64,000 nt of DNA from contig OZ246010.1 in the NCBI GenBank assembly GCA_965230535.1, positions 48,637 through 112,636 of the forward strand. The letters run 5' to 3'. The stretch comes from Parvicellaceae bacterium (GTDB lineage: Bacteria; Bacteroidota; Bacteroidia; Flavobacteriales_D; JAUILH01). A model generated the notes under the pieces. That model searched no databases. It was given only the letters and a program-made list of their open reading frames with translations, and was not told the DNA's origin. Both the position numbers and the translations under genes were made by a program. How positions within the stretch are numbered: the stretch's first letter is position 1; every line of letters starts with the position of its first letter. Of this stretch, positions 1 through 64,000 are shown piece after piece.

Positions 1-648
1 AGAACAGGACTTCAAATCGTGCCGCTTACCTTGCATGAATGGATATATAAGAGAAATGAATTCCTGGATTATTTGGACAGACTGCTGTTAAAGAATGCAG
101 ATGAAATCAACACTATAAAGCCTACTGCTGAAAACCTTCAGGGTCATTGGTTTAAAGTTTTAGAGGTCAATCCAAAATTGGCAAAAAAGATAAGATCTAT
201 TGAAGTGGAATTATTCCGATTAGATGAACAATCTTGCATTGATCAAATAGGGGAGATGCTTAAAAACTATGTCATATTCCTAGATTCTATTTCTGGGAAA
301 TTAAATCCGGATGAAATTACCTATGCACGCTATAAAACGGCTGTTGATCATCTTCTTTTGAAGTTTATCGACAATATGGGCATGATAGTCAATTTATGGG
401 ATGGTATTGGTCAGTCCGGAGATCCGGAAGATGCTGCCACAAGAAGTTTTACAACTACTTTAGTTGTTAAGCAAATGAAAAAGATTGATGAGATCAAAGC
501 TCTTAATGAACAAGCGATAGATGAAGTTCAGAGAACTGCAGTGGAATGGAGTAGGGTAGATACTGTTGGACAAAAACAAAAATTCAATCAGATGCTTTCC
601 GAACTAGAAGAACTCAACAAAATGATCAGGAAATATGACAAGAAGTAA
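1..648 (+). CDS. hypothetical helical protein, 5'-truncated at window edge
   Basis: The reading frame is open from nt 1, with no stop before the GTG at 19. It ends at 646-648. No recognisable motif. It is convergent with the TelA-like gene, 8 nt apart. Confidence 0.4.
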   Translation, partial: RTGLQIVPLTLHEWIYKRNEFLDYLDRLLLKNADEINTIKPTAENLQGHWFKVLEVNPKLAKKIRSIEVELFRLDEQSCIDQIGEMLKNYVIFLDSISGKLNPDEITYARYKTAVDHLLLKFIDNMGMIVNLWDGIGQSGDPEDAATRSFTTTLVVKQMKKIDEIKALNEQAIDEVQRTAVEWSRVDTVGQKQKFNQMLSELEELNKMIRKYDKK

Positions 649-656
649 AAATGTTT

Positions 657-1862
657 CTAATCTAGAATCTCATAGTCATCTTCATCCAAGTCAATCGTGA
701 AATCAGAAGATTTATTCTCATCCTTAGTTTTTACTTCTTCTATAGCCTTAAAGCCTTCATCCGTTAATTTATCCATTCGCTCCATACTGTCTTTTAATTT
801 TGGTAGAGCATCTTCGCGATATTGAGTAATGTCGATAAGTGCTTTCTTAATATTTTCAAAAGCCTTTTCAAGATCTTGGATTTTAAGCGTTGATTCAGTA
901 GCCTTCTTTTGAATCTCTGCACCTTGTTGCTTCAATCTTTCAGAATTAGAAGCAATTAGTTTAGAGGTAGTTTCATTCAAGGCTTCAATCTTCTTTAATA
1001 CAATTTCTTGATTGTTAAGTGCTAGAGCGCAGGCAACGGCCGTTTGTAGAGCTGAAATCGTCACTGTTAAAGCGCGATCAACACCTCTCATTAATTCTCT
1101 GTTGTTTCTAATGATCAGCTCGCTCGTTAAGATACTTTGTTGGTTAACAGCCAAAGTTTGCTGAAGATCAATGATTCTCTGCCTCAATGGGAAAAGTAAT
1201 TCATTTTGAATAAATTGCTTTTTGGGATCTTCTGGTTGAAGCTCATGTTCCAGTTTAAAGGATAGTTTTTGATCGATGAGCTGCCCAAGACGAATATTCT
1301 TTTTGAGCTTATTCATGCCTGAAATCATTCGCTCCTTGTCATTGGAAAGCGTAATATTATCTCTACTTAACTGATCTTTACCTGTCTCCATTGATTGGAC
1401 AATACGAGCAATCACATCCTCTGAAGACATATACCTAGCAAAGTATCTACTTAACCTTTTTCCTATAAACGGGATAAATCTGGAAAGGCGTTCCATAAAA
1501 CCAGCCGGACTGGTTAGATCAAACCTAGCAGGATCAAGATCTTCAACAGTATTTTTTAGATCAACTAAACTATCTGCAACAGCTCCCCCAGTAGAACCAG
1601 CCTTACCTAGCTTTTTAATAGGCGCTTCAAGCATTTTACTGAGATTTGTGACTTCAATCTGAGCTTTTGCTCCCATGGTGTCAACTGCCTCCCGTTTGTT
1701 CTGTTCGGTTACATCATCGCTTAACAAGGAATCAATTACTGAGTCTGCTTTCTTCTCAAGATTTGCATTTGATTTGCCTGATTCGTCCTTATCTAAATTG
1801 ATGTCCTTCTTTAGTTGCTCATCATCAGGAAGGTTTGTTGATTTATCTTGATCCTTGTCCAT
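657..1862 (-). CDS. TelA/YaaN-like toxic anion resistance family protein
   Basis: Coiled-coil-rich protein of about 400 aa. The core 'GKDQLSRDNITLSNDKERMISGMNKLKKNIRLGQLIDQKL' resembles the TelA family. Start moved to ATG 1862 (MDKDQDK), because the first 17 codons of the tracked ORF look non-coding. Confidence 0.55.
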   Translation of the reverse strand: MDKDQDKSTNLPDDEQLKKDINLDKDESGKSNANLEKKADSVIDSLLSDDVTEQNKREAVDTMGAKAQIEVTNLSKMLEAPIKKLGKAGSTGGAVADSLVDLKNTVEDLDPARFDLTSPAGFMERLSRFIPFIGKRLSRYFARYMSSEDVIARIVQSMETGKDQLSRDNITLSNDKERMISGMNKLKKNIRLGQLIDQKLSFKLEHELQPEDPKKQFIQNELLFPLRQRIIDLQQTLAVNQQSILTSELIIRNNRELMRGVDRALTVTISALQTAVACALALNNQEIVLKKIEALNETTSKLIASNSERLKQQGAEIQKKATESTLKIQDLEKAFENIKKALIDITQYREDALPKLKDSMERMDKLTDEGFKAIEEVKTKDENKSSDFTIDLDEDDYEILD

Positions 1863-1948
1863 ACTAAGAGTTTTGATAAATATAGTAATTGATTTTGGAA
1901 AAAGATCACGCATATAAGAACAAGAGTAATCTGAAGCAAAACATTGTA

Positions 1949-1972
1949 AATATCACTGAAAACAGTGATATT
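1949..1972. promoter_or_regulatory. perfect 10-bp inverted repeat (aatatcactg-aaaa-cagtgatatt) in the divergent TelA/HNH intergenic region
   Basis: Read directly from the sequence. It lies between divergent starts at 1862 (-) and 2020 (+). Candidate operator or leader hairpin. Confidence 0.45.
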
Positions 1973-2019
1973 ATTTTGAATGATTTCCATTAAATTGCTC
2001 GAATACACTATAACACACC

Positions 2020-2412
2020 GTGAAATTTCCTACAGACATTAAAGCTAAAGCTCTAGCTGCTTCCGGAAGACGCTGTTGCATTTGTAAAAAAGGCAAAGGC
2101 AAAAAAATAGAGGTTCACCATATAGACACGGAGGAAGGAAATAAATTCGAGAATGCCATACCCTTATGTTTCGATTGTCATTGTGAAGTAGGTCATTACA
2201 ATGATAACCATCCGAAAGGGAACAAGTTTTCGAAGAAAGAACTTGTTCTACATAGAGATCATCTCTATAAGTTAATTGAACAAGGTAAAACTCCATTGGT
2301 GGATGAGGTAGAAGGGATGCTCAATTTGCGATATGTTATTTTTAAAGATTGCGACACTGTGATGAAGGTTTTAGATTTCCAGAAAGACTTTCTTCAATTT
2401 CAAAATTATTGA
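2020..2412 (+). CDS. HNH-type zinc-finger endonuclease domain protein (ends at an in-frame TGA)
   Basis: The pattern 'CCICKKG...IEVHHID...N...IPLCFDCHCEVGH' is CxxC...HH...N...CxxCH. GTG start. The downstream ORF 2512-3558 is in the same frame with no further stop. Confidence 0.6.
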   Translation: MKFPTDIKAKALAASGRRCCICKKGKGKKIEVHHIDTEEGNKFENAIPLCFDCHCEVGHYNDNHPKGNKFSKKELVLHRDHLYKLIEQGKTPLVDEVEGMLNLRYVIFKDCDTVMKVLDFQKDFLQFQNY

Positions 2413-2511
2413 ATAGCAGAAAACAGTATTTCAGATAATATTAGGAAAATCTGTTCAAACAGATATCCTGGTTTTCACAAGCAATATTCAAGTCTTGAAA
2501 GTTATAGAGAA

Positions 2512-3558
2512 TTGTATCCTTCAGCGACTATAGAAAAACAAGATCCCAATTATCCAATATATTCTGCAGTAAGAATTCCCGTGGTTAATGAAATTAAAGG
2601 GCGATCAGGATTAATAGATCTTTGTCTAGAAAACGGAATGAAGCCAGAAAGTTTTGTACGCGCAGTGGTTAGTCCTCCGGAAATGTGCGGAGGACCAGTT
2701 GAAAACGTAATTTTTGATGAATATCTTTCACTTTTTTCACCATGGTTTGTGTTTTTTGAAATCAATAATGCTTCTATGGAGAGTATAGTACTTAATAATA
2801 TTAAAGGTCTTCAATACTCTGAATTTGGTGACTTCTCTGATCTTTCAAAAGAAGATAAAGTCAATTGGTCTCAATATTTCCCCCCAAACCCAATTAAGCC
2901 TGGTGAATCAGTTATGATACCATTGACAATTCTCCTGGAAAATCAATTTACCAGCCCTAACAAGTATGAAAGTCTAACAATTATGGAAGAGTATTCTTGG
3001 GAAGTTGCAGAGAGGCATCAACTTTTTATAGAAAAAAATCTATTATCAGAGAAAAATACATTTACCTACTTGGCTACAAGATTCCTTCCTCGTAGTCTTT
3101 CCTATTCCCTCAATGATGTGAGTTATGAATTATCAACTCATGAATTAGACTTAAATCGAGTATATACTATTGATTCGCAAATTATGTGTGGATCTTGTCC
3201 TCATTTATTTGTAATAAAACAAGATGGGGCCATGGAATTTGTTCGATCTTTATTTACCCTAAACCCTGGCGAAGAATGTCTTGAAAAAATTGAAATTAAA
3301 AGTGATTGGAACCTGATCTTAATATGCGAACTCGAACCAGAGATTACTTATCTATCTCAGGTTATCTTAGATGGTAAGGAAGTGCTGACTGATTTTAAAT
3401 TAGAAGAGGGCGATGAGATAGAGATAGAGGTAAAAGGTTCTCGTCAGGTTACAATAACAGGAAAATATATAAGTGAAATTATTAGAACTGATTTTGCAGC
3501 TATTCAGCAGAGAAATAGGTTAGTAAGTAGTAGGATTTTGGCAGATGACAAGTATTAA
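2512..3558 (+). CDS. hypothetical protein (possibly the C-terminal part of the HNH gene)
   Basis: 348-codon ORF with a TTG start in the track. Same frame as 2020-2412 and stop-free across 2413-2511. Its end overlaps the next ORF by 14 nt (ATG at 3545). Confidence 0.5.
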   Translation: MYPSATIEKQDPNYPIYSAVRIPVVNEIKGRSGLIDLCLENGMKPESFVRAVVSPPEMCGGPVENVIFDEYLSLFSPWFVFFEINNASMESIVLNNIKGLQYSEFGDFSDLSKEDKVNWSQYFPPNPIKPGESVMIPLTILLENQFTSPNKYESLTIMEEYSWEVAERHQLFIEKNLLSEKNTFTYLATRFLPRSLSYSLNDVSYELSTHELDLNRVYTIDSQIMCGSCPHLFVIKQDGAMEFVRSLFTLNPGEECLEKIEIKSDWNLILICELEPEITYLSQVILDGKEVLTDFKLEEGDEIEIEVKGSRQVTITGKYISEIIRTDFAAIQQRNRLVSSRILADDKY

Positions 3559-4129
3559 TCGAGAAGCAGGAGACAAGACAAAAGGATTTACTCTTCAGAA
3601 ACAAAGAGCAATAGCTTTATTTTTTGACGAAGTAAAATCTAATCCAAATGCTCATGTTAATGTAGCAATTGAGCATATGGGAGATGTATACCTTCAAAAT
3701 GATCAGTCTGGATATATCGAAGAACAGAAGAATTACAGTGAGGAAAAAGCCTTTTCATTCAACTCTGACCAAATTCTAAATACCCTTGCTTATTTTCTTG
3801 AAATATGGCTAGCTGAAGATAAGAGCCAGAATATAAAATTCGGGTTCTATTCAACAAGTAAGATAGCCAAGGAAAGTAATATCGAAAAAGTGAAGAATCT
3901 AGGAATTACATTGCCTAATGAAGGAGTGTTAAAATTGCTTGTAGAAAGGAAGTTGTCGGAAGATCATTTACTTGATTCGGTTAAAAAGTATTTAATCGCA
4001 GAATACAAAGATCAATATGATGAAGATGTCACAGATAAATTAGATGATACTTCATTGACTACTTTTCTCAATTCAATTAATTGGAACTTTGAACAGGATA
4101 ATGAAAAAGAATATAAAAGAGAAGTTTAA
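3545..4129 (+). CDS. Cap4/DUF4297-like PD-(D/E)xK nuclease domain protein (ends at an in-frame TAA)
   Basis: The N-terminal 'GDKTKGFTLQKQRAIALF', 'VAIEHMGDVYL' and 'YIEEQKNY' fit the G..KGF.yQ / E...D / E.K layout of Cap4-type dsDNA nuclease domains. Assigned by eye only. Confidence 0.5.
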   Translation: MTSINREAGDKTKGFTLQKQRAIALFFDEVKSNPNAHVNVAIEHMGDVYLQNDQSGYIEEQKNYSEEKAFSFNSDQILNTLAYFLEIWLAEDKSQNIKFGFYSTSKIAKESNIEKVKNLGITLPNEGVLKLLVERKLSEDHLLDSVKKYLIAEYKDQYDEDVTDKLDDTSLTTFLNSINWNFEQDNEKEYKREV

Positions 4130-4204
4130 AAAAAAATTAAAGCCTCTGAATTTGCTTCATCCTTTACAAATTCATACCAGCCTGAGTTTGTCTACGCGGC
4201 ACTA

Positions 4205-5197
4205 ATGCTTGCATTGGAAGAAAAACAAGATGAAATTGACATTATTTTAAAGTTCCTTCAAAAAGATAGGGTAGAAAATTTATTTCTAAAGGTATCAGCT
4301 GGTCAAGAGATTAATGTCAGAGCTCATAAATATCTCCATATTGATCAGGCCGATCTTATCGAAAAAAATAAGACTTGGCTAAAAACATTTCTTGAGAATA
4401 AATATTTCTCGAATATCAAGGATAAATCTTTTCCAGAACTAATTGAAAGGAAAGTTGCGAAACACAACAAAGAAATCAAAATTCTGAGGGAGAACTTGGA
4501 ACAAACGGATCCAGAAAAAGCTCAGCATTTGGATGTTGTTGTTAAGAGTTTGGGGGATTTAATAAATGATTCAAGACCAACATTCTTATTTGGAGAAATT
4601 GGCAGTGGAAAAAGCACATTGTTAGCTCATCATTTTCTGAATGAATTGGAGGGAGAAATCTTACCAATTTTTATTCCGTCAACTTATCTTAAGGGTTATG
4701 ACTTAAAAACGATACTTGTTCGTTATACTTCAATTAAACCTTATATAAAGACTAACGCGCTTTTAAGAATAATGGGGAGTTGGAATTTAAATAGGGAAGG
4801 TGACAACCAATCTCGGGAAATAGAAAACTATCTGAATGAAATCGATGAAAAATTTAATGACTGGTTCAGTAATGATCCAGATAGAGCTATTCAGACACTG
4901 CTAGAAATTGGTGGAAACATATTTTTACTGAATAATATTGATTTTGAACTGCTTAAAACTATAGATAAAGAACTCATTAGGCAGATAAAGTCAAAATTTG
5001 ACTACAGCAACTATGATTATGATGATGGTTACTTTTGGCTCTATTTTGATGATTTTAGTTACAATGATTCAGACTGGAATGGCTTTGATAATGTACTAGA
5101 TTCGTTTGATTCAGACTTTGACAGCGTAGGATGTTCGTCATGGGATTCTGGTTGTTCAAGTTGCAGTGGCTGTGGCGGATGTGGTGGTTGTAGTTAA
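4205..5197 (+). CDS. P-loop NTPase (NACHT/STAND-like Walker A) with an acidic-aromatic and Cys/Gly-rich C-terminal tail
   Basis: Walker A 'GEIGSGKSTLL' is followed by 'ILPIFIPSTYL'. A possible degenerate Walker B is 'IFLLNNIDFEL'. Same frame as 3545-4129 and stop-free across 4130-4204. Confidence 0.55.
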   Translation: MLALEEKQDEIDIILKFLQKDRVENLFLKVSAGQEINVRAHKYLHIDQADLIEKNKTWLKTFLENKYFSNIKDKSFPELIERKVAKHNKEIKILRENLEQTDPEKAQHLDVVVKSLGDLINDSRPTFLFGEIGSGKSTLLAHHFLNELEGEILPIFIPSTYLKGYDLKTILVRYTSIKPYIKTNALLRIMGSWNLNREGDNQSREIENYLNEIDEKFNDWFSNDPDRAIQTLLEIGGNIFLLNNIDFELLKTIDKELIRQIKSKFDYSNYDYDDGYFWLYFDDFSYNDSDWNGFDNVLDSFDSDFDSVGCSSWDSGCSSCSGCGGCGGCS

Positions 5198-5524
5198 TTA
5201 TTAGAATCTCTTGGATTTAATAGAAGAGCTCTAGCAAATCATTCTAAATATTAAAAATATTTGATGATTTTACAATTCCAGATTTTAGTTTGTAATTCTA
5301 TATTTTATTTTAGAATCCTTCTACAAGAGCTATCAATATTGAGATTCCATATATTAGTTCAGAATAATTCCAGAATTTAAATCGGAAGTATCACATATAA
5401 TGCGCAGCATGGCTGTTGGGATTATATACGAGAATCTCAAACAACTCCGTTTGTCCTATAATTTATATTATGTTAAATAGATATTTTCTCAATGCATACT
5501 CATAAACAATCCTCTACTTCAAAA

Positions 5525-6784
5525 TCACTCAGATTCTTCCGGACGATACTTCTCTATCATCTTGTAATGACAATCACAATATTCCCGATACAATTCAAAT
5601 TCCTTGTAAATAACACTCCCCTTATCAAAAGTTGATTCGTTATCGATTTCCAGGTTCTTACTTAAACCATAAACTTTGCTCGCGATTTTTCGCTCGTTGA
5701 GTTCCCAGGATTTGATATTGATCATGCAGCCAAGGAAAGATCCGTACAGAAATATGTACGACAAAATGGATACGTAAAAAACTCGCTGACGGAAATGCTG
5801 ATGAATTTCTATCAGAATAATCTTCTTGTATACTTGTTTACTCCACACATAACATGAGAAATATCCCACGACCAACATTCCTACCGGCAAAAATAAAAAT
5901 GTGTATATCACCACATTGGTCGCCAAATAGTCGCTCACTCCAAGCGAATCCCATTTAAAGCACGCCAACCATAGTATGGCATTCAAAATTACCCAGGCAC
6001 TCCTCATCCACGACTTGTTAAACCAACGATACCACATCACTATGACATTGACATATGAAATCAAAAACAAAATGAACAAAGACATAGCCAAAACGCTGGT
6101 ATAGTTGACAATGATGATGTTTTTGTACAAATACCCAGCATACAATTCGTCCTTCAGAATCACATGCTTGGAACCATAATAATACTGGAGCTTATTATCC
6201 GGATAAAAATGAAGCTGATTGCAAGCTGCTATGTCTCTAAGACAAGACGAATCAAAGCACGGAGGCTCTATGCAGGTATCTATCACACATAGTTTCTCAA
6301 GATTCTGAGGCACCATAATTCTGTCGAATTGCTGGAGTTTTATGTCGTCCGAAACATGACGATACTCTCCCCCGTTCGCTTTTAAAGCATTGTCGTCCTT
6401 CAACCAAATATTGTCCAAACTCATCTGTTTTGGGTTGTTTGGGTACTTGATGTTGATCCAACTCTCTGCCTGAGAAGCCACAAACACACCGCTGGCGTAA
6501 ATAATACCACTCACTACAATCAATAGAATAATTCCGGTGGCTGTTGACGCGATTGAAAACTTGCTGTCCTTTACCGCCAGATCAATGAAATTGCGACCAA
6601 TCATCTTGACCACCCTGCTCATCAGGTCTTTTACTTTGGACACATAATCGCGTAGCTTTTTACAATCGCCAAATTCCTTTCGGTTATCCAAAATCAGGAT
6701 GCCAATTCCCAGAAACACGCAGGTTACCAGGAAAAAGCCCTGAATAAAAACGTCAATTGAATGATATTCGCTCAGTTCTAACAT
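5525..6784 (-). CDS. polytopic membrane protein (about 6 TM) with a Cys-rich extracytoplasmic loop, operon partner of the giant hydrolase
   Basis: Hydrophobic segments include VFIQGFFLVTCVFLGIGILIL, GIILLIVVSGIIYASGVFVA, VLAMSLFILFLISYVNVIVMWY and VVIYTFLFLPVGMLVVGYF. The loop carries 'CVIDTCIEPPCFDSSCLRDIAAC'. It starts 11 nt after the stop of 6796-12444. Confidence 0.6.
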   Translation of the reverse strand: MLELSEYHSIDVFIQGFFLVTCVFLGIGILILDNRKEFGDCKKLRDYVSKVKDLMSRVVKMIGRNFIDLAVKDSKFSIASTATGIILLIVVSGIIYASGVFVASQAESWINIKYPNNPKQMSLDNIWLKDDNALKANGGEYRHVSDDIKLQQFDRIMVPQNLEKLCVIDTCIEPPCFDSSCLRDIAACNQLHFYPDNKLQYYYGSKHVILKDELYAGYLYKNIIIVNYTSVLAMSLFILFLISYVNVIVMWYRWFNKSWMRSAWVILNAILWLACFKWDSLGVSDYLATNVVIYTFLFLPVGMLVVGYFSCYVWSKQVYKKIILIEIHQHFRQRVFYVSILSYIFLYGSFLGCMINIKSWELNERKIASKVYGLSKNLEIDNESTFDKGSVIYKEFELYREYCDCHYKMIEKYRPEESE

Positions 6785-6795
6785 AGTCTGATTCC

Positions 6796-9700
6796 TTAGG
6801 ATAGTAAGTCAAATAGTTTCTTGGAAACCTTGGTGTGCTTCTCATCCAAATAACTGAAGTGCGACACATCCTTATCACAAATCATGAATTGTTTTCCTTC
6901 AGTCAACTCTATCACATTGGCCAATTCTTCATTCTCGAAAATAGCTCCTGGTGTTGGCGTCACTCCATCGTTATGTTCTCCTTTGAAAATTAATCTGTCG
7001 ACAGCACCATCCAGTATTTTGGAAATCAGTTTTCCCTTTGGCTCAAAATGAGATGTAAACACAAAATAATTATCTCTGTTCATCTCTATTTGATTGAGCT
7101 TCAGGATCACTTCACTGGTTTCTTCCATATCATCAATTCCAGGTAGATCCACGATTTTGTCGGCCAGAATCTTAATTGCAGAGAAAATGGTTGGCACCAC
7201 TGGCGCAATCGTTCCCAAAGTAATTCTTGAAATGATAGTCGCATAGTTGAACAAACTATTCCAATTCTTCGAAGACGCAATCATAGTCCCTTGGTTAGGC
7301 GTACCGAACATAAGAAGTTGATTGAGCTTGAAAGGTGCATTGGTACTCGTTTGTCTGGTCGTTTTGGTCACCCAATTTTCTTCAAACAGATGTCTCGCCA
7401 CTACGCCTCCTCTACTCATAGCCATGACTGTACACGGCTTCTGCTTGAATTTTCCCTTGAAAATTTTCTCGAGCTGATTGGCATTTTCCTCTACTCTGTG
7501 AACAATCGTTGGCATATTAATACCAATGATGTAACGTCCATGCTTTTTGAGCAGTTTTTCCCGCACACTTGAAGAACTCAGGAATTCATCAAAGCTCTTG
7601 TTTACACCTCTAAACAAGCCCTGGAACAATATCAATACCGGTTTCGAATCATTAGAAATTGCCTGATAAATCTTCTTCGAATCTATGTCATTGGTATGTT
7701 GCCAGGCATTGTCCCCTATTACATTCGACTTTAAATCATAGATAAAGATGTCGTACTTGTCATTGCCAATGGTTTTCAATAAAGAATTGGCTTTAGACTT
7801 AGACAACTTTTTGAGCACTTTCTTAACCGCCCATTTTTTGATTTTTATCACCGCTTTCTTCAACAGTTTCCCAATGAATCTTTGGTTATTCTGTAGGTCA
7901 TCCAGCGGAATTTCAAACAGGTTTCTTTGCGCAGGCTTTTGTTCATTAACAGATCGTTTAGATTTGTTGAGTTCTTCGAAAACAGGGTGCTTCCATTCGT
8001 AAACGGTTCCGTCTTCATACACTTTTTCAATGATCATCACAGATTCAAGTTCCGGATCAGTGACTTCTATGGTTAAACTCGTTTCCAAACCTTCTCTTAC
8101 GCTACGACTCGTACTTATCTCCAGTTCAAATTCATCATTCCAAACAATGTCATTGTCAATTACCTCCTGCGTAGAACTTGAGTTGGAAATGTTGTACTCC
8201 ACCCCAACAGCTTGTATTCTGATGTCACCACGTTTGCTGGAAAGTATTGTGCTTGAAATGTTATCCGTCACATTGATGGTATCAGGAGTGCGTAAGTCCT
8301 GTTTTCTTGACAAATTCTTTTTCAGGAAGTCTGAAGCATAAGGCGACTGAATGATTTTATTGATCAGATCCGGATTATCCAATGATATCGTTTCCTCCTC
8401 CAGGTTAATCTCATCAAGGAACGGGAATAAATCAACATCTTTATGAAGCAGCTGAGAAATCTCTGTTAGCATCATATCTTCAAGTGCCTCATTCAGCTTC
8501 TCATTGTTTTCCATTCCTCTGGCAAACACACCAAAAATCCCTCCCAGAAAACGTCTTCTTTCAGGTGCTTTTTTAGCCTTCTTGATTTTCGATTCCAGTT
8601 TAGCCGGAGCAAATTCAGACTGAAGCGCATCATTTGCTTTCAAAAGTCCGTTTCCAAAAATCCAGTTAAACTCTGTCGACTTATTTGCTGATAGGAACAA
8701 AGCCTTTCTGACTATCTCTGCTTTCTTCCACGCATTTTTGCCCTGGTATTTAGACAATTCTTTTTTGTATTTCTGCACATAAAGCGCAGCGGCTGCCGCA
8801 ATTTGAGGAGTTGCACTGGAAGTTCCACCACCCGCTTTCACATAATAGCTGATACTGCCATCCGGTTGTTTTTCTTTTTGATGAAACCAGGTAATATTAG
8901 GTGTATATGCAGCTAAACTGGTCGGCAAAGCGCTTTGAGGTCCGTAACAAGTTTGCATGTACTTTCCTCCGGCTGCCCTGGTCATTTTGTTGTACTCGTT
9001 CAGGTAAGGACGTTTCGTGTAAGTCGCTCCAACCGCTGCCAATACTCTATCATACCTTGCCGGGTATAATGTCCTTTTTGGAAGGATGATCTTTCCGCCT
9101 TTCGACCAACTATTTCCTGCCGCAGACACAATGATAACACCTGCTTCATAAGCACGGTTAACCGCTTTAGCCATCACTTTACTTGGGAGGCCAGCCATTG
9201 ACATTGTAATCACATCACAGCCCTGATCGATCGCATAATTAACTGCTCTGGCAAAGTGTTTACCAGAAAGCAAGACCACGGTTTCGCTTATTTTAATGGG
9301 CAAGACTTTTGCATAAGGAATCGCTCCAAAAAAGCCCTTGTAATTGTCTCCTGTATCTTCATAGTCAACCCAGTTTCCGGCCAGAATTGACATAGTTGCG
9401 TTTCCATGACCATGTTGTTCGAAAGCAGCAAATCTTTCATCCAGATCAATTCCGGAACCTGTGTTGGTTCCTAAAATCTCAGAGTAATCTATGTTCATTG
9501 GCAAGCTTGGATGCCCTTCAATGTATCCTGTATCAATATGTCCGATTTTAACAAGATCTTTTGTCTTTGGCTTTTTTGCTCCCTGTTTGATTTCCGGAAA
9601 TACGGATTCATTGGCAGTTTTTAAACCACTATGCTCATCTCCCAAATGCCAAATGAAAGGTTCCGGATTGCCTTCATCTTCCGGGTTTGGGTAGGTCTTT

Positions 9701-12444
9701 AAATACTCACCGGAACCACCAGACCTGTCCTGAGATTCGTCATGTACACTATACAATCGTGAAATCACATCAGGCTCAACGAAATTGACTTTGTCCTGAT
9801 TTTCTATGAGGTAATTATAAGCTTTATCCCAAGCAGTATAACCATTTGTATCAGAAGAAGATATTGATCTGGAATTTACACCAGCATCATCCTTAACTGC
9901 TCCCGTTTCTCCATCCGAATCGGTTACCAACAGTTCATCTGTATCTATGAACAATTCTTCTTTTTCTGTCGTGTTTTTTTCTGTTTTCTTTGGCGTTTCT
10001 TTCATGACTGATTCATTGATTTTTTTGATCTCAAAAGGGAATTGTTGATCGAAAGCAGCATCTTCCAGATGAGAGTTTACAATAGATGGTGTTTGATATT
10101 CCCTAATGTCGCTGGCTATTAAGTCGACAAAATCTGCATAATTGAGCCCCCGGTCATTCACATTTTGGCTATGAAGCCTGATAAGTGAAGACGTGTATAC
10201 ACCTTTTCCTCCAATCTCCGTTGCCAATTGGTCTTTCAGGCAAGCCGACATAGATTTCACCAACACTTGATAGGTATTTCCTGACTTACGGGTAACTCCT
10301 CTTCTTAAATCCTCAACAGAACTGCTATTGGCTTTCAAGACGGCCAACACAGCCCTTTCATTGATACTTCTGGTATATTCGGTAGAAGAGGAAAAATGAC
10401 CAAATGCACGTGTCATTGACTCGCTATGACAGGAATCAGAGACCAAAACCACTCTGATTCTTGACTTGATTTGAGCCAATGCTGCATGGATTTCGTCATC
10501 CAACAAAAAACCATCGTAGGTCACCCAAGCCTCATCATTGCCATCATTGTTATCATCTGTGTCGTTTGCATCTGCATTTGGCTTGTTTGGAATTGGCGCA
10601 CCATGTCCAGCGTAAGTGATCATTAGAATTCCTCCATTTTCTACTTGATTCCCTAAACTTTTGACCTGTCTCAAAATAGCAGATTTGGTAGCCGTATTAT
10701 CCTTTAGAAAATGCGTCTTGTAGCCAAGTTGTTCTGCCAGATTCCCCATGTCGGTCATGTCGTTGACACATCCATATAATGGCGGTACATGAGATTTGTA
10801 GTATTCCTGATCAACGTGATTGATTCCGATATGCAATGAAATTGCTGAAGATGATTGTTCCATGTGGTCGTCTATTTTGGTTTTTAAAGTGTTTTGAACG
10901 GCTAAATCGGCCCTGAGAAGTCCGTAGCCAAAGAATTTGTTGTAATCAGTATTATCGTATGATCCTGTTATTTTTTCTGATGAATTTTTGAGAATGGCTT
11001 TAACCTGAGTCAGCGACAGTTTGGGGTTAACCGCATACATGAGTGCGATAATACCAGCTGCTCCGGGACTTGAAGCAGAAGTTCCACTAAACAATGAATA
11101 GTAATCGTTCTTAGAATACCCCTTCTCTCCTATTCTGTCTGCTACCAATAAGCCTGTATGACTGACTGGCTCCCCATCTTCATTCAATTCAAAATCCCCA
11201 CTGGGGAAACATGCAAAAACTGGTGGACCATAGTCTGAATAAATGGTTGGTTCGTTTTTATGGTTAATTGATGTGATGGCGATCACGTCTTCAGAAGAAG
11301 CATATCCGTCATTTTTAACCGGCTCTTTGCCATTTCCGGCTGCGAAAACGATGGCCGTTCCTTTTCCTCCACGCCCATGTTTACCGGCGTATTCAAAAGC
11401 CAAACGCGTATGATCTGGAAGCGGAAAAACCACATCATTGTCGTGAGAGCTGAAAATATCACCATCTGGTGGTCCCCAGCTACACGAGATCACATCAGCG
11501 CCATTCTTCACCGCCCAGTAAATTGCTTCAGACTGTAAAACCGATCCCAGACCGGTAATTCTTATGGGGATAATATTGGAATCGGGAGATACGCCTGGCG
11601 CCTTTGGATCTGCAGAACAAGCCACACTCGCGCAAGCAGTACCATGTTTTTCTCTAAACCGATGATCTGGCACACCATAACCTTCCAGAGCCATCATGTC
11701 TCTGGGAGCAATGATTTTATTGCTAAATGCAGGATGTTGCATTTCCAAACCATCGTCAATAATGGCGATTGTAGTTCCCTGTCCTTTTGTGTATGACCAT
11801 GCCTGATCGATTCCTATTCTCTTTAACCACCAGTCATTAGCCAGTTGCAGACCAGTGTTTTCCGTTTCAAAAGTCGCACCGGGTGCATTCCTCAGCTTAG
11901 TAACCAATTCGGGGTGACAGTTCTCAACAATAAACTCAGATAATAAGCCCTCACAAAACGCAAAGATTTCCCTTCCATGATCAGAAGTGGACTCGACAAA
12001 GAATGCATTGAGGTCGAAACTCAGTTTTCGCTTCTCCTTTAAATGGTATTTGGTAAAAAAGTCCTGGATTTCCTTCTTTGACACACCTACTCTGAACTTG
12101 ATGAATATGTTGGCGGTATAAATTTGGAAAATACCTGTATTCGAATAGTTAAATACCGATCCCACAAAGACCATATCCGGGTGATTGTAATTCCTGAGGA
12201 TGGTTTTGAGTTCGTCACGGTCTATGGGACACGAATTGGTACAGGTATAAACATATACATCAGAATCAGGAAATGATGCTTCAATTTTCAAGCCTGGCAG
12301 ATAGGGAACCAAATCAGGAACACTTAGTAAAATGGCATAAGGATCAATGCCTTTTCTGGTCCTCATCACAAACCTGTGCCTGGTCTCTTCCAGATAGTAA
12401 GGAGATTCAAGATTCCCCTTGAAATAAACAGTTCTAAGAGACAT
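6796..12444 (-). CDS. 1882-aa multi-hydrolase fusion: prodomain-like N-terminus, subtilase S8, caspase-like C14, second S8, alpha/beta-hydrolase (DUF676/PGAP1-like)
   Basis: Complete catalytic motifs are read in all four modules (see the domain features below). The N-terminus (MSLRTVYFKGNLESPYY) has no signal peptide, and there is no T9SS C-terminal domain. Confidence 0.85.
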   Translation of the reverse strand: MSLRTVYFKGNLESPYYLEETRHRFVMRTRKGIDPYAILLSVPDLVPYLPGLKIEASFPDSDVYVYTCTNSCPIDRDELKTILRNYNHPDMVFVGSVFNYSNTGIFQIYTANIFIKFRVGVSKKEIQDFFTKYHLKEKRKLSFDLNAFFVESTSDHGREIFAFCEGLLSEFIVENCHPELVTKLRNAPGATFETENTGLQLANDWWLKRIGIDQAWSYTKGQGTTIAIIDDGLEMQHPAFSNKIIAPRDMMALEGYGVPDHRFREKHGTACASVACSADPKAPGVSPDSNIIPIRITGLGSVLQSEAIYWAVKNGADVISCSWGPPDGDIFSSHDNDVVFPLPDHTRLAFEYAGKHGRGGKGTAIVFAAGNGKEPVKNDGYASSEDVIAITSINHKNEPTIYSDYGPPVFACFPSGDFELNEDGEPVSHTGLLVADRIGEKGYSKNDYYSLFSGTSASSPGAAGIIALMYAVNPKLSLTQVKAILKNSSEKITGSYDNTDYNKFFGYGLLRADLAVQNTLKTKIDDHMEQSSSAISLHIGINHVDQEYYKSHVPPLYGCVNDMTDMGNLAEQLGYKTHFLKDNTATKSAILRQVKSLGNQVENGGILMITYAGHGAPIPNKPNADANDTDDNNDGNDEAWVTYDGFLLDDEIHAALAQIKSRIRVVLVSDSCHSESMTRAFGHFSSSTEYTRSINERAVLAVLKANSSSVEDLRRGVTRKSGNTYQVLVKSMSACLKDQLATEIGGKGVYTSSLIRLHSQNVNDRGLNYADFVDLIASDIREYQTPSIVNSHLEDAAFDQQFPFEIKKINESVMKETPKKTEKNTTEKEELFIDTDELLVTDSDGETGAVKDDAGVNSRSISSSDTNGYTAWDKAYNYLIENQDKVNFVEPDVISRLYSVHDESQDRSGGSGEYLKTYPNPEDEGNPEPFIWHLGDEHSGLKTANESVFPEIKQGAKKPKTKDLVKIGHIDTGYIEGHPSLPMNIDYSEILGTNTGSGIDLDERFAAFEQHGHGNATMSILAGNWVDYEDTGDNYKGFFGAIPYAKVLPIKISETVVLLSGKHFARAVNYAIDQGCDVITMSMAGLPSKVMAKAVNRAYEAGVIIVSAAGNSWSKGGKIILPKRTLYPARYDRVLAAVGATYTKRPYLNEYNKMTRAAGGKYMQTCYGPQSALPTSLAAYTPNITWFHQKEKQPDGSISYYVKAGGGTSSATPQIAAAAALYVQKYKKELSKYQGKNAWKKAEIVRKALFLSANKSTEFNWIFGNGLLKANDALQSEFAPAKLESKIKKAKKAPERRRFLGGIFGVFARGMENNEKLNEALEDMMLTEISQLLHKDVDLFPFLDEINLEEETISLDNPDLINKIIQSPYASDFLKKNLSRKQDLRTPDTINVTDNISSTILSSKRGDIRIQAVGVEYNISNSSSTQEVIDNDIVWNDEFELEISTSRSVREGLETSLTIEVTDPELESVMIIEKVYEDGTVYEWKHPVFEELNKSKRSVNEQKPAQRNLFEIPLDDLQNNQRFIGKLLKKAVIKIKKWAVKKVLKKLSKSKANSLLKTIGNDKYDIFIYDLKSNVIGDNAWQHTNDIDSKKIYQAISNDSKPVLILFQGLFRGVNKSFDEFLSSSSVREKLLKKHGRYIIGINMPTIVHRVEENANQLEKIFKGKFKQKPCTVMAMSRGGVVARHLFEENWVTKTTRQTSTNAPFKLNQLLMFGTPNQGTMIASSKNWNSLFNYATIISRITLGTIAPVVPTIFSAIKILADKIVDLPGIDDMEETSEVILKLNQIEMNRDNYFVFTSHFEPKGKLISKILDGAVDRLIFKGEHNDGVTPTPGAIFENEELANVIELTEGKQFMICDKDVSHFSYLDEKHTKVSKKLFDLLS
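6799..7647 (-). other. alpha/beta-hydrolase (lipase/esterase, DUF676/PGAP1-like) domain, aa ~1600-1882
   Basis: Nucleophile elbow 'VMAMSRGGVVARHL' (S1677) and 'LLMFGTPNQGT'. Candidate acid 'EHNDGVTP' and candidate His 'VSHFSYL'. Confidence 0.65.
8620..9672 (-). other. subtilase (S8) domain 2, aa ~925-1275
   Basis: 'FIWHLGDE' entry motif, Asp 'IGHIDTGY' (D971), His 'QHGHGNATMS', Ser 'GGGTSSATPQIAAAAAL' (S1209). Confidence 0.8.
10405..10842 (-). other. caspase-like peptidase C14 domain, aa ~535-680
   Basis: 'LHIGINHV...', the His of 'ITYAGHG' (H614) and the Cys of 'LVSDSCHSE' (C672). The Cys codon was verified at 10429-10431. Confidence 0.8.
10900..11832 (-). other. subtilase (S8) domain 1, aa ~205-515
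   Basis: Asp 'IAIIDDG' (D230), His 'EKHGTACAS' (H267), Ser 'FSGTSASSPGAAG' (S456). Confidence 0.8.
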
Positions 12445-12494
12445 ATAAAAGGCTTTAGTTCAGGTCTTTGCAATTTCCCAAAATATCTCTTGAG

Positions 12495-12541
12495 TTTTAT
12501 CCCTGAAAACAGTGGTTTTGATTCAGATTTCAGGGATAAAA
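12495..12541. promoter_or_regulatory. 14-bp perfect inverted repeat (ttttatccctgaaa N19 tttcagggataaaa) upstream of the giant hydrolase gene
   Basis: Read directly from the sequence. It lies 51-97 nt upstream of the ATG at 12444, in the divergent intergenic region. Candidate operator or 5'-leader stem-loop. Confidence 0.5.
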
Positions 12542-12737
12542 GAAAAGTTTAATATTGACTTAATATCGTCTAACAGACTCGTTACCAAACCACTCCTTTC
12601 CGGACAGTAATTTTCTCCAATTGCTTTGTAACAAATGTGCTTTCTTTGTGTCCCATTTATGCACGTATAAATGAACCAATTTATCTGTTTTGGATACCAC
12701 CAGTAACCAGAATAGATTTACGAAGAAAACTACACCT

Positions 12738-15116
12738 ATGAAACTACTTGGCCTTTGCGCTCTAAGCATTTTACCCATTCACTTATTTGCTCAAACGCCC
12801 TACTCCATTTCAGCGAAAGTTTTGGACGACCAGAATGCTCCTGTTGAGTTTGGAAATGTACTCCTCATCAATTCCAAAGATTCATCGCTTATCAAAGGAG
12901 AACTAATTTCTGAAGGTGAATTTCTTATGAACAAGGTCAATGTAGATGAAGCCCTACTCCACATTAAAGTAATTGGCTTTGAAGAACAATACCTGCCGAT
13001 TAAACGTCCGGAAGGCACTGAATTAAAGCTTGACGACATTGCGCTTAAGAACTCTGACCTGACTGATGTGACTGTGAAGGCCTTTAAACCTGCTTTTAAA
13101 CGAGAAGGAGACAAAGTTGTGGTAGATGTTGAAGGCAGCGGTCTGGCAGAAAGTGGAACCGTAATCGATCTGCTCAGAAAATCTCCTGGCGTACTGGTAA
13201 CAGGTGAATACAACGTTCAAATCTTTGGAAAAGGAACTCCCAGAATCTATGTCGATGGTCAGTTACTCACCTCTCAAAACTTATTGCTCAGCATTTCTTC
13301 TGAAGATGTTAAGGAAATTCAAATCATTAAAAATCCCGGAGCCGAATATGATGCAGAAGGTCAGGGAGGCGTCATCAACATCATTACTAAAGTGAATACT
13401 TTGCAAGGAGTAAATGGTTCCGTCTCCGCTTCAACTGCACATGGAAGAGACTGGTTTCATTCGGCCAACACCCGTATCAGTTATAGAAAAAACAAATTCA
13501 ATACTTTCTTTATTGCCAACACTTTCTTTGGAACACGAGGAAACAGCAATGAGTATTTCAGATCAATTTTTGATCCCGCAGGCACCATCTATTTCGATAA
13601 CGAGCTAGACAATATTAGAGATATCAACTACAATTCTAATTTCAGACTGGGCGCCGACTATCAGATCAATAGTAAGCACAAAGTGAGTTTGCAGTGGAAA
13701 ACGATCTACGACAACGTTACTACGAAAACGAGCAACGCCAATTATATTTACGACGACTACAACACGCTTTCTTTGCTGGAAACGAAAACCGACAATAGCT
13801 ACCTGATGAGAAACAATGTAGCATCTCTTAATTACAAGTTTAAAGACGATTCTACCAAAAACACTCTGGTTTTCAATACAGATTACTCTGTATATTCCTC
13901 AGAGGATTTGGGATCGATTGTGGAGAACATCACAACAAACAGCACGGTTGAAAACGACAAACAAAGTATTGGAGCAAACAAGATTCGCCTCTTCTCTGCC
14001 AAGTTGGACCACAAAAAGACATTCAGTGAGGTGTTTACTTTGTCTTCCGGACTGAAGCATTATGAGTCGAGCAACAACAGTAGCGCCCTGTTTCAGCAGC
14101 TTCAGGGTGGCGAATGGGAAGAAGATTCTGCCTTGACCAACGGCTATAATTTTAGAGAAGGTGTATCGGCTTTGTACACTGAGGCCACGATCAACAAAAA
14201 CAAATTTAGTGGCCGCTTTGGACTTAGAGCCGAACGCACTCAAACACAGGGAACCTCTGCACTGGCGAGTGGTTTTGTGGTAGACACCTCATACTTCAAC
14301 CTCTTTCCTACCGCATTTTTGGGCTATGAATTAGGGAAGGATCTGGATTTGGGCTTCAACTACACTACCCGATTCAGACGACCAGCTTTCCAGGATCTGA
14401 ATCCTTTTATTGAATATATCGATTCCGTGAGTGCCTTTATTGGGAATCCTTTCTTACAACCGGAATATTCTCACAACCTGTCACTGTCACTGACGTACAT
14501 GGAATATGCATCTATAGAATTTGGCTACACCAGAACCAACAATGAAGTCCTCTTTATTGCAGAGAAAACACCACAAAACGCCTTCTATGTGCAGGATCAA
14601 AACATCAACTTTGGTGAGATTTACAATTTTGACATCACTTTGCCTTATCAAACCAAGAGTTGGACAACGTATAACGGTTTTGGCTACTCCATGACGCGAT
14701 ACAATTTTAATGACAATGGTGTTGAAACCGATTTGAAACTGCCTTCTTTCTATTTCTACTTGTACAATGAACTAAACCTACCGGCAGACATTTCATTGAG
14801 TGGTACTTTCTGGTACTCGGGGCGTGGATTGGAGGGCGTTTTCCTATACGAACCTTTATACGGTTTAAATGCCACAGTTACCAAGAAACTATTTAAGAAA
14901 AAGGTGACCTTAAGCTTCTCAGCCAACGACATCTTGCGTTCTAATATTCAACAAGGTTATACCAATCTGGAAGGCTTTGAAATTCAGTACAGATTTATCT
15001 ACGACACCAATTTTTACAGACTGGGCATTCGTTACAATTTTGGAAAACTTAAAGCGACCGACTACTCTGACAAATCCGGAAACGGAGAAGAAATGGGACG
15101 AATCAAAAACGACTAA
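12738..15116 (+). CDS. TonB-dependent-receptor-like outer membrane beta-barrel protein (CarboxypepD_reg-like N-terminus)
   Basis: Signal peptide 'MKLLGLCALSILPIHLFAQ', plug-like 'DVKEIQIIKNPGAEYDAEGQGGVINIITK', then long beta-strand-rich sequence ending 'YRLGIRYNFG'. Start moved to ATG 12738. Confidence 0.75.
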   Translation: MKLLGLCALSILPIHLFAQTPYSISAKVLDDQNAPVEFGNVLLINSKDSSLIKGELISEGEFLMNKVNVDEALLHIKVIGFEEQYLPIKRPEGTELKLDDIALKNSDLTDVTVKAFKPAFKREGDKVVVDVEGSGLAESGTVIDLLRKSPGVLVTGEYNVQIFGKGTPRIYVDGQLLTSQNLLLSISSEDVKEIQIIKNPGAEYDAEGQGGVINIITKVNTLQGVNGSVSASTAHGRDWFHSANTRISYRKNKFNTFFIANTFFGTRGNSNEYFRSIFDPAGTIYFDNELDNIRDINYNSNFRLGADYQINSKHKVSLQWKTIYDNVTTKTSNANYIYDDYNTLSLLETKTDNSYLMRNNVASLNYKFKDDSTKNTLVFNTDYSVYSSEDLGSIVENITTNSTVENDKQSIGANKIRLFSAKLDHKKTFSEVFTLSSGLKHYESSNNSSALFQQLQGGEWEEDSALTNGYNFREGVSALYTEATINKNKFSGRFGLRAERTQTQGTSALASGFVVDTSYFNLFPTAFLGYELGKDLDLGFNYTTRFRRPAFQDLNPFIEYIDSVSAFIGNPFLQPEYSHNLSLSLTYMEYASIEFGYTRTNNEVLFIAEKTPQNAFYVQDQNINFGEIYNFDITLPYQTKSWTTYNGFGYSMTRYNFNDNGVETDLKLPSFYFYLYNELNLPADISLSGTFWYSGRGLEGVFLYEPLYGLNATVTKKLFKKKVTLSFSANDILRSNIQQGYTNLEGFEIQYRFIYDTNFYRLGIRYNFGKLKATDYSDKSGNGEEMGRIKND

Positions 15117-15117
15117 T

Positions 15118-15150
15118 AAAAAAAGGCAGAAACTTTCGTTCCTGCCTTTA
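15118..15150. terminator. hairpin terminator between convergent genes
   Basis: aaaaaaGGCAGAAACtttcGTTCCTGCCttta. One A:C mismatch, with flanking A and T runs. Confidence 0.6.
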
Positions 15151-15172
15151 TAATTACATCTCTTTACTAATG

Positions 15173-15625
15173 CTATTTTCCGCTGGTAGGCGCAGTAGCA
15201 CCTTCTTTCTTAATTGGAGCCGTTGTTGGCTTTGGTGCGGCAGCAATATTTCCTTTAATCCTAATCACCTTTGTTGGTGAATTAGTTGCATTACTGGTAA
15301 TTGTCACAGATTTATTGATTGGTCCGATTCTCTTTGAATCATACTTCACCTTAATTGAGGCTGATTTGCCTGGAGCAATTGGTTCTCTTGGCCAAGTTGG
15401 CACAGTACAACCACATGACCCTCTGGCATTTGAAATTATCAATGGCTCTGATCCATGGTTGGTGAACACAAAATCACATGAGGCATCTCCATGTTGCTTC
15501 ATAGAGCCAAAATCGTGTATTTCTTTCTCAAATTCAATAGTTGGTCCTTCTTGAGCTGACACCTTGTTTACCAAAGCAAAAGCGAAGATCATTCCTAAAA
15601 ATAGCAATCCTTTTTTCATAATCAT
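15173..15625 (-). CDS. DUF1573 domain-containing secreted protein
   Basis: Signal peptide plus 'FEKEIHDFGSMKQHGDASCDFVFTNHGSEPLIISNARGSCGCTVP', typical of DUF1573. Confidence 0.75.
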   Translation of the reverse strand: MIMKKGLLFLGMIFAFALVNKVSAQEGPTIEFEKEIHDFGSMKQHGDASCDFVFTNHGSEPLIISNARGSCGCTVPTWPREPIAPGKSASIKVKYDSKRIGPINKSVTITSNATNSPTKVIRIKGNIAAAPKPTTAPIKKEGATAPTSGK

Positions 15626-15764
15626 TTTTTAAAATCTTCTCTAAATGTACACCAATATCTGCAATTATAGAAGTTACGATCCTGACAAATGTCAGTTCTT
15701 GCACTGACCACCGACATATGATCTGGCATTTTTTAAAACGTCATTTACGATATAAATAAATATT

Positions 15765-16928
15765 ATGCCCAGATATCATTCTTTAGGAAACATACCTCAC
15801 AAACGACATACGACATTCAGAAAGGAAGACGGTCAGCTATATCAAGAAGAATTGTTCGGGACAGCTGGTTTTGCTGGCATGTCTTCCCTTCTTTATCACC
15901 ACTACCCGCCTACATGTGTGAAGGAATTTGGTGATCCGGTCAATGTTCGTCCTAAAGTAGCTGTGGAAGACAATATGAAGGCGCTCAGCTTTAAGGGCTT
16001 CAATATTCAGGCAGAAGATGATTATATCAAAAGTCGAAAAACTCTGTTTGTAAACAACGACATGCACATTGGTTTAGCAGCTCCACGTTCGTTTTCAAAA
16101 GACTATTTCTTTAAGAATGCGGATGCAGATGAAATGATCTTTATTCATGAGGGATCAGGGAAACTCAAAACTATGTATGGCAACGTGGACTTCAAGTATG
16201 GCGACTACCTTGTCATTCCAAGAGGAACTGTCTACCAGATAGATTTTGATACCACGGATAATCGTTTATTGATTGTAGAAAGCTTCAGCCCTATCCTCAC
16301 TCCGGAAAGGTATCGCAACAACTTTGGGCAAATGCTGGAACACTCACCATTTTGTGAACGAGATTTCAGATTACCACAAGACCTTCAAACATTCACCGAT
16401 TTGGGAGAATTCAAGGTTTACATCAAAAAGAAAGGCATTCTTTACTCTTACATTTATGAGAACCATCCTTTTGATGTAGTTGGCTGGGACGGTTTCAACT
16501 ACCCCTATGCCATTTCTATATTCGATTTTGAACCATTAACTGGCAGAGTTCACATGCCACCTCCCATTCACCAACAATTTGAAGGCAACAACTTTGTGAT
16601 TTGCTCTTTTGTCCCAAGGCTGTATGATTACCATCCGGAAGCCATTCCTGCCCCATATCACCATAGTAATGTGGATTCTGATGAGTTGCTTTACTATGTA
16701 GACGGAGACTTCATGAGCAGAAACAATATTGAGAAAGGACAAATCACGCTACATCCGGGCGGCATTCCTCACGGGCCACATCCTGGCGCTATTGAAAGAA
16801 GTATTGGCAAAAAAGAGACTCAGGAGCTTGCAGTAATGATCGATCCGTTTAACCCGGTTTCCATTACAGAAGAAGCCTTAGAAATTGAAGCCACAAACTA
16901 TTACAAATCGTGGAGCACTAACTCATGA
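15765..16928 (+). CDS. hmgA: homogentisate 1,2-dioxygenase
   Basis: 387 aa. Cupin-type 'GDYLVIPRGTVYQ' and 'HHSNVDSDELLYY...GGIPHGPHPG'. Ends in TGA, which shows TGA is a stop codon in this genome. Confidence 0.85.
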   Translation: MPRYHSLGNIPHKRHTTFRKEDGQLYQEELFGTAGFAGMSSLLYHHYPPTCVKEFGDPVNVRPKVAVEDNMKALSFKGFNIQAEDDYIKSRKTLFVNNDMHIGLAAPRSFSKDYFFKNADADEMIFIHEGSGKLKTMYGNVDFKYGDYLVIPRGTVYQIDFDTTDNRLLIVESFSPILTPERYRNNFGQMLEHSPFCERDFRLPQDLQTFTDLGEFKVYIKKKGILYSYIYENHPFDVVGWDGFNYPYAISIFDFEPLTGRVHMPPPIHQQFEGNNFVICSFVPRLYDYHPEAIPAPYHHSNVDSDELLYYVDGDFMSRNNIEKGQITLHPGGIPHGPHPGAIERSIGKKETQELAVMIDPFNPVSITEEALEIEATNYYKSWSTNS

Positions 16929-16978
16929 AGTAAAAGATTCAACAAAGAACTATAACAACCCTAAAAACAAGCAACTAA

Positions 16979-18379
16979 ATGTTTATTCACCAATTTTATA
17001 CCAAGTGCTTATCTGAAGCTTCATATTATGTGGAGTCTAACGGAGAAGCAGCCATCATAGACCCCATTCGGGACACCAATGCTTATCTCGAATTAGCAGA
17101 GGAACGTGGCGCTAAAATCAAATACGTCTTCGAAACTCACTTTCATGCGGATTTCGTATCTGGACATATAGAACTGGCCAGACAAACCGGAGCTAACATT
17201 GTCTATGGTCCCACAGCACAAGCCAATTACGACATTGTTGTGGCTGAAGATGAAGAAATCTATCAGATTGGAGATATTCAGCTAAAAGTACTCCACACTC
17301 CCGGACATACTATGGAATCTTCTTGTTTCCTGTTAATTGACGAACAGGGCAAAGAACAGGCAGTATTTACTGGCGACACTTTGTTTATTGGAGATGTTGG
17401 CAGACCTGATCTGGCGGTCAAAACAGATTTGAGTCGCGAAGACCTGGCCAGATATTTATACAGATCGATCAACGAAAAGCTGTTAGTGCTTGATGACGAT
17501 ATCATTGTCTACCCTGGTCATGGCGCAGGTTCTCAGTGTGGAAAAGCCCTCAGCAACGAAACAGAATCCACCATTGGAAAACAAAAGGAATTGAATTATG
17601 CTTTACAAGCCAGTTCTGAAGAAGACTTTGTTGCTAAAGTGACTGAAGGTCTTACAACACCTCCTCAGTATTTCCCTAAAAACGCAGCGATTAACAAGAC
17701 TGGTTACACCACAGGCATAGAGGACATCATGAAGCAATCCTTGAAGCCTTTGTCTGTTGGCGAGTTTAAAATGATGTGGGACGAGTACAACATACTGGTA
17801 CTGGACACCAGAACGCCAGAAGACTTCTCTATGGGACACATTCCCGGAGCTCTCAACATTGGATTAAACGGTTCTTTTGCGGTTTGGGTAGGCACCTTGA
17901 TTAAAGAATTGAACACGCCTATTCTATTAGTAACCGAACCAGGAAAAGAAGAAGAATCTGTTCTAAGATTAGCCAGAGTTGGTTATGAAAACGTGAGCGG
18001 TTATCTCAAGGGCGGCATGAATGCATGGAAAGAAGCAGATCAGGTAGAGTCTTTTTTCTCCAACGTTTGTCCCGTTGATTTTAGAATGAATCCGGAAGGA
18101 AAAACGATTTTAGATGTACGCACACCGCAGGAATACGAGGAAGGCCATTTTGAAGGCGCTTTAAACTTCCCACTTGCTTCATTACAAGATCTTTCCTCTA
18201 AACTAAGCAGATCCGATCAATACTATGTGTACTGCAAATCGGGCTACAGATCGGTGGTGGCATGTTCCATTCTGGAAAGCCTGGGATTCGAGCACATTTT
18301 CAATGTGAAAAAGGGCTACCAGGGCATTGTAGACCCCAAAAGCACCTGTTGTTGCAGTAAAACAGATTCAAATAGCTAA
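16979..18379 (+). CDS. MBL-fold metallo-hydrolase fused to two rhodanese domains (persulfide dioxygenase-like)
   Basis: 'ETHFHADFVSGH' metallo-beta-lactamase motif. Two rhodanese modules with 'YCKSGYRS' active-site loop. Confidence 0.8.
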   Translation: MFIHQFYTKCLSEASYYVESNGEAAIIDPIRDTNAYLELAEERGAKIKYVFETHFHADFVSGHIELARQTGANIVYGPTAQANYDIVVAEDEEIYQIGDIQLKVLHTPGHTMESSCFLLIDEQGKEQAVFTGDTLFIGDVGRPDLAVKTDLSREDLARYLYRSINEKLLVLDDDIIVYPGHGAGSQCGKALSNETESTIGKQKELNYALQASSEEDFVAKVTEGLTTPPQYFPKNAAINKTGYTTGIEDIMKQSLKPLSVGEFKMMWDEYNILVLDTRTPEDFSMGHIPGALNIGLNGSFAVWVGTLIKELNTPILLVTEPGKEEESVLRLARVGYENVSGYLKGGMNAWKEADQVESFFSNVCPVDFRMNPEGKTILDVRTPQEYEEGHFEGALNFPLASLQDLSSKLSRSDQYYVYCKSGYRSVVACSILESLGFEHIFNVKKGYQGIVDPKSTCCCSKTDSNS

Positions 18380-18389
18380 GACTAAACTT

Positions 18390-19334
18390 ATGGAAGACGG
18401 AATTTATCAGGAACTCAAAGACAAGTATGACGCCATTGGTCAGAACGTGGACACACATTTGCGTGGACTTTTGCATTCAAAACCAATTACTTACTGGGAC
18501 TACATTCAAACAGATGCTCTGCTAAACCTGCAGACTCAACGCACCACTTTGCCAGACGAGATGGTATTTATCATGTACCATCAGATCAATGAGCTCATTT
18601 TTAAAATGATTCTTTGGGAAATCAAGCAGGTCGCCTTCAACGAGCAACTAACTACTCAGTTTTTCGCACAAAGACTGGACAGAATCAGTCGTTATTTCGA
18701 CATGCTATCCTCTTCATTCGAAATTATGGGAGAAGGCATGGAAGTGGCGCAATACATGAAATTCCGAGACACCTTAACCCCTGCAAGTGGTTTTCAAAGT
18801 GCACAGTATCGCATGGTTGAGTTCGCTTCAACCGAGCTCATCAACTTGATAGATATTCGTTTCAGAGCCACAATTGACAGGAATACACCATTTTCTCATG
18901 CCTACGATCATTTGTATTGGCAGGCGGCTGGAAAAGACCACAAAACCGGAGAGAAATCAACACTCATTCAATTATTTGAAGAGCGCTACATGGATGATTT
19001 CATCACCTTCATGAAGACTTATAACACCCTCAACTTGTGGTCGAAATTCAAATCCCTACCAGATGCCGACCAACAAGATGTTGACCTGAGAAACGCCATG
19101 CGCCACTACGACCATACAGTAAACGTACTTTGGGTAATGGCCCACTTCAATGCTGCTGCCAAGTATCTGGATAGTGGTGAAGAAGAAGCGGAAGCTACTG
19201 GTGGTAGCGACTGGAAAAAATACATGCACCCTAAATATCAGAAACGCGTATTCTTCCCGGAACTCTGGTCAAAGGAAGAACTTGACAACTGGGGAATCAC
19301 GAATCTCGAAGGACACAAAATCTTAGAACACTAA
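18390..19334 (+). CDS. kynA: tryptophan 2,3-dioxygenase
   Basis: '[14 protein letters not shown]...[22 protein letters not shown]' matches the conserved TDO N-terminal helices. Confidence 0.8.
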
Positions 19335-19344
19335 AAACAAACAT

Positions 19345-20295
19345 ATGGCTACAATTCAAGAAGATCAGGACAAGTTAGCTCAGTTTGAAGCCAAAATTGA
19401 AGCTGAACTTAAAATCGAACCAAAAGACTGGATGCCGCAACAATATCGGGAGCATCTGATTCGACAGATGTCGCAACACGCCCATTCTGAAGTGATAGGC
19501 ATGCAACCTGAAGGCAATTGGATCTCTCGTGCACCGAGCATTAGAAGCAAGAAAATCTTACTTGCTAAAATCCAGGATGAAGGCGGACACGGACTTTACC
19601 TCTACTCTGCCGCAGAGACACTGGGCGTTTCCAGAGATCAATTCATTAAATGGCTACACGAAGGCAAAGCCAAATACTCCAGCATCTTTAACTACCCGAG
19701 TTTAAACTGGGCAGACATTGGCGCAATTGGTTGGCTGGTTGATGGCGCTGCCATTGTTAACCAGGTTTCCCTTCAAAGAACGTCTTACGGTCCTTATTCA
19801 AGAGCAATGGTAAGAATTTGTAAGGAAGAAAGCTTTCACCAAAGACAAGGCTACGAGATCATGTGTAAAATGATGAATGGCACCAAAGAACAACAAGCCA
19901 TGGCACAAGATGCGATTGACAGGTGGTGGTGGCCTTCATTGATGATGTTTGGTCCGAACGACAATGACTCTCCAAGATCTGCACTGGCCATGAAATGGAA
20001 AATTAAGCGTGAATCTAACGACCGTTTGAGACAGAAATTCATCAACAAAACGATTCCACAAGCAGAATTTATTGGCTTAAAAGTTCCTGACAACAATCTA
20101 TCCATCAACGAGAACGGAGATTACAACTTTAGCCCGATTAACTGGGAGGAATTCTACCAGGTGATTAAAGGAAACGGACCTTGCAACAAGCAGCGACTCA
20201 ATCACCACATTCGTGCACACGAGAACGGACACTGGGTTCGAGAAGCTTGTGACGCTTACCAACAACAATTAAAATCATTAGAACTAACCGCATAA
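19345..20295 (+). CDS. paaA: 1,2-phenylacetyl-CoA epoxidase subunit A
   Basis: Di-iron ferritin-like 'QDEGGHG' and 'EESFHQRQG' motifs. The gene order paaA-paaB-paaC supports the call. Confidence 0.85.
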
Positions 20296-20306
20296 AACGA
20301 AATATC

Positions 20307-20594
20307 ATGACAGATACACAAGGAGAACTTTGGGAAGTATTTATTCAATCAAAACCCGGCCTACCCTACAAACATGCCGGTAGCGTTCATGCTTACGATA
20401 AAGAAATGGCCATTCAAAACGCCCGTGATTTGTACACGAGACGAAATGAAGGCACGGGACTTTGGGTCGTTAAAAGTGCAGACATAGTGTCTGTTCAGGC
20501 TGGTGACGAAGGCGAATTCTTTGATCCTGCAGACGATAAAATCTATCGTCATCCAACATTTTACGACATCCCTAAAGGTGTTACCCACATGTAA
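20307..20594 (+). CDS. paaB: 1,2-phenylacetyl-CoA epoxidase subunit B
   Basis: 95 aa. 'WEVFIQSKPGLPYKHAGSVHA...A...AR' is typical of PaaB. Confidence 0.85.
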   Translation: MTDTQGELWEVFIQSKPGLPYKHAGSVHAYDKEMAIQNARDLYTRRNEGTGLWVVKSADIVSVQAGDEGEFFDPADDKIYRHPTFYDIPKGVTHM

Positions 20595-20599
20595 AAGCA

Positions 20600-21358
20600 A
20601 TGATTATGGAAGATTTATTATTTAAATACTGTTGCAGACTGGGTGATAACGCACTTGTCCTGAGCCACAGATTGGGAGAATACTCGTCTCACGGACCGTT
20701 TCTTGAAGAAGATTTAGCCATTACCAATGTCGCTTTAGATTTGATTGGTCAGTGCGAGTCCATTCTAAAATATGCCGGACAGGTTGAAAACAAAGGTCGA
20801 ACCGAAGACGATTTGGCCTACAGAAGACCGGAAAGAGAATTTTTGAATTGCCAGTTGGTTGAGCAGGCAAACACAGATTTTGCCTACATCATGTTGCGTC
20901 AGTTTTTTATGGACGTATATCACTTGTACTTATACGAAGGCTTGATGGATAGCAGTGATGAGACATTGAGAGCCATTGCCGGCAAGTCGATTAAAGAAGT
21001 GAAATACCACGTGAGAAGAAGCCATGACTGGATGATTCGATTAGGAAATGGCACAGAAGAAAGTCGTACAAGACTACAAAATGCCATTAATGACCTTTGG
21101 GTGTATACCGGAGAATTGTTTGAAAGTGATGAAGTTGAAAACGAATTGGTGAGTTTGGGTGTTGCAGCTGATCCTGAAACCATCAAATCGAACTGGGACA
21201 AACTCGTTAGTGAGACAATGAGGGAAGCCAAAATAACCATTCCGGACAATTCTTACATGGCCACTGGTGGCCGAAACGGGATCCATACCGAGCATTTGGG
21301 TTATTTAATTGCCCAAATGCAGTTTTTACCTACATCTTACCCTGACGCCAAGTGGTAA
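20600..21358 (+). CDS. paaC: 1,2-phenylacetyl-CoA epoxidase subunit C
   Basis: 'RLGDNALVLSHRLGEYSSHGPFLEEDLAITNVALDLIGQ' is typical of PaaC (PaaI in older nomenclature). Confidence 0.8.
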   Translation: MIMEDLLFKYCCRLGDNALVLSHRLGEYSSHGPFLEEDLAITNVALDLIGQCESILKYAGQVENKGRTEDDLAYRRPEREFLNCQLVEQANTDFAYIMLRQFFMDVYHLYLYEGLMDSSDETLRAIAGKSIKEVKYHVRRSHDWMIRLGNGTEESRTRLQNAINDLWVYTGELFESDEVENELVSLGVAADPETIKSNWDKLVSETMREAKITIPDNSYMATGGRNGIHTEHLGYLIAQMQFLPTSYPDAKW

Positions 21359-21380
21359 GCGGTAGCCAATTATGAAAAAG

Positions 21381-21410
21381 AAAAGCTCAATCGGAAGGTT
21401 GGGCTTTTTT
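21381..21410 (+). terminator. rho-independent terminator of paaC (copy 1 of an inverted pair)
   Basis: aaaaGCTCAATCggaaGGTTGGGCtttttt. The stem is fully paired on the + strand RNA through two G:U wobbles. Confidence 0.7.
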
Positions 21411-22191
21411 ATTTGAATCTTTTTAGTCTGCGAAGATTTGGCAGTAAATCGTTCTTCGTTATACTATACGCTGCATTTGTACAGACAACACCTATAAAGG
21501 TTAATACTATCACAGTAATCACTTCTCCATATCCCCCAGTCCAATCTATTATACTCTCTATACTTCCCCAGAAAAGAATAAACGCAAAAAATCCCGCGAA
21601 CAAAATTCCAAGAGAGGCATGAAATACTTCTTTTCTCACCTGACCAATATTGATCGTTACCTTTCTCAAATTATACACTCTATGCGAAAAGCTAATAGAA
21701 TCAGCGACAAATTCTATCATTTCTTCCTCATCAAAAGATTCTAATTCAGAGTGCCCTTGAGTATCTTCTATCAGAGCTTCAAATCGGACATTTTCATTTC
21801 TTTTAAATAGATCCCAGTAAAACGTAACTGAATTCTTTTCTTTGTCCAGGGTGGCCTCTATGATCTTATCATTGTTTATTAATCTAAATTCAACCCACCT
21901 CAAATTATCAGGTAACTCGGCGTTGACATTTTTGACGATATCCCTTTCGATCATATCCTTATTACTAGCGTTCCTTATCTCCACCTGAAAGAAAATTAAG
22001 TTTTTCTCAATTTCATTATTGTTATAAAAGACCTTGATATTATATTCACCAAGACTTGACAGATTCCTTGTCAACAAAGGAATGGCCTTCGTTATTTTAC
22101 AATCTATTCGAACTCCATTCTTATCACGTAAAGACAGTGAAATTCCAAAAAGCTTTAAAAGCCACTCTATTGCTCCAACAATTACATCCAT
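21409..22191 (-). CDS. orphan hypothetical protein with two C-terminal TM helices
   Basis: 260 aa with a soluble N-terminal region, then 'ASLGILFAGFFAFILFWGSI' and 'VITVIVLTFIGVVCTNAAY'. The gene is AT-rich and sits between inverted terminator copies. Confidence 0.55.
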   Translation of the reverse strand: MDVIVGAIEWLLKLFGISLSLRDKNGVRIDCKITKAIPLLTRNLSSLGEYNIKVFYNNNEIEKNLIFFQVEIRNASNKDMIERDIVKNVNAELPDNLRWVEFRLINNDKIIEATLDKEKNSVTFYWDLFKRNENVRFEALIEDTQGHSELESFDEEEMIEFVADSISFSHRVYNLRKVTINIGQVRKEVFHASLGILFAGFFAFILFWGSIESIIDWTGGYGEVITVIVLTFIGVVCTNAAYSITKNDLLPNLRRLKRFK

Positions 22192-22287
22192 AATAATTCT
22201 TTAGTTAAAGATCAACTGTCTTAACATAACTTGCTTCACCGAAAACCATGATTCTCTTCCTCCCTTAAAACCGTTAAAACACTATAC

Positions 22288-22323
22288 AAAAAAGCCCAAC
22301 CGTATAAACGATTGAGCTTTTTT
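22288..22323 (-). terminator. rho-independent terminator of the usp gene (copy 2, inverted)
   Basis: The minus strand reads aaaaaaGCTCAATCgtttatacGGTTGGGCtttttt, with the same arms as 21381-21410. Confidence 0.65.
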
Positions 22324-22344
22324 AGTCGACTTACCTTTAAAATC

Positions 22345-23169
22345 CTAACCCTCTTTCAGCACCAGCAAAGGCAAATCTGTGTGCATACTTAGTTTCCTGG
22401 ACAAACTTCTGTGCAGAAGATTCCCAAAGAAACCGTAGTCACGAGCGATGACTACTAAGAGGTCAGCTTGTATCTCGTGGCAGAAGTCCAGTATATCGTC
22501 TTCCGCTTCTGTGATTTTTCTAAAATGAAATTCCGGCTCTCTGTTTTTGAACAGACCGGTAATTCTTGAAATTTCCTGTTCACTTTCTTCCTGATGCAGA
22601 TCTTTTGTCAACAGGTTTAGAATGTGCACGTCCAGATCCATGGCGTTTACAGCCTCATAAATCGTTTCCAGAGATTCAGAACTTTCCAATTCCTTCAGAT
22701 CACTGGCAAACACCACTTTATTGGTATGACCAATCTTACAATCGTTTGGCACCAGCAGAACCGGCTTTTTAATAGACTGCATGATGTTAGAGGCATTACT
22801 TCCCAGTACATGTTCCGTAATTCCGGTAGCTCCGGTTGTTCCGATTACCAATAAATCAACGCCATGTTCCTCAATAATTCTGTCTATGGTCGTTAACAAA
22901 GTTCCCTGCACCACATTGGATTTGATGTTTGCGCCCGGAAATTGAGCTTTCATCTTCTCAACGCATTCGTCCATCTCTTCATGACGGTCCTTACTCATGA
23001 TCGCCTCCAGATCGGTGGTCATCACGCCTCCGGCATATCTCAGTTTGTAGGTATGCAGAAACTCAAAACTCTCCGCTTTGTCGGCAAAGGTTTTCAGTGC
23101 GTATTCGGCCGCTTTGGTGGCATTCTCCGAAAAATCCGTAGGAATCAATATCTTTTTAAATCCGCTCAT
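22345..23169 (-). CDS. tandem-domain universal stress protein (UspA family)
   Basis: 'KKILIPTDFSENA' and ATP motif 'VIGTTGATGITEHVLGSNA'. A second Usp module follows. Confidence 0.8.
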   Translation of the reverse strand: MSGFKKILIPTDFSENATKAAEYALKTFADKAESFEFLHTYKLRYAGGVMTTDLEAIMSKDRHEEMDECVEKMKAQFPGANIKSNVVQGTLLTTIDRIIEEHGVDLLVIGTTGATGITEHVLGSNASNIMQSIKKPVLLVPNDCKIGHTNKVVFASDLKELESSESLETIYEAVNAMDLDVHILNLLTKDLHQEESEQEISRITGLFKNREPEFHFRKITEAEDDILDFCHEIQADLLVVIARDYGFFGNLLHRSLSRKLSMHTDLPLLVLKEG

Positions 23170-23181
23170 CTCAATTCTTGT

Positions 23182-23559
23182 TTAGTGTTCTCTCTCCAGC
23201 GAACGGTTATTCTGCTCTTCCAATGTCCAACTGTCGGTCACAGTCGTTTCCAGCCACACATCTCCGGACTTTCTAAAAACCTGAACGTGTAAACCATAAT
23301 TCGTTTCAAAGGCTTCTTCCAAACTAGACACCGACATATCCGGAGCCACTTTTAAAGACCCTTCTGTATGATTGTTTCTCACTGAGCCAAGTGTCAGTTC
23401 GGGCGAGATCATATCATTCTTGTGAGAACCTTCGCCATCCTCATGTGCTTTAGAAAAAAACTCAAGTTTTAATTGAGAAAAGATCCCGTTAAACTGCTCT
23501 TGAATTTCTGAGATTTTAAGATCATCTGATAATGTTAGTTCTGTTGTATTTGTGCTCAT
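23182..23559 (-). CDS. hypothetical protein
   Basis: 125-aa ORF 12 nt upstream of usp on the same strand. No recognisable motif. Confidence 0.5.
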   Translation of the reverse strand: MSTNTTELTLSDDLKISEIQEQFNGIFSQLKLEFFSKAHEDGEGSHKNDMISPELTLGSVRNNHTEGSLKVAPDMSVSSLEEAFETNYGLHVQVFRKSGDVWLETTVTDSWTLEEQNNRSLEREH

Positions 23560-23706
23560 AGTACTTGTTTTGTACCAAAGTTCACAAATGGGCCTGGGGA
23601 ATTATATGACGGGAGTCAGGGTTTTGGGTGATGTTTGTTAGGGGGATATATCCCAATCTATGTCAGATATAACTGTTATAATATCCGAAACCTAATCTCC
23701 ATAGAC

Positions 23707-25311
23707 CTACTTTGTGTTTGCATGCGAGATCTCATTTTCAGAAAATTCCATTTCCTTATGAAATTTGCTCCAAATATTTGCTCCCTGTTGAGCTATCCTA
23801 TCATCAAGGTTAATTTCCTTCATACATTCATTTGCCTTATGTATGTAACTAAGGTAGTTCCCCCAATCGTATCTTTTGTAAACAATTAATTTCTCTTCTG
23901 AAGACTCCTTTTCCGTGTGTATTATTTTTCTTTTGGCACCCCTACTAGTGAATTTCTTGTACAATCTTGATTTGAAAATCCTTTTACTAGCATTAGTTGG
24001 CTTAGAAGCATAATAAGTAGATCTTCTAAATGAACGTTTCATGTTCCTATAAAACTTAGAAAAACCAGAAGTCTTAATTAAAACTCCATCTCCATTGAAT
24101 TCAAATCCCAAATACTCTAGTTGCTTATTTTCATTAACAACTCCACTTTTCACCAAACCTCCAGTCAGTTTCCCTTTCTCTAAACAATAGCGATAAATTT
24201 TCTGTTTTTCCTTTTGGATATCAAGATTAACTGTATTGGTTATTTGGTCTTGCAGAAGTTTGATAAAATACTCCTCGTCGACTTGATCGCAAACTATTAT
24301 GATATCATCACTATATCTCTGATAGAATGCATTCTTCCTTAAAGCCTTATCAAAAACCTTTTCATCAAAATCTATCATGTAGATATTTGCCAAAGTAGCA
24401 CTCATAGGTGTACCTTGTGGTATTCCCTTTCTGACACAACTCTCCTTACCTTTACACCTGCTGTGCTGATGACTGCATTTTTTTTCTGCTCGAATCAAGT
24501 CTGTTGATGTTCTGAAAAAATCAGATTTACTACAAAAAGCAACAACATTTTCCTTACGCATGAATCGCATTTTCTTAAGACTGATATTTCTCAATCGCTT
24601 CCTTTTGTTATTCCCTGGAACTCCTCTTTCAGCGATGAGCTTATGTTTAAAACGATTGAATAAATCTTTTTCATTTACAAACCTTTTAACCACAAGGCTT
24701 TTATATACATTATAGTGATCTTTTGGAAGCCTTACACAATGATCTCCTAGAATCTTTTCCCAATTGCGCTTCAAGATATCATGATCTAGGTTATCGAAAA
24801 AAGAGGTTATATCAGATATCACTATAGACAATCTTCTATTCTGATTATTTTGTATGAATTTAAAAGAGTCTCTTGCGAACTCTATGTTACACTTGCATTT
24901 TTTACTCTTCTCTTTTATTGGGATTTTACGATAAGCCACAGCAGAGACAGAATAGTCCTTGTCCTTCATATACCTTTCATACAGCTTATTTAACTGAAAT
25001 TGATAGTAGCTGTACACCATAGCATCAAGGTGGGAAGCATAAAACAAAGGTCTTTCCTTAGGTGACTTTGCTTCTCGATTTCGTTTTCCTATAGCTTCCG
25101 GTTTAGGTTTAGGGATAGCTCTGAACTTTCTCTGGTACTTTGTCCTATGTAATAAGGGGGTAAATTTATGTTTGGCTATTTTATTTTCATTGGTAACATA
25201 GCTTATTATTTTGTATTTATCTTTTCGCGTAAGTGGATGCCCTATATGTGGGTATTTCTTGAACTTTAACCATTCAGGAACAGAATCGTATTTCTTACTC
25301 TTATTTTTCAT
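23707..25311 (-). CDS. stand-alone reverse transcriptase (UG/Abi-like, unclassified)
   Basis: RT motif A 'ISDITSFFDNLDH', motif B 'GIPQGTPMSATLANIYM', motif C 'YQRYSDDIIIVCD', motif 7 'LEYLGFEF'. About 100 aa are inserted between motifs A and B. The C-terminal ~140 aa is basic. Start moved to ATG 25311 (MKNKSKKYD). Confidence 0.85.
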   Translation of the reverse strand: MKNKSKKYDSVPEWLKFKKYPHIGHPLTRKDKYKIISYVTNENKIAKHKFTPLLHRTKYQRKFRAIPKPKPEAIGKRNREAKSPKERPLFYASHLDAMVYSYYQFQLNKLYERYMKDKDYSVSAVAYRKIPIKEKSKKCKCNIEFARDSFKFIQNNQNRRLSIVISDITSFFDNLDHDILKRNWEKILGDHCVRLPKDHYNVYKSLVVKRFVNEKDLFNRFKHKLIAERGVPGNNKRKRLRNISLKKMRFMRKENVVAFCSKSDFFRTSTDLIRAEKKCSHQHSRCKGKESCVRKGIPQGTPMSATLANIYMIDFDEKVFDKALRKNAFYQRYSDDIIIVCDQVDEEYFIKLLQDQITNTVNLDIQKEKQKIYRYCLEKGKLTGGLVKSGVVNENKQLEYLGFEFNGDGVLIKTSGFSKFYRNMKRSFRRSTYYASKPTNASKRIFKSRLYKKFTSRGAKRKIIHTEKESSEEKLIVYKRYDWGNYLSYIHKANECMKEINLDDRIAQQGANIWSKFHKEMEFSENEISHANTK

Positions 25312-25670
25312 GGTACAAACAGGGACTGGTCTCGGCACGCTATTATGTTAATACATGCTAATTTGCTACTTCTGTTACACATAGGTAGCGCCGATCTTTT
25401 TTAGAATAATGTTACTATCTTTATATACAATGATGCATAATTCAGACATAACGGTCTTAATCCTCAGTCTCCATAGGACCTCCCTAAATTGGTTGTCCAA
25501 GATTTGGAAAACTGGAATTCACCTACACACGTCAGCAGACTTAGTCTCTGCGCGTGATACACAAGAGTGCACTATTTAAAAAACGTACTAACCAGTCTTC
25601 CCAGTCCCTTTTCTTTTTACACTTGATATTTTCTAAGACAAGTATTAATTTCTATTGTGTGCAAGCTAGA
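25312..25670 (-). ncRNA. candidate RT-associated non-coding RNA region (hypothetical)
   Basis: No ORF of 60 aa or more between the helicase stop (25736) and the RT start. A TAnnTTTG-type -7 box (TAGTTTTG on the minus strand) sits at 25677-25684. A long-range 9-bp complementarity pairs 25600-25608 with 25321-25329. No expression evidence. Confidence 0.3.
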
Positions 25671-25735
25671 AATAATCAAAACTAATGACATCCCAGAAAA
25701 CCATGATTTACATTCTCCCTGATTTCCCCAAAAAA

Positions 25736-26854
25736 CTACATCTTCCTTATCATAATCCCCAGCTTCTTGCCCAAACTATGAATATAATTCACTTCTGAGG
25801 CTGTGATGAGAGCCAAAGACAAGCCCTCCTTCCCTGCTCTGGCGGTTCTACCACTTCTGTGGGTGTAGTTTTCTTCTTTTTCTGGTAATTGGTGATGGAT
25901 GACAAAGCCGAGTTCTTTGACGTCAATTCCGCGGGCTGCCACATCTGTTGCAACGAGCACATCAATGGTTTCGTTGACAAACATACGCATCACTTTGTCT
26001 CTCTCTTTCTGCAATAAATCTCCATGAATGGCTCCGGCTTTGATGTTTTTGGCTTTTAACTGACTGGCCAGTTTTTGAGCCCCTTTCTTGGTTCTGCAGA
26101 AAATAACACCTCTGTCGCCAGACCTGCTTTTAAGAAAACGGACTATGATGTGGAGTTTGTCGTCGATCTGGCATTCTACATACCTGTGTTCAATGTTTTT
26201 ATTGACGAGATTTTTCTTGTCTACGTGCACTCTGATGGCGCCTTTACCAATGTGTCGTTGAATGAGTTCATTGATTTCTGCCGGAAGCGTGGCTGAGAAC
26301 AGCCAAACATGTCTATCGGTTTTAATCAGTTCCATGATGTGATCGATTTCTGCTTTGAATCCCATATTCAGCATCTCATCTGCTTCATCGAGCACCACAG
26401 TTTGAATGTGACTGAAGTCTATGGCGTTCTTGTTATACAAGTCGATCAATCTACCTGGTGTGGCTACCACAACCTGCGTTGGTCTTTTCAAAGCATTGAT
26501 CTGGTTGAGAATGTGAGCGCCTCCGTAAACCGCTTCACAAAACACTTTTTTAGGCAAGTACTTGGTGAATTTGAAAATCTGTTTGGAGATCTGAAGTCCC
26601 AATTCCCTTGTAGGTGTGATAATCAAAGCCTGAACGTGTTTATTATCCGGATCAATGTTCTGAATAATCGGGAGTCCGAAAGCAGCTGTCTTCCCCGTTC
26701 CGGTTGGTGCCTGAGCCACAAAATCTACGGCAGAGTCCAGCAAATCCGGAATAGATTTCTCCTGAATTTCGGTTGGGCTTTTAATCCCAATCTCAGTCAG
26801 GGCCTGTCTTAGTTCCTTATTAATTCCAAGTTCTCTGAAAGTGCTCATAGACAA
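25736..26854 (-). CDS. DEAD-box ATP-dependent RNA helicase
   Basis: Motif I 'AQAPTGTGKT', motif II 'VLDEADEML', motif III 'SAT', motif VI 'HRSGRTARAG'. Confidence 0.9.
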   Translation of the reverse strand: MSMSTFRELGINKELRQALTEIGIKSPTEIQEKSIPDLLDSAVDFVAQAPTGTGKTAAFGLPIIQNIDPDNKHVQALIITPTRELGLQISKQIFKFTKYLPKKVFCEAVYGGAHILNQINALKRPTQVVVATPGRLIDLYNKNAIDFSHIQTVVLDEADEMLNMGFKAEIDHIMELIKTDRHVWLFSATLPAEINELIQRHIGKGAIRVHVDKKNLVNKNIEHRYVECQIDDKLHIIVRFLKSRSGDRGVIFCRTKKGAQKLASQLKAKNIKAGAIHGDLLQKERDKVMRMFVNETIDVLVATDVAARGIDVKELGFVIHHQLPEKEENYTHRSGRTARAGKEGLSLALITASEVNYIHSLGKKLGIMIRKM

Positions 26855-26894
26855 AATTTAGAGCACAAAGCTAGTTCATTTAAAGCAGCTCCAT

Positions 26895-26930
26895 AAAAAA
26901 AGTCGCTCCTCAATTTGAGAAACGACTTTT
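26895..26930 (-). terminator. terminator of the T9SS adhesin gene
   Basis: The minus strand reads aaaaGTCGtttCTCAAatTTGAGgagCGACttttttt. Confidence 0.55.
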
Positions 26931-26953
26931 CATCTAATCAGGTAAGGGAAGAA

Positions 26954-29900
26954 CTATTGCTTTACTACCCTCCTAACAACTCTTCCAGTATCACCTGACA
27001 CAACTATGTAGTAGATTCCTTTAACATGCTCATTTAAATTGATTTGAATTGATTTGCCTGACATGTTTCTTGAATAGATTTCCTGACCAATTGAGTTAAG
27101 AACAGACACCTGATACTTTCCTGTTGCTCCTTCAATGTTCAACATGAAATCATCTGTAAAAGGATTCGGATAAACCTGAATCTGATTGTCACTTAACTCT
27201 TCCAAGCCAACCGAATTGATGTTGTGACAACTGGATGTGTCCGAACAAATACCATCTGTCAACACAAGTGCATAGTTTCCATTTGCACTGGCCGTGAATG
27301 ATTGTCCGGTTTCTCCTGAAATAGCAGCATAATTATTATCACAATCCACCCATTGGTAACTCACTCCAGACTGAACAGCTGTTAAGGTAATTCCAGAGGC
27401 AGTCACATTCGTATCGATATTAATTACAGTTAAGTCCAGCGTCAACACACTGTCACAGCCAGCAGCATTCGGAATGGTATCCATATAAATTCCGGTAGCA
27501 CTGTAAGTCATTCCATCATGCGCCCAAACATAATCCCCACAGGACGTAATGGTTTCTGTACTGGAACTAGAGTTATTGACAGTTAAATTGATTGTAATCA
27601 CACTATCACAGCCAACTACATTTGGAATGGTGTCCATATAAACTCCACTACTCGTATATACTTCATCTCCCGACGGTACGGTATAACTGTCGCACTCAAC
27701 CAATGTTATTGAAGATGAACTGGAGTTATTAATTGTTAGGTTAATCGTGAGCACACTATCACACCCAGCCACATTTGGGATGGTATCCATATAAACCCCA
27801 GATGTAGTATATGTTTCATCTCCACTAGGTACGGTATAACTATCACACTCAACCAATGTTATAGAAGACGTACTGGAGTTGTTGATTGTTAAGTTAATAG
27901 TGATCACACTATCACACCCAACCGCATTCGGAAGCGTATCCATATAAACACCAGATGTGGTATAAGTTTCATCTCCACTTGGAACGGTATAACTATCACA
28001 CTCAACCAAAGTCATGGAAGATGCACTGGAGTTGTTAATTGTTAAATTGATTGTAATGACGCTATCACATCCAGCTACATTTGGAATGGTATCCATATAT
28101 ACACCAGATGTGGTATAAGTTTCATCTCCACTTGGAACGGTATAACTATCGCACTCAACCAAAGTCATGGAAGACGTACTGGAATTGTTAATTGTTAAGT
28201 TAATCGTGATTACACTGTCACAACCAGTAGAGTTTGGAATGGTGTCCATATATACACCGGTACTTGTATAAGTCTCGTCACCGGATGGCACGGTATAACT
28301 ATCGCACTCTACTAAAGTCAATGTTGAAGTAGAAGAATAATTGATTGTAAGATTTATAGTTAAGACACTGTCGCAACCAACTGCATTTGGAAGTGTATCC
28401 ATGTAAACGCCACTTGTTGTATAAGTCTCATCTCCACTTGGCACTGTGTAAGTATTGCATTCTATTACATTGATGCTGTTTGTAGTAGAATGGTTAACCG
28501 TCAAGTTAACTGTAATCACACTGTCGCAACCAACTGCATTCGGAATGGTATCCATATAAACACCACTTGTTGTGTAGGCCTCATCTCCACTTGGAACTGT
28601 ATAGCTATCACAAACCGTCGTAGTAATTGAAGAACTCGTTCCGTAAATCATGCTTAGATTAATGGTGATGATACTGTCGCAACCACCTACATTAGGAATG
28701 GTATCCGTATACACACCACTAACTGTGTAAGTCTCGTCTCCACTTGGAACGATATAAGCGTCACACTCAGTAAGCGTAATGCTTGAAGATGTTTGCAAAC
28801 AGCCTCCTAATTCGTATGCTCCCAAATCTACAGCTCCATTTCTTGTTGCGAATCTTTGGTCCAGAGTTGGCGAAAAAGTAGAACTTCCATTGTTAATCGC
28901 ATCACTCAAAGGATTTACAAGCGCAATGGTTGGTGTTGTCCCCCCGTTATTCAGAGGTCCCAGAGGATCTAAACCAGGATTGGAACTGTAAGTCCATCCC
29001 GGAGTATAAGATGTCCCATGCTCTACCAAATTGTTAGACACATCAAAGGCAAAACCAAAGTTTTCCCATCTCACATCTTCAGATCCGGCATCCGCCAGGT
29101 TATTATAGATAATATTGTTATGAAGTATTCTTGGACCAACACCTGTGTATACATAGATACCTCCTCCTCTGCTCCAGGTAGCACCTCCAGATATTTCGTT
29201 ATTCGCAATGGTATTATTCACAAGTCTAATTGAATCTACATGACCAATCAATGCACCTCCTCCACGCGCAGTGTTGCCAGAGCTCGTTTGCATGGTGTTG
29301 CCATATATGGTTGTGTTTTCCATCAAAAGATAATCTCCGCCCGTAGAAGAATGAAAACCACCGCCTTCTGCAATTCCTGTAATAGTAGATCCGGAATTAT
29401 TCATAATTGTAGTTCTGGTTAGGTAAGTATCTCCCTGGCCTATGGAAATACCACCTCCAAAGCAACTACCACTTCCCGCCGTAACGGCACCAGAATTTGA
29501 TCGCACAATACATTCGTCAATGATCGCTGATCCGGCACTGTTATAGAAACCTCCACCTAAAGCCTGAGCGCCTGCGGTGGAAATGTGGTTATTTTCTATT
29601 AGGCATTTTCTTACGGATAAGGTAGCATTGGCATCTCCCTCAATACAAAATCCACCGCCCCTGCATTGTCCGGAACCTGTTGAACTAAAAGTATGGTTCG
29701 TGAATGAGCAATTCTCAATAGTCAAATCTAAAGGGTAAATAGATGCTCCGCTTCCGAAAATCCCTCCACCTTTTCGAGCACTCGAATTGGTTCCTGTTAC
29801 CAAGTTTTGATCAAAAGTACAGTTGCTTACAGTAGCAGCCGATCCCAAAAAACGGATTGCGCCTGCTACGGCATCTCCTGAATTGGTTTTTCTAACCTCA

Positions 29901-30493
29901 TTCTTCACAAATGTGCAATTGTCTATAATAATCGTATTGACTGATGTGTTTCCAAATGAGATACTGATAGCACCTCCACCAAAATTTCCATTCAGGGCCA
30001 AATTGCCATAAAAACTGCAATTATAGATTTCGGTGTTACCGGTGTAATGATTGTTTACCGCTCCTCCGGCACCAGCTTGGTTATTTTGGAAATGACAAGC
30101 GAACAAAGTCAGGTTACCTGTTTGGTCAACATTAATGGCACCACCCGAGTTACTAATTACACCGTCAATAAATCTAATACCTTCAATGTAAACCTCATTA
30201 TCTATCTCGAGACAACGTATTGCGCCACCTCCACTAATAATGGTGCTTAAACTGTCGTTACCTATAACCACCAGATCTTTATTAATGGTTACCTGACTAC
30301 TCAGTACAATAGTATTTCCATCAGTGGATACATCAAAGCGAATGGTATCATTGGCACTTGCATCCAGTACAGCCTGTCTGAAACTTCCCGCTCCGGAATT
30401 GGCCGAATTGGTCACAGTAATTGTGCTTGAAAATGACGATGAACCCACCAGCAGCAACGTGAGCCCAAAGATTAAGTGTTGAATTGTTTTCAT
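26954..30493 (-). CDS. secreted right-handed beta-helix protein with nine 51-aa Cys-pair repeats and a T9SS C-terminal sorting domain
   Basis: Signal peptide 'MKTIQHLIFGLTLLLVGSSS'. Many 'GGAI/GGGF..N.S' PbH1-like turns. Repeat unit 'ECDSYTVPSGDETYTTSGVYMDTIPNxxGCDSVITINLT'. C-terminal domain 'QVYPNPFTDDFMLNIEG...GIYYIVV'. Confidence 0.8.
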   Translation of the reverse strand: MKTIQHLIFGLTLLLVGSSSFSSTITVTNSANSGAGSFRQAVLDASANDTIRFDVSTDGNTIVLSSQVTINKDLVVIGNDSLSTIISGGGAIRCLEIDNEVYIEGIRFIDGVISNSGGAINVDQTGNLTLFACHFQNNQAGAGGAVNNHYTGNTEIYNCSFYGNLALNGNFGGGAISISFGNTSVNTIIIDNCTFVKNEVRKTNSGDAVAGAIRFLGSAATVSNCTFDQNLVTGTNSSARKGGGIFGSGASIYPLDLTIENCSFTNHTFSSTGSGQCRGGGFCIEGDANATLSVRKCLIENNHISTAGAQALGGGFYNSAGSAIIDECIVRSNSGAVTAGSGSCFGGGISIGQGDTYLTRTTIMNNSGSTITGIAEGGGFHSSTGGDYLLMENTTIYGNTMQTSSGNTARGGGALIGHVDSIRLVNNTIANNEISGGATWSRGGGIYVYTGVGPRILHNNIIYNNLADAGSEDVRWENFGFAFDVSNNLVEHGTSYTPGWTYSSNPGLDPLGPLNNGGTTPTIALVNPLSDAINNGSSTFSPTLDQRFATRNGAVDLGAYELGGCLQTSSSITLTECDAYIVPSGDETYTVSGVYTDTIPNVGGCDSIITINLSMIYGTSSSITTTVCDSYTVPSGDEAYTTSGVYMDTIPNAVGCDSVITVNLTVNHSTTNSINVIECNTYTVPSGDETYTTSGVYMDTLPNAVGCDSVLTINLTINYSSTSTLTLVECDSYTVPSGDETYTSTGVYMDTIPNSTGCDSVITINLTINNSSTSSMTLVECDSYTVPSGDETYTTSGVYMDTIPNVAGCDSVITINLTINNSSASSMTLVECDSYTVPSGDETYTTSGVYMDTLPNAVGCDSVITINLTINNSSTSSITLVECDSYTVPSGDETYTTSGVYMDTIPNVAGCDSVLTINLTINNSSSSSITLVECDSYTVPSGDEVYTSSGVYMDTIPNVVGCDSVITINLTVNNSSSSTETITSCGDYVWAHDGMTYSATGIYMDTIPNAAGCDSVLTLDLTVINIDTNVTASGITLTAVQSGVSYQWVDCDNNYAAISGETGQSFTASANGNYALVLTDGICSDTSSCHNINSVGLEELSDNQIQVYPNPFTDDFMLNIEGATGKYQVSVLNSIGQEIYSRNMSGKSIQINLNEHVKGIYYIVVSGDTGRVVRRVVKQ
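27411..28790 (-). repeat. nine tandem 153-bp (51-codon) coding repeats
   Basis: The string 'tataagtttcatctccacttggaacggtataactatc' recurs at 27961 and 28114, giving a period of 153 nt. Internal copies are the most similar. Confidence 0.85.
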
Positions 30494-30573
30494 GGTCGAT
30501 TTGTTTACCACAAAGAACTTTCATCTTTCAACTCAAATCAACCGCATAAAGATGCGGGCCTTACCATATGTAA

Positions 30574-31218
30574 TTAGAAAAATAAACTCCTTATCTCGCC
30601 GGAAAACGACTTTTTGATCAGCTCTGCCTTGCTGTTAATCTGAAGTTTGGTATAAATGTTTCTGATATGATGTCTGACCGTATTAATTGAGATTCCCATG
30701 CGGTCTGCTATCAACTTATAACTCAGGCCATCCACCACACATTGCACCACCTGATGCTCCTTTGCGCTCAATGCATTTTCTGAACTTTGCTTGACAGGAT
30801 TAAAATGCTGAATGACTTTTCTGGCAATACTTGGTGTCATCGGAGAACCTCCGACCATCACTGTTTGAACAGCCTGGTGCAATTCCTGAAGCGGGGTGTT
30901 TTTAGCCAAATAACCAACTGCTCCGGCACACAATGCTTTAAAGATATTGTCGGTATCTGTATACACTGAGATCATCACAAATTGTACATCCGGCAGTTTG
31001 GCTTTGATCAAGCCTATCCCTTCGATCCCGGTTTTTCCGGGCAGACCGATATCCGAGACAATCACATCAATTGCTGGCTCACTGGCTTCATAACGTGTCA
31101 TGAAGTCTTCAACACTTTCTGCACTTAACACCAACTCAATGTCATCCATGGTTTGCAGATACTTCTCCTGCCCCAATCGTATTGCTGTGATATCTTCGAT
31201 TAATGCGACTTTGATCAT
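30574..31218 (-). CDS. NarL/LuxR-family response regulator
   Basis: REC domain 'VIVSDIGLPGKTG'. C-terminal HTH 'LSAKEHQVVQCVVDGLSYKLIADRMGISINTVRHHIRNIYTKL'. Start moved to MIKVALIED. Confidence 0.85.
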   Translation of the reverse strand: MIKVALIEDITAIRLGQEKYLQTMDDIELVLSAESVEDFMTRYEASEPAIDVIVSDIGLPGKTGIEGIGLIKAKLPDVQFVMISVYTDTDNIFKALCAGAVGYLAKNTPLQELHQAVQTVMVGGSPMTPSIARKVIQHFNPVKQSSENALSAKEHQVVQCVVDGLSYKLIADRMGISINTVRHHIRNIYTKLQINSKAELIKKSFSGEIRSLFF

Positions 31219-31306
31219 GTTACAAAAGTAGATCAATTTAAAATCTCATGAAACTGCATATTAATGCGGCCTGATCTTCAGTTGAATAATTACTATTTTC
31301 GTTTCC

Positions 31307-34300
31307 GTGAGCGCCCGATTACTTCTTTCCGTCTTTCTGTGTTTTTCCTTTCTGGGAGCGCATGCTCAGGACTATTATTTTAGAGTGAATCAGCTCAACA
31401 TGTCAGACGGTCTATCGTTTAGACATGCCACCTGCGTTGTACAGGACAATCAAGGCTATATGTGGATTGGAACCAGAAATGGTCTGAATCGGTTCGATGG
31501 TTATGAGTTTGTTCATTTTACCACACACAGCGAAAAAGGCATTCCTTCACTATCCGGCAACTATATTCATGATTTGGACATTGACGCTTCCGGAAACATT
31601 TGGATTGCCACAAATTCGGGATTAGATGTTTTAGATCCTGTTAACTATAACATTCAGTCCTATTCACCTCAAAGCGTTTTCAACAACAAGAAAGGGATTA
31701 AAACCATTGATGAAATCACAATTACCAAAGAAAGTGGCCGGATTTTCATTCATTCTCACCAATACCAAAGATTTGATCGTTTCTACAATACAGTTGAATA
31801 CAAAAACTCCAAGTTTCATGACCTGATCTTTAGCGATAACAGCTCAAATCAATATGAATATATCGCCAACGTTTTTGAGGACGAAGACAAAGCTCTGTGG
31901 GCCAGACCAGCTTATTCCAAAACCTTTTTTAAGCTTAACGATCAATACAAGATTATTGAAAGCTACAACTTACCTGATTCTATAGGAGACCATAGTTTAT
32001 CCAACGTAAGCTCACCAAGTGAAGCAGAACTAAAGAACAGTGGACCTTACAAACGCAATCTGGAATTCATCAGACACAATTCAAAGTTTGAATTGATTGG
32101 GTCCTTCTGCGATTCTCATGAAACGTTTATGATCAAAGGGAACCTTAAAGAAGGATTTTCCTGTATCCATGAAGACATTGGCATTGAAGGCAGACACATG
32201 CCTATAAACGATTTTGTTGACAGAGACGGAGATTTATGGATGATGCTTGACGAAACCATGTATGTCATGTCCGGAGAGCAGGCAAATAAAATTCCAACGA
32301 GCCAGATCAATTTATCTCAGGATGCCGTCACCTACTTTTACCAAAGTCGGGATGGAACTATATGGATTACCACAAACTTTGGTGTATACCGGGTTTTCAA
32401 AGAACCTAACCCTTTCAAATTCTATCTCAACACCAAAGAAAACGAAAAGGGCTACGGGCAGAGTATTCGTGCCATAGAACAAGCTTCAGACAAGATCTGT
32501 TATGCCAGTGTTGTCCATGACGGCATATGGAAAACAAACCTCACCAGTGCTGAGACGGAACAGATTCTTGGCGCTAATCACGACAATGGTTCCAAAAACT
32601 ACAGTATCCTACCCTACGCCATGCATTATAATTCCGGAATGCTCTGGCTATGTAATTGGTTTGACGAAGGCGTTCTCAAGTTTGATTTAGAAACCGGAGA
32701 ACTTGATCACATTCATTGCGAAGAAAACCTTGAAGGTTTTGCCAGATCAATGGTTTACGACAATAAAACTGAAAGACTGTGGATTGGTACCGATCATGGA
32801 CTCAATATCCTGGATTTGAAAACAGAAGTGCTTTCCAGGTTCACTCCGACATCAAATGCAAAGTTCTTTAATCAACTGGATTTTTCTGCATTGTTGTTGA
32901 ACGATTCTAAAGAAGTCTGGCTGGGAACAAGAGAAAGCGGACTTTTTAAATTGGTAGGAAACGACTTTTCTCTGATAGCAAATAAAGAAAGTGGCTTGAG
33001 TGATAACTCCATCCTATCAATATATGAGTATGGGGATTATCTGTGGATTGGCACATCCTCCGGACTGAACAGGCTCGACATAGAGAGTGGGAACATTGTT
33101 TCGTACACCACTCAGCATGGACTTCCGAACAACCACATTAATGCCATAACTGAGATGAATGGTTTTATTTGGCTAAGCACCAACAAAGGGCTGTGCAAGT
33201 TCAATATTGAAACAGAAAGCGGATCGAGCTACTATAAAGAAGATGGCTTAATCCATGAAGAGTTCAATTACAGCTCTTCCAGAAAGTTGGACAATGGCAA
33301 CATCCTGTTTGGCGGAATGAACGGCATAATTGAAGTCTCCAAAACCAGACAACCAACCACTCAAAGCAATTCAAAAATCATCCTTACAGGCTATGAGAAA
33401 TCTGATTTTCAGGAAAGCTCACAGCTGATCAATGGCGCTGATTTGATTAAAAACGGGATTGATCTTTACCATAACGACAAATCCTTCAGTTTTAAGTTTG
33501 CACTTCTGGACTTGTTCTCATCAAAACACATCAAATACAAATACAAGCTGGAGGGCTACGACGACAACTGGACCCTGATAGGTTCTGAAAACAAAGTTAG
33601 ATTCAACAAACTTCCTCCGGGAGACTACACATTCAGAGTAAAAGCACTTGGTAAAAATGGTGTTTGGAGTGAGCACGAACTCAAGATTCCTATCCGTGTA
33701 CATCAGGTCTTCTATAAAACATGGTGGTTTATTTCTCTAGTCGTTTTGGCGGTGCTGCTACTCTTCTATACCGTATATCGCATTCGTGTGAATCAGATTG
33801 AAAAGATGGCTCAATTGCGTGTTAAGATCGCGAGCGACCTACATGATGACGTGGGCAGCATGTTGACTCAAATTGCTATGCAAAGCGAACTGGTGGGCGC
33901 TAAGGCGTATAATGAAGACGAAGAAAAGGAAGAGATTCTTAAAATAGCAAAAAGCAGTCGTGAAGCCGTAAATACCATGAGTGATGTAGTTTGGTCTATA
34001 GATTCCAGACAAGATAAACTAGTGGATTTACTGGACAGAATGAAAGATTATGCCGGAGACGCTTTGTCAAGAGCCGGTATCGAGATGAACTTCCAGTTTG
34101 AAGGAGGTTCTCAGGCAAATCAACACCTCAAGCCACAATTCAGGCAAAACGTCTACTTAGTCTTTAAAGAAGCCATTAACAATGTCGTAAAACACAGCAA
34201 CGCCGAGCAGGTTGACATACTCATCTCCAGCACCAAACAAACATTTAAAATGACGATCAAAGACAATGGCAGTTTGAGTAAAAATGAAGGTCGTCAGGCT

Positions 34301-34399
34301 GGCCAGGGATTAAAAAACATGAAACTAAGAGCAAGCCAAATCAAAGGCGAATTGGAGCTCAACACTTCAGATGGTTACGAAATCACATTATCCGTTTAG
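31307..34399 (+). CDS. sensor histidine kinase with periplasmic beta-propeller/Y_Y_Y domain (HisKA_3 type)
   Basis: Repeated 'WIGT..GL..' propeller motifs, one TM (WWFISLVVLAVLLLFYTVY), H-box 'ASDLHDDVGSMLTQI', and HATPase 'NNVVKHS...DNG'. GTG start. Confidence 0.8.
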   Translation: MSARLLLSVFLCFSFLGAHAQDYYFRVNQLNMSDGLSFRHATCVVQDNQGYMWIGTRNGLNRFDGYEFVHFTTHSEKGIPSLSGNYIHDLDIDASGNIWIATNSGLDVLDPVNYNIQSYSPQSVFNNKKGIKTIDEITITKESGRIFIHSHQYQRFDRFYNTVEYKNSKFHDLIFSDNSSNQYEYIANVFEDEDKALWARPAYSKTFFKLNDQYKIIESYNLPDSIGDHSLSNVSSPSEAELKNSGPYKRNLEFIRHNSKFELIGSFCDSHETFMIKGNLKEGFSCIHEDIGIEGRHMPINDFVDRDGDLWMMLDETMYVMSGEQANKIPTSQINLSQDAVTYFYQSRDGTIWITTNFGVYRVFKEPNPFKFYLNTKENEKGYGQSIRAIEQASDKICYASVVHDGIWKTNLTSAETEQILGANHDNGSKNYSILPYAMHYNSGMLWLCNWFDEGVLKFDLETGELDHIHCEENLEGFARSMVYDNKTERLWIGTDHGLNILDLKTEVLSRFTPTSNAKFFNQLDFSALLLNDSKEVWLGTRESGLFKLVGNDFSLIANKESGLSDNSILSIYEYGDYLWIGTSSGLNRLDIESGNIVSYTTQHGLPNNHINAITEMNGFIWLSTNKGLCKFNIETESGSSYYKEDGLIHEEFNYSSSRKLDNGNILFGGMNGIIEVSKTRQPTTQSNSKIILTGYEKSDFQESSQLINGADLIKNGIDLYHNDKSFSFKFALLDLFSSKHIKYKYKLEGYDDNWTLIGSENKVRFNKLPPGDYTFRVKALGKNGVWSEHELKIPIRVHQVFYKTWWFISLVVLAVLLLFYTVYRIRVNQIEKMAQLRVKIASDLHDDVGSMLTQIAMQSELVGAKAYNEDEEKEEILKIAKSSREAVNTMSDVVWSIDSRQDKLVDLLDRMKDYAGDALSRAGIEMNFQFEGGSQANQHLKPQFRQNVYLVFKEAINNVVKHSNAEQVDILISSTKQTFKMTIKDNGSLSKNEGRQAGQGLKNMKLRASQIKGELELNTSDGYEITLSV

Positions 34400-35839
34400 C
34401 TAGTACACCAACAAACGCATCTCACTCATCTCTTCCATGGCATAACGCAGACCTTCTTTACCAACTCCCGAATCTTTGACACCTCCGTACGGCATTCCAT
34501 CCACTCTGAAACCGGGCACACCATTAATTATGACACCGCCAACTTCTAAGGTATCGTGAGCCAAAGACATATGCTCAATTTTACTTGTAAAAACGCCTGC
34601 CTGTAAACCATATTTGGATTGATTCACCAGATTTAATGCCTCAGAGAAATTGTCTGCTTTCTCCAAAATTACCACTGGACCGAAAACTTCCTCTTTATAA
34701 ATCGTCGAGTCATTGGTGACATTCTCCAGAATAGTTGGTTCGTATACATTGGCCGCTTCATTAAAGACTTCACCACCTGCTACAAGACCAGCACCATCTT
34801 TTAATGCGTCATGAACCCAATCGTGGATTCTATGAACATGTTCTTTGGAAATAATTGGTCCGTTTACAACCTGAGCATCTGTTGACTCTCCGGAAACCAC
34901 CGTTTTCAACTCTTGTAACAAAGCTTCTTTAAAAGTCTCGTAAAGCGATGAATGCACCACAACTCTTTGGGTAGAAATACAAATTTGTCCAGCGTACAAA
35001 AAAGCACCAACTGCCACAGATTTAGCGACAGAAAACACGTCTACACCTTCATCTATCACCACTGAAGCATTGCCTCCCAATTCAAGAGCAACTTTCTTCT
35101 TTGGCACAAGAGATTTCAGCTTCCAACCAATCAAATCGCTTCCGGTAAAAGACAACATTTTGAAACTGTCTTCTTCGACAAACTTCTGCGCCAGGTTATT
35201 ATTACAAAGCACCAGATTAAAAGCACCTTTCGGCAAATCGGTTTCATCAATCATTTTTGCCAAAATCAATGAACTAAATGGCGTTTGTAAGGCTGGCTTT
35301 AAAACAACAGAGCATCCTGCTGCAATGGCTGCCGCTACTTTATGCAAAACCAGATTTAGTGGAAAATTGAATGGCGTGATGCAAAGTACCGGTCCAATTG
35401 GATACGGTTTTGTGTAAGCACGTCTCCCCTGTCCGGCATCATAATCTATATTGATTGTTTCGCCGGTAAATTCGAGTGCCTGAGCCGCTGCCAATTCCAA
35501 AGTCCGTACACTTCTATTCATTTCTGCTCTGGCGTAGGAAATTGGTTTTCCGGCTTCTAAAGCAATGATATGAGCAACTTCATCTGATTTAGCCTCTAGT
35601 TTTGCAGCCAATGTTTTCAGAACCTGAGACCGTTGATGCGCAGACGTCTTTTTCATCCTGTCAAACCCTGAATTTACTGAGTCAACGACATCCTGAAACG
35701 CCTCTTCTCCTAACGTATTTACAGAAGCCAATACAGTTCCATCGTTCTTGTTGAGTACTTCCAAAGCTGTTGAGGTTCCCGCCTTGTACTGACCATCATA
35801 ATAATTTGCCAGTTCAAATAAACTCTGATCAATTTCCAT
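34400..35839 (-). CDS. NAD(P)-dependent aldehyde dehydrogenase
   Basis: 'ELGGNA' and the catalytic Cys in 'GQICISTQR'. Start moved to ATG 35839 (MEIDQSL). Confidence 0.85.
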   Translation of the reverse strand: MEIDQSLFELANYYDGQYKAGTSTALEVLNKNDGTVLASVNTLGEEAFQDVVDSVNSGFDRMKKTSAHQRSQVLKTLAAKLEAKSDEVAHIIALEAGKPISYARAEMNRSVRTLELAAAQALEFTGETINIDYDAGQGRRAYTKPYPIGPVLCITPFNFPLNLVLHKVAAAIAAGCSVVLKPALQTPFSSLILAKMIDETDLPKGAFNLVLCNNNLAQKFVEEDSFKMLSFTGSDLIGWKLKSLVPKKKVALELGGNASVVIDEGVDVFSVAKSVAVGAFLYAGQICISTQRVVVHSSLYETFKEALLQELKTVVSGESTDAQVVNGPIISKEHVHRIHDWVHDALKDGAGLVAGGEVFNEAANVYEPTILENVTNDSTIYKEEVFGPVVILEKADNFSEALNLVNQSKYGLQAGVFTSKIEHMSLAHDTLEVGGVIINGVPGFRVDGMPYGGVKDSGVGKEGLRYAMEEMSEMRLLVY

Positions 35840-35898
35840 GATTCTAAGGTAAGTAAATATAGACATACACTTGCATTGGTGTTGTCTAGATTAAGTAG

Positions 35899-35954
35899 TC
35901 ATTTCAACCAGCATTGAAAGAAGTCAGGAGATTTCTCCGCTACGGTCGAAATGA
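35899..35954 (-). promoter_or_regulatory. nested stem-loop in the aldehyde dehydrogenase 5' leader
   Basis: An 11-bp outer stem (tcatttcGacc / ggtTgaaatga) is fully paired only on the minus-strand RNA, through a G:U. The inner hairpin is ggagaaatctcc. No U-run follows. Confidence 0.35.
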
Positions 35955-35994
35955 TTTCAGGGTGTATTGACAAGGAAATTCCAGGACGGTATAA

Positions 35995-36024
35995 ACAAAA
36001 AACGCCCCAATATTGGAGCGTTTT
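35995..36024 (-). terminator. terminator of 36043-36456
   Basis: The minus strand reads aaaACGCTCCAAtaTTGGGGCGTtttttt. Confidence 0.6.
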
Positions 36025-36042
36025 AATTTGAATCGGGAATTT

Positions 36043-36456
36043 CTAATGCCTTCCCCAGGCTGCTACCAGAGCACGACCATTGCCATTTGGAATGGTTCTG
36101 TAGTTAAACGTGATTTTTTTGATGATTCTTTTGTTTCCTGGCAAGTCCAGCACGCGAGACTCGGTGCCTTTTGCGAATTTCCTATTGATCTTGAAATTAT
36201 CTGAAGTTCCGTTAGCGTAGTGCACTTTTACATTCAATACATGTATTGGTGCTTTCATGACCTTGAATTTTACCGCAGTAAACACACCTTCTTTGATGGT
36301 AACCGGAATGACATCATGATCCCCTTTGATGTTGACCACTTTTTGTCCAAGTCTATCCCACTTATGCTTCTGAATCTTAGCTTTTGTCGGTACAGTAAAA
36401 GACATTAAGCTCACTGCCAAACCGATGAATAAGGTAAATAAAATAGATTTCTTCAT
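36043..36456 (-). CDS. hypothetical secreted protein
   Basis: Signal peptide 'MKKSILFTLFIGLAVSLMSF'. No confident family assignment. Confidence 0.55.
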   Translation of the reverse strand: MKKSILFTLFIGLAVSLMSFTVPTKAKIQKHKWDRLGQKVVNIKGDHDVIPVTIKEGVFTAVKFKVMKAPIHVLNVKVHYANGTSDNFKINRKFAKGTESRVLDLPGNKRIIKKITFNYRTIPNGNGRALVAAWGRH

Positions 36457-36506
36457 GTTTGTTTTATTTTGGTTATGGCTCTTTGACACACCAAAATAAA
36501 AAAGGT

Positions 36507-37010
36507 TTAATCCTCAGAAATATTTATGATGTTTTTTCCTGAAGATTGCCACGACATGAAGCCTTCTTCCAAATTATACACATTGTTGTATCCCATGCTA
36601 ATTAAGCTGTCCGCAGCTTCAGCACTTCTTCCGCCTCCATGACAATATACATAGACAGATTTATCTTTGGAAATGCCATTTTCTACTTTAGATTTGAAAT
36701 CTTCATCATACCAATCGATGGTTAAAGCACTGCTATCGATCACACCATTCTCCTTCCATTCACTTTCTGTTCTTACGTCCAGAATTACAGCATTTGGATC
36801 TTCAACAAATAATGCAAATTCTTCCACATTTAAATCTCTGAACCCAAGTTCAATTTGCTCTTCTGTACCCTCTTCAGATTCTTCAGGAGATTCCTGACCA
36901 GCTTCACTCGTTTCTTTCTTGTCCTTACCCTCCTTGTCTTCTTCCTTCTCTCCACAAGAGAACAGCATTGGAGCCACAAGCAACATGGCCAGAATTGTCT
37001 TTTTATTCAT
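36507..37010 (-). CDS. rhodanese-domain lipoprotein
   Basis: Lipobox 'LFSCG', an acidic linker, and rhodanese loop 'YVYCHGGGRSAEAA'. Confidence 0.75.
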   Translation of the reverse strand: MNKKTILAMLLVAPMLFSCGEKEEDKEGKDKKETSEAGQESPEESEEGTEEQIELGFRDLNVEEFALFVEDPNAVILDVRTESEWKENGVIDSSALTIDWYDEDFKSKVENGISKDKSVYVYCHGGGRSAEAADSLISMGYNNVYNLEEGFMSWQSSGKNIINISED

Positions 37011-37032
37011 AATAATTCGTTTTGGTTTATTT

Positions 37033-38475
37033 TTATTTAGACGGAATGTTGGCTAGTATTTCCACCAAAAAGCTCCAGAATTTCTGAACTGATGCGATTT
37101 TTGTCTTCTCATCCGGAGAATGTGGATTTCTAATAGTAGGTCCAAAAGAAATCATGTCCAGCCCCGGATATCTCTCTCCAAGAATGCCACATTCCAAACC
37201 GGCATGACAAGCCATCACGTTTGGTTTTTCGTTAAACATACTTTCATATTTTCCTTTCATCAATTCAAGTATTTCTGAATTGGGATTTGGTGCCCAACCA
37301 GGATATGAGCCTGTGTGCTCCACATTGGCTCCCATTAAATGGAAAGGTGCTCCAACGGTATTGGCTATGTCCATTTTTGATGACTCGATGGAACTTCTTT
37401 GTAAACTTTGAGTTTTAAACTGACCATCTTTTACAATCACTCTGGCCAATGATGATGATGTTTCAACTAAGCCTTCAACAGCTTCACTCATTTTAAACAC
37501 ACCATTATGAACAGCAAATATTGATCTAATAATTCTACTGGTATCTTCCTGACTTACAGACTCACTAGAACCATTCATCTCATCAATTAAAACAACCAAA
37601 TCAGGCTCGTTTACCTGATATTCGGCTTTGATGTCGTTGACTAAACTCTGAATGTCCGTTTTGAATGATGGTTTGGCTACAACGGTTGCAAATGCTTCTC
37701 TCGGAATTGCATTTCTCAAGCTTCCTCCATTGATCTCTACGATTCTTAAATCATGCTCCAAACCTTCTTTCATAAGTCTGTTCATGATTTTATTGGCATT
37801 GCCTCTCCCCAGGTTGATATCCATTCCGGAATGTCCTCCTTTCAGGCCTTTTACTTCTATAGAGAAGGTTTGATGTCCAGCCGGAACAGCTTCTGTAGAA
37901 TAAGTGTATGCTGTATTCGTATCGATTCCACCAGCACAACCAATTGAAAACTCGTCATCATCTTCCGTATCCAAATTCAGAAGAATTTCTCCATCCAGAA
38001 TGCCTTTCTCCAGCTCGAAAGCCCCTGTCATACCAGTTTCTTCATCAATTGTAAATAAAGCTTCAATGGCTGGGTGAGCCAGGTCATTTGAAGACAATAC
38101 AGCCATAATTGCTGCAACGCCCATTCCGTTGTCCGCACCAAGCGTAGTCCCCTTAGCTTTCACCCACTCACCATCAATATACGATTGAATACCCTGGGTT
38201 TGAAAATCGAAATCAGTATCGGCATTTTTCTGGTGAACCATATCCAAATGCGCCTGCATTATAACAGTTTTAGCATTCTCCATTCCCGGAGTAGCCGGCT
38301 TTTTAATGATAACGTTACCTACTTTATCCTCATATACATCTAAGCCCAGGTTCTCACCAAAAGCTTTTGCAAAAGCAATCACTCTCTCTTCCTGTTTACT
38401 TGGTCGAGGAACTGCATTTAAATCTTCAAAATGATTCCAAACCACTTTTGGTTCCAAATCTCTTACTTCACCCAT
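37033..38475 (-). CDS. pepD: aminoacyl-histidine dipeptidase (M20 family)
   Basis: 'WNHFEDLNAVPRPSKQEERV' and 'MQAHLDMV' are typical of PepD. 480 aa. Confidence 0.8.
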   Translation of the reverse strand: MGEVRDLEPKVVWNHFEDLNAVPRPSKQEERVIAFAKAFGENLGLDVYEDKVGNVIIKKPATPGMENAKTVIMQAHLDMVHQKNADTDFDFQTQGIQSYIDGEWVKAKGTTLGADNGMGVAAIMAVLSSNDLAHPAIEALFTIDEETGMTGAFELEKGILDGEILLNLDTEDDDEFSIGCAGGIDTNTAYTYSTEAVPAGHQTFSIEVKGLKGGHSGMDINLGRGNANKIMNRLMKEGLEHDLRIVEINGGSLRNAIPREAFATVVAKPSFKTDIQSLVNDIKAEYQVNEPDLVVLIDEMNGSSESVSQEDTSRIIRSIFAVHNGVFKMSEAVEGLVETSSSLARVIVKDGQFKTQSLQRSSIESSKMDIANTVGAPFHLMGANVEHTGSYPGWAPNPNSEILELMKGKYESMFNEKPNVMACHAGLECGILGERYPGLDMISFGPTIRNPHSPDEKTKIASVQKFWSFLVEILANIPSK

Positions 38476-38761
38476 GATATTTCTCTTTTAATTTTGCTTC
38501 TGTTTTTACGCAATATCTAAGCATCAGCCAGCCGTAAATTCCGCCAGCTACAATGCCCAATCCTATTAAATGTGACAAGAAGATTTTTGATCCGAAATAG
38601 TCGCCCCAATTGTCTACAACTTTTCCGAAATAAACACTCTTAATGGCAAAAATGAGAATCATGGCAGCACCAAATGCGCCTCCAAAAGTGGCTACAAAGG
38701 CCCATTTTCGGTCTCTCCACTTTACCCAAAAATTCATGAATCGTTCATCTACCTTGTCCAT
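38468..38761 (-). CDS. small membrane protein
   Basis: 97 aa with two hydrophobic helices. Overlaps the pepD start by 8 nt. Confidence 0.45.
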   Translation of the reverse strand: MDKVDERFMNFWVKWRDRKWAFVATFGGAFGAAMILIFAIKSVYFGKVVDNWGDYFGSKIFLSHLIGLGIVAGGIYGWLMLRYCVKTEAKLKEKYHG

Positions 38762-38811
38762 ACTGCTAAAATAACAATACTTCCTTGAAATATTTGGATA
38801 TTTGAGCTAAA

Positions 38812-40335
38812 GTGAGCAAAATAAAAGACATATTGGAGCAAATCAGTTTTAGACAGTTGATGATTATCGTGTCTGCTGTTTTCTTCAGTCTTTCTTTGTT
38901 TGTTTTTCAGGACTATGGAATTTCATGGGACGAACAAAGGCAACGTGAACTAGCCATCAATAATTATGACTATGTAGTGAACGGTGAAGATGGTCTTGAA
39001 AACTTTAGAGACAAGGATTACGGAATTGGTTTTGAAATGCCACTCTTCCTGCTGGAACGTGCTGTTGGACTTGAAGACTGTCAAAGTATCTACCAACTCA
39101 GACACCTGGTGAGTCATTGGTTTTTCTTATTCGCGGCCATTGTTTTTGCCTATCTGATCCATGGTATGTTTGATAATAAATGGCTGGCTGTTTTGGCTTT
39201 CCTATGCCTGGTTCTCCACCCCAGAATATACGTGCACTCTTTTGTAAACAGTAAGGACATTCCATTTTTGGGTGGCATTATCTTATTCCTGGCTCAACTC
39301 AGAAGGTACATGATCAGCCCTAATTGGAAACAACTTGTCTGGTTGATCGTCGCCAGTGTTTTTGTAATTAACCTAAGAATCATGGGAGTAGTTGTTCTGT
39401 TGCCAGTACTTATCTACATGCTCTTCTCAGGAAACGGGCATAACAGAGTCAAACACGTGGCCATCTTCATATGTGGTGTTCTGCTAACATTGCTCGCTAC
39501 CTGGCCGTATTTATGGTCCGATCCAATTTCAAATTTCAGTGCTTCTCTTGGAAATATGGGTGATTTCAGGTGGGATGGTTCGGTGTTTTTCCTTGGAGAA
39601 ACTTATGCTGCCACTGATAAACCATGGTTTTACTCTCTGGTTTGGTTCATCATTTCAACACCGATTCTATTCCTGATATTTGGCGGCATTGGTCTGTTCG
39701 ACAGAGCTTACGCCTTACTAAAAAGCAAGGACAATCTCTTTGACATAAATCAATATCTGAACATCACAGGGATCTATTTGCTTTTTGGAACTCTATTGGG
39801 AACAGTGGTTTTCGGATCCGACAATTTTGATGACTGGCGCCATTTGTATTACATCTACCCATGCTTTATTATTTTGGTTATTGCCGGGCTTAGACTTATT
39901 TGGGACAACTTCCCTAAAGCTCTACTAATTGTACCGATCTACATGGCTTGGCTAGTTTTTAATCTGATTAAACTGCATCCTCATCAACAGGTTTATTTCA
40001 ATGAATTGGTTCCTAAATCCGAGCACTACATTCGTGATAACTTTGACATGGATTATTGGGGTTTGTCCTACAAACAAGGGTACGAGCACATCCTAAAAAC
40101 AGACAACTCTCAAACAATTCGGGTTTTTGTTGATAATTGGCCCGGGGAATTGAACCTGTGCAGTCTTACCCAAAAAGAACGGAAAAGAATACAATTGACT
40201 GACTCGGCTCTGGAAGCAGATTATTTCATCACCAACCACCGCTTTCAACAGGGCAAGCAGTACTTTTTTGAAGAAATTTACACGATCAAAGTTCAGGGAA
40301 GCACGATACTCAGTGTGTTCAAAATTCAGAAATAG
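38812..40335 (+). CDS. GT-C fold (ArnT/PMT-like) membrane glycosyltransferase
   Basis: About 11 TM helices, a first-loop 'WDE' motif, and a soluble C-terminal domain. GTG start. Confidence 0.5.
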   Translation: MSKIKDILEQISFRQLMIIVSAVFFSLSLFVFQDYGISWDEQRQRELAINNYDYVVNGEDGLENFRDKDYGIGFEMPLFLLERAVGLEDCQSIYQLRHLVSHWFFLFAAIVFAYLIHGMFDNKWLAVLAFLCLVLHPRIYVHSFVNSKDIPFLGGIILFLAQLRRYMISPNWKQLVWLIVASVFVINLRIMGVVVLLPVLIYMLFSGNGHNRVKHVAIFICGVLLTLLATWPYLWSDPISNFSASLGNMGDFRWDGSVFFLGETYAATDKPWFYSLVWFIISTPILFLIFGGIGLFDRAYALLKSKDNLFDINQYLNITGIYLLFGTLLGTVVFGSDNFDDWRHLYYIYPCFIILVIAGLRLIWDNFPKALLIVPIYMAWLVFNLIKLHPHQQVYFNELVPKSEHYIRDNFDMDYWGLSYKQGYEHILKTDNSQTIRVFVDNWPGELNLCSLTQKERKRIQLTDSALEADYFITNHRFQQGKQYFFEEIYTIKVQGSTILSVFKIQK

Positions 40336-41219
40336 ATCCAATGACCCTGAATACCATGTTTGTTAAATTCCAAAGTAGGCATAGGAATCTTGATCATATC
40401 CAAAACATGCAACACAGGCTTCAGCCAGGGTTTAGAGACCTTTATTTTAGTTAAGTCAATATCCGGCGACAAATAAAACTGTCTATACCTGTTAAAAGTA
40501 CTTTGATAAATTCCGGCGTCCTCTGGCCTGCCCGAAATCATCTCCTCTCCTCCATAACCTGCAGCAATATTCAACCAGGCCGGAAACTTGCTCTTCTTTT
40601 TTAGAAACGAGCCTATATTGACACTCATCCAGTAGGTTTGTCCGTTGTAATCCTTCATCAATCGTTCGGGAGTATTATTGCCCAGTACATTTGGTCGGTA
40701 GCTTGCATACGGACTCAGATGAGCCGAGACCTTAAACTTGATTCTTTGCTCATCCCAAAAATGTTCCTGTAACATAAAAGCAGCCGTACCTAACGTGTTA
40801 GCAGCAATGTCACCGGTTGAGAAGCCCCAATCACTTGAAAAACCATCCAAAACCTCCATAGACAGGAGGTAAAAGCTCCCTAATGTTGCACCATACCACA
40901 AAGACTTCTTCTTGTTGACACCAGCCCATCTCAAAGTTTTATAGCCCACATTTCCCAGATAATAACTCGTCATGGTATGACCAAACTTGTCCATTTGAAG
41001 CCATTCTGCGTTGTCGTTAAAAGAATGGAATTTGGTTTGATCATAGTACTGATACCACAGGTAATTGAGTAAGAAAATACTTGACGTATAGCCGGCTGCT
41101 TCCGTAATAATAACGCCTGTCAATCTAGGTTTAGACAAAGTATCTGCCGGTTTAAAAAACTGAGCATTTGCCCCTGAAATACAGGAGAGCAAAAGTACTA
41201 TAAGCAGACAGCGTTTCAC
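40326..41219 (-). CDS. DUF2279-like (YfiM-like) outer-membrane/periplasmic protein
   Basis: Signal peptide and 'DKFGHTMTSYYL' motif. The family assignment is tentative. Confidence 0.45.
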   Translation of the reverse strand: MKRCLLIVLLLSCISGANAQFFKPADTLSKPRLTGVIITEAAGYTSSIFLLNYLWYQYYDQTKFHSFNDNAEWLQMDKFGHTMTSYYLGNVGYKTLRWAGVNKKKSLWYGATLGSFYLLSMEVLDGFSSDWGFSTGDIAANTLGTAAFMLQEHFWDEQRIKFKVSAHLSPYASYRPNVLGNNTPERLMKDYNGQTYWMSVNIGSFLKKKSKFPAWLNIAAGYGGEEMISGRPEDAGIYQSTFNRYRQFYLSPDIDLTKIKVSKPWLKPVLHVLDMIKIPMPTLEFNKHGIQGHWIYF

Positions 41220-41283
41220 TTACCAAAGATAAGTCGCATTTATGAAGATTACTTACTTTAGCGCCAACATTTCGTCTAACACT

Positions 41284-42066
41284 ATGGAACACGTACTCAC
41301 CTTATTAATGTTGATTGTCCTTCAGATTGTACTGGGGTTTGACAATTTGCTCTACATCTCTCTTGAATCGAAAAAAGCGCCTCTTGAAGACCAATCGAAA
41401 GTGAGAAAGCTTGGAATTGGACTTGCCATCGTTCTTAGAATTGCGCTCTTATTCATCCTGGTAGAACTCATTAAATACTTTCAGGACCCTGTGTTTTCAA
41501 TTGAGATAGATGATGTTGTTTCCGGGCATTTCAGCATTCATAGTTTAATTGTACTGGTCGGTGGAGGTTTTATTCTTTACACAGCTGTAAAAGAGATTTG
41601 GCACATGATGTTAATTGAAATTCACGACCATAAAGAAGTTAAACCTGCCTCTGCTAATAAAATCATTACTTCCATTGTAATCATGAATCTGGTGTTTTCT
41701 TTCGACTCCATTTTGAGCGCCATGGCTTTAACAGATGTCTTTTGGGTGATGGCCACAGCCATTGTGGTAAGTGGCGCTTTGATGATTTACCTGGCAGACA
41801 AAGTCTCTGACTTCCTTAAAAAGAACAGAATGTATGAGGTTTTGGGATTGTTCATCCTATTTATTGTTGGCGTGATGCTATTGACTGACGGCGGTCATTT
41901 GGCTCATCTACACTTGTTTGGAAACGAGATTACAAAGATGAGTCCTACCACCTTCTATTTTGTAATTGCCGTGCTGGTAGTTGTGGAAATCGTTCAGGGT
42001 CGATACCAAAAGAAGTTGCTGGCGGAGAGAGAAGCACAGCTAAAAGAACTTGAGAAGAAAAAGTAA
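41284..42066 (+). CDS. TerC family integral membrane protein
   Basis: 'LGFDNLLYISLE' and a second 'FSFDSILSA' TerC repeat motif. Start moved to ATG 41284. Confidence 0.75.
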   Translation: MEHVLTLLMLIVLQIVLGFDNLLYISLESKKAPLEDQSKVRKLGIGLAIVLRIALLFILVELIKYFQDPVFSIEIDDVVSGHFSIHSLIVLVGGGFILYTAVKEIWHMMLIEIHDHKEVKPASANKIITSIVIMNLVFSFDSILSAMALTDVFWVMATAIVVSGALMIYLADKVSDFLKKNRMYEVLGLFILFIVGVMLLTDGGHLAHLHLFGNEITKMSPTTFYFVIAVLVVVEIVQGRYQKKLLAEREAQLKELEKKK

Positions 42067-42077
42067 ATAAATGAAAA

Positions 42078-42108
42078 CGCCCCCGGAAAACCGGAGGCGC
42101 TACTTTTT
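42078..42108 (+). terminator. terminator after the TerC-family gene
   Basis: CGCCcCCGGaaaaCCGGaGGCG followed by ctacttttt. Confidence 0.55.
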
Positions 42109-42122
42109 CATAATTTGCAGTC

Positions 42123-42848
42123 TTACTGCGTGATCACCACTTTCTTGGTGATGCTTTGTTGTCCACTGGACAGTTTCACCCAATAGGCTCCGGGAGCCAG
42201 GTTGCTTAAGTTTAAATCGTGTCTCAACCCCGATCCATTACTCATCAAATTGTCAGTATGAACCACAGAACCTACCACATTGAAAACATTCAACTGAACG
42301 CTCCCTTTCATTTGTGAGTTTAGATTTACAGTGAATTCACCTTTATTAGGATTTGGATAGATGTCCATATCACTTGAATTGAGCTCCACAGTACTTAAAG
42401 CCTGATCTTCTCCATCAAATTCAACGATATATCCACCAATGTGCCCCATAAAACCTTCGTCATTCCATTTCCAATTGGTTCTTTCCCAAACGGCAATGTT
42501 CTGCTCAGTTCTTTCAAGGAAGTTATTTGGCTCTCCAACCGCCCAGTTATTATAGGCGAATTCTTCACCAGACACCCAATTCCAATTATTGGCGGCATCT
42601 TTATAGGCTCCAAGCCAGTATTCTGATTGCTTATTCTTTAACAGCTTCTCAATGGCCTTTTGTTCTTTCGCTGAGGTTACAGTGGCCAAATGCCAACCAT
42701 CTCCCAGCTTATTCGCCTCAACATCAGCCATACTCCACGAAATCTCATTGCTCTCAACAAGCATGTAGGTATGACCGTCTTGCTCGACGGTTTGAGCCAT
42801 TGTAGCTCCAGTTAATAAACAAGCACTTAAAAAGTAGATTTTTTTCAT
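42123..42848 (-). CDS. C-type lectin domain protein with T9SS C-terminal sorting domain
   Basis: 'WLGAYKD...NWAVGEPNN...WKWNDEG' carries the EPN and WND motifs. The C-terminal domain is 'IYPNPNKGEFTVNL...GAYWVKL'. Confidence 0.75.
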   Translation of the reverse strand: MKKIYFLSACLLTGATMAQTVEQDGHTYMLVESNEISWSMADVEANKLGDGWHLATVTSAKEQKAIEKLLKNKQSEYWLGAYKDAANNWNWVSGEEFAYNNWAVGEPNNFLERTEQNIAVWERTNWKWNDEGFMGHIGGYIVEFDGEDQALSTVELNSSDMDIYPNPNKGEFTVNLNSQMKGSVQLNVFNVVGSVVHTDNLMSNGSGLRHDLNLSNLAPGAYWVKLSSGQQSITKKVVITQ

Positions 42849-42897
42849 ATTGATTGATTTTTAGTTCAAGCAACATGATCCAAACATTGTGCCGAAA

Positions 42898-43932
42898 TTA
42901 CATCCCTAGCTCTGCAAGTCGGGCAGCCACTTTTGCCAAAAGCACCTTACGCTCTTTATAGCCAATGAATGCAGCCTTAAAACTGTTGTTGATAAGTGTA
43001 TGAATTTCGGATTTACTCAAACCAAAAGTCTCATGTACGGTTAAGAATTCTTTGCTCAGAGTTGTATTCGAAATCAATCTATTATCCGTATTCAATGTAA
43101 CTCTGAGTCCCTGATCTAAATAGGATTTCACAGGGTGAGCTTCTAAAGACGGGACACATTGTGTTTGGACATTACAATTCACACACATCTCCAGCGTGAT
43201 TCTATGATTCAAAACGTATTCCAGTAAGTCCTCATCTTCAAACAAGCGAGTTCCGTGCCCAATTCTATTAGCCCTGGTAAAATGAATGGCCTGGTGAATA
43301 GATTCCGCGCCATAAGCCTCTCCTGCGTGAACCGTTGTATTGATATTGTTATTGATGATGTGGTAAAATGCTTCTTTGTGGTCCTTTGCAGGATAATTTT
43401 CTTCAGGTCCTGCCAAATCGTAGGCCACCACTCCCCTGTCTTTGTAGTCTACAGCCAATTTTGCCAGTTGTAAAGACACTTCCGGAGTCATACTTCTAAT
43501 CCCACACACAATGATGCCAACTGTGACCGGAAATTCGGTTTCTGCTTTTTCTTTCCCTTTAATAACCGCCTCTATGACCTGCTTCAACGACAACTCCTTC
43601 TCAGTATGCAAAACCGGAGAAAAACGAATCTCAATGTGCCACACATTCTCTTTGGACACATCTTCAATCAATTCATAAGTACACCTTTCCAATGCTGACT
43701 CGGTCTGCAAGACCTTATTTGTAATAGCGAAGGCTTTCAGGTAATCTTCAAGAGATTCACATTCATCTCCCACTTGCAAGTAAGATGTCAGGTCATTGTG
43801 ATTATTATGAGGCAATTCTACGCCATTTTGTTTCGCCAATTCGAGAATGGTTTCAACTCTAAGAGAACCATCCAAATGGCAGTGTAATTCTGCTTTAGGA
43901 AGTGATTGAAAAAAGGCAAGGTCAAAATTCAT
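42898..43932 (-). CDS. add: adenosine deaminase
   Basis: 'KAELHCHLDGSLR', 'HAGE' and 'LNTDN' motifs. Confidence 0.85.
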   Translation of the reverse strand: MNFDLAFFQSLPKAELHCHLDGSLRVETILELAKQNGVELPHNNHNDLTSYLQVGDECESLEDYLKAFAITNKVLQTESALERCTYELIEDVSKENVWHIEIRFSPVLHTEKELSLKQVIEAVIKGKEKAETEFPVTVGIIVCGIRSMTPEVSLQLAKLAVDYKDRGVVAYDLAGPEENYPAKDHKEAFYHIINNNINTTVHAGEAYGAESIHQAIHFTRANRIGHGTRLFEDEDLLEYVLNHRITLEMCVNCNVQTQCVPSLEAHPVKSYLDQGLRVTLNTDNRLISNTTLSKEFLTVHETFGLSKSEIHTLINNSFKAAFIGYKERKVLLAKVAARLAELGM

Positions 43933-44018
43933 GGCTGCAAATATATTAGATGCCAGAGCAATTTGACAATATTATGATGGTTTATAAGCACAAAGCTGAG
44001 TAAATTTGTCGCATTAAT

Positions 44019-45191
44019 ATGAAAACGGTTGTTGTAGGATTATCTGGAGGCGTTGATTCAAGTGTGGCAGCGCACTTGTTGGTTGAACAAGGCTATAACG
44101 TCATTGGGATGTTTATGAAGAATTGGCACGATACGAGCGTGACCATTTCTGATGAATGCCCATGGGAAGAAGATGCGAATGATGCACTTTTGGTTGCTGA
44201 ACATCTTGGGATTCCCTTTCATACCATAGACTTGAGCGAAGAATACCGCGAAAAGATTGTAGACTACATGTTTGAAGAGTATCGGGTTGGCAGAACACCT
44301 AATCCGGATGTACTTTGCAACAGGGAAATTAAGTTTGATGTATTTCTGAAGCACGCTTTAAAACTCGGTGCAGACTATGTGGCTACAGGGCATTATTGCA
44401 GAAAGGGAATTCTGAATGAAGGCACTCCGGAAGAAAGCTATCAGTTATTGGCCGGAAAAGATCCGAATAAAGACCAGAGTTACTTTTTATGTCAGTTAAC
44501 ACAGGAACAATTGTCCAAAACTTTGTTTCCCATTGGTGAATTGTTAAAACCTGAGGTTAGAGAAATAGCGGAGAATATTGGTTTAAATACTGCTAAAAAG
44601 AAAGATTCTCAGGGATTGTGTTTCATAGGAAAAGTAAAGCTTCCTGATTTCTTAAAACAACAACTAAAGCCAATTGAAGGTAATATTGTTGAGATTCCGG
44701 CTGATCATTTGATGTATGCTGACAAGCCTGAGAATCTGACAGATGCTTCAAAACCTTTTGTGTATTCTGAATCTGATGGAAAAGTAGTTGGCAAACATCA
44801 TGGGGCTCACTTTTTTACCATTGGTCAGAGAAAAGGCCTCAACGTGGGAGGCACGCCTCTTCCATTGTTTGTAATTGGAATCAACACTGAAACAAACACT
44901 GTTTATGTTGGTCAGGGCGACACACATCCAGGACTGTTTAGGTCTGCACTTTTCATTGAAGAAAACGACATTCACTGGGTAAGACCAGATTTGAAAGAAG
45001 ATTTCCTGCACAGCAAGAAAATACTGGCTCGAATCAGATATCGCCAAACGCTTATGAATGCTGAGCTTCACAAGAGCAACGAAGGTTTATTCCTTTCTTT
45101 TGAAGAGCCGGTAAAAAGTGTAACGGCAGGTCAATTTGCCGCATGGCACCTTGATGATGAGTTGATCGGATCAGGCGTGATCAGTGCCTAG
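44019..45191 (+). CDS. mnmA: tRNA 2-thiouridine(34) synthase
   Basis: PP-loop '[14 protein letters not shown]', 'NPDVLCN', 'KDQSYFL'. Confidence 0.9.
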
Positions 45192-46127
45192 AATTATATT
45201 CAGAACTTCTTCTGGTAGAATATCCTTAATGTTCTCTCTTGTTTCAGATTTTTCCGGAGTCAGCACATGAGCTTGCTGTCCAATTGGTGCCCAACGTCCC
45301 GGATGAATAGGTCTGATATCCACAAACAAGCCAATGGCTTTCACACCAAACATAGCCGCAATGTGAAGCGGTCCCGTACTACATGCCACTAAAGTTCCTG
45401 ATGATTTCACAAACTCAATGAGTTCCTTCAAATTCATCTTTCCACTTTGATCTACAAGCCGATCTCCAAATGTAAAGGCACTGCGAAATGATTTTCCTTC
45501 ATCTTCAGTTCCGGTTAAATGCACCGTAAATCCTTTGTCAACCAGTGCATTTGCCAATTTCACAAAATGCTCCAAAGGCCAATCTACCGCACTCCCCCTG
45601 GATCCAGGGTGCAGTATGATTTTCTTTGGATCTGATGTCAAAGAATTCGATACACCATAAAGTGCTTCAAGTTGCCCAAGGTTTAATTCATCTTTAACCC
45701 CTAAAACTTGCAACAACTTCATATTAAGCTGTGCTTCATGCAGGTCCGAACGTTTTCTGGAGAATTGCACTCTCATATTACACGTAGTGAAATGGTATAA
45801 CCTCCCTCCTGTTCCTATCCTATTAGTAATTCCCGCTTTTTTAGCTGCCTGAGCAATCGTTTTTCGAGGAAAGACATGGATGATCGTATCTGATTGAGTC
45901 GCTAAAAGCTGCTCAGCTAGTTCTCCCACAGAAAAAGACTCGTCAAAAGTCAGGAATTCATCTATATGTGCCGACTCCATTACCACATCCTTTACGTAGG
46001 ACTTCCCGAAATATATGAGATGACAATTAGGATACAAGTCTTTGATTTTCCCGCAGAGAGGCAAAGTCAGCACAGAATCTCCTATGCTATCCGTTCTGCT
46101 TACAATAATTCTCTCAGGACTTTTCAC
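45171..46127 (-). CDS. glycosyltransferase family 9 (heptosyltransferase-like)
   Basis: '[18 protein letters not shown]' and C-terminal '[11 protein letters not shown]'. Confidence 0.7.
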
Positions 46128-46863
46128 GGTTCAATTCTCTTAGGGTCTTATATTTTACAACATTCGATTGCGCTGATATCATAGCAATGTTCCAACCGGC
46201 CTTTCCATCTAAAAAACCTGCCTTTACAAAGTAAACTGAGAAAAATTTGGCAATCGCACTTAAATATGGTTTCAAAGGTCCGCAGGTTTTTCCGGCATGG
46301 TGCATCTTCTGAGCAGTTAACACACTGTACTTATCCGCCCTGGCTCTATGGTCCTTTTTATCGTAATATGAATAATGAAGCAAATCGCCTTTTATATGTG
46401 TCTGCTTCAATCCATCCAAAGTCAGTTCTTCGTGAACAAAATCGCCTTCCCACTTCACTTTGTCTTTGGGAAACAAGCGCACCTTTACATCAGGATACCA
46501 ACCGCAATGACGTACCCAGGAACCACAATAATTAGTTAATCTGTTAAATGAATAAACTCCATTTAAATTATTTTTAGTCAATGATTTAATCGAAGAAACC
46601 AGTTCATCATTCAAACGTTCATCCGCATCAATAGACAGGATGTAATTATGTGTGGCTAAATCGTTGGCGAGATTCTTTGTTACCGAATAGCCTTTCCAAT
46701 CAGTTTGTTCGAATCGCACCCCCTTTTCAAGACAAATTTGCTTGGTATTATCTGTCGAATGAGAATCCAGAACAAGGACTTCATCACAGACTTTCAACAT
46801 AGAATCTATACAGTCTCCAATGTTTTTCTCTTCATTTAGCGTTATGACAACTCCGGAAATCAA
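46114..46863 (-). CDS. glycosyltransferase family 2
   Basis: 'VVITLNEEKNI...VLVLDSHSTDNT...SIDADE'. Confidence 0.75.
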   Translation of the reverse strand: MISGVVITLNEEKNIGDCIDSMLKVCDEVLVLDSHSTDNTKQICLEKGVRFEQTDWKGYSVTKNLANDLATHNYILSIDADERLNDELVSSIKSLTKNNLNGVYSFNRLTNYCGSWVRHCGWYPDVKVRLFPKDKVKWEGDFVHEELTLDGLKQTHIKGDLLHYSYYDKKDHRARADKYSVLTAQKMHHAGKTCGPLKPYLSAIAKFFSVYFVKAGFLDGKAGWNIAMISAQSNVVKYKTLRELNREKS

Positions 46864-47492
46864 TAGCCTTTGGTTAAGTTTTTATTCATCAGAAAGGTTT
46901 CCTTGCGTAAAAGAAGATATTCCGCACCTCCCTTGATTAAAGCAATTGCCAATATGATCAGATCTTCATCTACCTGCATCATAATCAAAGCCGCAGTCCA
47001 GATCAAGATTGGCATCAATTCTATACAACGACGAGTAAAGAAGCCTTTCACTTCACACACCCGGTACTCCATCCCTCTTACAAACTCCATGTAATAATTC
47101 CCATATGCACCAAGTCCTATGAGTGGTAATAACCATATTTCTTTTCCCGCACTATCTATCATTGTATTGAACAAGTCGCCGATATTTGCGAACTTCTCAC
47201 CTATAGGTAAATCTTTATCGACTAACAAAACCAGAAACAGCAGGACACCTAACAACATTCCGGACCAAAGAATCATCCATGGAAATTCGGCTTTATTCAT
47301 TTTGACACTTACACGCTTTTCCTGCTTAAGTTTTCGCCATTTCAATAACACGACTACACCTTTGGCGACAAAATCGAGAATGAAGTAAAATATGAGCAGA
47401 GCGTAATCCCATCCGGACAACACACCAATGATAGGAATTAGTAATTCCAAACCAAGCTGGATGAGTTTTTTGTGTTTTGCGATGAAATTCAC
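46860..47492 (-). CDS. hypothetical membrane protein
   Basis: 210 aa with about 5 hydrophobic helices. Overlaps the GT2 start by 4 nt. Confidence 0.5.
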   Translation of the reverse strand: MNFIAKHKKLIQLGLELLIPIIGVLSGWDYALLIFYFILDFVAKGVVVLLKWRKLKQEKRVSVKMNKAEFPWMILWSGMLLGVLLFLVLLVDKDLPIGEKFANIGDLFNTMIDSAGKEIWLLPLIGLGAYGNYYMEFVRGMEYRVCEVKGFFTRRCIELMPILIWTAALIMMQVDEDLIILAIALIKGGAEYLLLRKETFLMNKNLTKGY

Positions 47493-47629
47493 GTTTCAAA
47501 GTTAATTTAAATGACCTAATGGAGTTGAAACCTGAAAAAATGTCTGTAAAAGCCCGCTAAAACTGTCAAAATGGCCTCTTTATTCGTTTGGCTTTTAATT
47601 TGATCACAGTTCATCAAAAATAAACGAAC

Positions 47630-50242
47630 ATGAATTTAGACAAGTTAACCATCAGGTCAAGGCAAGTGATCACAGAAGCTCAGAACATGGCGCTCACAGC
47701 AGATCACCAGGCGATTGATACAGGACACCTTCTGTTATCGATCTTTAAGAATGATGACAGTGTGTGGCCTTTTATCAGCTTGAAACTTGCAGTGAATTCT
47801 GACATTATAAAAAGTGCAGCAGAAAAGATTGTAGAATCCTATCCAAAAGTGTCCGGAGGCAATGTATACCTGTCTACCAACTCAAACAGAGTTGTAGCCA
47901 ATGCGCAAAAAGAAGCCGATCAAATGGGCGATGAATATGTTTCCATTGAGCATTTGCTACTCGGTTTATTGAAAGCAGGCGACTCCATTAGCAACTTAAT
48001 GAAAGACAGCGGCATTCATAGCAAGGAACTAAAACTCGCCATTGAAGAATTGAGAAAAGGCAGCAAAGTTAATTCTGCAGATGCGGAATCGACTTACAAT
48101 GCTTTGGATAAATACGGCAATAACCTCAATGAGATGGCCGAAAAAGGAAAGTTAGACCCGGTAATCGGTCGGGATGAGGAAATTAGACGCGTGCTTCAAA
48201 TCTTAACCCGAAGAACCAAAAACAACCCAATTTTGATTGGTGAACCAGGTGTTGGAAAAACAGCCATAGCTGAAGGACTGGCTCACAGAATTATTCGCGG
48301 AGATGTCCCTGAAAACCTAAAAGACAAAGTCATTTACTCATTGGATATGGGAGCGCTGGTTGCCGGTGCTAAGTACAAAGGCGAATTTGAGGAAAGACTC
48401 AAGGCGGTTGTGAATGAAGTCATCGGTTCAGATGGTGATATCGTTTTATTTATTGACGAAATCCACACCCTTGTTGGTGCTGGCGGCGGGCAAGGCGCCA
48501 TGGATGCGGCCAATATTCTGAAACCGGCATTAGCCAGAGGCGAGCTACGTGCAGTTGGAGCCACTACTTTGGATGAGTATCAGAAACACTTTGAGAAAGA
48601 CAAGGCTTTGGTTAGACGTTTTCAAACCGTATTAATTGATGAGCCAGATACTGAAGACGCCATCTCAATACTCCGTGGAATTAAGGAAAAATACGAGAAC
48701 CATCATAAAGTCATGATCAAGGATGAAGCCATCATCACGGCTGTAGAATTGTCTCAACGATATATTACCGAGCGATTTTTGCCAGATAAGGCCATAGATT
48801 TGATTGATGAGGCCGCTTCCAAACTGAGAATGGAAATCAATTCGAAACCAGAAGAACTGGACGAGATTGAAAGAAGAATTATGCAGCTTGAAATTGAACG
48901 AGAAGCCATTAAGCGTGAGAACGATCAGGTAAAACTGGATCAACTTGGACAGGAGCTGGCAGAACTCAACGACAGAAAAACGGAGTTTCTATCTAAATGG
49001 GAATCTGAAAAGACCATTCTCGACAATATTCAGTTGAACAAAACGGCACTTGAAGACTATAAACTTCAGGCAGAACAAGCAGAACGTGAAGGTGATTTTG
49101 GAAAAGTTGCAGAGTTGCGATACGGAAAGATTGTTGAGACAGAACAAGCACTGGAGGATTTAAAACAAGACCTTATCAACATGCAGAGTCAGCATAAAAT
49201 GATTAAAGATGAGGTGGACTCTGAAGAGATTGCTGATGTGGTTTCCAAATGGACAGGAATCCCAATGAATAAGATGGTCGAATCTGAACGTTCCAAGCTT
49301 TTGAGACTCGAAGATGAGCTGAGAAAGCGTGTCATTGGTCAGGAAGACGCCATTGTAGCTGTGTCTGATGCGGTTAGAAGAAGTCGTGCCGGACTTCAGG
49401 ACCAAAAGAAACCAATTGGTTCTTTCATCTTTCTTGGCACTACTGGAGTTGGGAAAACCGAATTGGCGAAAGCCCTCAGCAATTTCCTCTTCAATGATGA
49501 GAATGCCATGACCAGAATAGACATGAGCGAATACCAGGAGAGACATACGGTAAGTCGATTACTGGGAGCGCCTCCGGGATACGTTGGCCATGAAGACGGC
49601 GGTCAGTTGACGGAAGCGGTTAGAAGAAAGCCCTACTCCGTTCTCTTGCTCGACGAGATCGAAAAAGCACATCCTGATGTATTTAACATCCTTTTACAAG
49701 TACTGGATGATGGGAGATTAACGGATAACAAAGGTAGAACGGTCAACTTCAAGAACACCATTATCATCATGACATCCAACTCGGGAGCCCATATCATACA
49801 AGAACAAATGGCTCAGGATATTTTGAATGAAGAACCTGTGAATAATGGCAAAACAAAGGCTGCTGTGATGGAAGAACTCAAACGATCTTTCAGACCGGAG
49901 TTTTTAAATCGTGTAGATGAGATCATTATGTTCAATCCTTTAGACAGAGCAGCCATAAAAGAAGTTGTTAAAATCCAACTTGAGATACTTAACGATCAAT
50001 TGGCTCACAACAATATTTCGCTCAAGGCCAGTGAAGACGCTATTGACTGGTTGGCACAACTGGGATACGACCCTCAATATGGAGCAAGACCGGTAAAACG
50101 TGTTATTCAAAGGAAGGTTCTTAACGAATTATCTAAAGAATTATTGGCCGGAAAGGTTAATACCGAGGAAACAGTTGTACTAGATGTATTTGACAATAAA
50201 ATGATCTTTAGAAAAGAGGCAGAATTTGAAAAACAGGCTTAA
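47630..50242 (+). CDS. clpB: ATP-dependent chaperone ClpB
   Basis: Clp_N domain, two AAA+ modules (GEPGVGKTAI, GTTGVGKTEL), and a long coiled-coil M-domain. 870 aa. Confidence 0.95.
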   Translation: MNLDKLTIRSRQVITEAQNMALTADHQAIDTGHLLLSIFKNDDSVWPFISLKLAVNSDIIKSAAEKIVESYPKVSGGNVYLSTNSNRVVANAQKEADQMGDEYVSIEHLLLGLLKAGDSISNLMKDSGIHSKELKLAIEELRKGSKVNSADAESTYNALDKYGNNLNEMAEKGKLDPVIGRDEEIRRVLQILTRRTKNNPILIGEPGVGKTAIAEGLAHRIIRGDVPENLKDKVIYSLDMGALVAGAKYKGEFEERLKAVVNEVIGSDGDIVLFIDEIHTLVGAGGGQGAMDAANILKPALARGELRAVGATTLDEYQKHFEKDKALVRRFQTVLIDEPDTEDAISILRGIKEKYENHHKVMIKDEAIITAVELSQRYITERFLPDKAIDLIDEAASKLRMEINSKPEELDEIERRIMQLEIEREAIKRENDQVKLDQLGQELAELNDRKTEFLSKWESEKTILDNIQLNKTALEDYKLQAEQAEREGDFGKVAELRYGKIVETEQALEDLKQDLINMQSQHKMIKDEVDSEEIADVVSKWTGIPMNKMVESERSKLLRLEDELRKRVIGQEDAIVAVSDAVRRSRAGLQDQKKPIGSFIFLGTTGVGKTELAKALSNFLFNDENAMTRIDMSEYQERHTVSRLLGAPPGYVGHEDGGQLTEAVRRKPYSVLLLDEIEKAHPDVFNILLQVLDDGRLTDNKGRTVNFKNTIIIMTSNSGAHIIQEQMAQDILNEEPVNNGKTKAAVMEELKRSFRPEFLNRVDEIIMFNPLDRAAIKEVVKIQLEILNDQLAHNNISLKASEDAIDWLAQLGYDPQYGARPVKRVIQRKVLNELSKELLAGKVNTEETVVLDVFDNKMIFRKEAEFEKQA

Positions 50243-50262
50243 GAAAAGTATCTTCGAGAGCT

Positions 50263-51816
50263 ATGAAATTTTTGCTCCAAAGAAGATCAATTATTATTTT
50301 AAGTCTAATTAGTTGTCTTGTCGGTTCGGGGTTTAATTTAAACGCACAAACTCCGAACCGACCAAGACCTTCATCTATTGTTGAATACGAGTTCAAAAAC
50401 TTCTCTACCAGTACTTCCGGAGACTATTTACTGGCTCCCTTTTCATTTGCTACCATTAACAAGCCTAAGCCCAGCTTAATGATTCTAGACAATGATGGGT
50501 ACTTGAAATGGTATATGACCAGGGAAGATGGCGTACTTGGAAACTTTAACTACTTCCCTAACGAAAACAAATACACCTTTAACCATAGACAATCTCTTGT
50601 CCCCGGCGTACCAGGTCATTTCATTGTTTTAGATGACAACTTGAATCTGGACGACTCTATCACCACAACTGCAGGGATTGATCCTGATTTTCATGAGAAC
50701 AAATTACTTCCCAACGGAAATTGGTTGATTTCAGGCAAAACGGACAGCATTGTTGATTTGAGTGCTCACAATTTTGCAGGAACTCAGGGATCTGCTACCA
50801 CTTCTATCAGAGCTTATCTTATTCAGGAGTTTGATCAAAACAAAAACCTGGTCTTTCAGTGGAACAGCAACGACTTTATTGATCCAACTGAATGCTATTA
50901 TGCGCATTATGGGTATGATGCCAACGATTATGACTATTGTCACGGAAACGCCATTGAGAAAGACACAGATGGCAACTATCTGATTAGTTTCAGGCATTTA
51001 AACTCGGTTTACAAGGTTTCTGCGACAGACGGCCACATCATTTGGAGACTGGGTGGAAAATCGAGTGATTTTACTTTTGTGAATGATCCGGGATTCTCCG
51101 GTCAGCACGACATTAGACGACTCCCGAATGGTAATTATACCATCTACGACAATGGCAACATGTCTGGCCCCCCAAAAAAATCAAGAGGTGTAGAATATAC
51201 TTTGGACACTGTGAATTGGACGGCTACCAAAGTTTGGGAATTCGACTACTCCCCTTCTTTCTTTGCACTTGCCATGGGCAACCATCAAACAACGGCCAGC
51301 GATCTCCACTTCATTAATTATGGTTTTAACAGGAATACATCTCTCAATACCATTCTGGTGGATCATTCCAACACCATTTTATCTGAAATACACTTAATAG
51401 ACTCAGCACAAATCTACCGGGCTTATTATCAGGAACAGAGTATTAACCTGCCACAATTTAATGTCCAATGTTTTGATTCTGCTGGTACTCATTACCTATC
51501 GGCACCAAACGGATACAGCAATTACTTGTGGTCCAATGACGCGACCGGGCAGGTCATTCCAATTACGGCTATTGGAGATTATCAGGTATATGTTGATTAT
51601 GGAGACGGGATGCTGGCTTCTCTCCCTTTTCATGTGAGCGATCTATCTGATCCTTGCAATACCAACTCCATTTGGGAAACGACGAGAGACCGTTCTGAAG
51701 AAATTGAAGCTTACTTTGATTTAAGCGGACGGCAAATAAACAGACCAGAACCCAATCAAATCTATATTGTCAGATATAAAAGCGGACGTGTAGAAAAGAG
51801 GTTCTTTATTGACTAG
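50263..51816 (+). CDS. arylsulfotransferase (ASST)-like beta-propeller protein, secreted
   Basis: Signal peptide. 'CHGNAIEKDTDGNYLISFRHLNSVYKV...IIWRLGG...GQHDIRRLPNGNYTIYDNGN' is typical of the ASST family. Possible T9SS-like tail. Confidence 0.55.
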   Translation: MKFLLQRRSIIILSLISCLVGSGFNLNAQTPNRPRPSSIVEYEFKNFSTSTSGDYLLAPFSFATINKPKPSLMILDNDGYLKWYMTREDGVLGNFNYFPNENKYTFNHRQSLVPGVPGHFIVLDDNLNLDDSITTTAGIDPDFHENKLLPNGNWLISGKTDSIVDLSAHNFAGTQGSATTSIRAYLIQEFDQNKNLVFQWNSNDFIDPTECYYAHYGYDANDYDYCHGNAIEKDTDGNYLISFRHLNSVYKVSATDGHIIWRLGGKSSDFTFVNDPGFSGQHDIRRLPNGNYTIYDNGNMSGPPKKSRGVEYTLDTVNWTATKVWEFDYSPSFFALAMGNHQTTASDLHFINYGFNRNTSLNTILVDHSNTILSEIHLIDSAQIYRAYYQEQSINLPQFNVQCFDSAGTHYLSAPNGYSNYLWSNDATGQVIPITAIGDYQVYVDYGDGMLASLPFHVSDLSDPCNTNSIWETTRDRSEEIEAYFDLSGRQINRPEPNQIYIVRYKSGRVEKRFFID

Positions 51817-51821
51817 GCAGG

Positions 51822-52364
51822 TCAATCATTCATTCTTGACTTCAGGATAGATACGGTTTTCTCCTGAATCTCTGACCAATCCTGATCGTTTATTTTCCCT
51901 TTGGGAATTATAAGTATGCTGTTACCGTTTAGGTCATTCATCATGATATAGGTGCTTTCCAAAAAGAGTTGACCATTTTTATCCCATTCCATCAATTTTA
52001 TCTCTTTCCTGAATTTCACCTCAATTCCGAGTTTATCAACAGTAACCTGAGCACTTCCTTTATCAGCGAGTTCTTTAACAAAAGTGATCACCTTTTTCTT
52101 CCTGTTTAAAGCAAAAAAGTATGCCAGAATTAACACAAAAGACACAATTATAGTAAGCGCCCAGGAATAGCCGTACTCCTTTCTCACCATCGGCTCCTTA
52201 AGCGTAAAGAAAATCGAGATGGCAAGCATCAGCAACAGAAATCCTGTTAGAAACTTAATTAGTTTACCGTTAACAGGTGAAGACCAAAGACTTTTATTTA
52301 CTTCAGGATAGAGTGGATAATAATCTTCAAAATCATTATCCATTTGAAAAACCAACTTCTCCAT
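51822..52364 (-). CDS. hypothetical membrane protein (2 TM plus a small C-terminal domain)
   Basis: 180 aa. Contains 'FLTGFLLLMLAISIFF' and 'ALTIIVSFVLILAYFFAL'. Confidence 0.45.
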   Translation of the reverse strand: MEKLVFQMDNDFEDYYPLYPEVNKSLWSSPVNGKLIKFLTGFLLLMLAISIFFTLKEPMVRKEYGYSWALTIIVSFVLILAYFFALNRKKKVITFVKELADKGSAQVTVDKLGIEVKFRKEIKLMEWDKNGQLFLESTYIMMNDLNGNSILIIPKGKINDQDWSEIQEKTVSILKSRMND

Positions 52365-52810
52365 TAATCGACCAGCCGAATGTTTTTAGCAATTAATTTA
52401 AACAACCTGTTCATTTCATCAATTCGTTCCTGGGAATTTTCCAGCTTAGGTCCAAATGCACATATATAGCCCTCTCCATAATACAGAAACATGTGTCCCT
52501 TCTGCTCAAAAGTTCCAGGCTTCTGATCTTTGACATTATCATTACCAGGTGCTACCACCATACGCTCCTCATCTTCAGGAGAGAGGTATATGTGTGTAAC
52601 CATACCCTCGTCATCAATGTAGGCTCCTTTTGGCAATTTGGCTTTAAAATGGTTCTTCTGAAGCTTGAATTCTGCATCAACGAATCCTTCCAGATCATCC
52701 TTAACAACTTCCTCTTTTTCAGGAGTTTTCTCACTTGCTTCTTTATCCTCCCCACAAGAAATCAATCCCATAAAGACCAGAAGCACACTTATTTTAACTA
52801 TTTTCATCAT
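52364..52810 (-). CDS. hypothetical lipoprotein
   Basis: Lipobox 'GLISCG'. 148 aa. Confidence 0.5.
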   Translation of the reverse strand: MMKIVKISVLLVFMGLISCGEDKEASEKTPEKEEVVKDDLEGFVDAEFKLQKNHFKAKLPKGAYIDDEGMVTHIYLSPEDEERMVVAPGNDNVKDQKPGTFEQKGHMFLYYGEGYICAFGPKLENSQERIDEMNRLFKLIAKNIRLVD

Positions 52811-52841
52811 GGCTTAATCAAATGTAAGCAATTGCGCCCAG

Positions 52842-53357
52842 ATGAAAAAAGTAATCTTACTACGTCATGCAAAGTCGAGCTGGAACAATGACAGTATCAG
52901 CGATTTTGAACGCCCGTTGAACAGACGGGGCAAGCTTTCCTGCAAGTTTATGAAGGAAAGACTGTGGGCCCATATTGATGATGACTTTTGTGTGTTGTGC
53001 AGTTCTGCCAAGAGAACCAGGCAAACAGCCAAGCACTTTTTCAAAGATTATCCGAATGGCAAACCGGAGATTCGCTTCCAGGATGAGTTGTATCATGCCA
53101 ATCCGGACGATATTCTGAATATTTTACATGACTGCACTAACGAGTTTGATACCTTAATCGTGATTGGACACAATCCGGGACTGAGCCAACTATCATACGT
53201 GCTAAGTGGAGAACCAAGGAATATGGTAACGGCCAATTTTGCGGTTATCGAGTTCGATTTTGATTCCTGGGATTTAATTTTTGATGGCTCTGGTGTGTTG
53301 ATAGATTTTGATTACCCTAAGCAACACGACGGATTCCTAAAGCTCCTTGATGAATAA
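52842..53357 (+). CDS. histidine phosphatase family protein (SixA-like)
   Basis: 'VILLRHAKSSW' RHG-type motif and 'IGHNP'. Confidence 0.6.
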   Translation: MKKVILLRHAKSSWNNDSISDFERPLNRRGKLSCKFMKERLWAHIDDDFCVLCSSAKRTRQTAKHFFKDYPNGKPEIRFQDELYHANPDDILNILHDCTNEFDTLIVIGHNPGLSQLSYVLSGEPRNMVTANFAVIEFDFDSWDLIFDGSGVLIDFDYPKQHDGFLKLLDE

Positions 53358-53402
53358 TGCCCGATCGAGCAATTCTAAAACCTTAAAGTTTGGTCGTAAC
53401 AA

Positions 53403-53438
53403 AAAATCCCCCGCAGATAACTACGGAGGATTTCCTTT
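53403..53438. terminator. bidirectional hairpin between convergent genes
   Basis: aaaaATCCcCCGcagataactaCGGaGGATttcctttt. Confidence 0.5.
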
Positions 53439-53454
53439 TACTAAATATGTTTGA

Positions 53455-53763
53455 TTAGCTCAATGCCTCAAGTAACTCAGCTTTCTTCATAGTTGAATAT
53501 CCGCTGATATCTTTACTTTTTGCCATTTCTTTTAATTGAGCTACTGTCATCGACTTTAGTGATGTTTCTTCAGCCGCTACCGGAGCTTCAGCTGCCTTTT
53601 CTTTAGCAGGAGCCGCTTTAGGAGCTGCTTTTTTAGCAGCAGCCTTCTTAGGTGCTTTCTTCTTTTTTGTAGCAGTAATATCTACTTTCTTCTTTTGACG
53701 AGATACGCCTGAAGTTCCTATAATTCTTTTTCCTTTCTTAGATCTTTTATCACCTTTACCCAT
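53455..53763 (-). CDS. ribosomal protein THX-like N-terminus fused to a Lys/Ala-rich tract and a Rho_N/SAP-like helix-hairpin
   Basis: 'MGKGDKRSKKGKRIIGTSG' resembles THX. 'KKKAPKKAAAKKAAPKAAPAKEKAA' is H1-like. 'TVAQLKEMAKSKDISGYSTMKKAELLEAL' resembles the Rho N-terminal motif. Confidence 0.5.
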   Translation of the reverse strand: MGKGDKRSKKGKRIIGTSGVSRQKKKVDITATKKKKAPKKAAAKKAAPKAAPAKEKAAEAPVAAEETSLKSMTVAQLKEMAKSKDISGYSTMKKAELLEALS

Positions 53764-53804
53764 GTGTATAATGTTTTAGAGGCCGTAAAAGTAAACATTT
53801 TGTT

Positions 53805-54476
53805 TTACTTTTTTTGATTTAATAAAAACTCTGCCTCAATTAAGTCACTCTTTTTAACAACTTTTTTTGTCCAATCGAGATATAAAGCCTGTTTTTCTTC
53901 CTCTGTGAGTGCCCAATCCAGGTCAGATTTTCTCAATCTTTCAGTAAAATCATACAGACAAAGTGCTGCAGAAACCGAAATATTAAAACTTTCAGTAAAT
54001 CCGTACATTGGAATTCTCACATAACCATCTGCATGTTCGAGGGCAATGTCGCTTAAACCATCCCCTTCTGTTCCGAACATCAGTGCCGTTTTTTGTGTCA
54101 CATCAATATCTCCCAAGAAATTGTCATCCGTATGTGGCGTGGTAGCCAAAACCTTGTAGCCTTTTGCTTTAAGGGCATTGATACAGTCTACCGTATTGTT
54201 CTCCTTGTCGCTGTATTTGTGAATAGACAGCCATTTAGAAGCCCCCAAAGCCACCTGAGGGTTCACCTGATACTCATTCGAGTTCTCAACAATATGCACA
54301 TCCTGAATTCCAAAGCAATCGCAAGATCTTAACACGGCACTGGCATTATGCGGCTGGTAGACATTTTCTATCATCACAGTTAAATGACGTGTTCTTTTGG
54401 CTAAAATTTCATGAAACAGCTCTTGTTTGTGTTCCGACATAAACTGAGACATGTGATTAATCAAATCTTGATTCAT
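53805..54476 (-). CDS. trmH: SpoU/TrmH-family tRNA/rRNA 2'-O-methyltransferase
   Basis: 'NASAVLRSCDCFG', 'GTEGDGLS' and 'IPMYGFTESFNISVSAA'. Start moved to ATG 54476. Confidence 0.7.
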   Translation of the reverse strand: MNQDLINHMSQFMSEHKQELFHEILAKRTRHLTVMIENVYQPHNASAVLRSCDCFGIQDVHIVENSNEYQVNPQVALGASKWLSIHKYSDKENNTVDCINALKAKGYKVLATTPHTDDNFLGDIDVTQKTALMFGTEGDGLSDIALEHADGYVRIPMYGFTESFNISVSAALCLYDFTERLRKSDLDWALTEEEKQALYLDWTKKVVKKSDLIEAEFLLNQKK

Positions 54477-54505
54477 GAGGCAAATGTAAGTACTAATACT
54501 AAAAA

Positions 54506-54538
54506 GTCCCATTTCGATAAACCGAAACGGGACCATTC
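54506..54538 (-). terminator. terminator of 54574-55512
   Basis: The minus strand reads GTCCCGTTTCGgtttatCGAAATGGGACttttt, with a G:U on the minus strand only. Confidence 0.6.
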
Positions 54539-54573
54539 ATTGTTGCTAGACGGATGTACTCTAAAGAGTCTTT

Positions 54574-55512
54574 TTAAAATCTAAAACCTAATGACATATT
54601 GGTATTGAATGCGGAAAGCGATGGCCCATCAAACCTGGGAAGAGAAATCGACTGAAATTGGTTGCTGAACAACTTGCTATAGCCAATTGTACTGCTAATC
54701 ACAAAACGTTTCCCCAGGTTAATTCTTCCTCCAATTTCGAGATAATAACCAAGCGCTTTCATATTTAACTTTCCTTCAAAAGGAGGATCGAATTGATGAA
54801 ATTCAGCTGTATGCATTCCATTCATCCCTTGAAGTCCGGTTCCCAACAAAATACCATTTGGCTTATTCATACCAATGTTTATGTAGTACCTTATTCCGGC
54901 TTGGAGCTCAGTATAGTTAGTGAAATACGACATGCTTCTTCCTCTGCCATAGCCGAATCCAACAACCATGGAAACTTTGCTGCTCAGCACTTTTTCGTAC
55001 TCCAGGTCCACAGTCGATATTTCCAACTCTGCAATTGCATTTGTACCTATCTTGATGTCGTTAGACTTAATCTCTACTTCAAGATAATACAGGGCTTTCA
55101 TCAATTTATGAAAGGAATGCTTACTGTCTCCTTCCTGAAAGAACTGCTCCTGCCCATTGCTGGTTAGTCTGTCTATATGAAAGTCTACACAGATTGCTGT
55201 ATAAAATTCAGTATCACACTCTTCTTCCCATTCTCCACACGCATTAATTGTCTTTGTACAATTAACGTCTCTGGACAAAGTACACTCGAATTTTTCAACC
55301 CTCACAATAAAGCCAGGCTCTCCCTCTTTTCGCTCTGATATCGGCTTGTACTCGTACGGATAATATTCCTTGAGCATACCAATAACACCTCCGTGATTAG
55401 GGTAATACAACACACTTCCTTTGAGTTCCTTCGAAATTTGCTGAACAAACTCATTGGCTAAGGAGAACTGAGTAATAAGACAAAAGCACAATAAACTAAT
55501 AAACCTATTCAT
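54574..55512 (-). CDS. secreted protein with C-terminal outer-membrane beta-barrel-like region
   Basis: Signal peptide, a Cys-rich middle, and Gly/aromatic alternating strands ending '...NMSLGFRF' with a terminal Phe. Confidence 0.5.
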   Translation of the reverse strand: MNRFISLLCFCLITQFSLANEFVQQISKELKGSVLYYPNHGGVIGMLKEYYPYEYKPISERKEGEPGFIVRVEKFECTLSRDVNCTKTINACGEWEEECDTEFYTAICVDFHIDRLTSNGQEQFFQEGDSKHSFHKLMKALYYLEVEIKSNDIKIGTNAIAELEISTVDLEYEKVLSSKVSMVVGFGYGRGRSMSYFTNYTELQAGIRYYINIGMNKPNGILLGTGLQGMNGMHTAEFHQFDPPFEGKLNMKALGYYLEIGGRINLGKRFVISSTIGYSKLFSNQFQSISLPRFDGPSLSAFNTNMSLGFRF

Positions 55513-55521
55513 GATTCCTGG

Positions 55522-57324
55522 CTATTCGAGTACTCTAAGCTGATTGGTCGTATCAAAATCTTCCACCAAAACAGAGTCGTTTTCAATTTCGGCAATTGAT
55601 TTGGCAATGCTCTCATCTCCGGAAGTAGCCACGTCCAGCATACATGTTTTAAGCACTTTTTCATCAGTAATACCTGCGGCTTCACATGCATCTTTTGCTT
55701 TCAAAACATCTACCCTTTTCAGTTTTGCCAAGGTAGATACGGACGACATACTTCTCGAACCATAGAAGCTATAATAGGTCTTCCCGGGAGGATATTCGAA
55801 CAAAGAGTTTTCCGGCTCTACTCTCCATGACTCACCAAATTGCTCCAGCAGTTCTTTATTGTATTTCACTTCACTTCTTCTTTCTCTCCAAACAACGTTT
55901 CCGGAAGTAAGCGTTTCCATATCATAAAAAGCATCTTCAGCATATGTCAGAACACCTGATCTGGACATAAGATCATTTCCTTCAAAGCCATCAGCATTTC
56001 CTAATAACCCTTCATAAGCGCCTGCATTGTTGGCTGCATACACTTTAGGCATGACATTCATGTACTTTTTACTCTGACTGGTAAAGAATTTGATTACTAC
56101 CTGCTCTCCTCCGGGCCACGATATTCTGTAATAATTACTGACTTTGGCCACGACACCTCCATTATGTAATCCGTAAGTCTGTCCTGGCATTAAATTCAAT
56201 GGATTTCCATTCACCCTTAAAGGGATATCGTCATAACTATCAGGGAAATTCTGAGTATAAACCGTCACTATATCTCCATTTACATACATGGCAGCAGCCG
56301 TATTTAATGAGATTGTTTTTGTTTGACTCTGACGGGTTTGAATTAAAAAAGAAGAGTTTCTTGATTTGGTTAACACGAATTCTCCAATAGCTTGCAGATC
56401 GTAATAATATCCATCGTAAGTTCTCATGTGAGGATCGCCATAGCTCTTCCCTAAACAAATCTTTCTTTTCGGGCGGTTAAAGGTTCTTCTCATGTTTTGC
56501 CAAAAAACAACCTCTTTAGGATCTCCGACAGCTCTGGCCGACTCAATTTGCTGAGTACACACATTAGAAATACTGTCTCTTGTTCTTTGTGGCAATTGTG
56601 CGACCGCCTGTGCGACCGTTAATGGCTTACCGGATTGATCCACCATCAATTCATTAAGCTCAAGCCCTGCAGCTAAGGTCACAACATTAGTGCTCAGAGT
56701 TTTTTGATCATCTAAGGGACCTCTCATGTCGGCGGTCTTACCCAATTCCTCTATTACCTGATAAGCTGAGGTTTTAGGATAGATAGGCAATTGCTTACTC
56801 AATGTTTTCTCCTTTATTGGTTTTGGCTTTGGTTGATCATCATACGTCAAAACTTTAATCGGCTTTCTTACAGGCTTATGAATACTGCTGTAATTCGAAG
56901 AACTCGGAGTTCTGCCCGAAGACGAAGAAGAATAAGACTTTGAAGAACTTTTGCTTGAGGAGTAAGAGTTGGATGAGCTCTCGGACGAGTATGAGCTTGA
57001 ACTGCTCGAAGAGCTGCGGCTTGGTGAATAGGAACTCGAAGAGCTACTGGATGACGAACTTCTGCTTGGACTATAGCTACTCGAGCTTCTGCTAGGCTTG
57101 TAGGAGCTGCTTGATGAACTGCGACTAGGTTTATAGCTACTTTTGGATGAACTGGTTCTTGAGCTACTGGAAGCACTGCGACTTGGTGAAGATTTGCTTA
57201 CAGTACTTGTTTTACTTGAAGTTCTGGAAACGCCCCTTTGCGCTATGGCCTCATTGACTGAACAGCATAGGAATACGGCAGACAACAGACCATAGCGGAG
57301 CATGGTAGTTACTTGGTTTTTCAT
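55522..57324 (-). CDS. von Willebrand factor type D (VWD) domain protein with Ser-rich N-terminal region
   Basis: Signal peptide, about 110 aa of Ser-rich low complexity, then 'GKSYGDPHMRTYDGYYYDLQAIGEFVL' carrying the GDPH motif of VWD domains. Confidence 0.65.
   Translation of the reverse strand: MKNQVTTMLRYGLLSAVFLCCSVNEAIAQRGVSRTSSKTSTVSKSSPSRSASSSSRTSSSKSSYKPSRSSSSSSYKPSRSSSSYSPSRSSSSSSSSSSYSPSRSSSSSSSSYSSESSSNSYSSSKSSSKSYSSSSSGRTPSSSNYSSIHKPVRKPIKVLTYDDQPKPKPIKEKTLSKQLPIYPKTSAYQVIEELGKTADMRGPLDDQKTLSTNVVTLAAGLELNELMVDQSGKPLTVAQAVAQLPQRTRDSISNVCTQQIESARAVGDPKEVVFWQNMRRTFNRPKRKICLGKSYGDPHMRTYDGYYYDLQAIGEFVLTKSRNSSFLIQTRQSQTKTISLNTAAAMYVNGDIVTVYTQNFPDSYDDIPLRVNGNPLNLMPGQTYGLHNGGVVAKVSNYYRISWPGGEQVVIKFFTSQSKKYMNVMPKVYAANNAGAYEGLLGNADGFEGNDLMSRSGVLTYAEDAFYDMETLTSGNVVWRERRSEVKYNKELLEQFGESWRVEPENSLFEYPPGKTYYSFYGSRSMSSVSTLAKLKRVDVLKAKDACEAAGITDEKVLKTCMLDVATSGDESIAKSIAEIENDSVLVEDFDTTNQLRVLE
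56875..57207 (-). repeat. Ser-rich low-complexity coding repeat (S-Y-K/S-P-S-R-S(n))
   Basis: 'SYKPSRSSSSSSYKPSRSSSSYSPSRSSSSSSSSSSYSPSRSS...'. The DNA is a degenerate agc/tcg-type repeat. Confidence 0.8.
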
Positions 57325-57398
57325 AATTTTTGGTTTTGGTTAACAAAAAATTAACAATTATCGTTCCAAAAATTATTGGCTCTTATCTTCCTACAATC

Positions 57399-58190
57399 TC
57401 ATTCCAATCTGAATGAATCCATTTCTTCATAGCCAGCTTTTGTTTGCCTCTCTTTAAAATCATACGAATACGATTCATGACTATCAATCATCTTTTTTGT
57501 ACTTAGGTGATAATTATATGCACGATCACAATATGGACTTTCCGATCTATGCCCCATATCTGCTGCATAAAAGTTTATCCAAACAGACTTATAGCCTTCA
57601 GGCAAATCAAAGGCTTCTGAGAATACTCTCAAATATTCTCGACTTTTTTTTCGAATATCATGTTCACTTATAAAACAGTGATTGATCTCTGATTCACTAT
57701 AATTAAAAGTTAATGTCATTTCCAGAGAATCAGAAGGCAAATGATGACGGTGGTCGTAGGAATACTGTAATTCGACTTCACATTGACAATCGTCTTCCAA
57801 CATGGCTATTGCAGCTTCTTCTTTTTCAGTCAATTTTATGCCAAAAGTATCTGTTGAAAATACGATTAATGCAACTATACAATTAATCCCCACAGTCATT
57901 ATGAGACCAACTAAACCAATTCTTGAATTGCCGTAAGCTCCTCTGGAATATGCAATGGCAGTCATTAAACCAAAGGGTAAATACAATAGCAATAAAAATT
58001 TCGAAACCCACAAAAAGGCTTTCCATCTAACACCACTTTCCTCAGGACCAAGGCTATGCCCGGACATTGCAATGATAAATAGCAAGAAGAGCAAAATTGC
58101 ACCACCTATTAATAAAGCATAAATAACGGCAAAGAACATCCCCCAACCATCACTTTTCGCATTCCATACTTTGTCAAAAAACTGTTTCAT
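57399..58190 (-). CDS. hypothetical membrane protein (4 TM N-terminus, soluble C-terminus)
   Basis: 263-aa ORF with hydrophobic helices in the first ~115 aa. Confidence 0.5.
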   Translation of the reverse strand: MKQFFDKVWNAKSDGWGMFFAVIYALLIGGAILLFLLFIIAMSGHSLGPEESGVRWKAFLWVSKFLLLLYLPFGLMTAIAYSRGAYGNSRIGLVGLIMTVGINCIVALIVFSTDTFGIKLTEKEEAAIAMLEDDCQCEVELQYSYDHRHHLPSDSLEMTLTFNYSESEINHCFISEHDIRKKSREYLRVFSEAFDLPEGYKSVWINFYAADMGHRSESPYCDRAYNYHLSTKKMIDSHESYSYDFKERQTKAGYEEMDSFRLE

Positions 58191-58250
58191 AAGATATTTT
58201 TAGTGTTCAGCAGTATATACCCAAGCACTAAAAAGGTAACCTCTATAAAC

Positions 58251-58281
58251 AAAAAAGCCCCAACGAAAGTTGGGGCTTTTT
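58251..58281. terminator. perfect bidirectional terminator
   Basis: aaaaaaGCCCCAACgaaaGTTGGGGCttttt. Confidence 0.75.
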
Positions 58282-58299
58282 AAATCGATAAGATTGATC

Positions 58300-59553
58300 T
58301 TAGTTATTCAAGATATCTTCAATCTCTTTACTCTTTTCAGTCATTTGAAGAGCGCCGTATGTTTTGTACAACTGCAATAATGTTTGCTTGTCATTAGGCT
58401 CAATCTTTCTCACTTCCTCATAGTATTTAACTGCCTTTTTAAGTAAAGCGTTCTTCTCTTCTACTTTTTCTGGACTTAATGTCGCATCAGCTAAATTCTC
58501 AACTTCTTTTTCGATAGCAAAAGCCTTGTTGTTGTATAGTGCACCAAGGTTATACAATGCATCTACATAGTCAGGCTTCAACTCAATTGCCTTCAATAGG
58601 TATTTCTCAGCAACGTCATACTTTTCATTTTCGAAATTAACCGCACCAGCCGTATAATAAACAGTTTCATTTGTTGGGTTAACAGCAATTGCTTTATCGT
58701 AAGCTGCAGAAGCTTTGTCGTTTTCTTTCTGAGTTAACCAGTAGTTACCTTCGGTGATATACAAGTCTGCATTCTTAGGATACTTCTTAGAAGCTGCTTC
58801 TAACACCTTCAAACCTTCTTCTCCCTGCTCCTTACTAAAGTGGCTTTGCGCCAACAATGTACTTGAACCTGGCTCTCCAAAACCGTATTTAACAGCTTCT
58901 TTAAGGTTAACGATAGCACCTGACCACTCTTCTGCGTAGTATCCACAAAGTCCGGCAGCATAGTAAGAATTGGTATCAACCACATTCACAACTTTCATCA
59001 ATTCAGCAGCACTGTTGTACCCCATCATTGCCATTTTGAAATCTGCTTTAGCACCATCAGAATCTCTGTTCTGAAGCTTTTCGTTAGCAGACTTAAACAA
59101 TGTCTCAGACCCAATCACAGCTTGTTGTCTCATTAACAGAAACTGAGCCTTGATCTCATCAGTCTTATCATCTTTACTCTTTTTATTAGGCAGATCGATA
59201 TGTGCTTTGTAAGCTTTCATACCTTCTGCTACCAACTCCATTGGATTGTATTCCTTCATAGAAGGATCAGTTACATAAAACTGAAAAGCAGAATAAATCT
59301 GACCTTTATAGAATAATGTTTTGGCATCTTTTGAACCAGTAAACTTTTCACTGGAATAAGCATAACACTCATCAATTAGTGTTTTTGCTTCAAGAATAGA
59401 TTTTTTTGCTTTATCGCTTGATTTGTCTTTTACTTCCGTCCAATCTTTATATGCATAGTAAGCAGAAGTTCTTTTTGACGTTTGTGCCATAGAAGTCACT
59501 GCAAACAACAGTCCAACGGCTACAAATAGGGGTTTTACAATCTTAATATTCAT
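58300..59553 (-). CDS. TPR-repeat protein, secreted
   Basis: Signal peptide 'MNIKIVKPLFVAVGLLFAVTSMAQ'. Several TPR units such as 'AAYDKAIAVNPTNETVYYTAGAVNF'. Start moved to ATG 59553. Confidence 0.7.
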   Translation of the reverse strand: MNIKIVKPLFVAVGLLFAVTSMAQTSKRTSAYYAYKDWTEVKDKSSDKAKKSILEAKTLIDECYAYSSEKFTGSKDAKTLFYKGQIYSAFQFYVTDPSMKEYNPMELVAEGMKAYKAHIDLPNKKSKDDKTDEIKAQFLLMRQQAVIGSETLFKSANEKLQNRDSDGAKADFKMAMMGYNSAAELMKVVNVVDTNSYYAAGLCGYYAEEWSGAIVNLKEAVKYGFGEPGSSTLLAQSHFSKEQGEEGLKVLEAASKKYPKNADLYITEGNYWLTQKENDKASAAYDKAIAVNPTNETVYYTAGAVNFENEKYDVAEKYLLKAIELKPDYVDALYNLGALYNNKAFAIEKEVENLADATLSPEKVEEKNALLKKAVKYYEEVRKIEPNDKQTLLQLYKTYGALQMTEKSKEIEDILNN

Positions 59554-59645
59554 TTTAACTGTTTTATTATAACAATAATGGGATGCTAATTTAATACTAA
59601 ATCCACATCCCATTAAACATTTATCGTGCCAATTAGGCTAAACTT

Positions 59646-62198
59646 TTACTCTTCTGTAGTATTCTCGGTGTCTTCAGAAGATTCAGAATTATTTTCTTCT
59701 CCTTCTGCAGGTAAAATTGGATTACCATCTTCATCGTATTCCATTTCTTCCTCATCATCACTTCTTTCAACTTTAGCTACAGAGGCAATCTCATCTTTAC
59801 CTTTAAGGTTAATCAGTCTTACCCCCTGAGTGGCTCTACCCATTACACGCATTTCTTCAACATGCATTCTAATTGTAATTCCAGATTTGGTAATGATCAT
59901 CAAATCGTCTTCATCAGATACATTTTTGATCGCAATCAACTCTCCGGTTTTATCCGTTACGTTGATGGTTTTAACACCTTTACCACCTCTGTTCGTAATT
60001 CTGTAATCAGCAACCTCAGAACGCTTACCGTATCCTTTCTCTGATACCACCAATACATTGGCTTCCTCATTTTCAACGGCAATCATACCAATTACCTCAT
60101 CATTATCATGAGCCAGAGTTACCCCCCTTACACCAGAAGCACCTCTTCCCATAGATCTTACTTTCTCTTCGTTGAAGCGGATACACTTACCAGACTTCAA
60201 TGCCATCATAATTTCATTACTACCATTGGTCAATTTAGCCTCAAGCAGTTCATCTCCTTCTCTAATTCCAACTGCAATGATACCATTGGTTCTTGGACGA
60301 GAGTAAGCTTCCAATGAAGTCTTCTTGATCACCCCTTTCTTAGTACACATCACAATGTAATTGTTGTTGATGTAGTCTTCATCCTTCAGGTTCTCAACAT
60401 TGATGTAAGCCATGATCTTATCATCCTGCTCAATGTTTAATAAGTTCTGAATGGCTCTTCCTTTAGAAGTTTTACTTCCTTCCGGAATTTCAAACACACG
60501 CATCCAGAAACATTTTCCTTTTTCGGTAAATACAAGCAGATAATTGTGGTTAGTGGCTACGAATAACTGCTCCAGGAAGTCTTTATCTCTGGTGGTACTT
60601 CCTTTAGAACCTACTCCTCCTCTGGCCTGAACCTTGTATTCATCCAGATTTGTACGTTTCATATAACCAAGGTGAGAAATTGTCACAACCACTTCATTGT
60701 TAGGTATCAAATCCTCAATTCTCATTTCGTTGGCTGAGTACTCAATCACAGATCTTCTGTCATCTCCATACTTTTCTTTAACATACTCCAACTCTTCCTT
60801 GATGATGTTGTATCTGCGATCCTCATTGTTAAGGATGTCTCTTAAATCTTTGATTTTCGCCATGATCTCCTCGTACTCAGCTCTTAGTTTATCCTGCTCA
60901 AGTCCGGTTAACTGACGTAATCTCATTTCAACGATGGCTCTCGACTGAATTTCAGATAATTCAAATCGCTCCATCAGTTTTTCACGGGCCTCATCCGGGT
61001 TTTTAGATCCTCTGATCAATTTGATCACCTCATCAATGTTATCTGATGCAATGATTAAACCTTCTAAAATATGGGCACGTTCTTCTGCTTTTTTCAGATC
61101 GTATTTCGTTCTTCGAACCACAACTTCATGTCTGTGCTCAACGAAATGATGAATCATCTCTTTCAGGTTCAGTAGTTGTGGACGACCATCAACCAAAGCA
61201 ATGTTATTAACTGAAAAAGAAGATTGTAGCTGAGTATACTTGTATAATTTATTCAACACTACATTCGGAATAGAATCGCGCTTCAATTCATATACAATTC
61301 TCATTCCTTTTCTATCAGACTCATCCCTGATATCAGAAATACCATCGATCTTGCCATCATTAACAAGGTCGGCAGTTTTCTTAATCATATCTGCCTTGTT
61401 AACCTGGTAAGGAATCTCTGTTACAATAACAGCTTCTCTTCCTTCTCTGATTTCTTCTATTTCTGCTTTGGCGCGCATCACAACACGGCCTTTTCCTTCG
61501 TGGTAAGCAGATTTTACACCTTCATATCCATAGATAATTCCACCAGTTGGGAAATCAGGAGCTTTCACATACTCCATCAATTCATCTATTTCAATATCCC
61601 TGTTGTCGATATAGGCAATTGTACCATTCACCACCTCAGTTAAATTATGAGGCGCCATGTTGGTAGCCATACCTACCGCAATACCACTGGCTCCGTTCAC
61701 TAATAAGTGAGGAATCTTGGTTGGCATCACAGTTGGCTCTTCAAGAGAGTCGTCAAAGTTTGGAGAGAAATCAACCGTGTCCTTATCAAGGTCAGCCAAT
61801 AATTCCTCAGCAATCTTCTTAAGACGTGCCTCTGTATACCTCATGGCTGCCGGACTGTCACCATCCACAGAACCAAAGTTACCTTGGCCGTCTACCAAAG
61901 GGTAACGCAAGGACCAATCCTGAGCCATACGCACCATTGTATCATAAACAGAAGAATCTCCATGCGGGTGGTACTTACCAAGCACCTCACCTACGATTCT
62001 TGCTGACTTTTTATGTGCTTTTGTTGAGGTTACCCCCAAATCCTGCATACCATATAGCACTCTTCTGTGCACAGGTTTTAAACCATCTCTAACATCTGGA
62101 AGAGCTCTGGAAACGATTACGGACATAGAATAATCTATGTACGCCGATTTCATTTCTTCTTCAATGCTAATTGGAATAATTCTTTCTCCTTCAGCCAT
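59646..62198 (-). CDS. gyrA: DNA gyrase subunit A
   Basis: 'DGLKPVHRR', active-site '[10 protein letters not shown]', and a C-terminal beta-pinwheel with an acidic tail. Confidence 0.95.
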
Positions 62199-62486
62199 AA
62201 TTTATAGTCTTTTCATTTAAAAAAATGCAAACCGTGAAAATACCTAAAACATTAGGTTTAGGGGTGATATAGGTCTGGCGACTTATGAACATTTTTTCGT
62301 CGATATCAACATGGAAATGAGCACCTGAATGAACATCAAAGCTTTAAAGCTTGTTTTACACTACTCTAACACGATTATGTTGATAATAAGCGGCTGTTTT
62401 GTCATAAAACAAGACGAGTTGTCGCTATTTTTGATTTTGGCCAAATTGTTGTATCTTCAATAATCGCGCTGTTGAATATAAAAAGT

Positions 62487-64000
62487 ATGGAAGCAAAATT
62501 TTCACCAAGAGTAAAAGACGTGATCACTTTTTCGAGAGAAGAGGCTTTGCGTTTGGGACACGATTATATAGGAGTAGAACATTTATTGCTAGGCATCATT
62601 AGAGAAGGTGAAGGCACTGCGGTGAAGGTTTTAAAGAATAATCACGTTGATTTAAAAAACTTAAGGAAACAAATAGAGTCTTCATTAGTCTCCAGTTCGA
62701 GCAATGTTGCTAACTTGGGCAACATTCCGCTTGTAAAACAGGCGGAAAAAGTTTTGAAGATCACTTATTTGGAGGCCAAGTTGTTTAAAAGCGTCATGAT
62801 AGGCACAGAGCATTTACTACTGTCTATCCTTAAAGACGAGGACAACATTGCCACGCAGAGTTTATTTAAAAACGGTATTAGTTACGAAATAGTAAAAGAC
62901 GAATTAGAAATGTTGAAAGATTTTAAAGAGGATAATTTCCCAAGAGCAGAAATGTCGGGAGATACAGCTGATGATGATGGAGCCGTTGGTGGCGGAGGCG
63001 GATATTCTGGTGGCGGAGGAGCTGGCAGAAAAGCCGATTCCAAGTCGAAAACGCCTGTTTTAGACAATTTCGGAAGAGATCTGACACAATTGGCAGAAGA
63101 AGGTAAGCTCGACCCTATCGTGGGAAGAGAAAAGGAAATAGAGCGCGTTTCTCAGATTTTGTCGAGAAGAAAAAAGAATAATCCAATTTTAATTGGTGAA
63201 CCAGGTGTTGGTAAATCTGCCATTGCTGAAGGTTTGGCTCTTAGAATTGTACAAAGAAAAGTATCTCGTGTACTTTTCAATAAGAGAATTATTTCTTTGG
63301 ATCTGGCGTCTCTTGTCGCTGGTACTAAGTACAGAGGTCAGTTTGAAGAGCGAATGAAAGCTTTGATGAACGAAATTGAGAAGTCTCCGGATGTGATCAT
63401 GTTCATTGATGAAATCCATACCATTATTGGTGCCGGAGGTGCCAGTGGAAGTCTGGATGCTTCTAACATGTTTAAGCCTGCTTTGGCCAGAGGCGAACTG
63501 CAAGCAATTGGCGCCACTACTTTGGATGAGTACAGACAGTACATTGAAAAAGATGGCGCACTGGAAAGACGTTTCCAAAAGGTAATTGTAGAACCAACTA
63601 CTATTGATGAGACTATTCAGATTCTGAATAATATTAAGGAGAAGTATGAAGACCATCATAATGTAGATTACACAGATGAAGCCATTGAAGCTTGTGTAAA
63701 AATGACAGCTCGCTACATTACGGACCGTCATTTACCAGACAAAGCTATTGATGCTATTGATGAAGTAGGTTCTCGAGTTCACCTTCAAAACATCAATGTA
63801 CCACCTGCTATCCTAAATATTGAAAAGCAGATTGAAGACATCAAAGAAGAGAAAAATGAAGTGGTTAGAACTCAGAAGTATGAGGAAGCCGCTCAGTTAA
63901 GAGATAAAGAACGTACACTGCTGTCTAACTTGGAAGAAGAAAAGAAAAAGTGGGAAGAGGACAGTAAAAACCACAGAGTAACGGTTACTGAGGAGCATGT
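62487..64000 (+). CDS. clpC: ATP-dependent Clp protease ATP-binding subunit ClpC, 3'-truncated at window edge (absent from the ORF track)
   Basis: Hand translation from ATG 62487 gives [43 protein letters not shown]..., Walker A '[15 protein letters not shown]' and UVR-like '[13 protein letters not shown]'. The frame is open to nt 64000. Confidence 0.9.

Follow-up and report, generated by a model that had tools for sequence, protein, structure and literature searches.

A divergent DRT2-family reverse transcriptase in a Parvicellaceae bacterium and an upstream structured RNA with the predicted signatures of a never-ending gene

The window analysed in this study was a stretch of 64,000 nucleotides from a Parvicellaceae bacterium (contig OZ246010.1 of assembly GCA_965230535.1). 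It contained a gene on the minus strand (23707..25311) encoding a reverse transcriptase (RT) of 534 aa, flanked by a DEAD-box helicase upstream and a Usp protein downstream. The open reading frame (ORF) spanned 23707..25338 and would give 543 aa from a GTG start; the 534-aa protein begins at the ATG at 25311. The translation contained ISDITSFFDNLDH, GIPQGTPMSATLAN, the intact catalytic YSDD and YLGF, and the protein was full length with all family-invariant residues kept. RVT_1 was the sole Pfam domain, and no maturase, endonuclease or effector domain was found by Pfam. The first-pass annotation of this DNA had described the same 534-aa RT with the same four motifs, the absence of these three kinds of domain and the same two flanking genes, and all of this was confirmed. 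The closest relative found shared at most 56% RT identity with the window protein, and the NCBI homologs carried only the name "reverse transcriptase domain-containing protein".

An ORF of 125 aa (23182-23559) was present between the RT and usp. In none of 80 related loci did the RT have a homolog of it as a neighbour, and it was therefore not regarded as a conserved partner; the earlier statement that the RT has no partner ORF holds for conserved genes among the 80 loci, but a 125-aa ORF does adjoin the RT. The ORFs next to the RT were absent from all 80 related loci. Repeats of 30 nt flank a 3.5-kb block here and may be scars of an insertion. Synteny with the DEAD-box helicase was considered as a sign of an insertion hotspot and rejected, the helicase being found in just 2 of the 80 loci, with 24-37% identity and at other positions. 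The interval upstream of the RT (25312-25735) comprised 424 nt, and its longest ORFs were of 56, 43 and 41 aa, in line with the previous report that no ORF in it reaches 60 aa. Among relatives, only the proximal ~290 nt of this interval were conserved.

Profile, sequence and fold comparisons showed that the RT is a DRT2 (UG2) enzyme, a divergent Bacteroidota version of a known anti-phage system. The PADLOC Drt2 profile (PDLC03757) matched aa 6-526 with E=6.6e-128 (425.8 bits), followed by RT_UG17 as the next-best class (E=2.7e-25), while Drt9 gave E=7.5e-14. The sequence match to the solved DRT2 of Klebsiella pneumoniae (KpnDRT2; PDB 9c0i; Tang et al. 2024, bioRxiv 10.1101/2024.05.08.593200; Wilkinson et al. 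2024, PMC12039810) had E=1e-41. An AF2 model of the RT (pLDDT 86.8) gave 9c0i_A as the best Foldseek match (E=1.8e-32, TMt 0.82), with DRT9 as runner-up (E=1.1e-11, TMt 0.41; DRT9 range 0.40-0.43). The fold predicted by AF2 and Foldseek was of the KpnDRT2 type, a right-hand RT in which the fingers bear an insertion and the thumb is long and helical. A large insertion between motifs A and B and a C-terminal extension had been singled out before; both are present, but they are largely features of the DRT2 family, with the fingers insertion and the long helical thumb as their KpnDRT2 counterparts, and are larger in the window RT by ~33 aa and ~40 aa, respectively. The minimal DRT2 architecture was found, with no fused effector and no conserved partner gene across the 80 related loci. 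Against NCBIfam Drt2 (NF041746) the RT scored 303.9 bits, under the equivalog cut-off of 390, and it belongs to a divergent DRT2 subfamily outside the canonical equivalog range of NCBIfam. The earlier label "unassigned class" is thus replaced by DRT2/UG2, on which the PADLOC profile, the KpnDRT2 match and the predicted fold agree; the mis-assignment was understandable because of the score below the cut-off and the unnamed NCBI homologs.

A conserved structured non-coding RNA (ncRNA) of ~287 nt, bounded by a terminal stem P1, was delimited at 25322..25608 on the minus strand using nhmmer, the alignment A2 and covariation. It lies directly upstream of the RT on the same strand, as the ~280-nt structured ncRNA of DRT2 systems does, with its 3' end 10 nt ahead of the RT start codon, and it was conserved at the DNA level in 37 of the 80 related loci (nhmmer). 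The structure of 46 pairs had 93.1% of alignment cells paired, compared with 28-43% in slid controls, and showed 22 compensatory pairs; its score was reached by none of 500 shuffles. The P1 5' arm GGGACTGG (25601..25608, minus strand) pairs with CCAGTCCC (25322-25329) in a perfect 8-bp helix in the window, and this helix covaries across loci. P2, a long-range stem predicted by RNAalifold, has its 5' arm at 25584..25596 (minus strand) pairing with 25339-25355; the 5' hairpins, the template and a portion of the 3' scaffold lie within this stem. Its pair types include AU:23/GC:11, UA:24/CG:12 and GC:19/AU:17, and the window sequence forms 10 of the 12 pairs. The P4 hairpin CACGCGCAG...CTGACGTGTG (25526..25556, minus strand), which belongs to the 5' handle and shortly precedes the template, had 98.8% of cells paired and compensatory change at 4 pairs. 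All helices of the ncRNA can form in the window sequence. A scan of 23000-26500 against Rfam at E<=10 produced chance-level matches only, with no DRT2, retron or intron family, and the ncRNA profile of the clade, a sequence profile that is not structure-aware, produced no match at E<=10 in one canonical DRT2 locus. The proposal that a single-gene defence RT is accompanied here by a structured ncRNA directly upstream is supported by the conservation and the strong covariation.

The predicted cDNA template is one repeat unit of 111 nt (37 codons) at 25408..25518 on the minus strand, recognised as an ATTC-bracketed block in 38 loci, and shows the lowest conservation within the ncRNA (the variable block in A2). 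The ATTC...ATTC direct repeat brackets the template in 38/38 loci, with one mismatch in L032. Copy 1 (ATTCC, 25514..25518, minus strand; 38/38 loci) marks the template 5' boundary and is the predicted functional analogue of ACA-1, and copy 2 (ATTCTA, 25402..25407, minus strand), 111 nt from copy 1, marks the 3' boundary and is the predicted analogue of ACA-2. TTCTA is invariant in copy 2, and its leading A was found in 37/38 loci. Both copies are altered together in L030, with TTTCC in copy 1 and TTTCTA in copy 2. The distance from motif to motif is a multiple of 3 in all 38 loci and takes eight lengths from 111 to 144 nt. The window unit is the shortest of its clade, and the deletion that shortened it left the ATG and the promoter spacing intact and the frame in register and open. 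ACA-1 and ACA-2 of the Kpn-related clade were absent from the clade of the window; the ACA motif is considered clade-specific because a canonical control itself has ACAGAT/ATAGAT.

On the strand opposite to the ncRNA, the predicted neo reading frame occupies 25409..25519 (plus strand), one repeat of which, MLLSLYTMMHNSDITVLILSLHRTSLNWLSKIWKTGI, meets no stop when read in a circle. On the linear genome this frame forms part of the 56-aa ORF at 25409-25579 (plus strand). Exactly one circularly open frame was found in 38/38 loci, always the same antisense frame; the probability of this signal by chance is 0.038 per locus, and the units fall into 10 clusters at <70% identity. The antisense frame is also open for 24-48 nt before and 13-97 nt past the unit in the linear genome, so openness and the multiple of 3 cannot alone separate circular from linear reading, and their use as proof of circular reading was downgraded. 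A motif-agnostic scan for circular ORFs in single sequences gave ~9 matches in the real sequence and a similar number in shuffles, and since it was non-discriminating, comparative evidence was relied on. The diversity at the three codon positions of the Neo frame (0.432 / 0.366 / 0.432) showed no clear third-position excess, a measure confounded by constraints from RNA structure and promoter. The predicted Neo repeats are hydrophobic, with a mean GRAVY of ~1.0 and transmembrane-like 19-aa windows in 32/38.

A predicted promoter that exists only where two units meet was assessed against the Bacteroidota -33/-7 consensus (PMC2483708, PMC7366714). The -7 box TATCTTTA lies 8 nt after the unit start (25416..25423, plus strand), with TAnnTTT[G/A] at this place in 37/38 loci, and the -33 element TTTG lies 12 nt before the unit end (25503..25506, plus strand; 37/38 loci). 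TTTG is positioned 20 nt upstream of the -7 box solely upon head-to-tail joining of units. The pattern (T)TTG-N20-TAnnTTT[GA] crosses the junction in 37/38 loci with an invariant 20-nt spacer, and a linear arrangement was found in none. The candidate neo start codons are ATGATG, in frame and 6 nt after the -7 box (25430..25435, plus strand); across loci, an in-frame ATG stands 6-30 nt past the box (mode 15) in 37/38.

In a motif-agnostic scan, 68 of 81 loci carried the full signature, compared with 2 on the control strand and ~1 in shuffles. A second clade has the motif ATACC and units of 150-159 nt, and its promoter is split 11 + 9 nt about the junction, not 12 + 8, yet the 20-nt cross-junction spacer is kept in 31/31. 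Twelve related loci had no junction-promoter signature, and all of them keep antisense open stretches of 189-300 nt. The positive control, a PGAP-annotated drt2 on plasmid pPHDD1 of Photobacterium damselae (NZ_CP065043, L081), resembled the window locus: analysed in the same manner, it had a 111-nt unit, a single antisense frame open on circular reading and a promoter present only across the junction, in agreement with the published DRT2 architecture. It differed in belonging to the canonical gamma-proteobacterial clade, with an RT 50% identical to the Kpn RT, in its motif pair ACAGAT/ATAGAT and in its promoter, TTGACA-N17-TATAAT.

A motif search also located TAGTTTTG at 25677..25684 on the minus strand, a possible promoter box for the ncRNA/RT transcript that had been put forward as a Bacteroidota-type -7 box. 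The box is present, but no support was obtained for its function, and as evidence it is uninformative: TAnnTTTG is not enriched in the window (57 observed against 64 by chance). It sits 68 nt upstream of the conserved RNA (P1). Relatives have a different conserved motif ~20 nt upstream of P1, and because this motif is missing from the window, expression of the window ncRNA is uncertain. No terminator was found between the TAGTTTTG box and the helicase gene, and a sigma-70 promoter scan of the interval, which is not applicable to Bacteroidota, gave nothing over chance. Taken as a whole, the first-pass annotation stood in its inference of an RT plus ncRNA and not in its class or its -7 box, and it had missed the permuted promoter and the open frame on the strand opposite to the ncRNA.

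Judged by its sequence, the upstream RNA bears every signature for a repetitive, putatively toxic never-ending gene that would be made by rolling-circle reverse transcription. DRT2-type neo gene synthesis was considered the most likely mechanism in view of the template, the frame, the junction promoter, clade 2 and the canonical control. The RT would bind the ncRNA scaffold, i.e. the P1/P2 closing stems and the 5' and 3' hairpins, and copy the 111-nt template from 25518 to 25408. At ATTC-1, the cDNA 3' end (GAAT) would re-anneal to the identical ATTC-2 at the opposite template end, and repeated jumps would amount to rolling-circle reverse transcription, yielding a head-to-tail concatemer with CTGGAAT joined to AATGTTAC at each junction. 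Second-strand synthesis would then create a Bacteroidota sigma-A promoter at every junction (TTTG, 20 nt, TATCTTTA), from which an mRNA antisense to the ncRNA may be transcribed, with a 37-codon unit that has an ATG and no stop. Translation of this never-ending ORF (Neo) would arrest the infected cell. The biochemistry of these steps (cDNA synthesis, phage trigger, transcription, Neo toxicity and expression of this copy) is presumed by homology with KpnDRT2. The locus is thus quite probably a DRT2-type anti-phage system adapted to Bacteroidota, in which the RT and a cis ncRNA make a neo concatemer.

Of the other explanations, the one that survived best, though unlikely, is that the window holds a decayed or silent DRT2 copy, right in type and non-functional in this genome. 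The window is an outlier of its clade, with the shortest unit (111 nt) and no more than 56% RT identity to the relatives found, and it lacks the conserved motif upstream of P1. Against decay, the RT is full length and retains YSDD and the family-invariant residues, every helix is able to form, and the deletion that shortened the unit spared the frame, open reading, promoter spacing and ATG.

A somewhat smaller chance was given to an ordinary antisense small gene, for example one whose hydrophobic peptide resembles a type I toxin. In that case, the 56-aa ORF at 25409-25579 (plus strand) would be transcribed from genomic DNA via the -7 box alone, the ncRNA would serve as an antisense regulator and/or as an RT scaffold, and no concatenation would occur. 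A linear ORF that runs past the unit is indeed present in every locus, indels in multiples of 3 are equally expected of it, the -7 box precedes the ATG in the genome too, some Flavobacterium promoters have no detectable -33 element, and the peptides are hydrophobic. Such a gene, however, leaves unexplained the flanking direct repeat and its co-variation in L030, the cross-junction spacer of exactly 20 nt in two clades that split it differently (one 12 + 8, the other 11 + 9), and the analogous sigma-70 geometry of the canonical drt2; moreover, the demonstrated product of the DRT2 family is a concatemer (Tang et al. 2024, bioRxiv 10.1101/2024.05.08.593200; Wilkinson et al. 2024, PMC12039810).

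Less probable again is a DRT2-related RT whose ncRNA templates another product, such as the non-coding repetitive or homopolymeric DNA of DRT9/DRT10, with the frame and promoter being incidental. Neo annotation has been called "more challenging" in divergent DRT2 clades, and alternative mechanisms have been raised for them (Tang et al. 2024, bioRxiv 10.1101/2024.05.08.593200); the 12 loci lacking the junction-promoter signature and the lack of clear coding selection on Neo point the same way. Against this, the full signature was found in 68/81 loci against 1-2 in controls, the ATG is conserved, DRT9 is a far weaker match for the RT (E=7.5e-14, TMt 0.41), and long antisense open stretches persist even in the 12 loci that lack it. 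An RT from a mobile or other retroelement, be it a group II intron, a retron or a diversity-generating retroelement (DGR), is hardly credible, as the weak RT-domain matches to the group II model TIGR04416 (67.4 bits, cut-off 300) and to retron RT models (50 bits, cut-off 235; best models 1e-11 to 1e-13) stand beside the absence of maturase and endonuclease domains, of group II intron or retron RNA (incl. msr) families in Rfam at E<=10 and of TR/VR-like repeats in 21000-28000, and fold matches to group II, retron and DGR (the last with E=1.3e-7) reached TMt <=0.58 and E>=2e-10 compared with 0.82 and 1.8e-32 for DRT2.

The reading as a DRT2-type system also accords with the layout of KpnDRT2. 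Both consist of a single RT gene without an effector and have the same RT fold (TMt 0.82), and both have an ncRNA directly upstream on the same strand (281 nt in Kpn, ~287 nt here). Shared as well are a poorly conserved template between short direct repeats, a repeat unit of whole codons (120 nt in Kpn, 111 nt here), a frame without stops on the strand opposite to the ncRNA, and promoter halves at opposite unit ends that are assembled only across the junction. The RTs, however, are ~24% identical, and that of the window is 109 aa longer (534 aa against 425 aa), with its extra length between motifs A and B and in additional C-terminal helices. The jump motif is ATTC here and ACA in Kpn, and the promoter is of the Bacteroidota -33/-7 type with a 20-nt spacer, compared with the sigma-70 -35/-10 type with 17 nt in Kpn. 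By sequence, no alignment of the two ncRNAs was obtained, and the ends of the window ncRNA pair in long-range stems. A Shine-Dalgarno site is not expected here, and the predicted Neo repeats of the window clade are much more hydrophobic.

DRT9 and DRT10 (UG28/UG17) are ncRNA-guided RTs producing homopolymer or tandem-repeat DNA (PMC12483538, PMC12632851). Like the RT of the window locus, each is a UG/Abi enzyme encoded by a single gene and served by a cis ncRNA, and its DNA product is repetitive, as predicted here; they differ in that their products are non-coding, their synthesis is protein-primed, and they match the window RT far more weakly (Drt9 7.5e-14, UG17 2.7e-25, fold TMt 0.41). Both DRT2 papers (Tang et al. 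2024, bioRxiv 10.1101/2024.05.08.593200; Wilkinson et al. 2024, PMC12039810) draw an analogy with circular transposition intermediates, in which -35-like and -10-like halves at opposite element ends form a junction promoter once the ends join; there, however, it is the excision and circularisation of DNA that brings the ends together, and not the reverse transcription of an RNA.

A broader proposal is put forward tentatively and remains doubtful, namely that Bacteroidota own at least two DRT2 subfamilies (ATTC and ATACC) and possibly a third without a recognisable junction promoter, in which neo was re-tooled for -33/-7 promoters and translation without Shine-Dalgarno sites, and in which the Neo repeats are strongly hydrophobic. 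A hydrophobic Neo, if true, would suggest a membrane-directed effector, unlike the soluble alpha-solenoid proposed for Kpn Neo.

Published Neo annotation has been based on relatives of the Klebsiella system, and divergent clades were reported to be difficult (Tang et al. 2024, bioRxiv 10.1101/2024.05.08.593200). The locus described here and its 80 relatives would represent the same DRT2 logic in another phylum, with the host-specific parts swapped, i.e. the jump motif, the class and spacing of the promoter, and the translation signals. Such part-swapping across phyla amounts to a natural experiment and supports the junction promoter and the frame as selected features. It provides simple sequence rules for the annotation of neo in Bacteroidota and testable templates for work in Flavobacterium or Bacteroides, and many entries named "reverse transcriptase domain-containing protein" may be reassigned to a defined defence family.

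Starting at a GTG, the RT ORF (23707-25338, minus strand) encoded 543 aa; starting at the ATG at 25311, it encoded 534 aa. RVT_1 was its sole Pfam domain, and every RT motif quoted in the first-pass annotation was found in the translation. The PADLOC Drt2 model matched aa 6-526 (E = 6.6e-128), while the top non-DRT2 class was UG17 (2.7e-25). With the NCBIfam Drt2 equivalog the protein scored 303.9 bits, under the cut-off of 390, which is why homologs at NCBI carry just the name "reverse transcriptase domain-containing protein". The nearest solved structure by sequence was Klebsiella pneumoniae DRT2 (KpnDRT2, 9c0i; E = 1e-41). An AlphaFold2 model built from 90 homologs (pLDDT 86.8, pTM 0.84) matched 9c0i with E = 1.8e-32 and TM 0.82, followed by DRT9 (1e-11, TM 0.41) and group II intron RTs (2e-10). 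By profile and predicted fold, the protein is a DRT2. Of the features described earlier, the large motif A-to-B insertion and the C-terminal extension were both present, and their counterparts in KpnDRT2 are the fingers insertion and the long thumb, which bind the ncRNA there; relative to KpnDRT2, the A-B insertion was about 33 aa larger and there were additional C-terminal helices. More than 3000 homologs were found, the nearest (50-56% identical, about 520 aa) in Bacteroidota. Two loci, L036 and L051, encoded a Bacteroidota-type RT in MAGs that carry the labels Variovorax paradoxus and Gammaproteobacteria, which could reflect binning contamination or horizontal transfer.

The first description of the locus was confirmed with minor corrections. 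The ORF listing showed no ORF of at least 60 aa in the 424-nt interval 25312-25735, and the DEAD-box helicase upstream and Usp downstream were present, except that a 125-aa ORF without family sits before usp. The proposed -7 box, TAGTTTTG, does lie at 25677-25684 (minus strand) but carries no weight, since TAnnTTTG was no more frequent in the window than chance predicts (57 occurrences, 64 expected). There was no terminator between the helicase gene and the RT element. The 125-aa ORF (23182-23559) and a 260-aa ORF (21409-22191), both near the RT on the minus strand, matched no Pfam family, and none of the related loci had a homolog of either. A 30-nt imperfect direct repeat (24/30 identical; 22236-22265 and 25691-25720) enclosed a 3.5-kb block of ncRNA, RT, 125-aa ORF and usp; against 0 expected, the 64-kb window contained just these two copies, and such a pair arose in 0 of 100 shuffles. 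The repeats could be att-like scars left when a cassette inserted; no integrase lay within the block. An 1185-aa protein (26954-30511, minus strand) combined an array of tandemly repeated 153-nt (51-aa) units with a C-terminal sorting domain for type IX secretion, and supports a Bacteroidota host.

Comparison with 80 genomic loci encoding RT relatives showed that about 290 nt directly upstream of the RT start (approximately 25317-25612) was conserved as DNA in the 37 loci with RT identity of at least 49%, and the distal 120 nt of the interval was not conserved across the fetched loci. The alignment and RNAalifold revealed a long-range stem in which compensatory changes were numerous. In a 46-pair structure (RNAalifold stems plus a terminal stem, P1, added by eye), 93.1% of cells paired versus 28-43% with partners slid, 22 pairs showed double changes, and the covariation score was 0.349 versus 0.04-0.11 in controls; the observed values were matched by 0 of 500 shuffles. 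This covariation marks the upstream element as a structured and conserved RNA. It is predicted at 25608 to 25322 on the minus strand (about 287 nt, compared with 281 nt in Kpn), and 10 nt separate its 3' end from the start codon of the RT. A TGG-N7/8-TTTGTGA-like motif, conserved about 20 nt upstream of P1 in loci L001-L034 (alignment columns ~13-28) and containing a perfect TAnnTTTG in some relatives, is probably their ncRNA promoter; it was absent at that distance in the window.

Four features are expected from the DRT2 mechanism as published: little conservation of the template, which lies between copies of a short repeat; a repeat unit made up of complete codons; a frame without stops on the strand opposite the ncRNA; and promoter halves joined solely across the repeat junction. 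In the window, a variable block was bracketed by ATTCC (25518-25514) and ATTCTA (25407-25402), both on the minus strand; in L030 both copies of this jump motif were altered to TTTC. The motif-to-motif unit measured 111 nt here, against 126-144 nt in other loci, with eight distinct lengths, all divisible by 3 (38/38 loci). Read as a circle, exactly one antisense frame was open, the identical one in 38/38 loci (chance 0.038 per locus), across units falling into 10 clusters at <70% identity. The predicted Neo repeat of the window is 37 aa on the plus strand (MLLSLYTMMHNSDITVLILSLHRTSLNWLSKIWKTGI).

Across the junction, (T)TTG, exactly 20 nt and TAnnTTT[G/A], the Bacteroidota -33/-7 consensus (PMC2483708, PMC7366714), were present in 37/38 loci, with an in-frame ATG 6-30 nt past the box; the arrangement occurred in the linear genome of 0/38. 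In the window these elements were TTTG (25503-25506), TATCTTTA (25416-25423) and ATGATG (25430-25435), all on the plus strand. A motif-agnostic scan recovered the full Bacteroidota signature in 68/81 loci; the control strand gave 2 and shuffles about 1. As a positive control, the same analysis was applied to a drt2 annotated by PGAP on a plasmid of Photobacterium (its RT shares 50% identity with Kpn). It yielded a unit of 111 nt flanked by ACAGAT and ATAGAT, a single antisense frame that was open, and TTGACA-N17-TATAAT across the junction only, and therefore recovers the published DRT2 architecture.

A second Bacteroidota DRT2 clade (RT identity 41-46%) used the jump motif ATACC (RNA sense; antisense GGTAT) in 31/43 loci, all within L035-L080 (e.g. 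L035, L041, L074), with units of 150, 153, 156 or 159 nt. Its junction read TTTG-11 nt|9 nt-TATCTTTG, split 11|9 rather than 12|8, and the total spacer was 20 nt in 31/31 loci. Twelve related loci (L055, L060, L063, L066, L068-L073, L077 and L078) had no recognisable -33/-7 junction promoter, relaxed spacing included; their upstream regions were conserved, with antisense open stretches of 189-300 nt, and they may be a third variant using other expression signals.

A conventional antisense ORF read linearly would also account for the openness and the multiple-of-3 indels, since the open frame reaches 24-48 nt before and 13-97 nt past the unit in the linear genome. In the window it lies within a 56-aa ATG-initiated ORF (25409-25579, plus strand) that continues into the antisense of the 5' handle hairpin, and comparable ORFs occurred in all relatives. 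A circular-ORF scan of one sequence was no better than shuffles, and codon-position diversity in the neo frame gave no clear coding signal. The circular reading is separated from the linear one by the flanking repeat with its co-varying copies, by the cross-junction spacer kept under two splits and, by analogy, by the chemistry demonstrated for the DRT2 family.

Published Neo annotation covers Kpn relatives only, with difficulty reported in divergent clades (Tang et al. 2024, bioRxiv 10.1101/2024.05.08.593200), and no description of Bacteroidota DRT2 clades was found in the accessible literature. The locus falls outside the canonical Kpn-like DRT2 subfamily, because it scores below the NCBIfam cut-off, lacks the ACA motifs, belongs to a clade whose ncRNA gave no alignment with one canonical DRT2 ncRNA and whose promoter is of a different class, has an RT 109 aa longer (534 versus 425 aa in KpnDRT2), and its clade has markedly hydrophobic Neo repeats (mean GRAVY 1.0, although the window's own repeat, at 0.51, resembles the control at 0.66). 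It resembles DRT2 in protein profile, fold, minimal architecture and every sequence-readable template feature, and DRT2-type neo synthesis is the likely mechanism of this locus, as judged from sequence, the structural model and analogy with the family.
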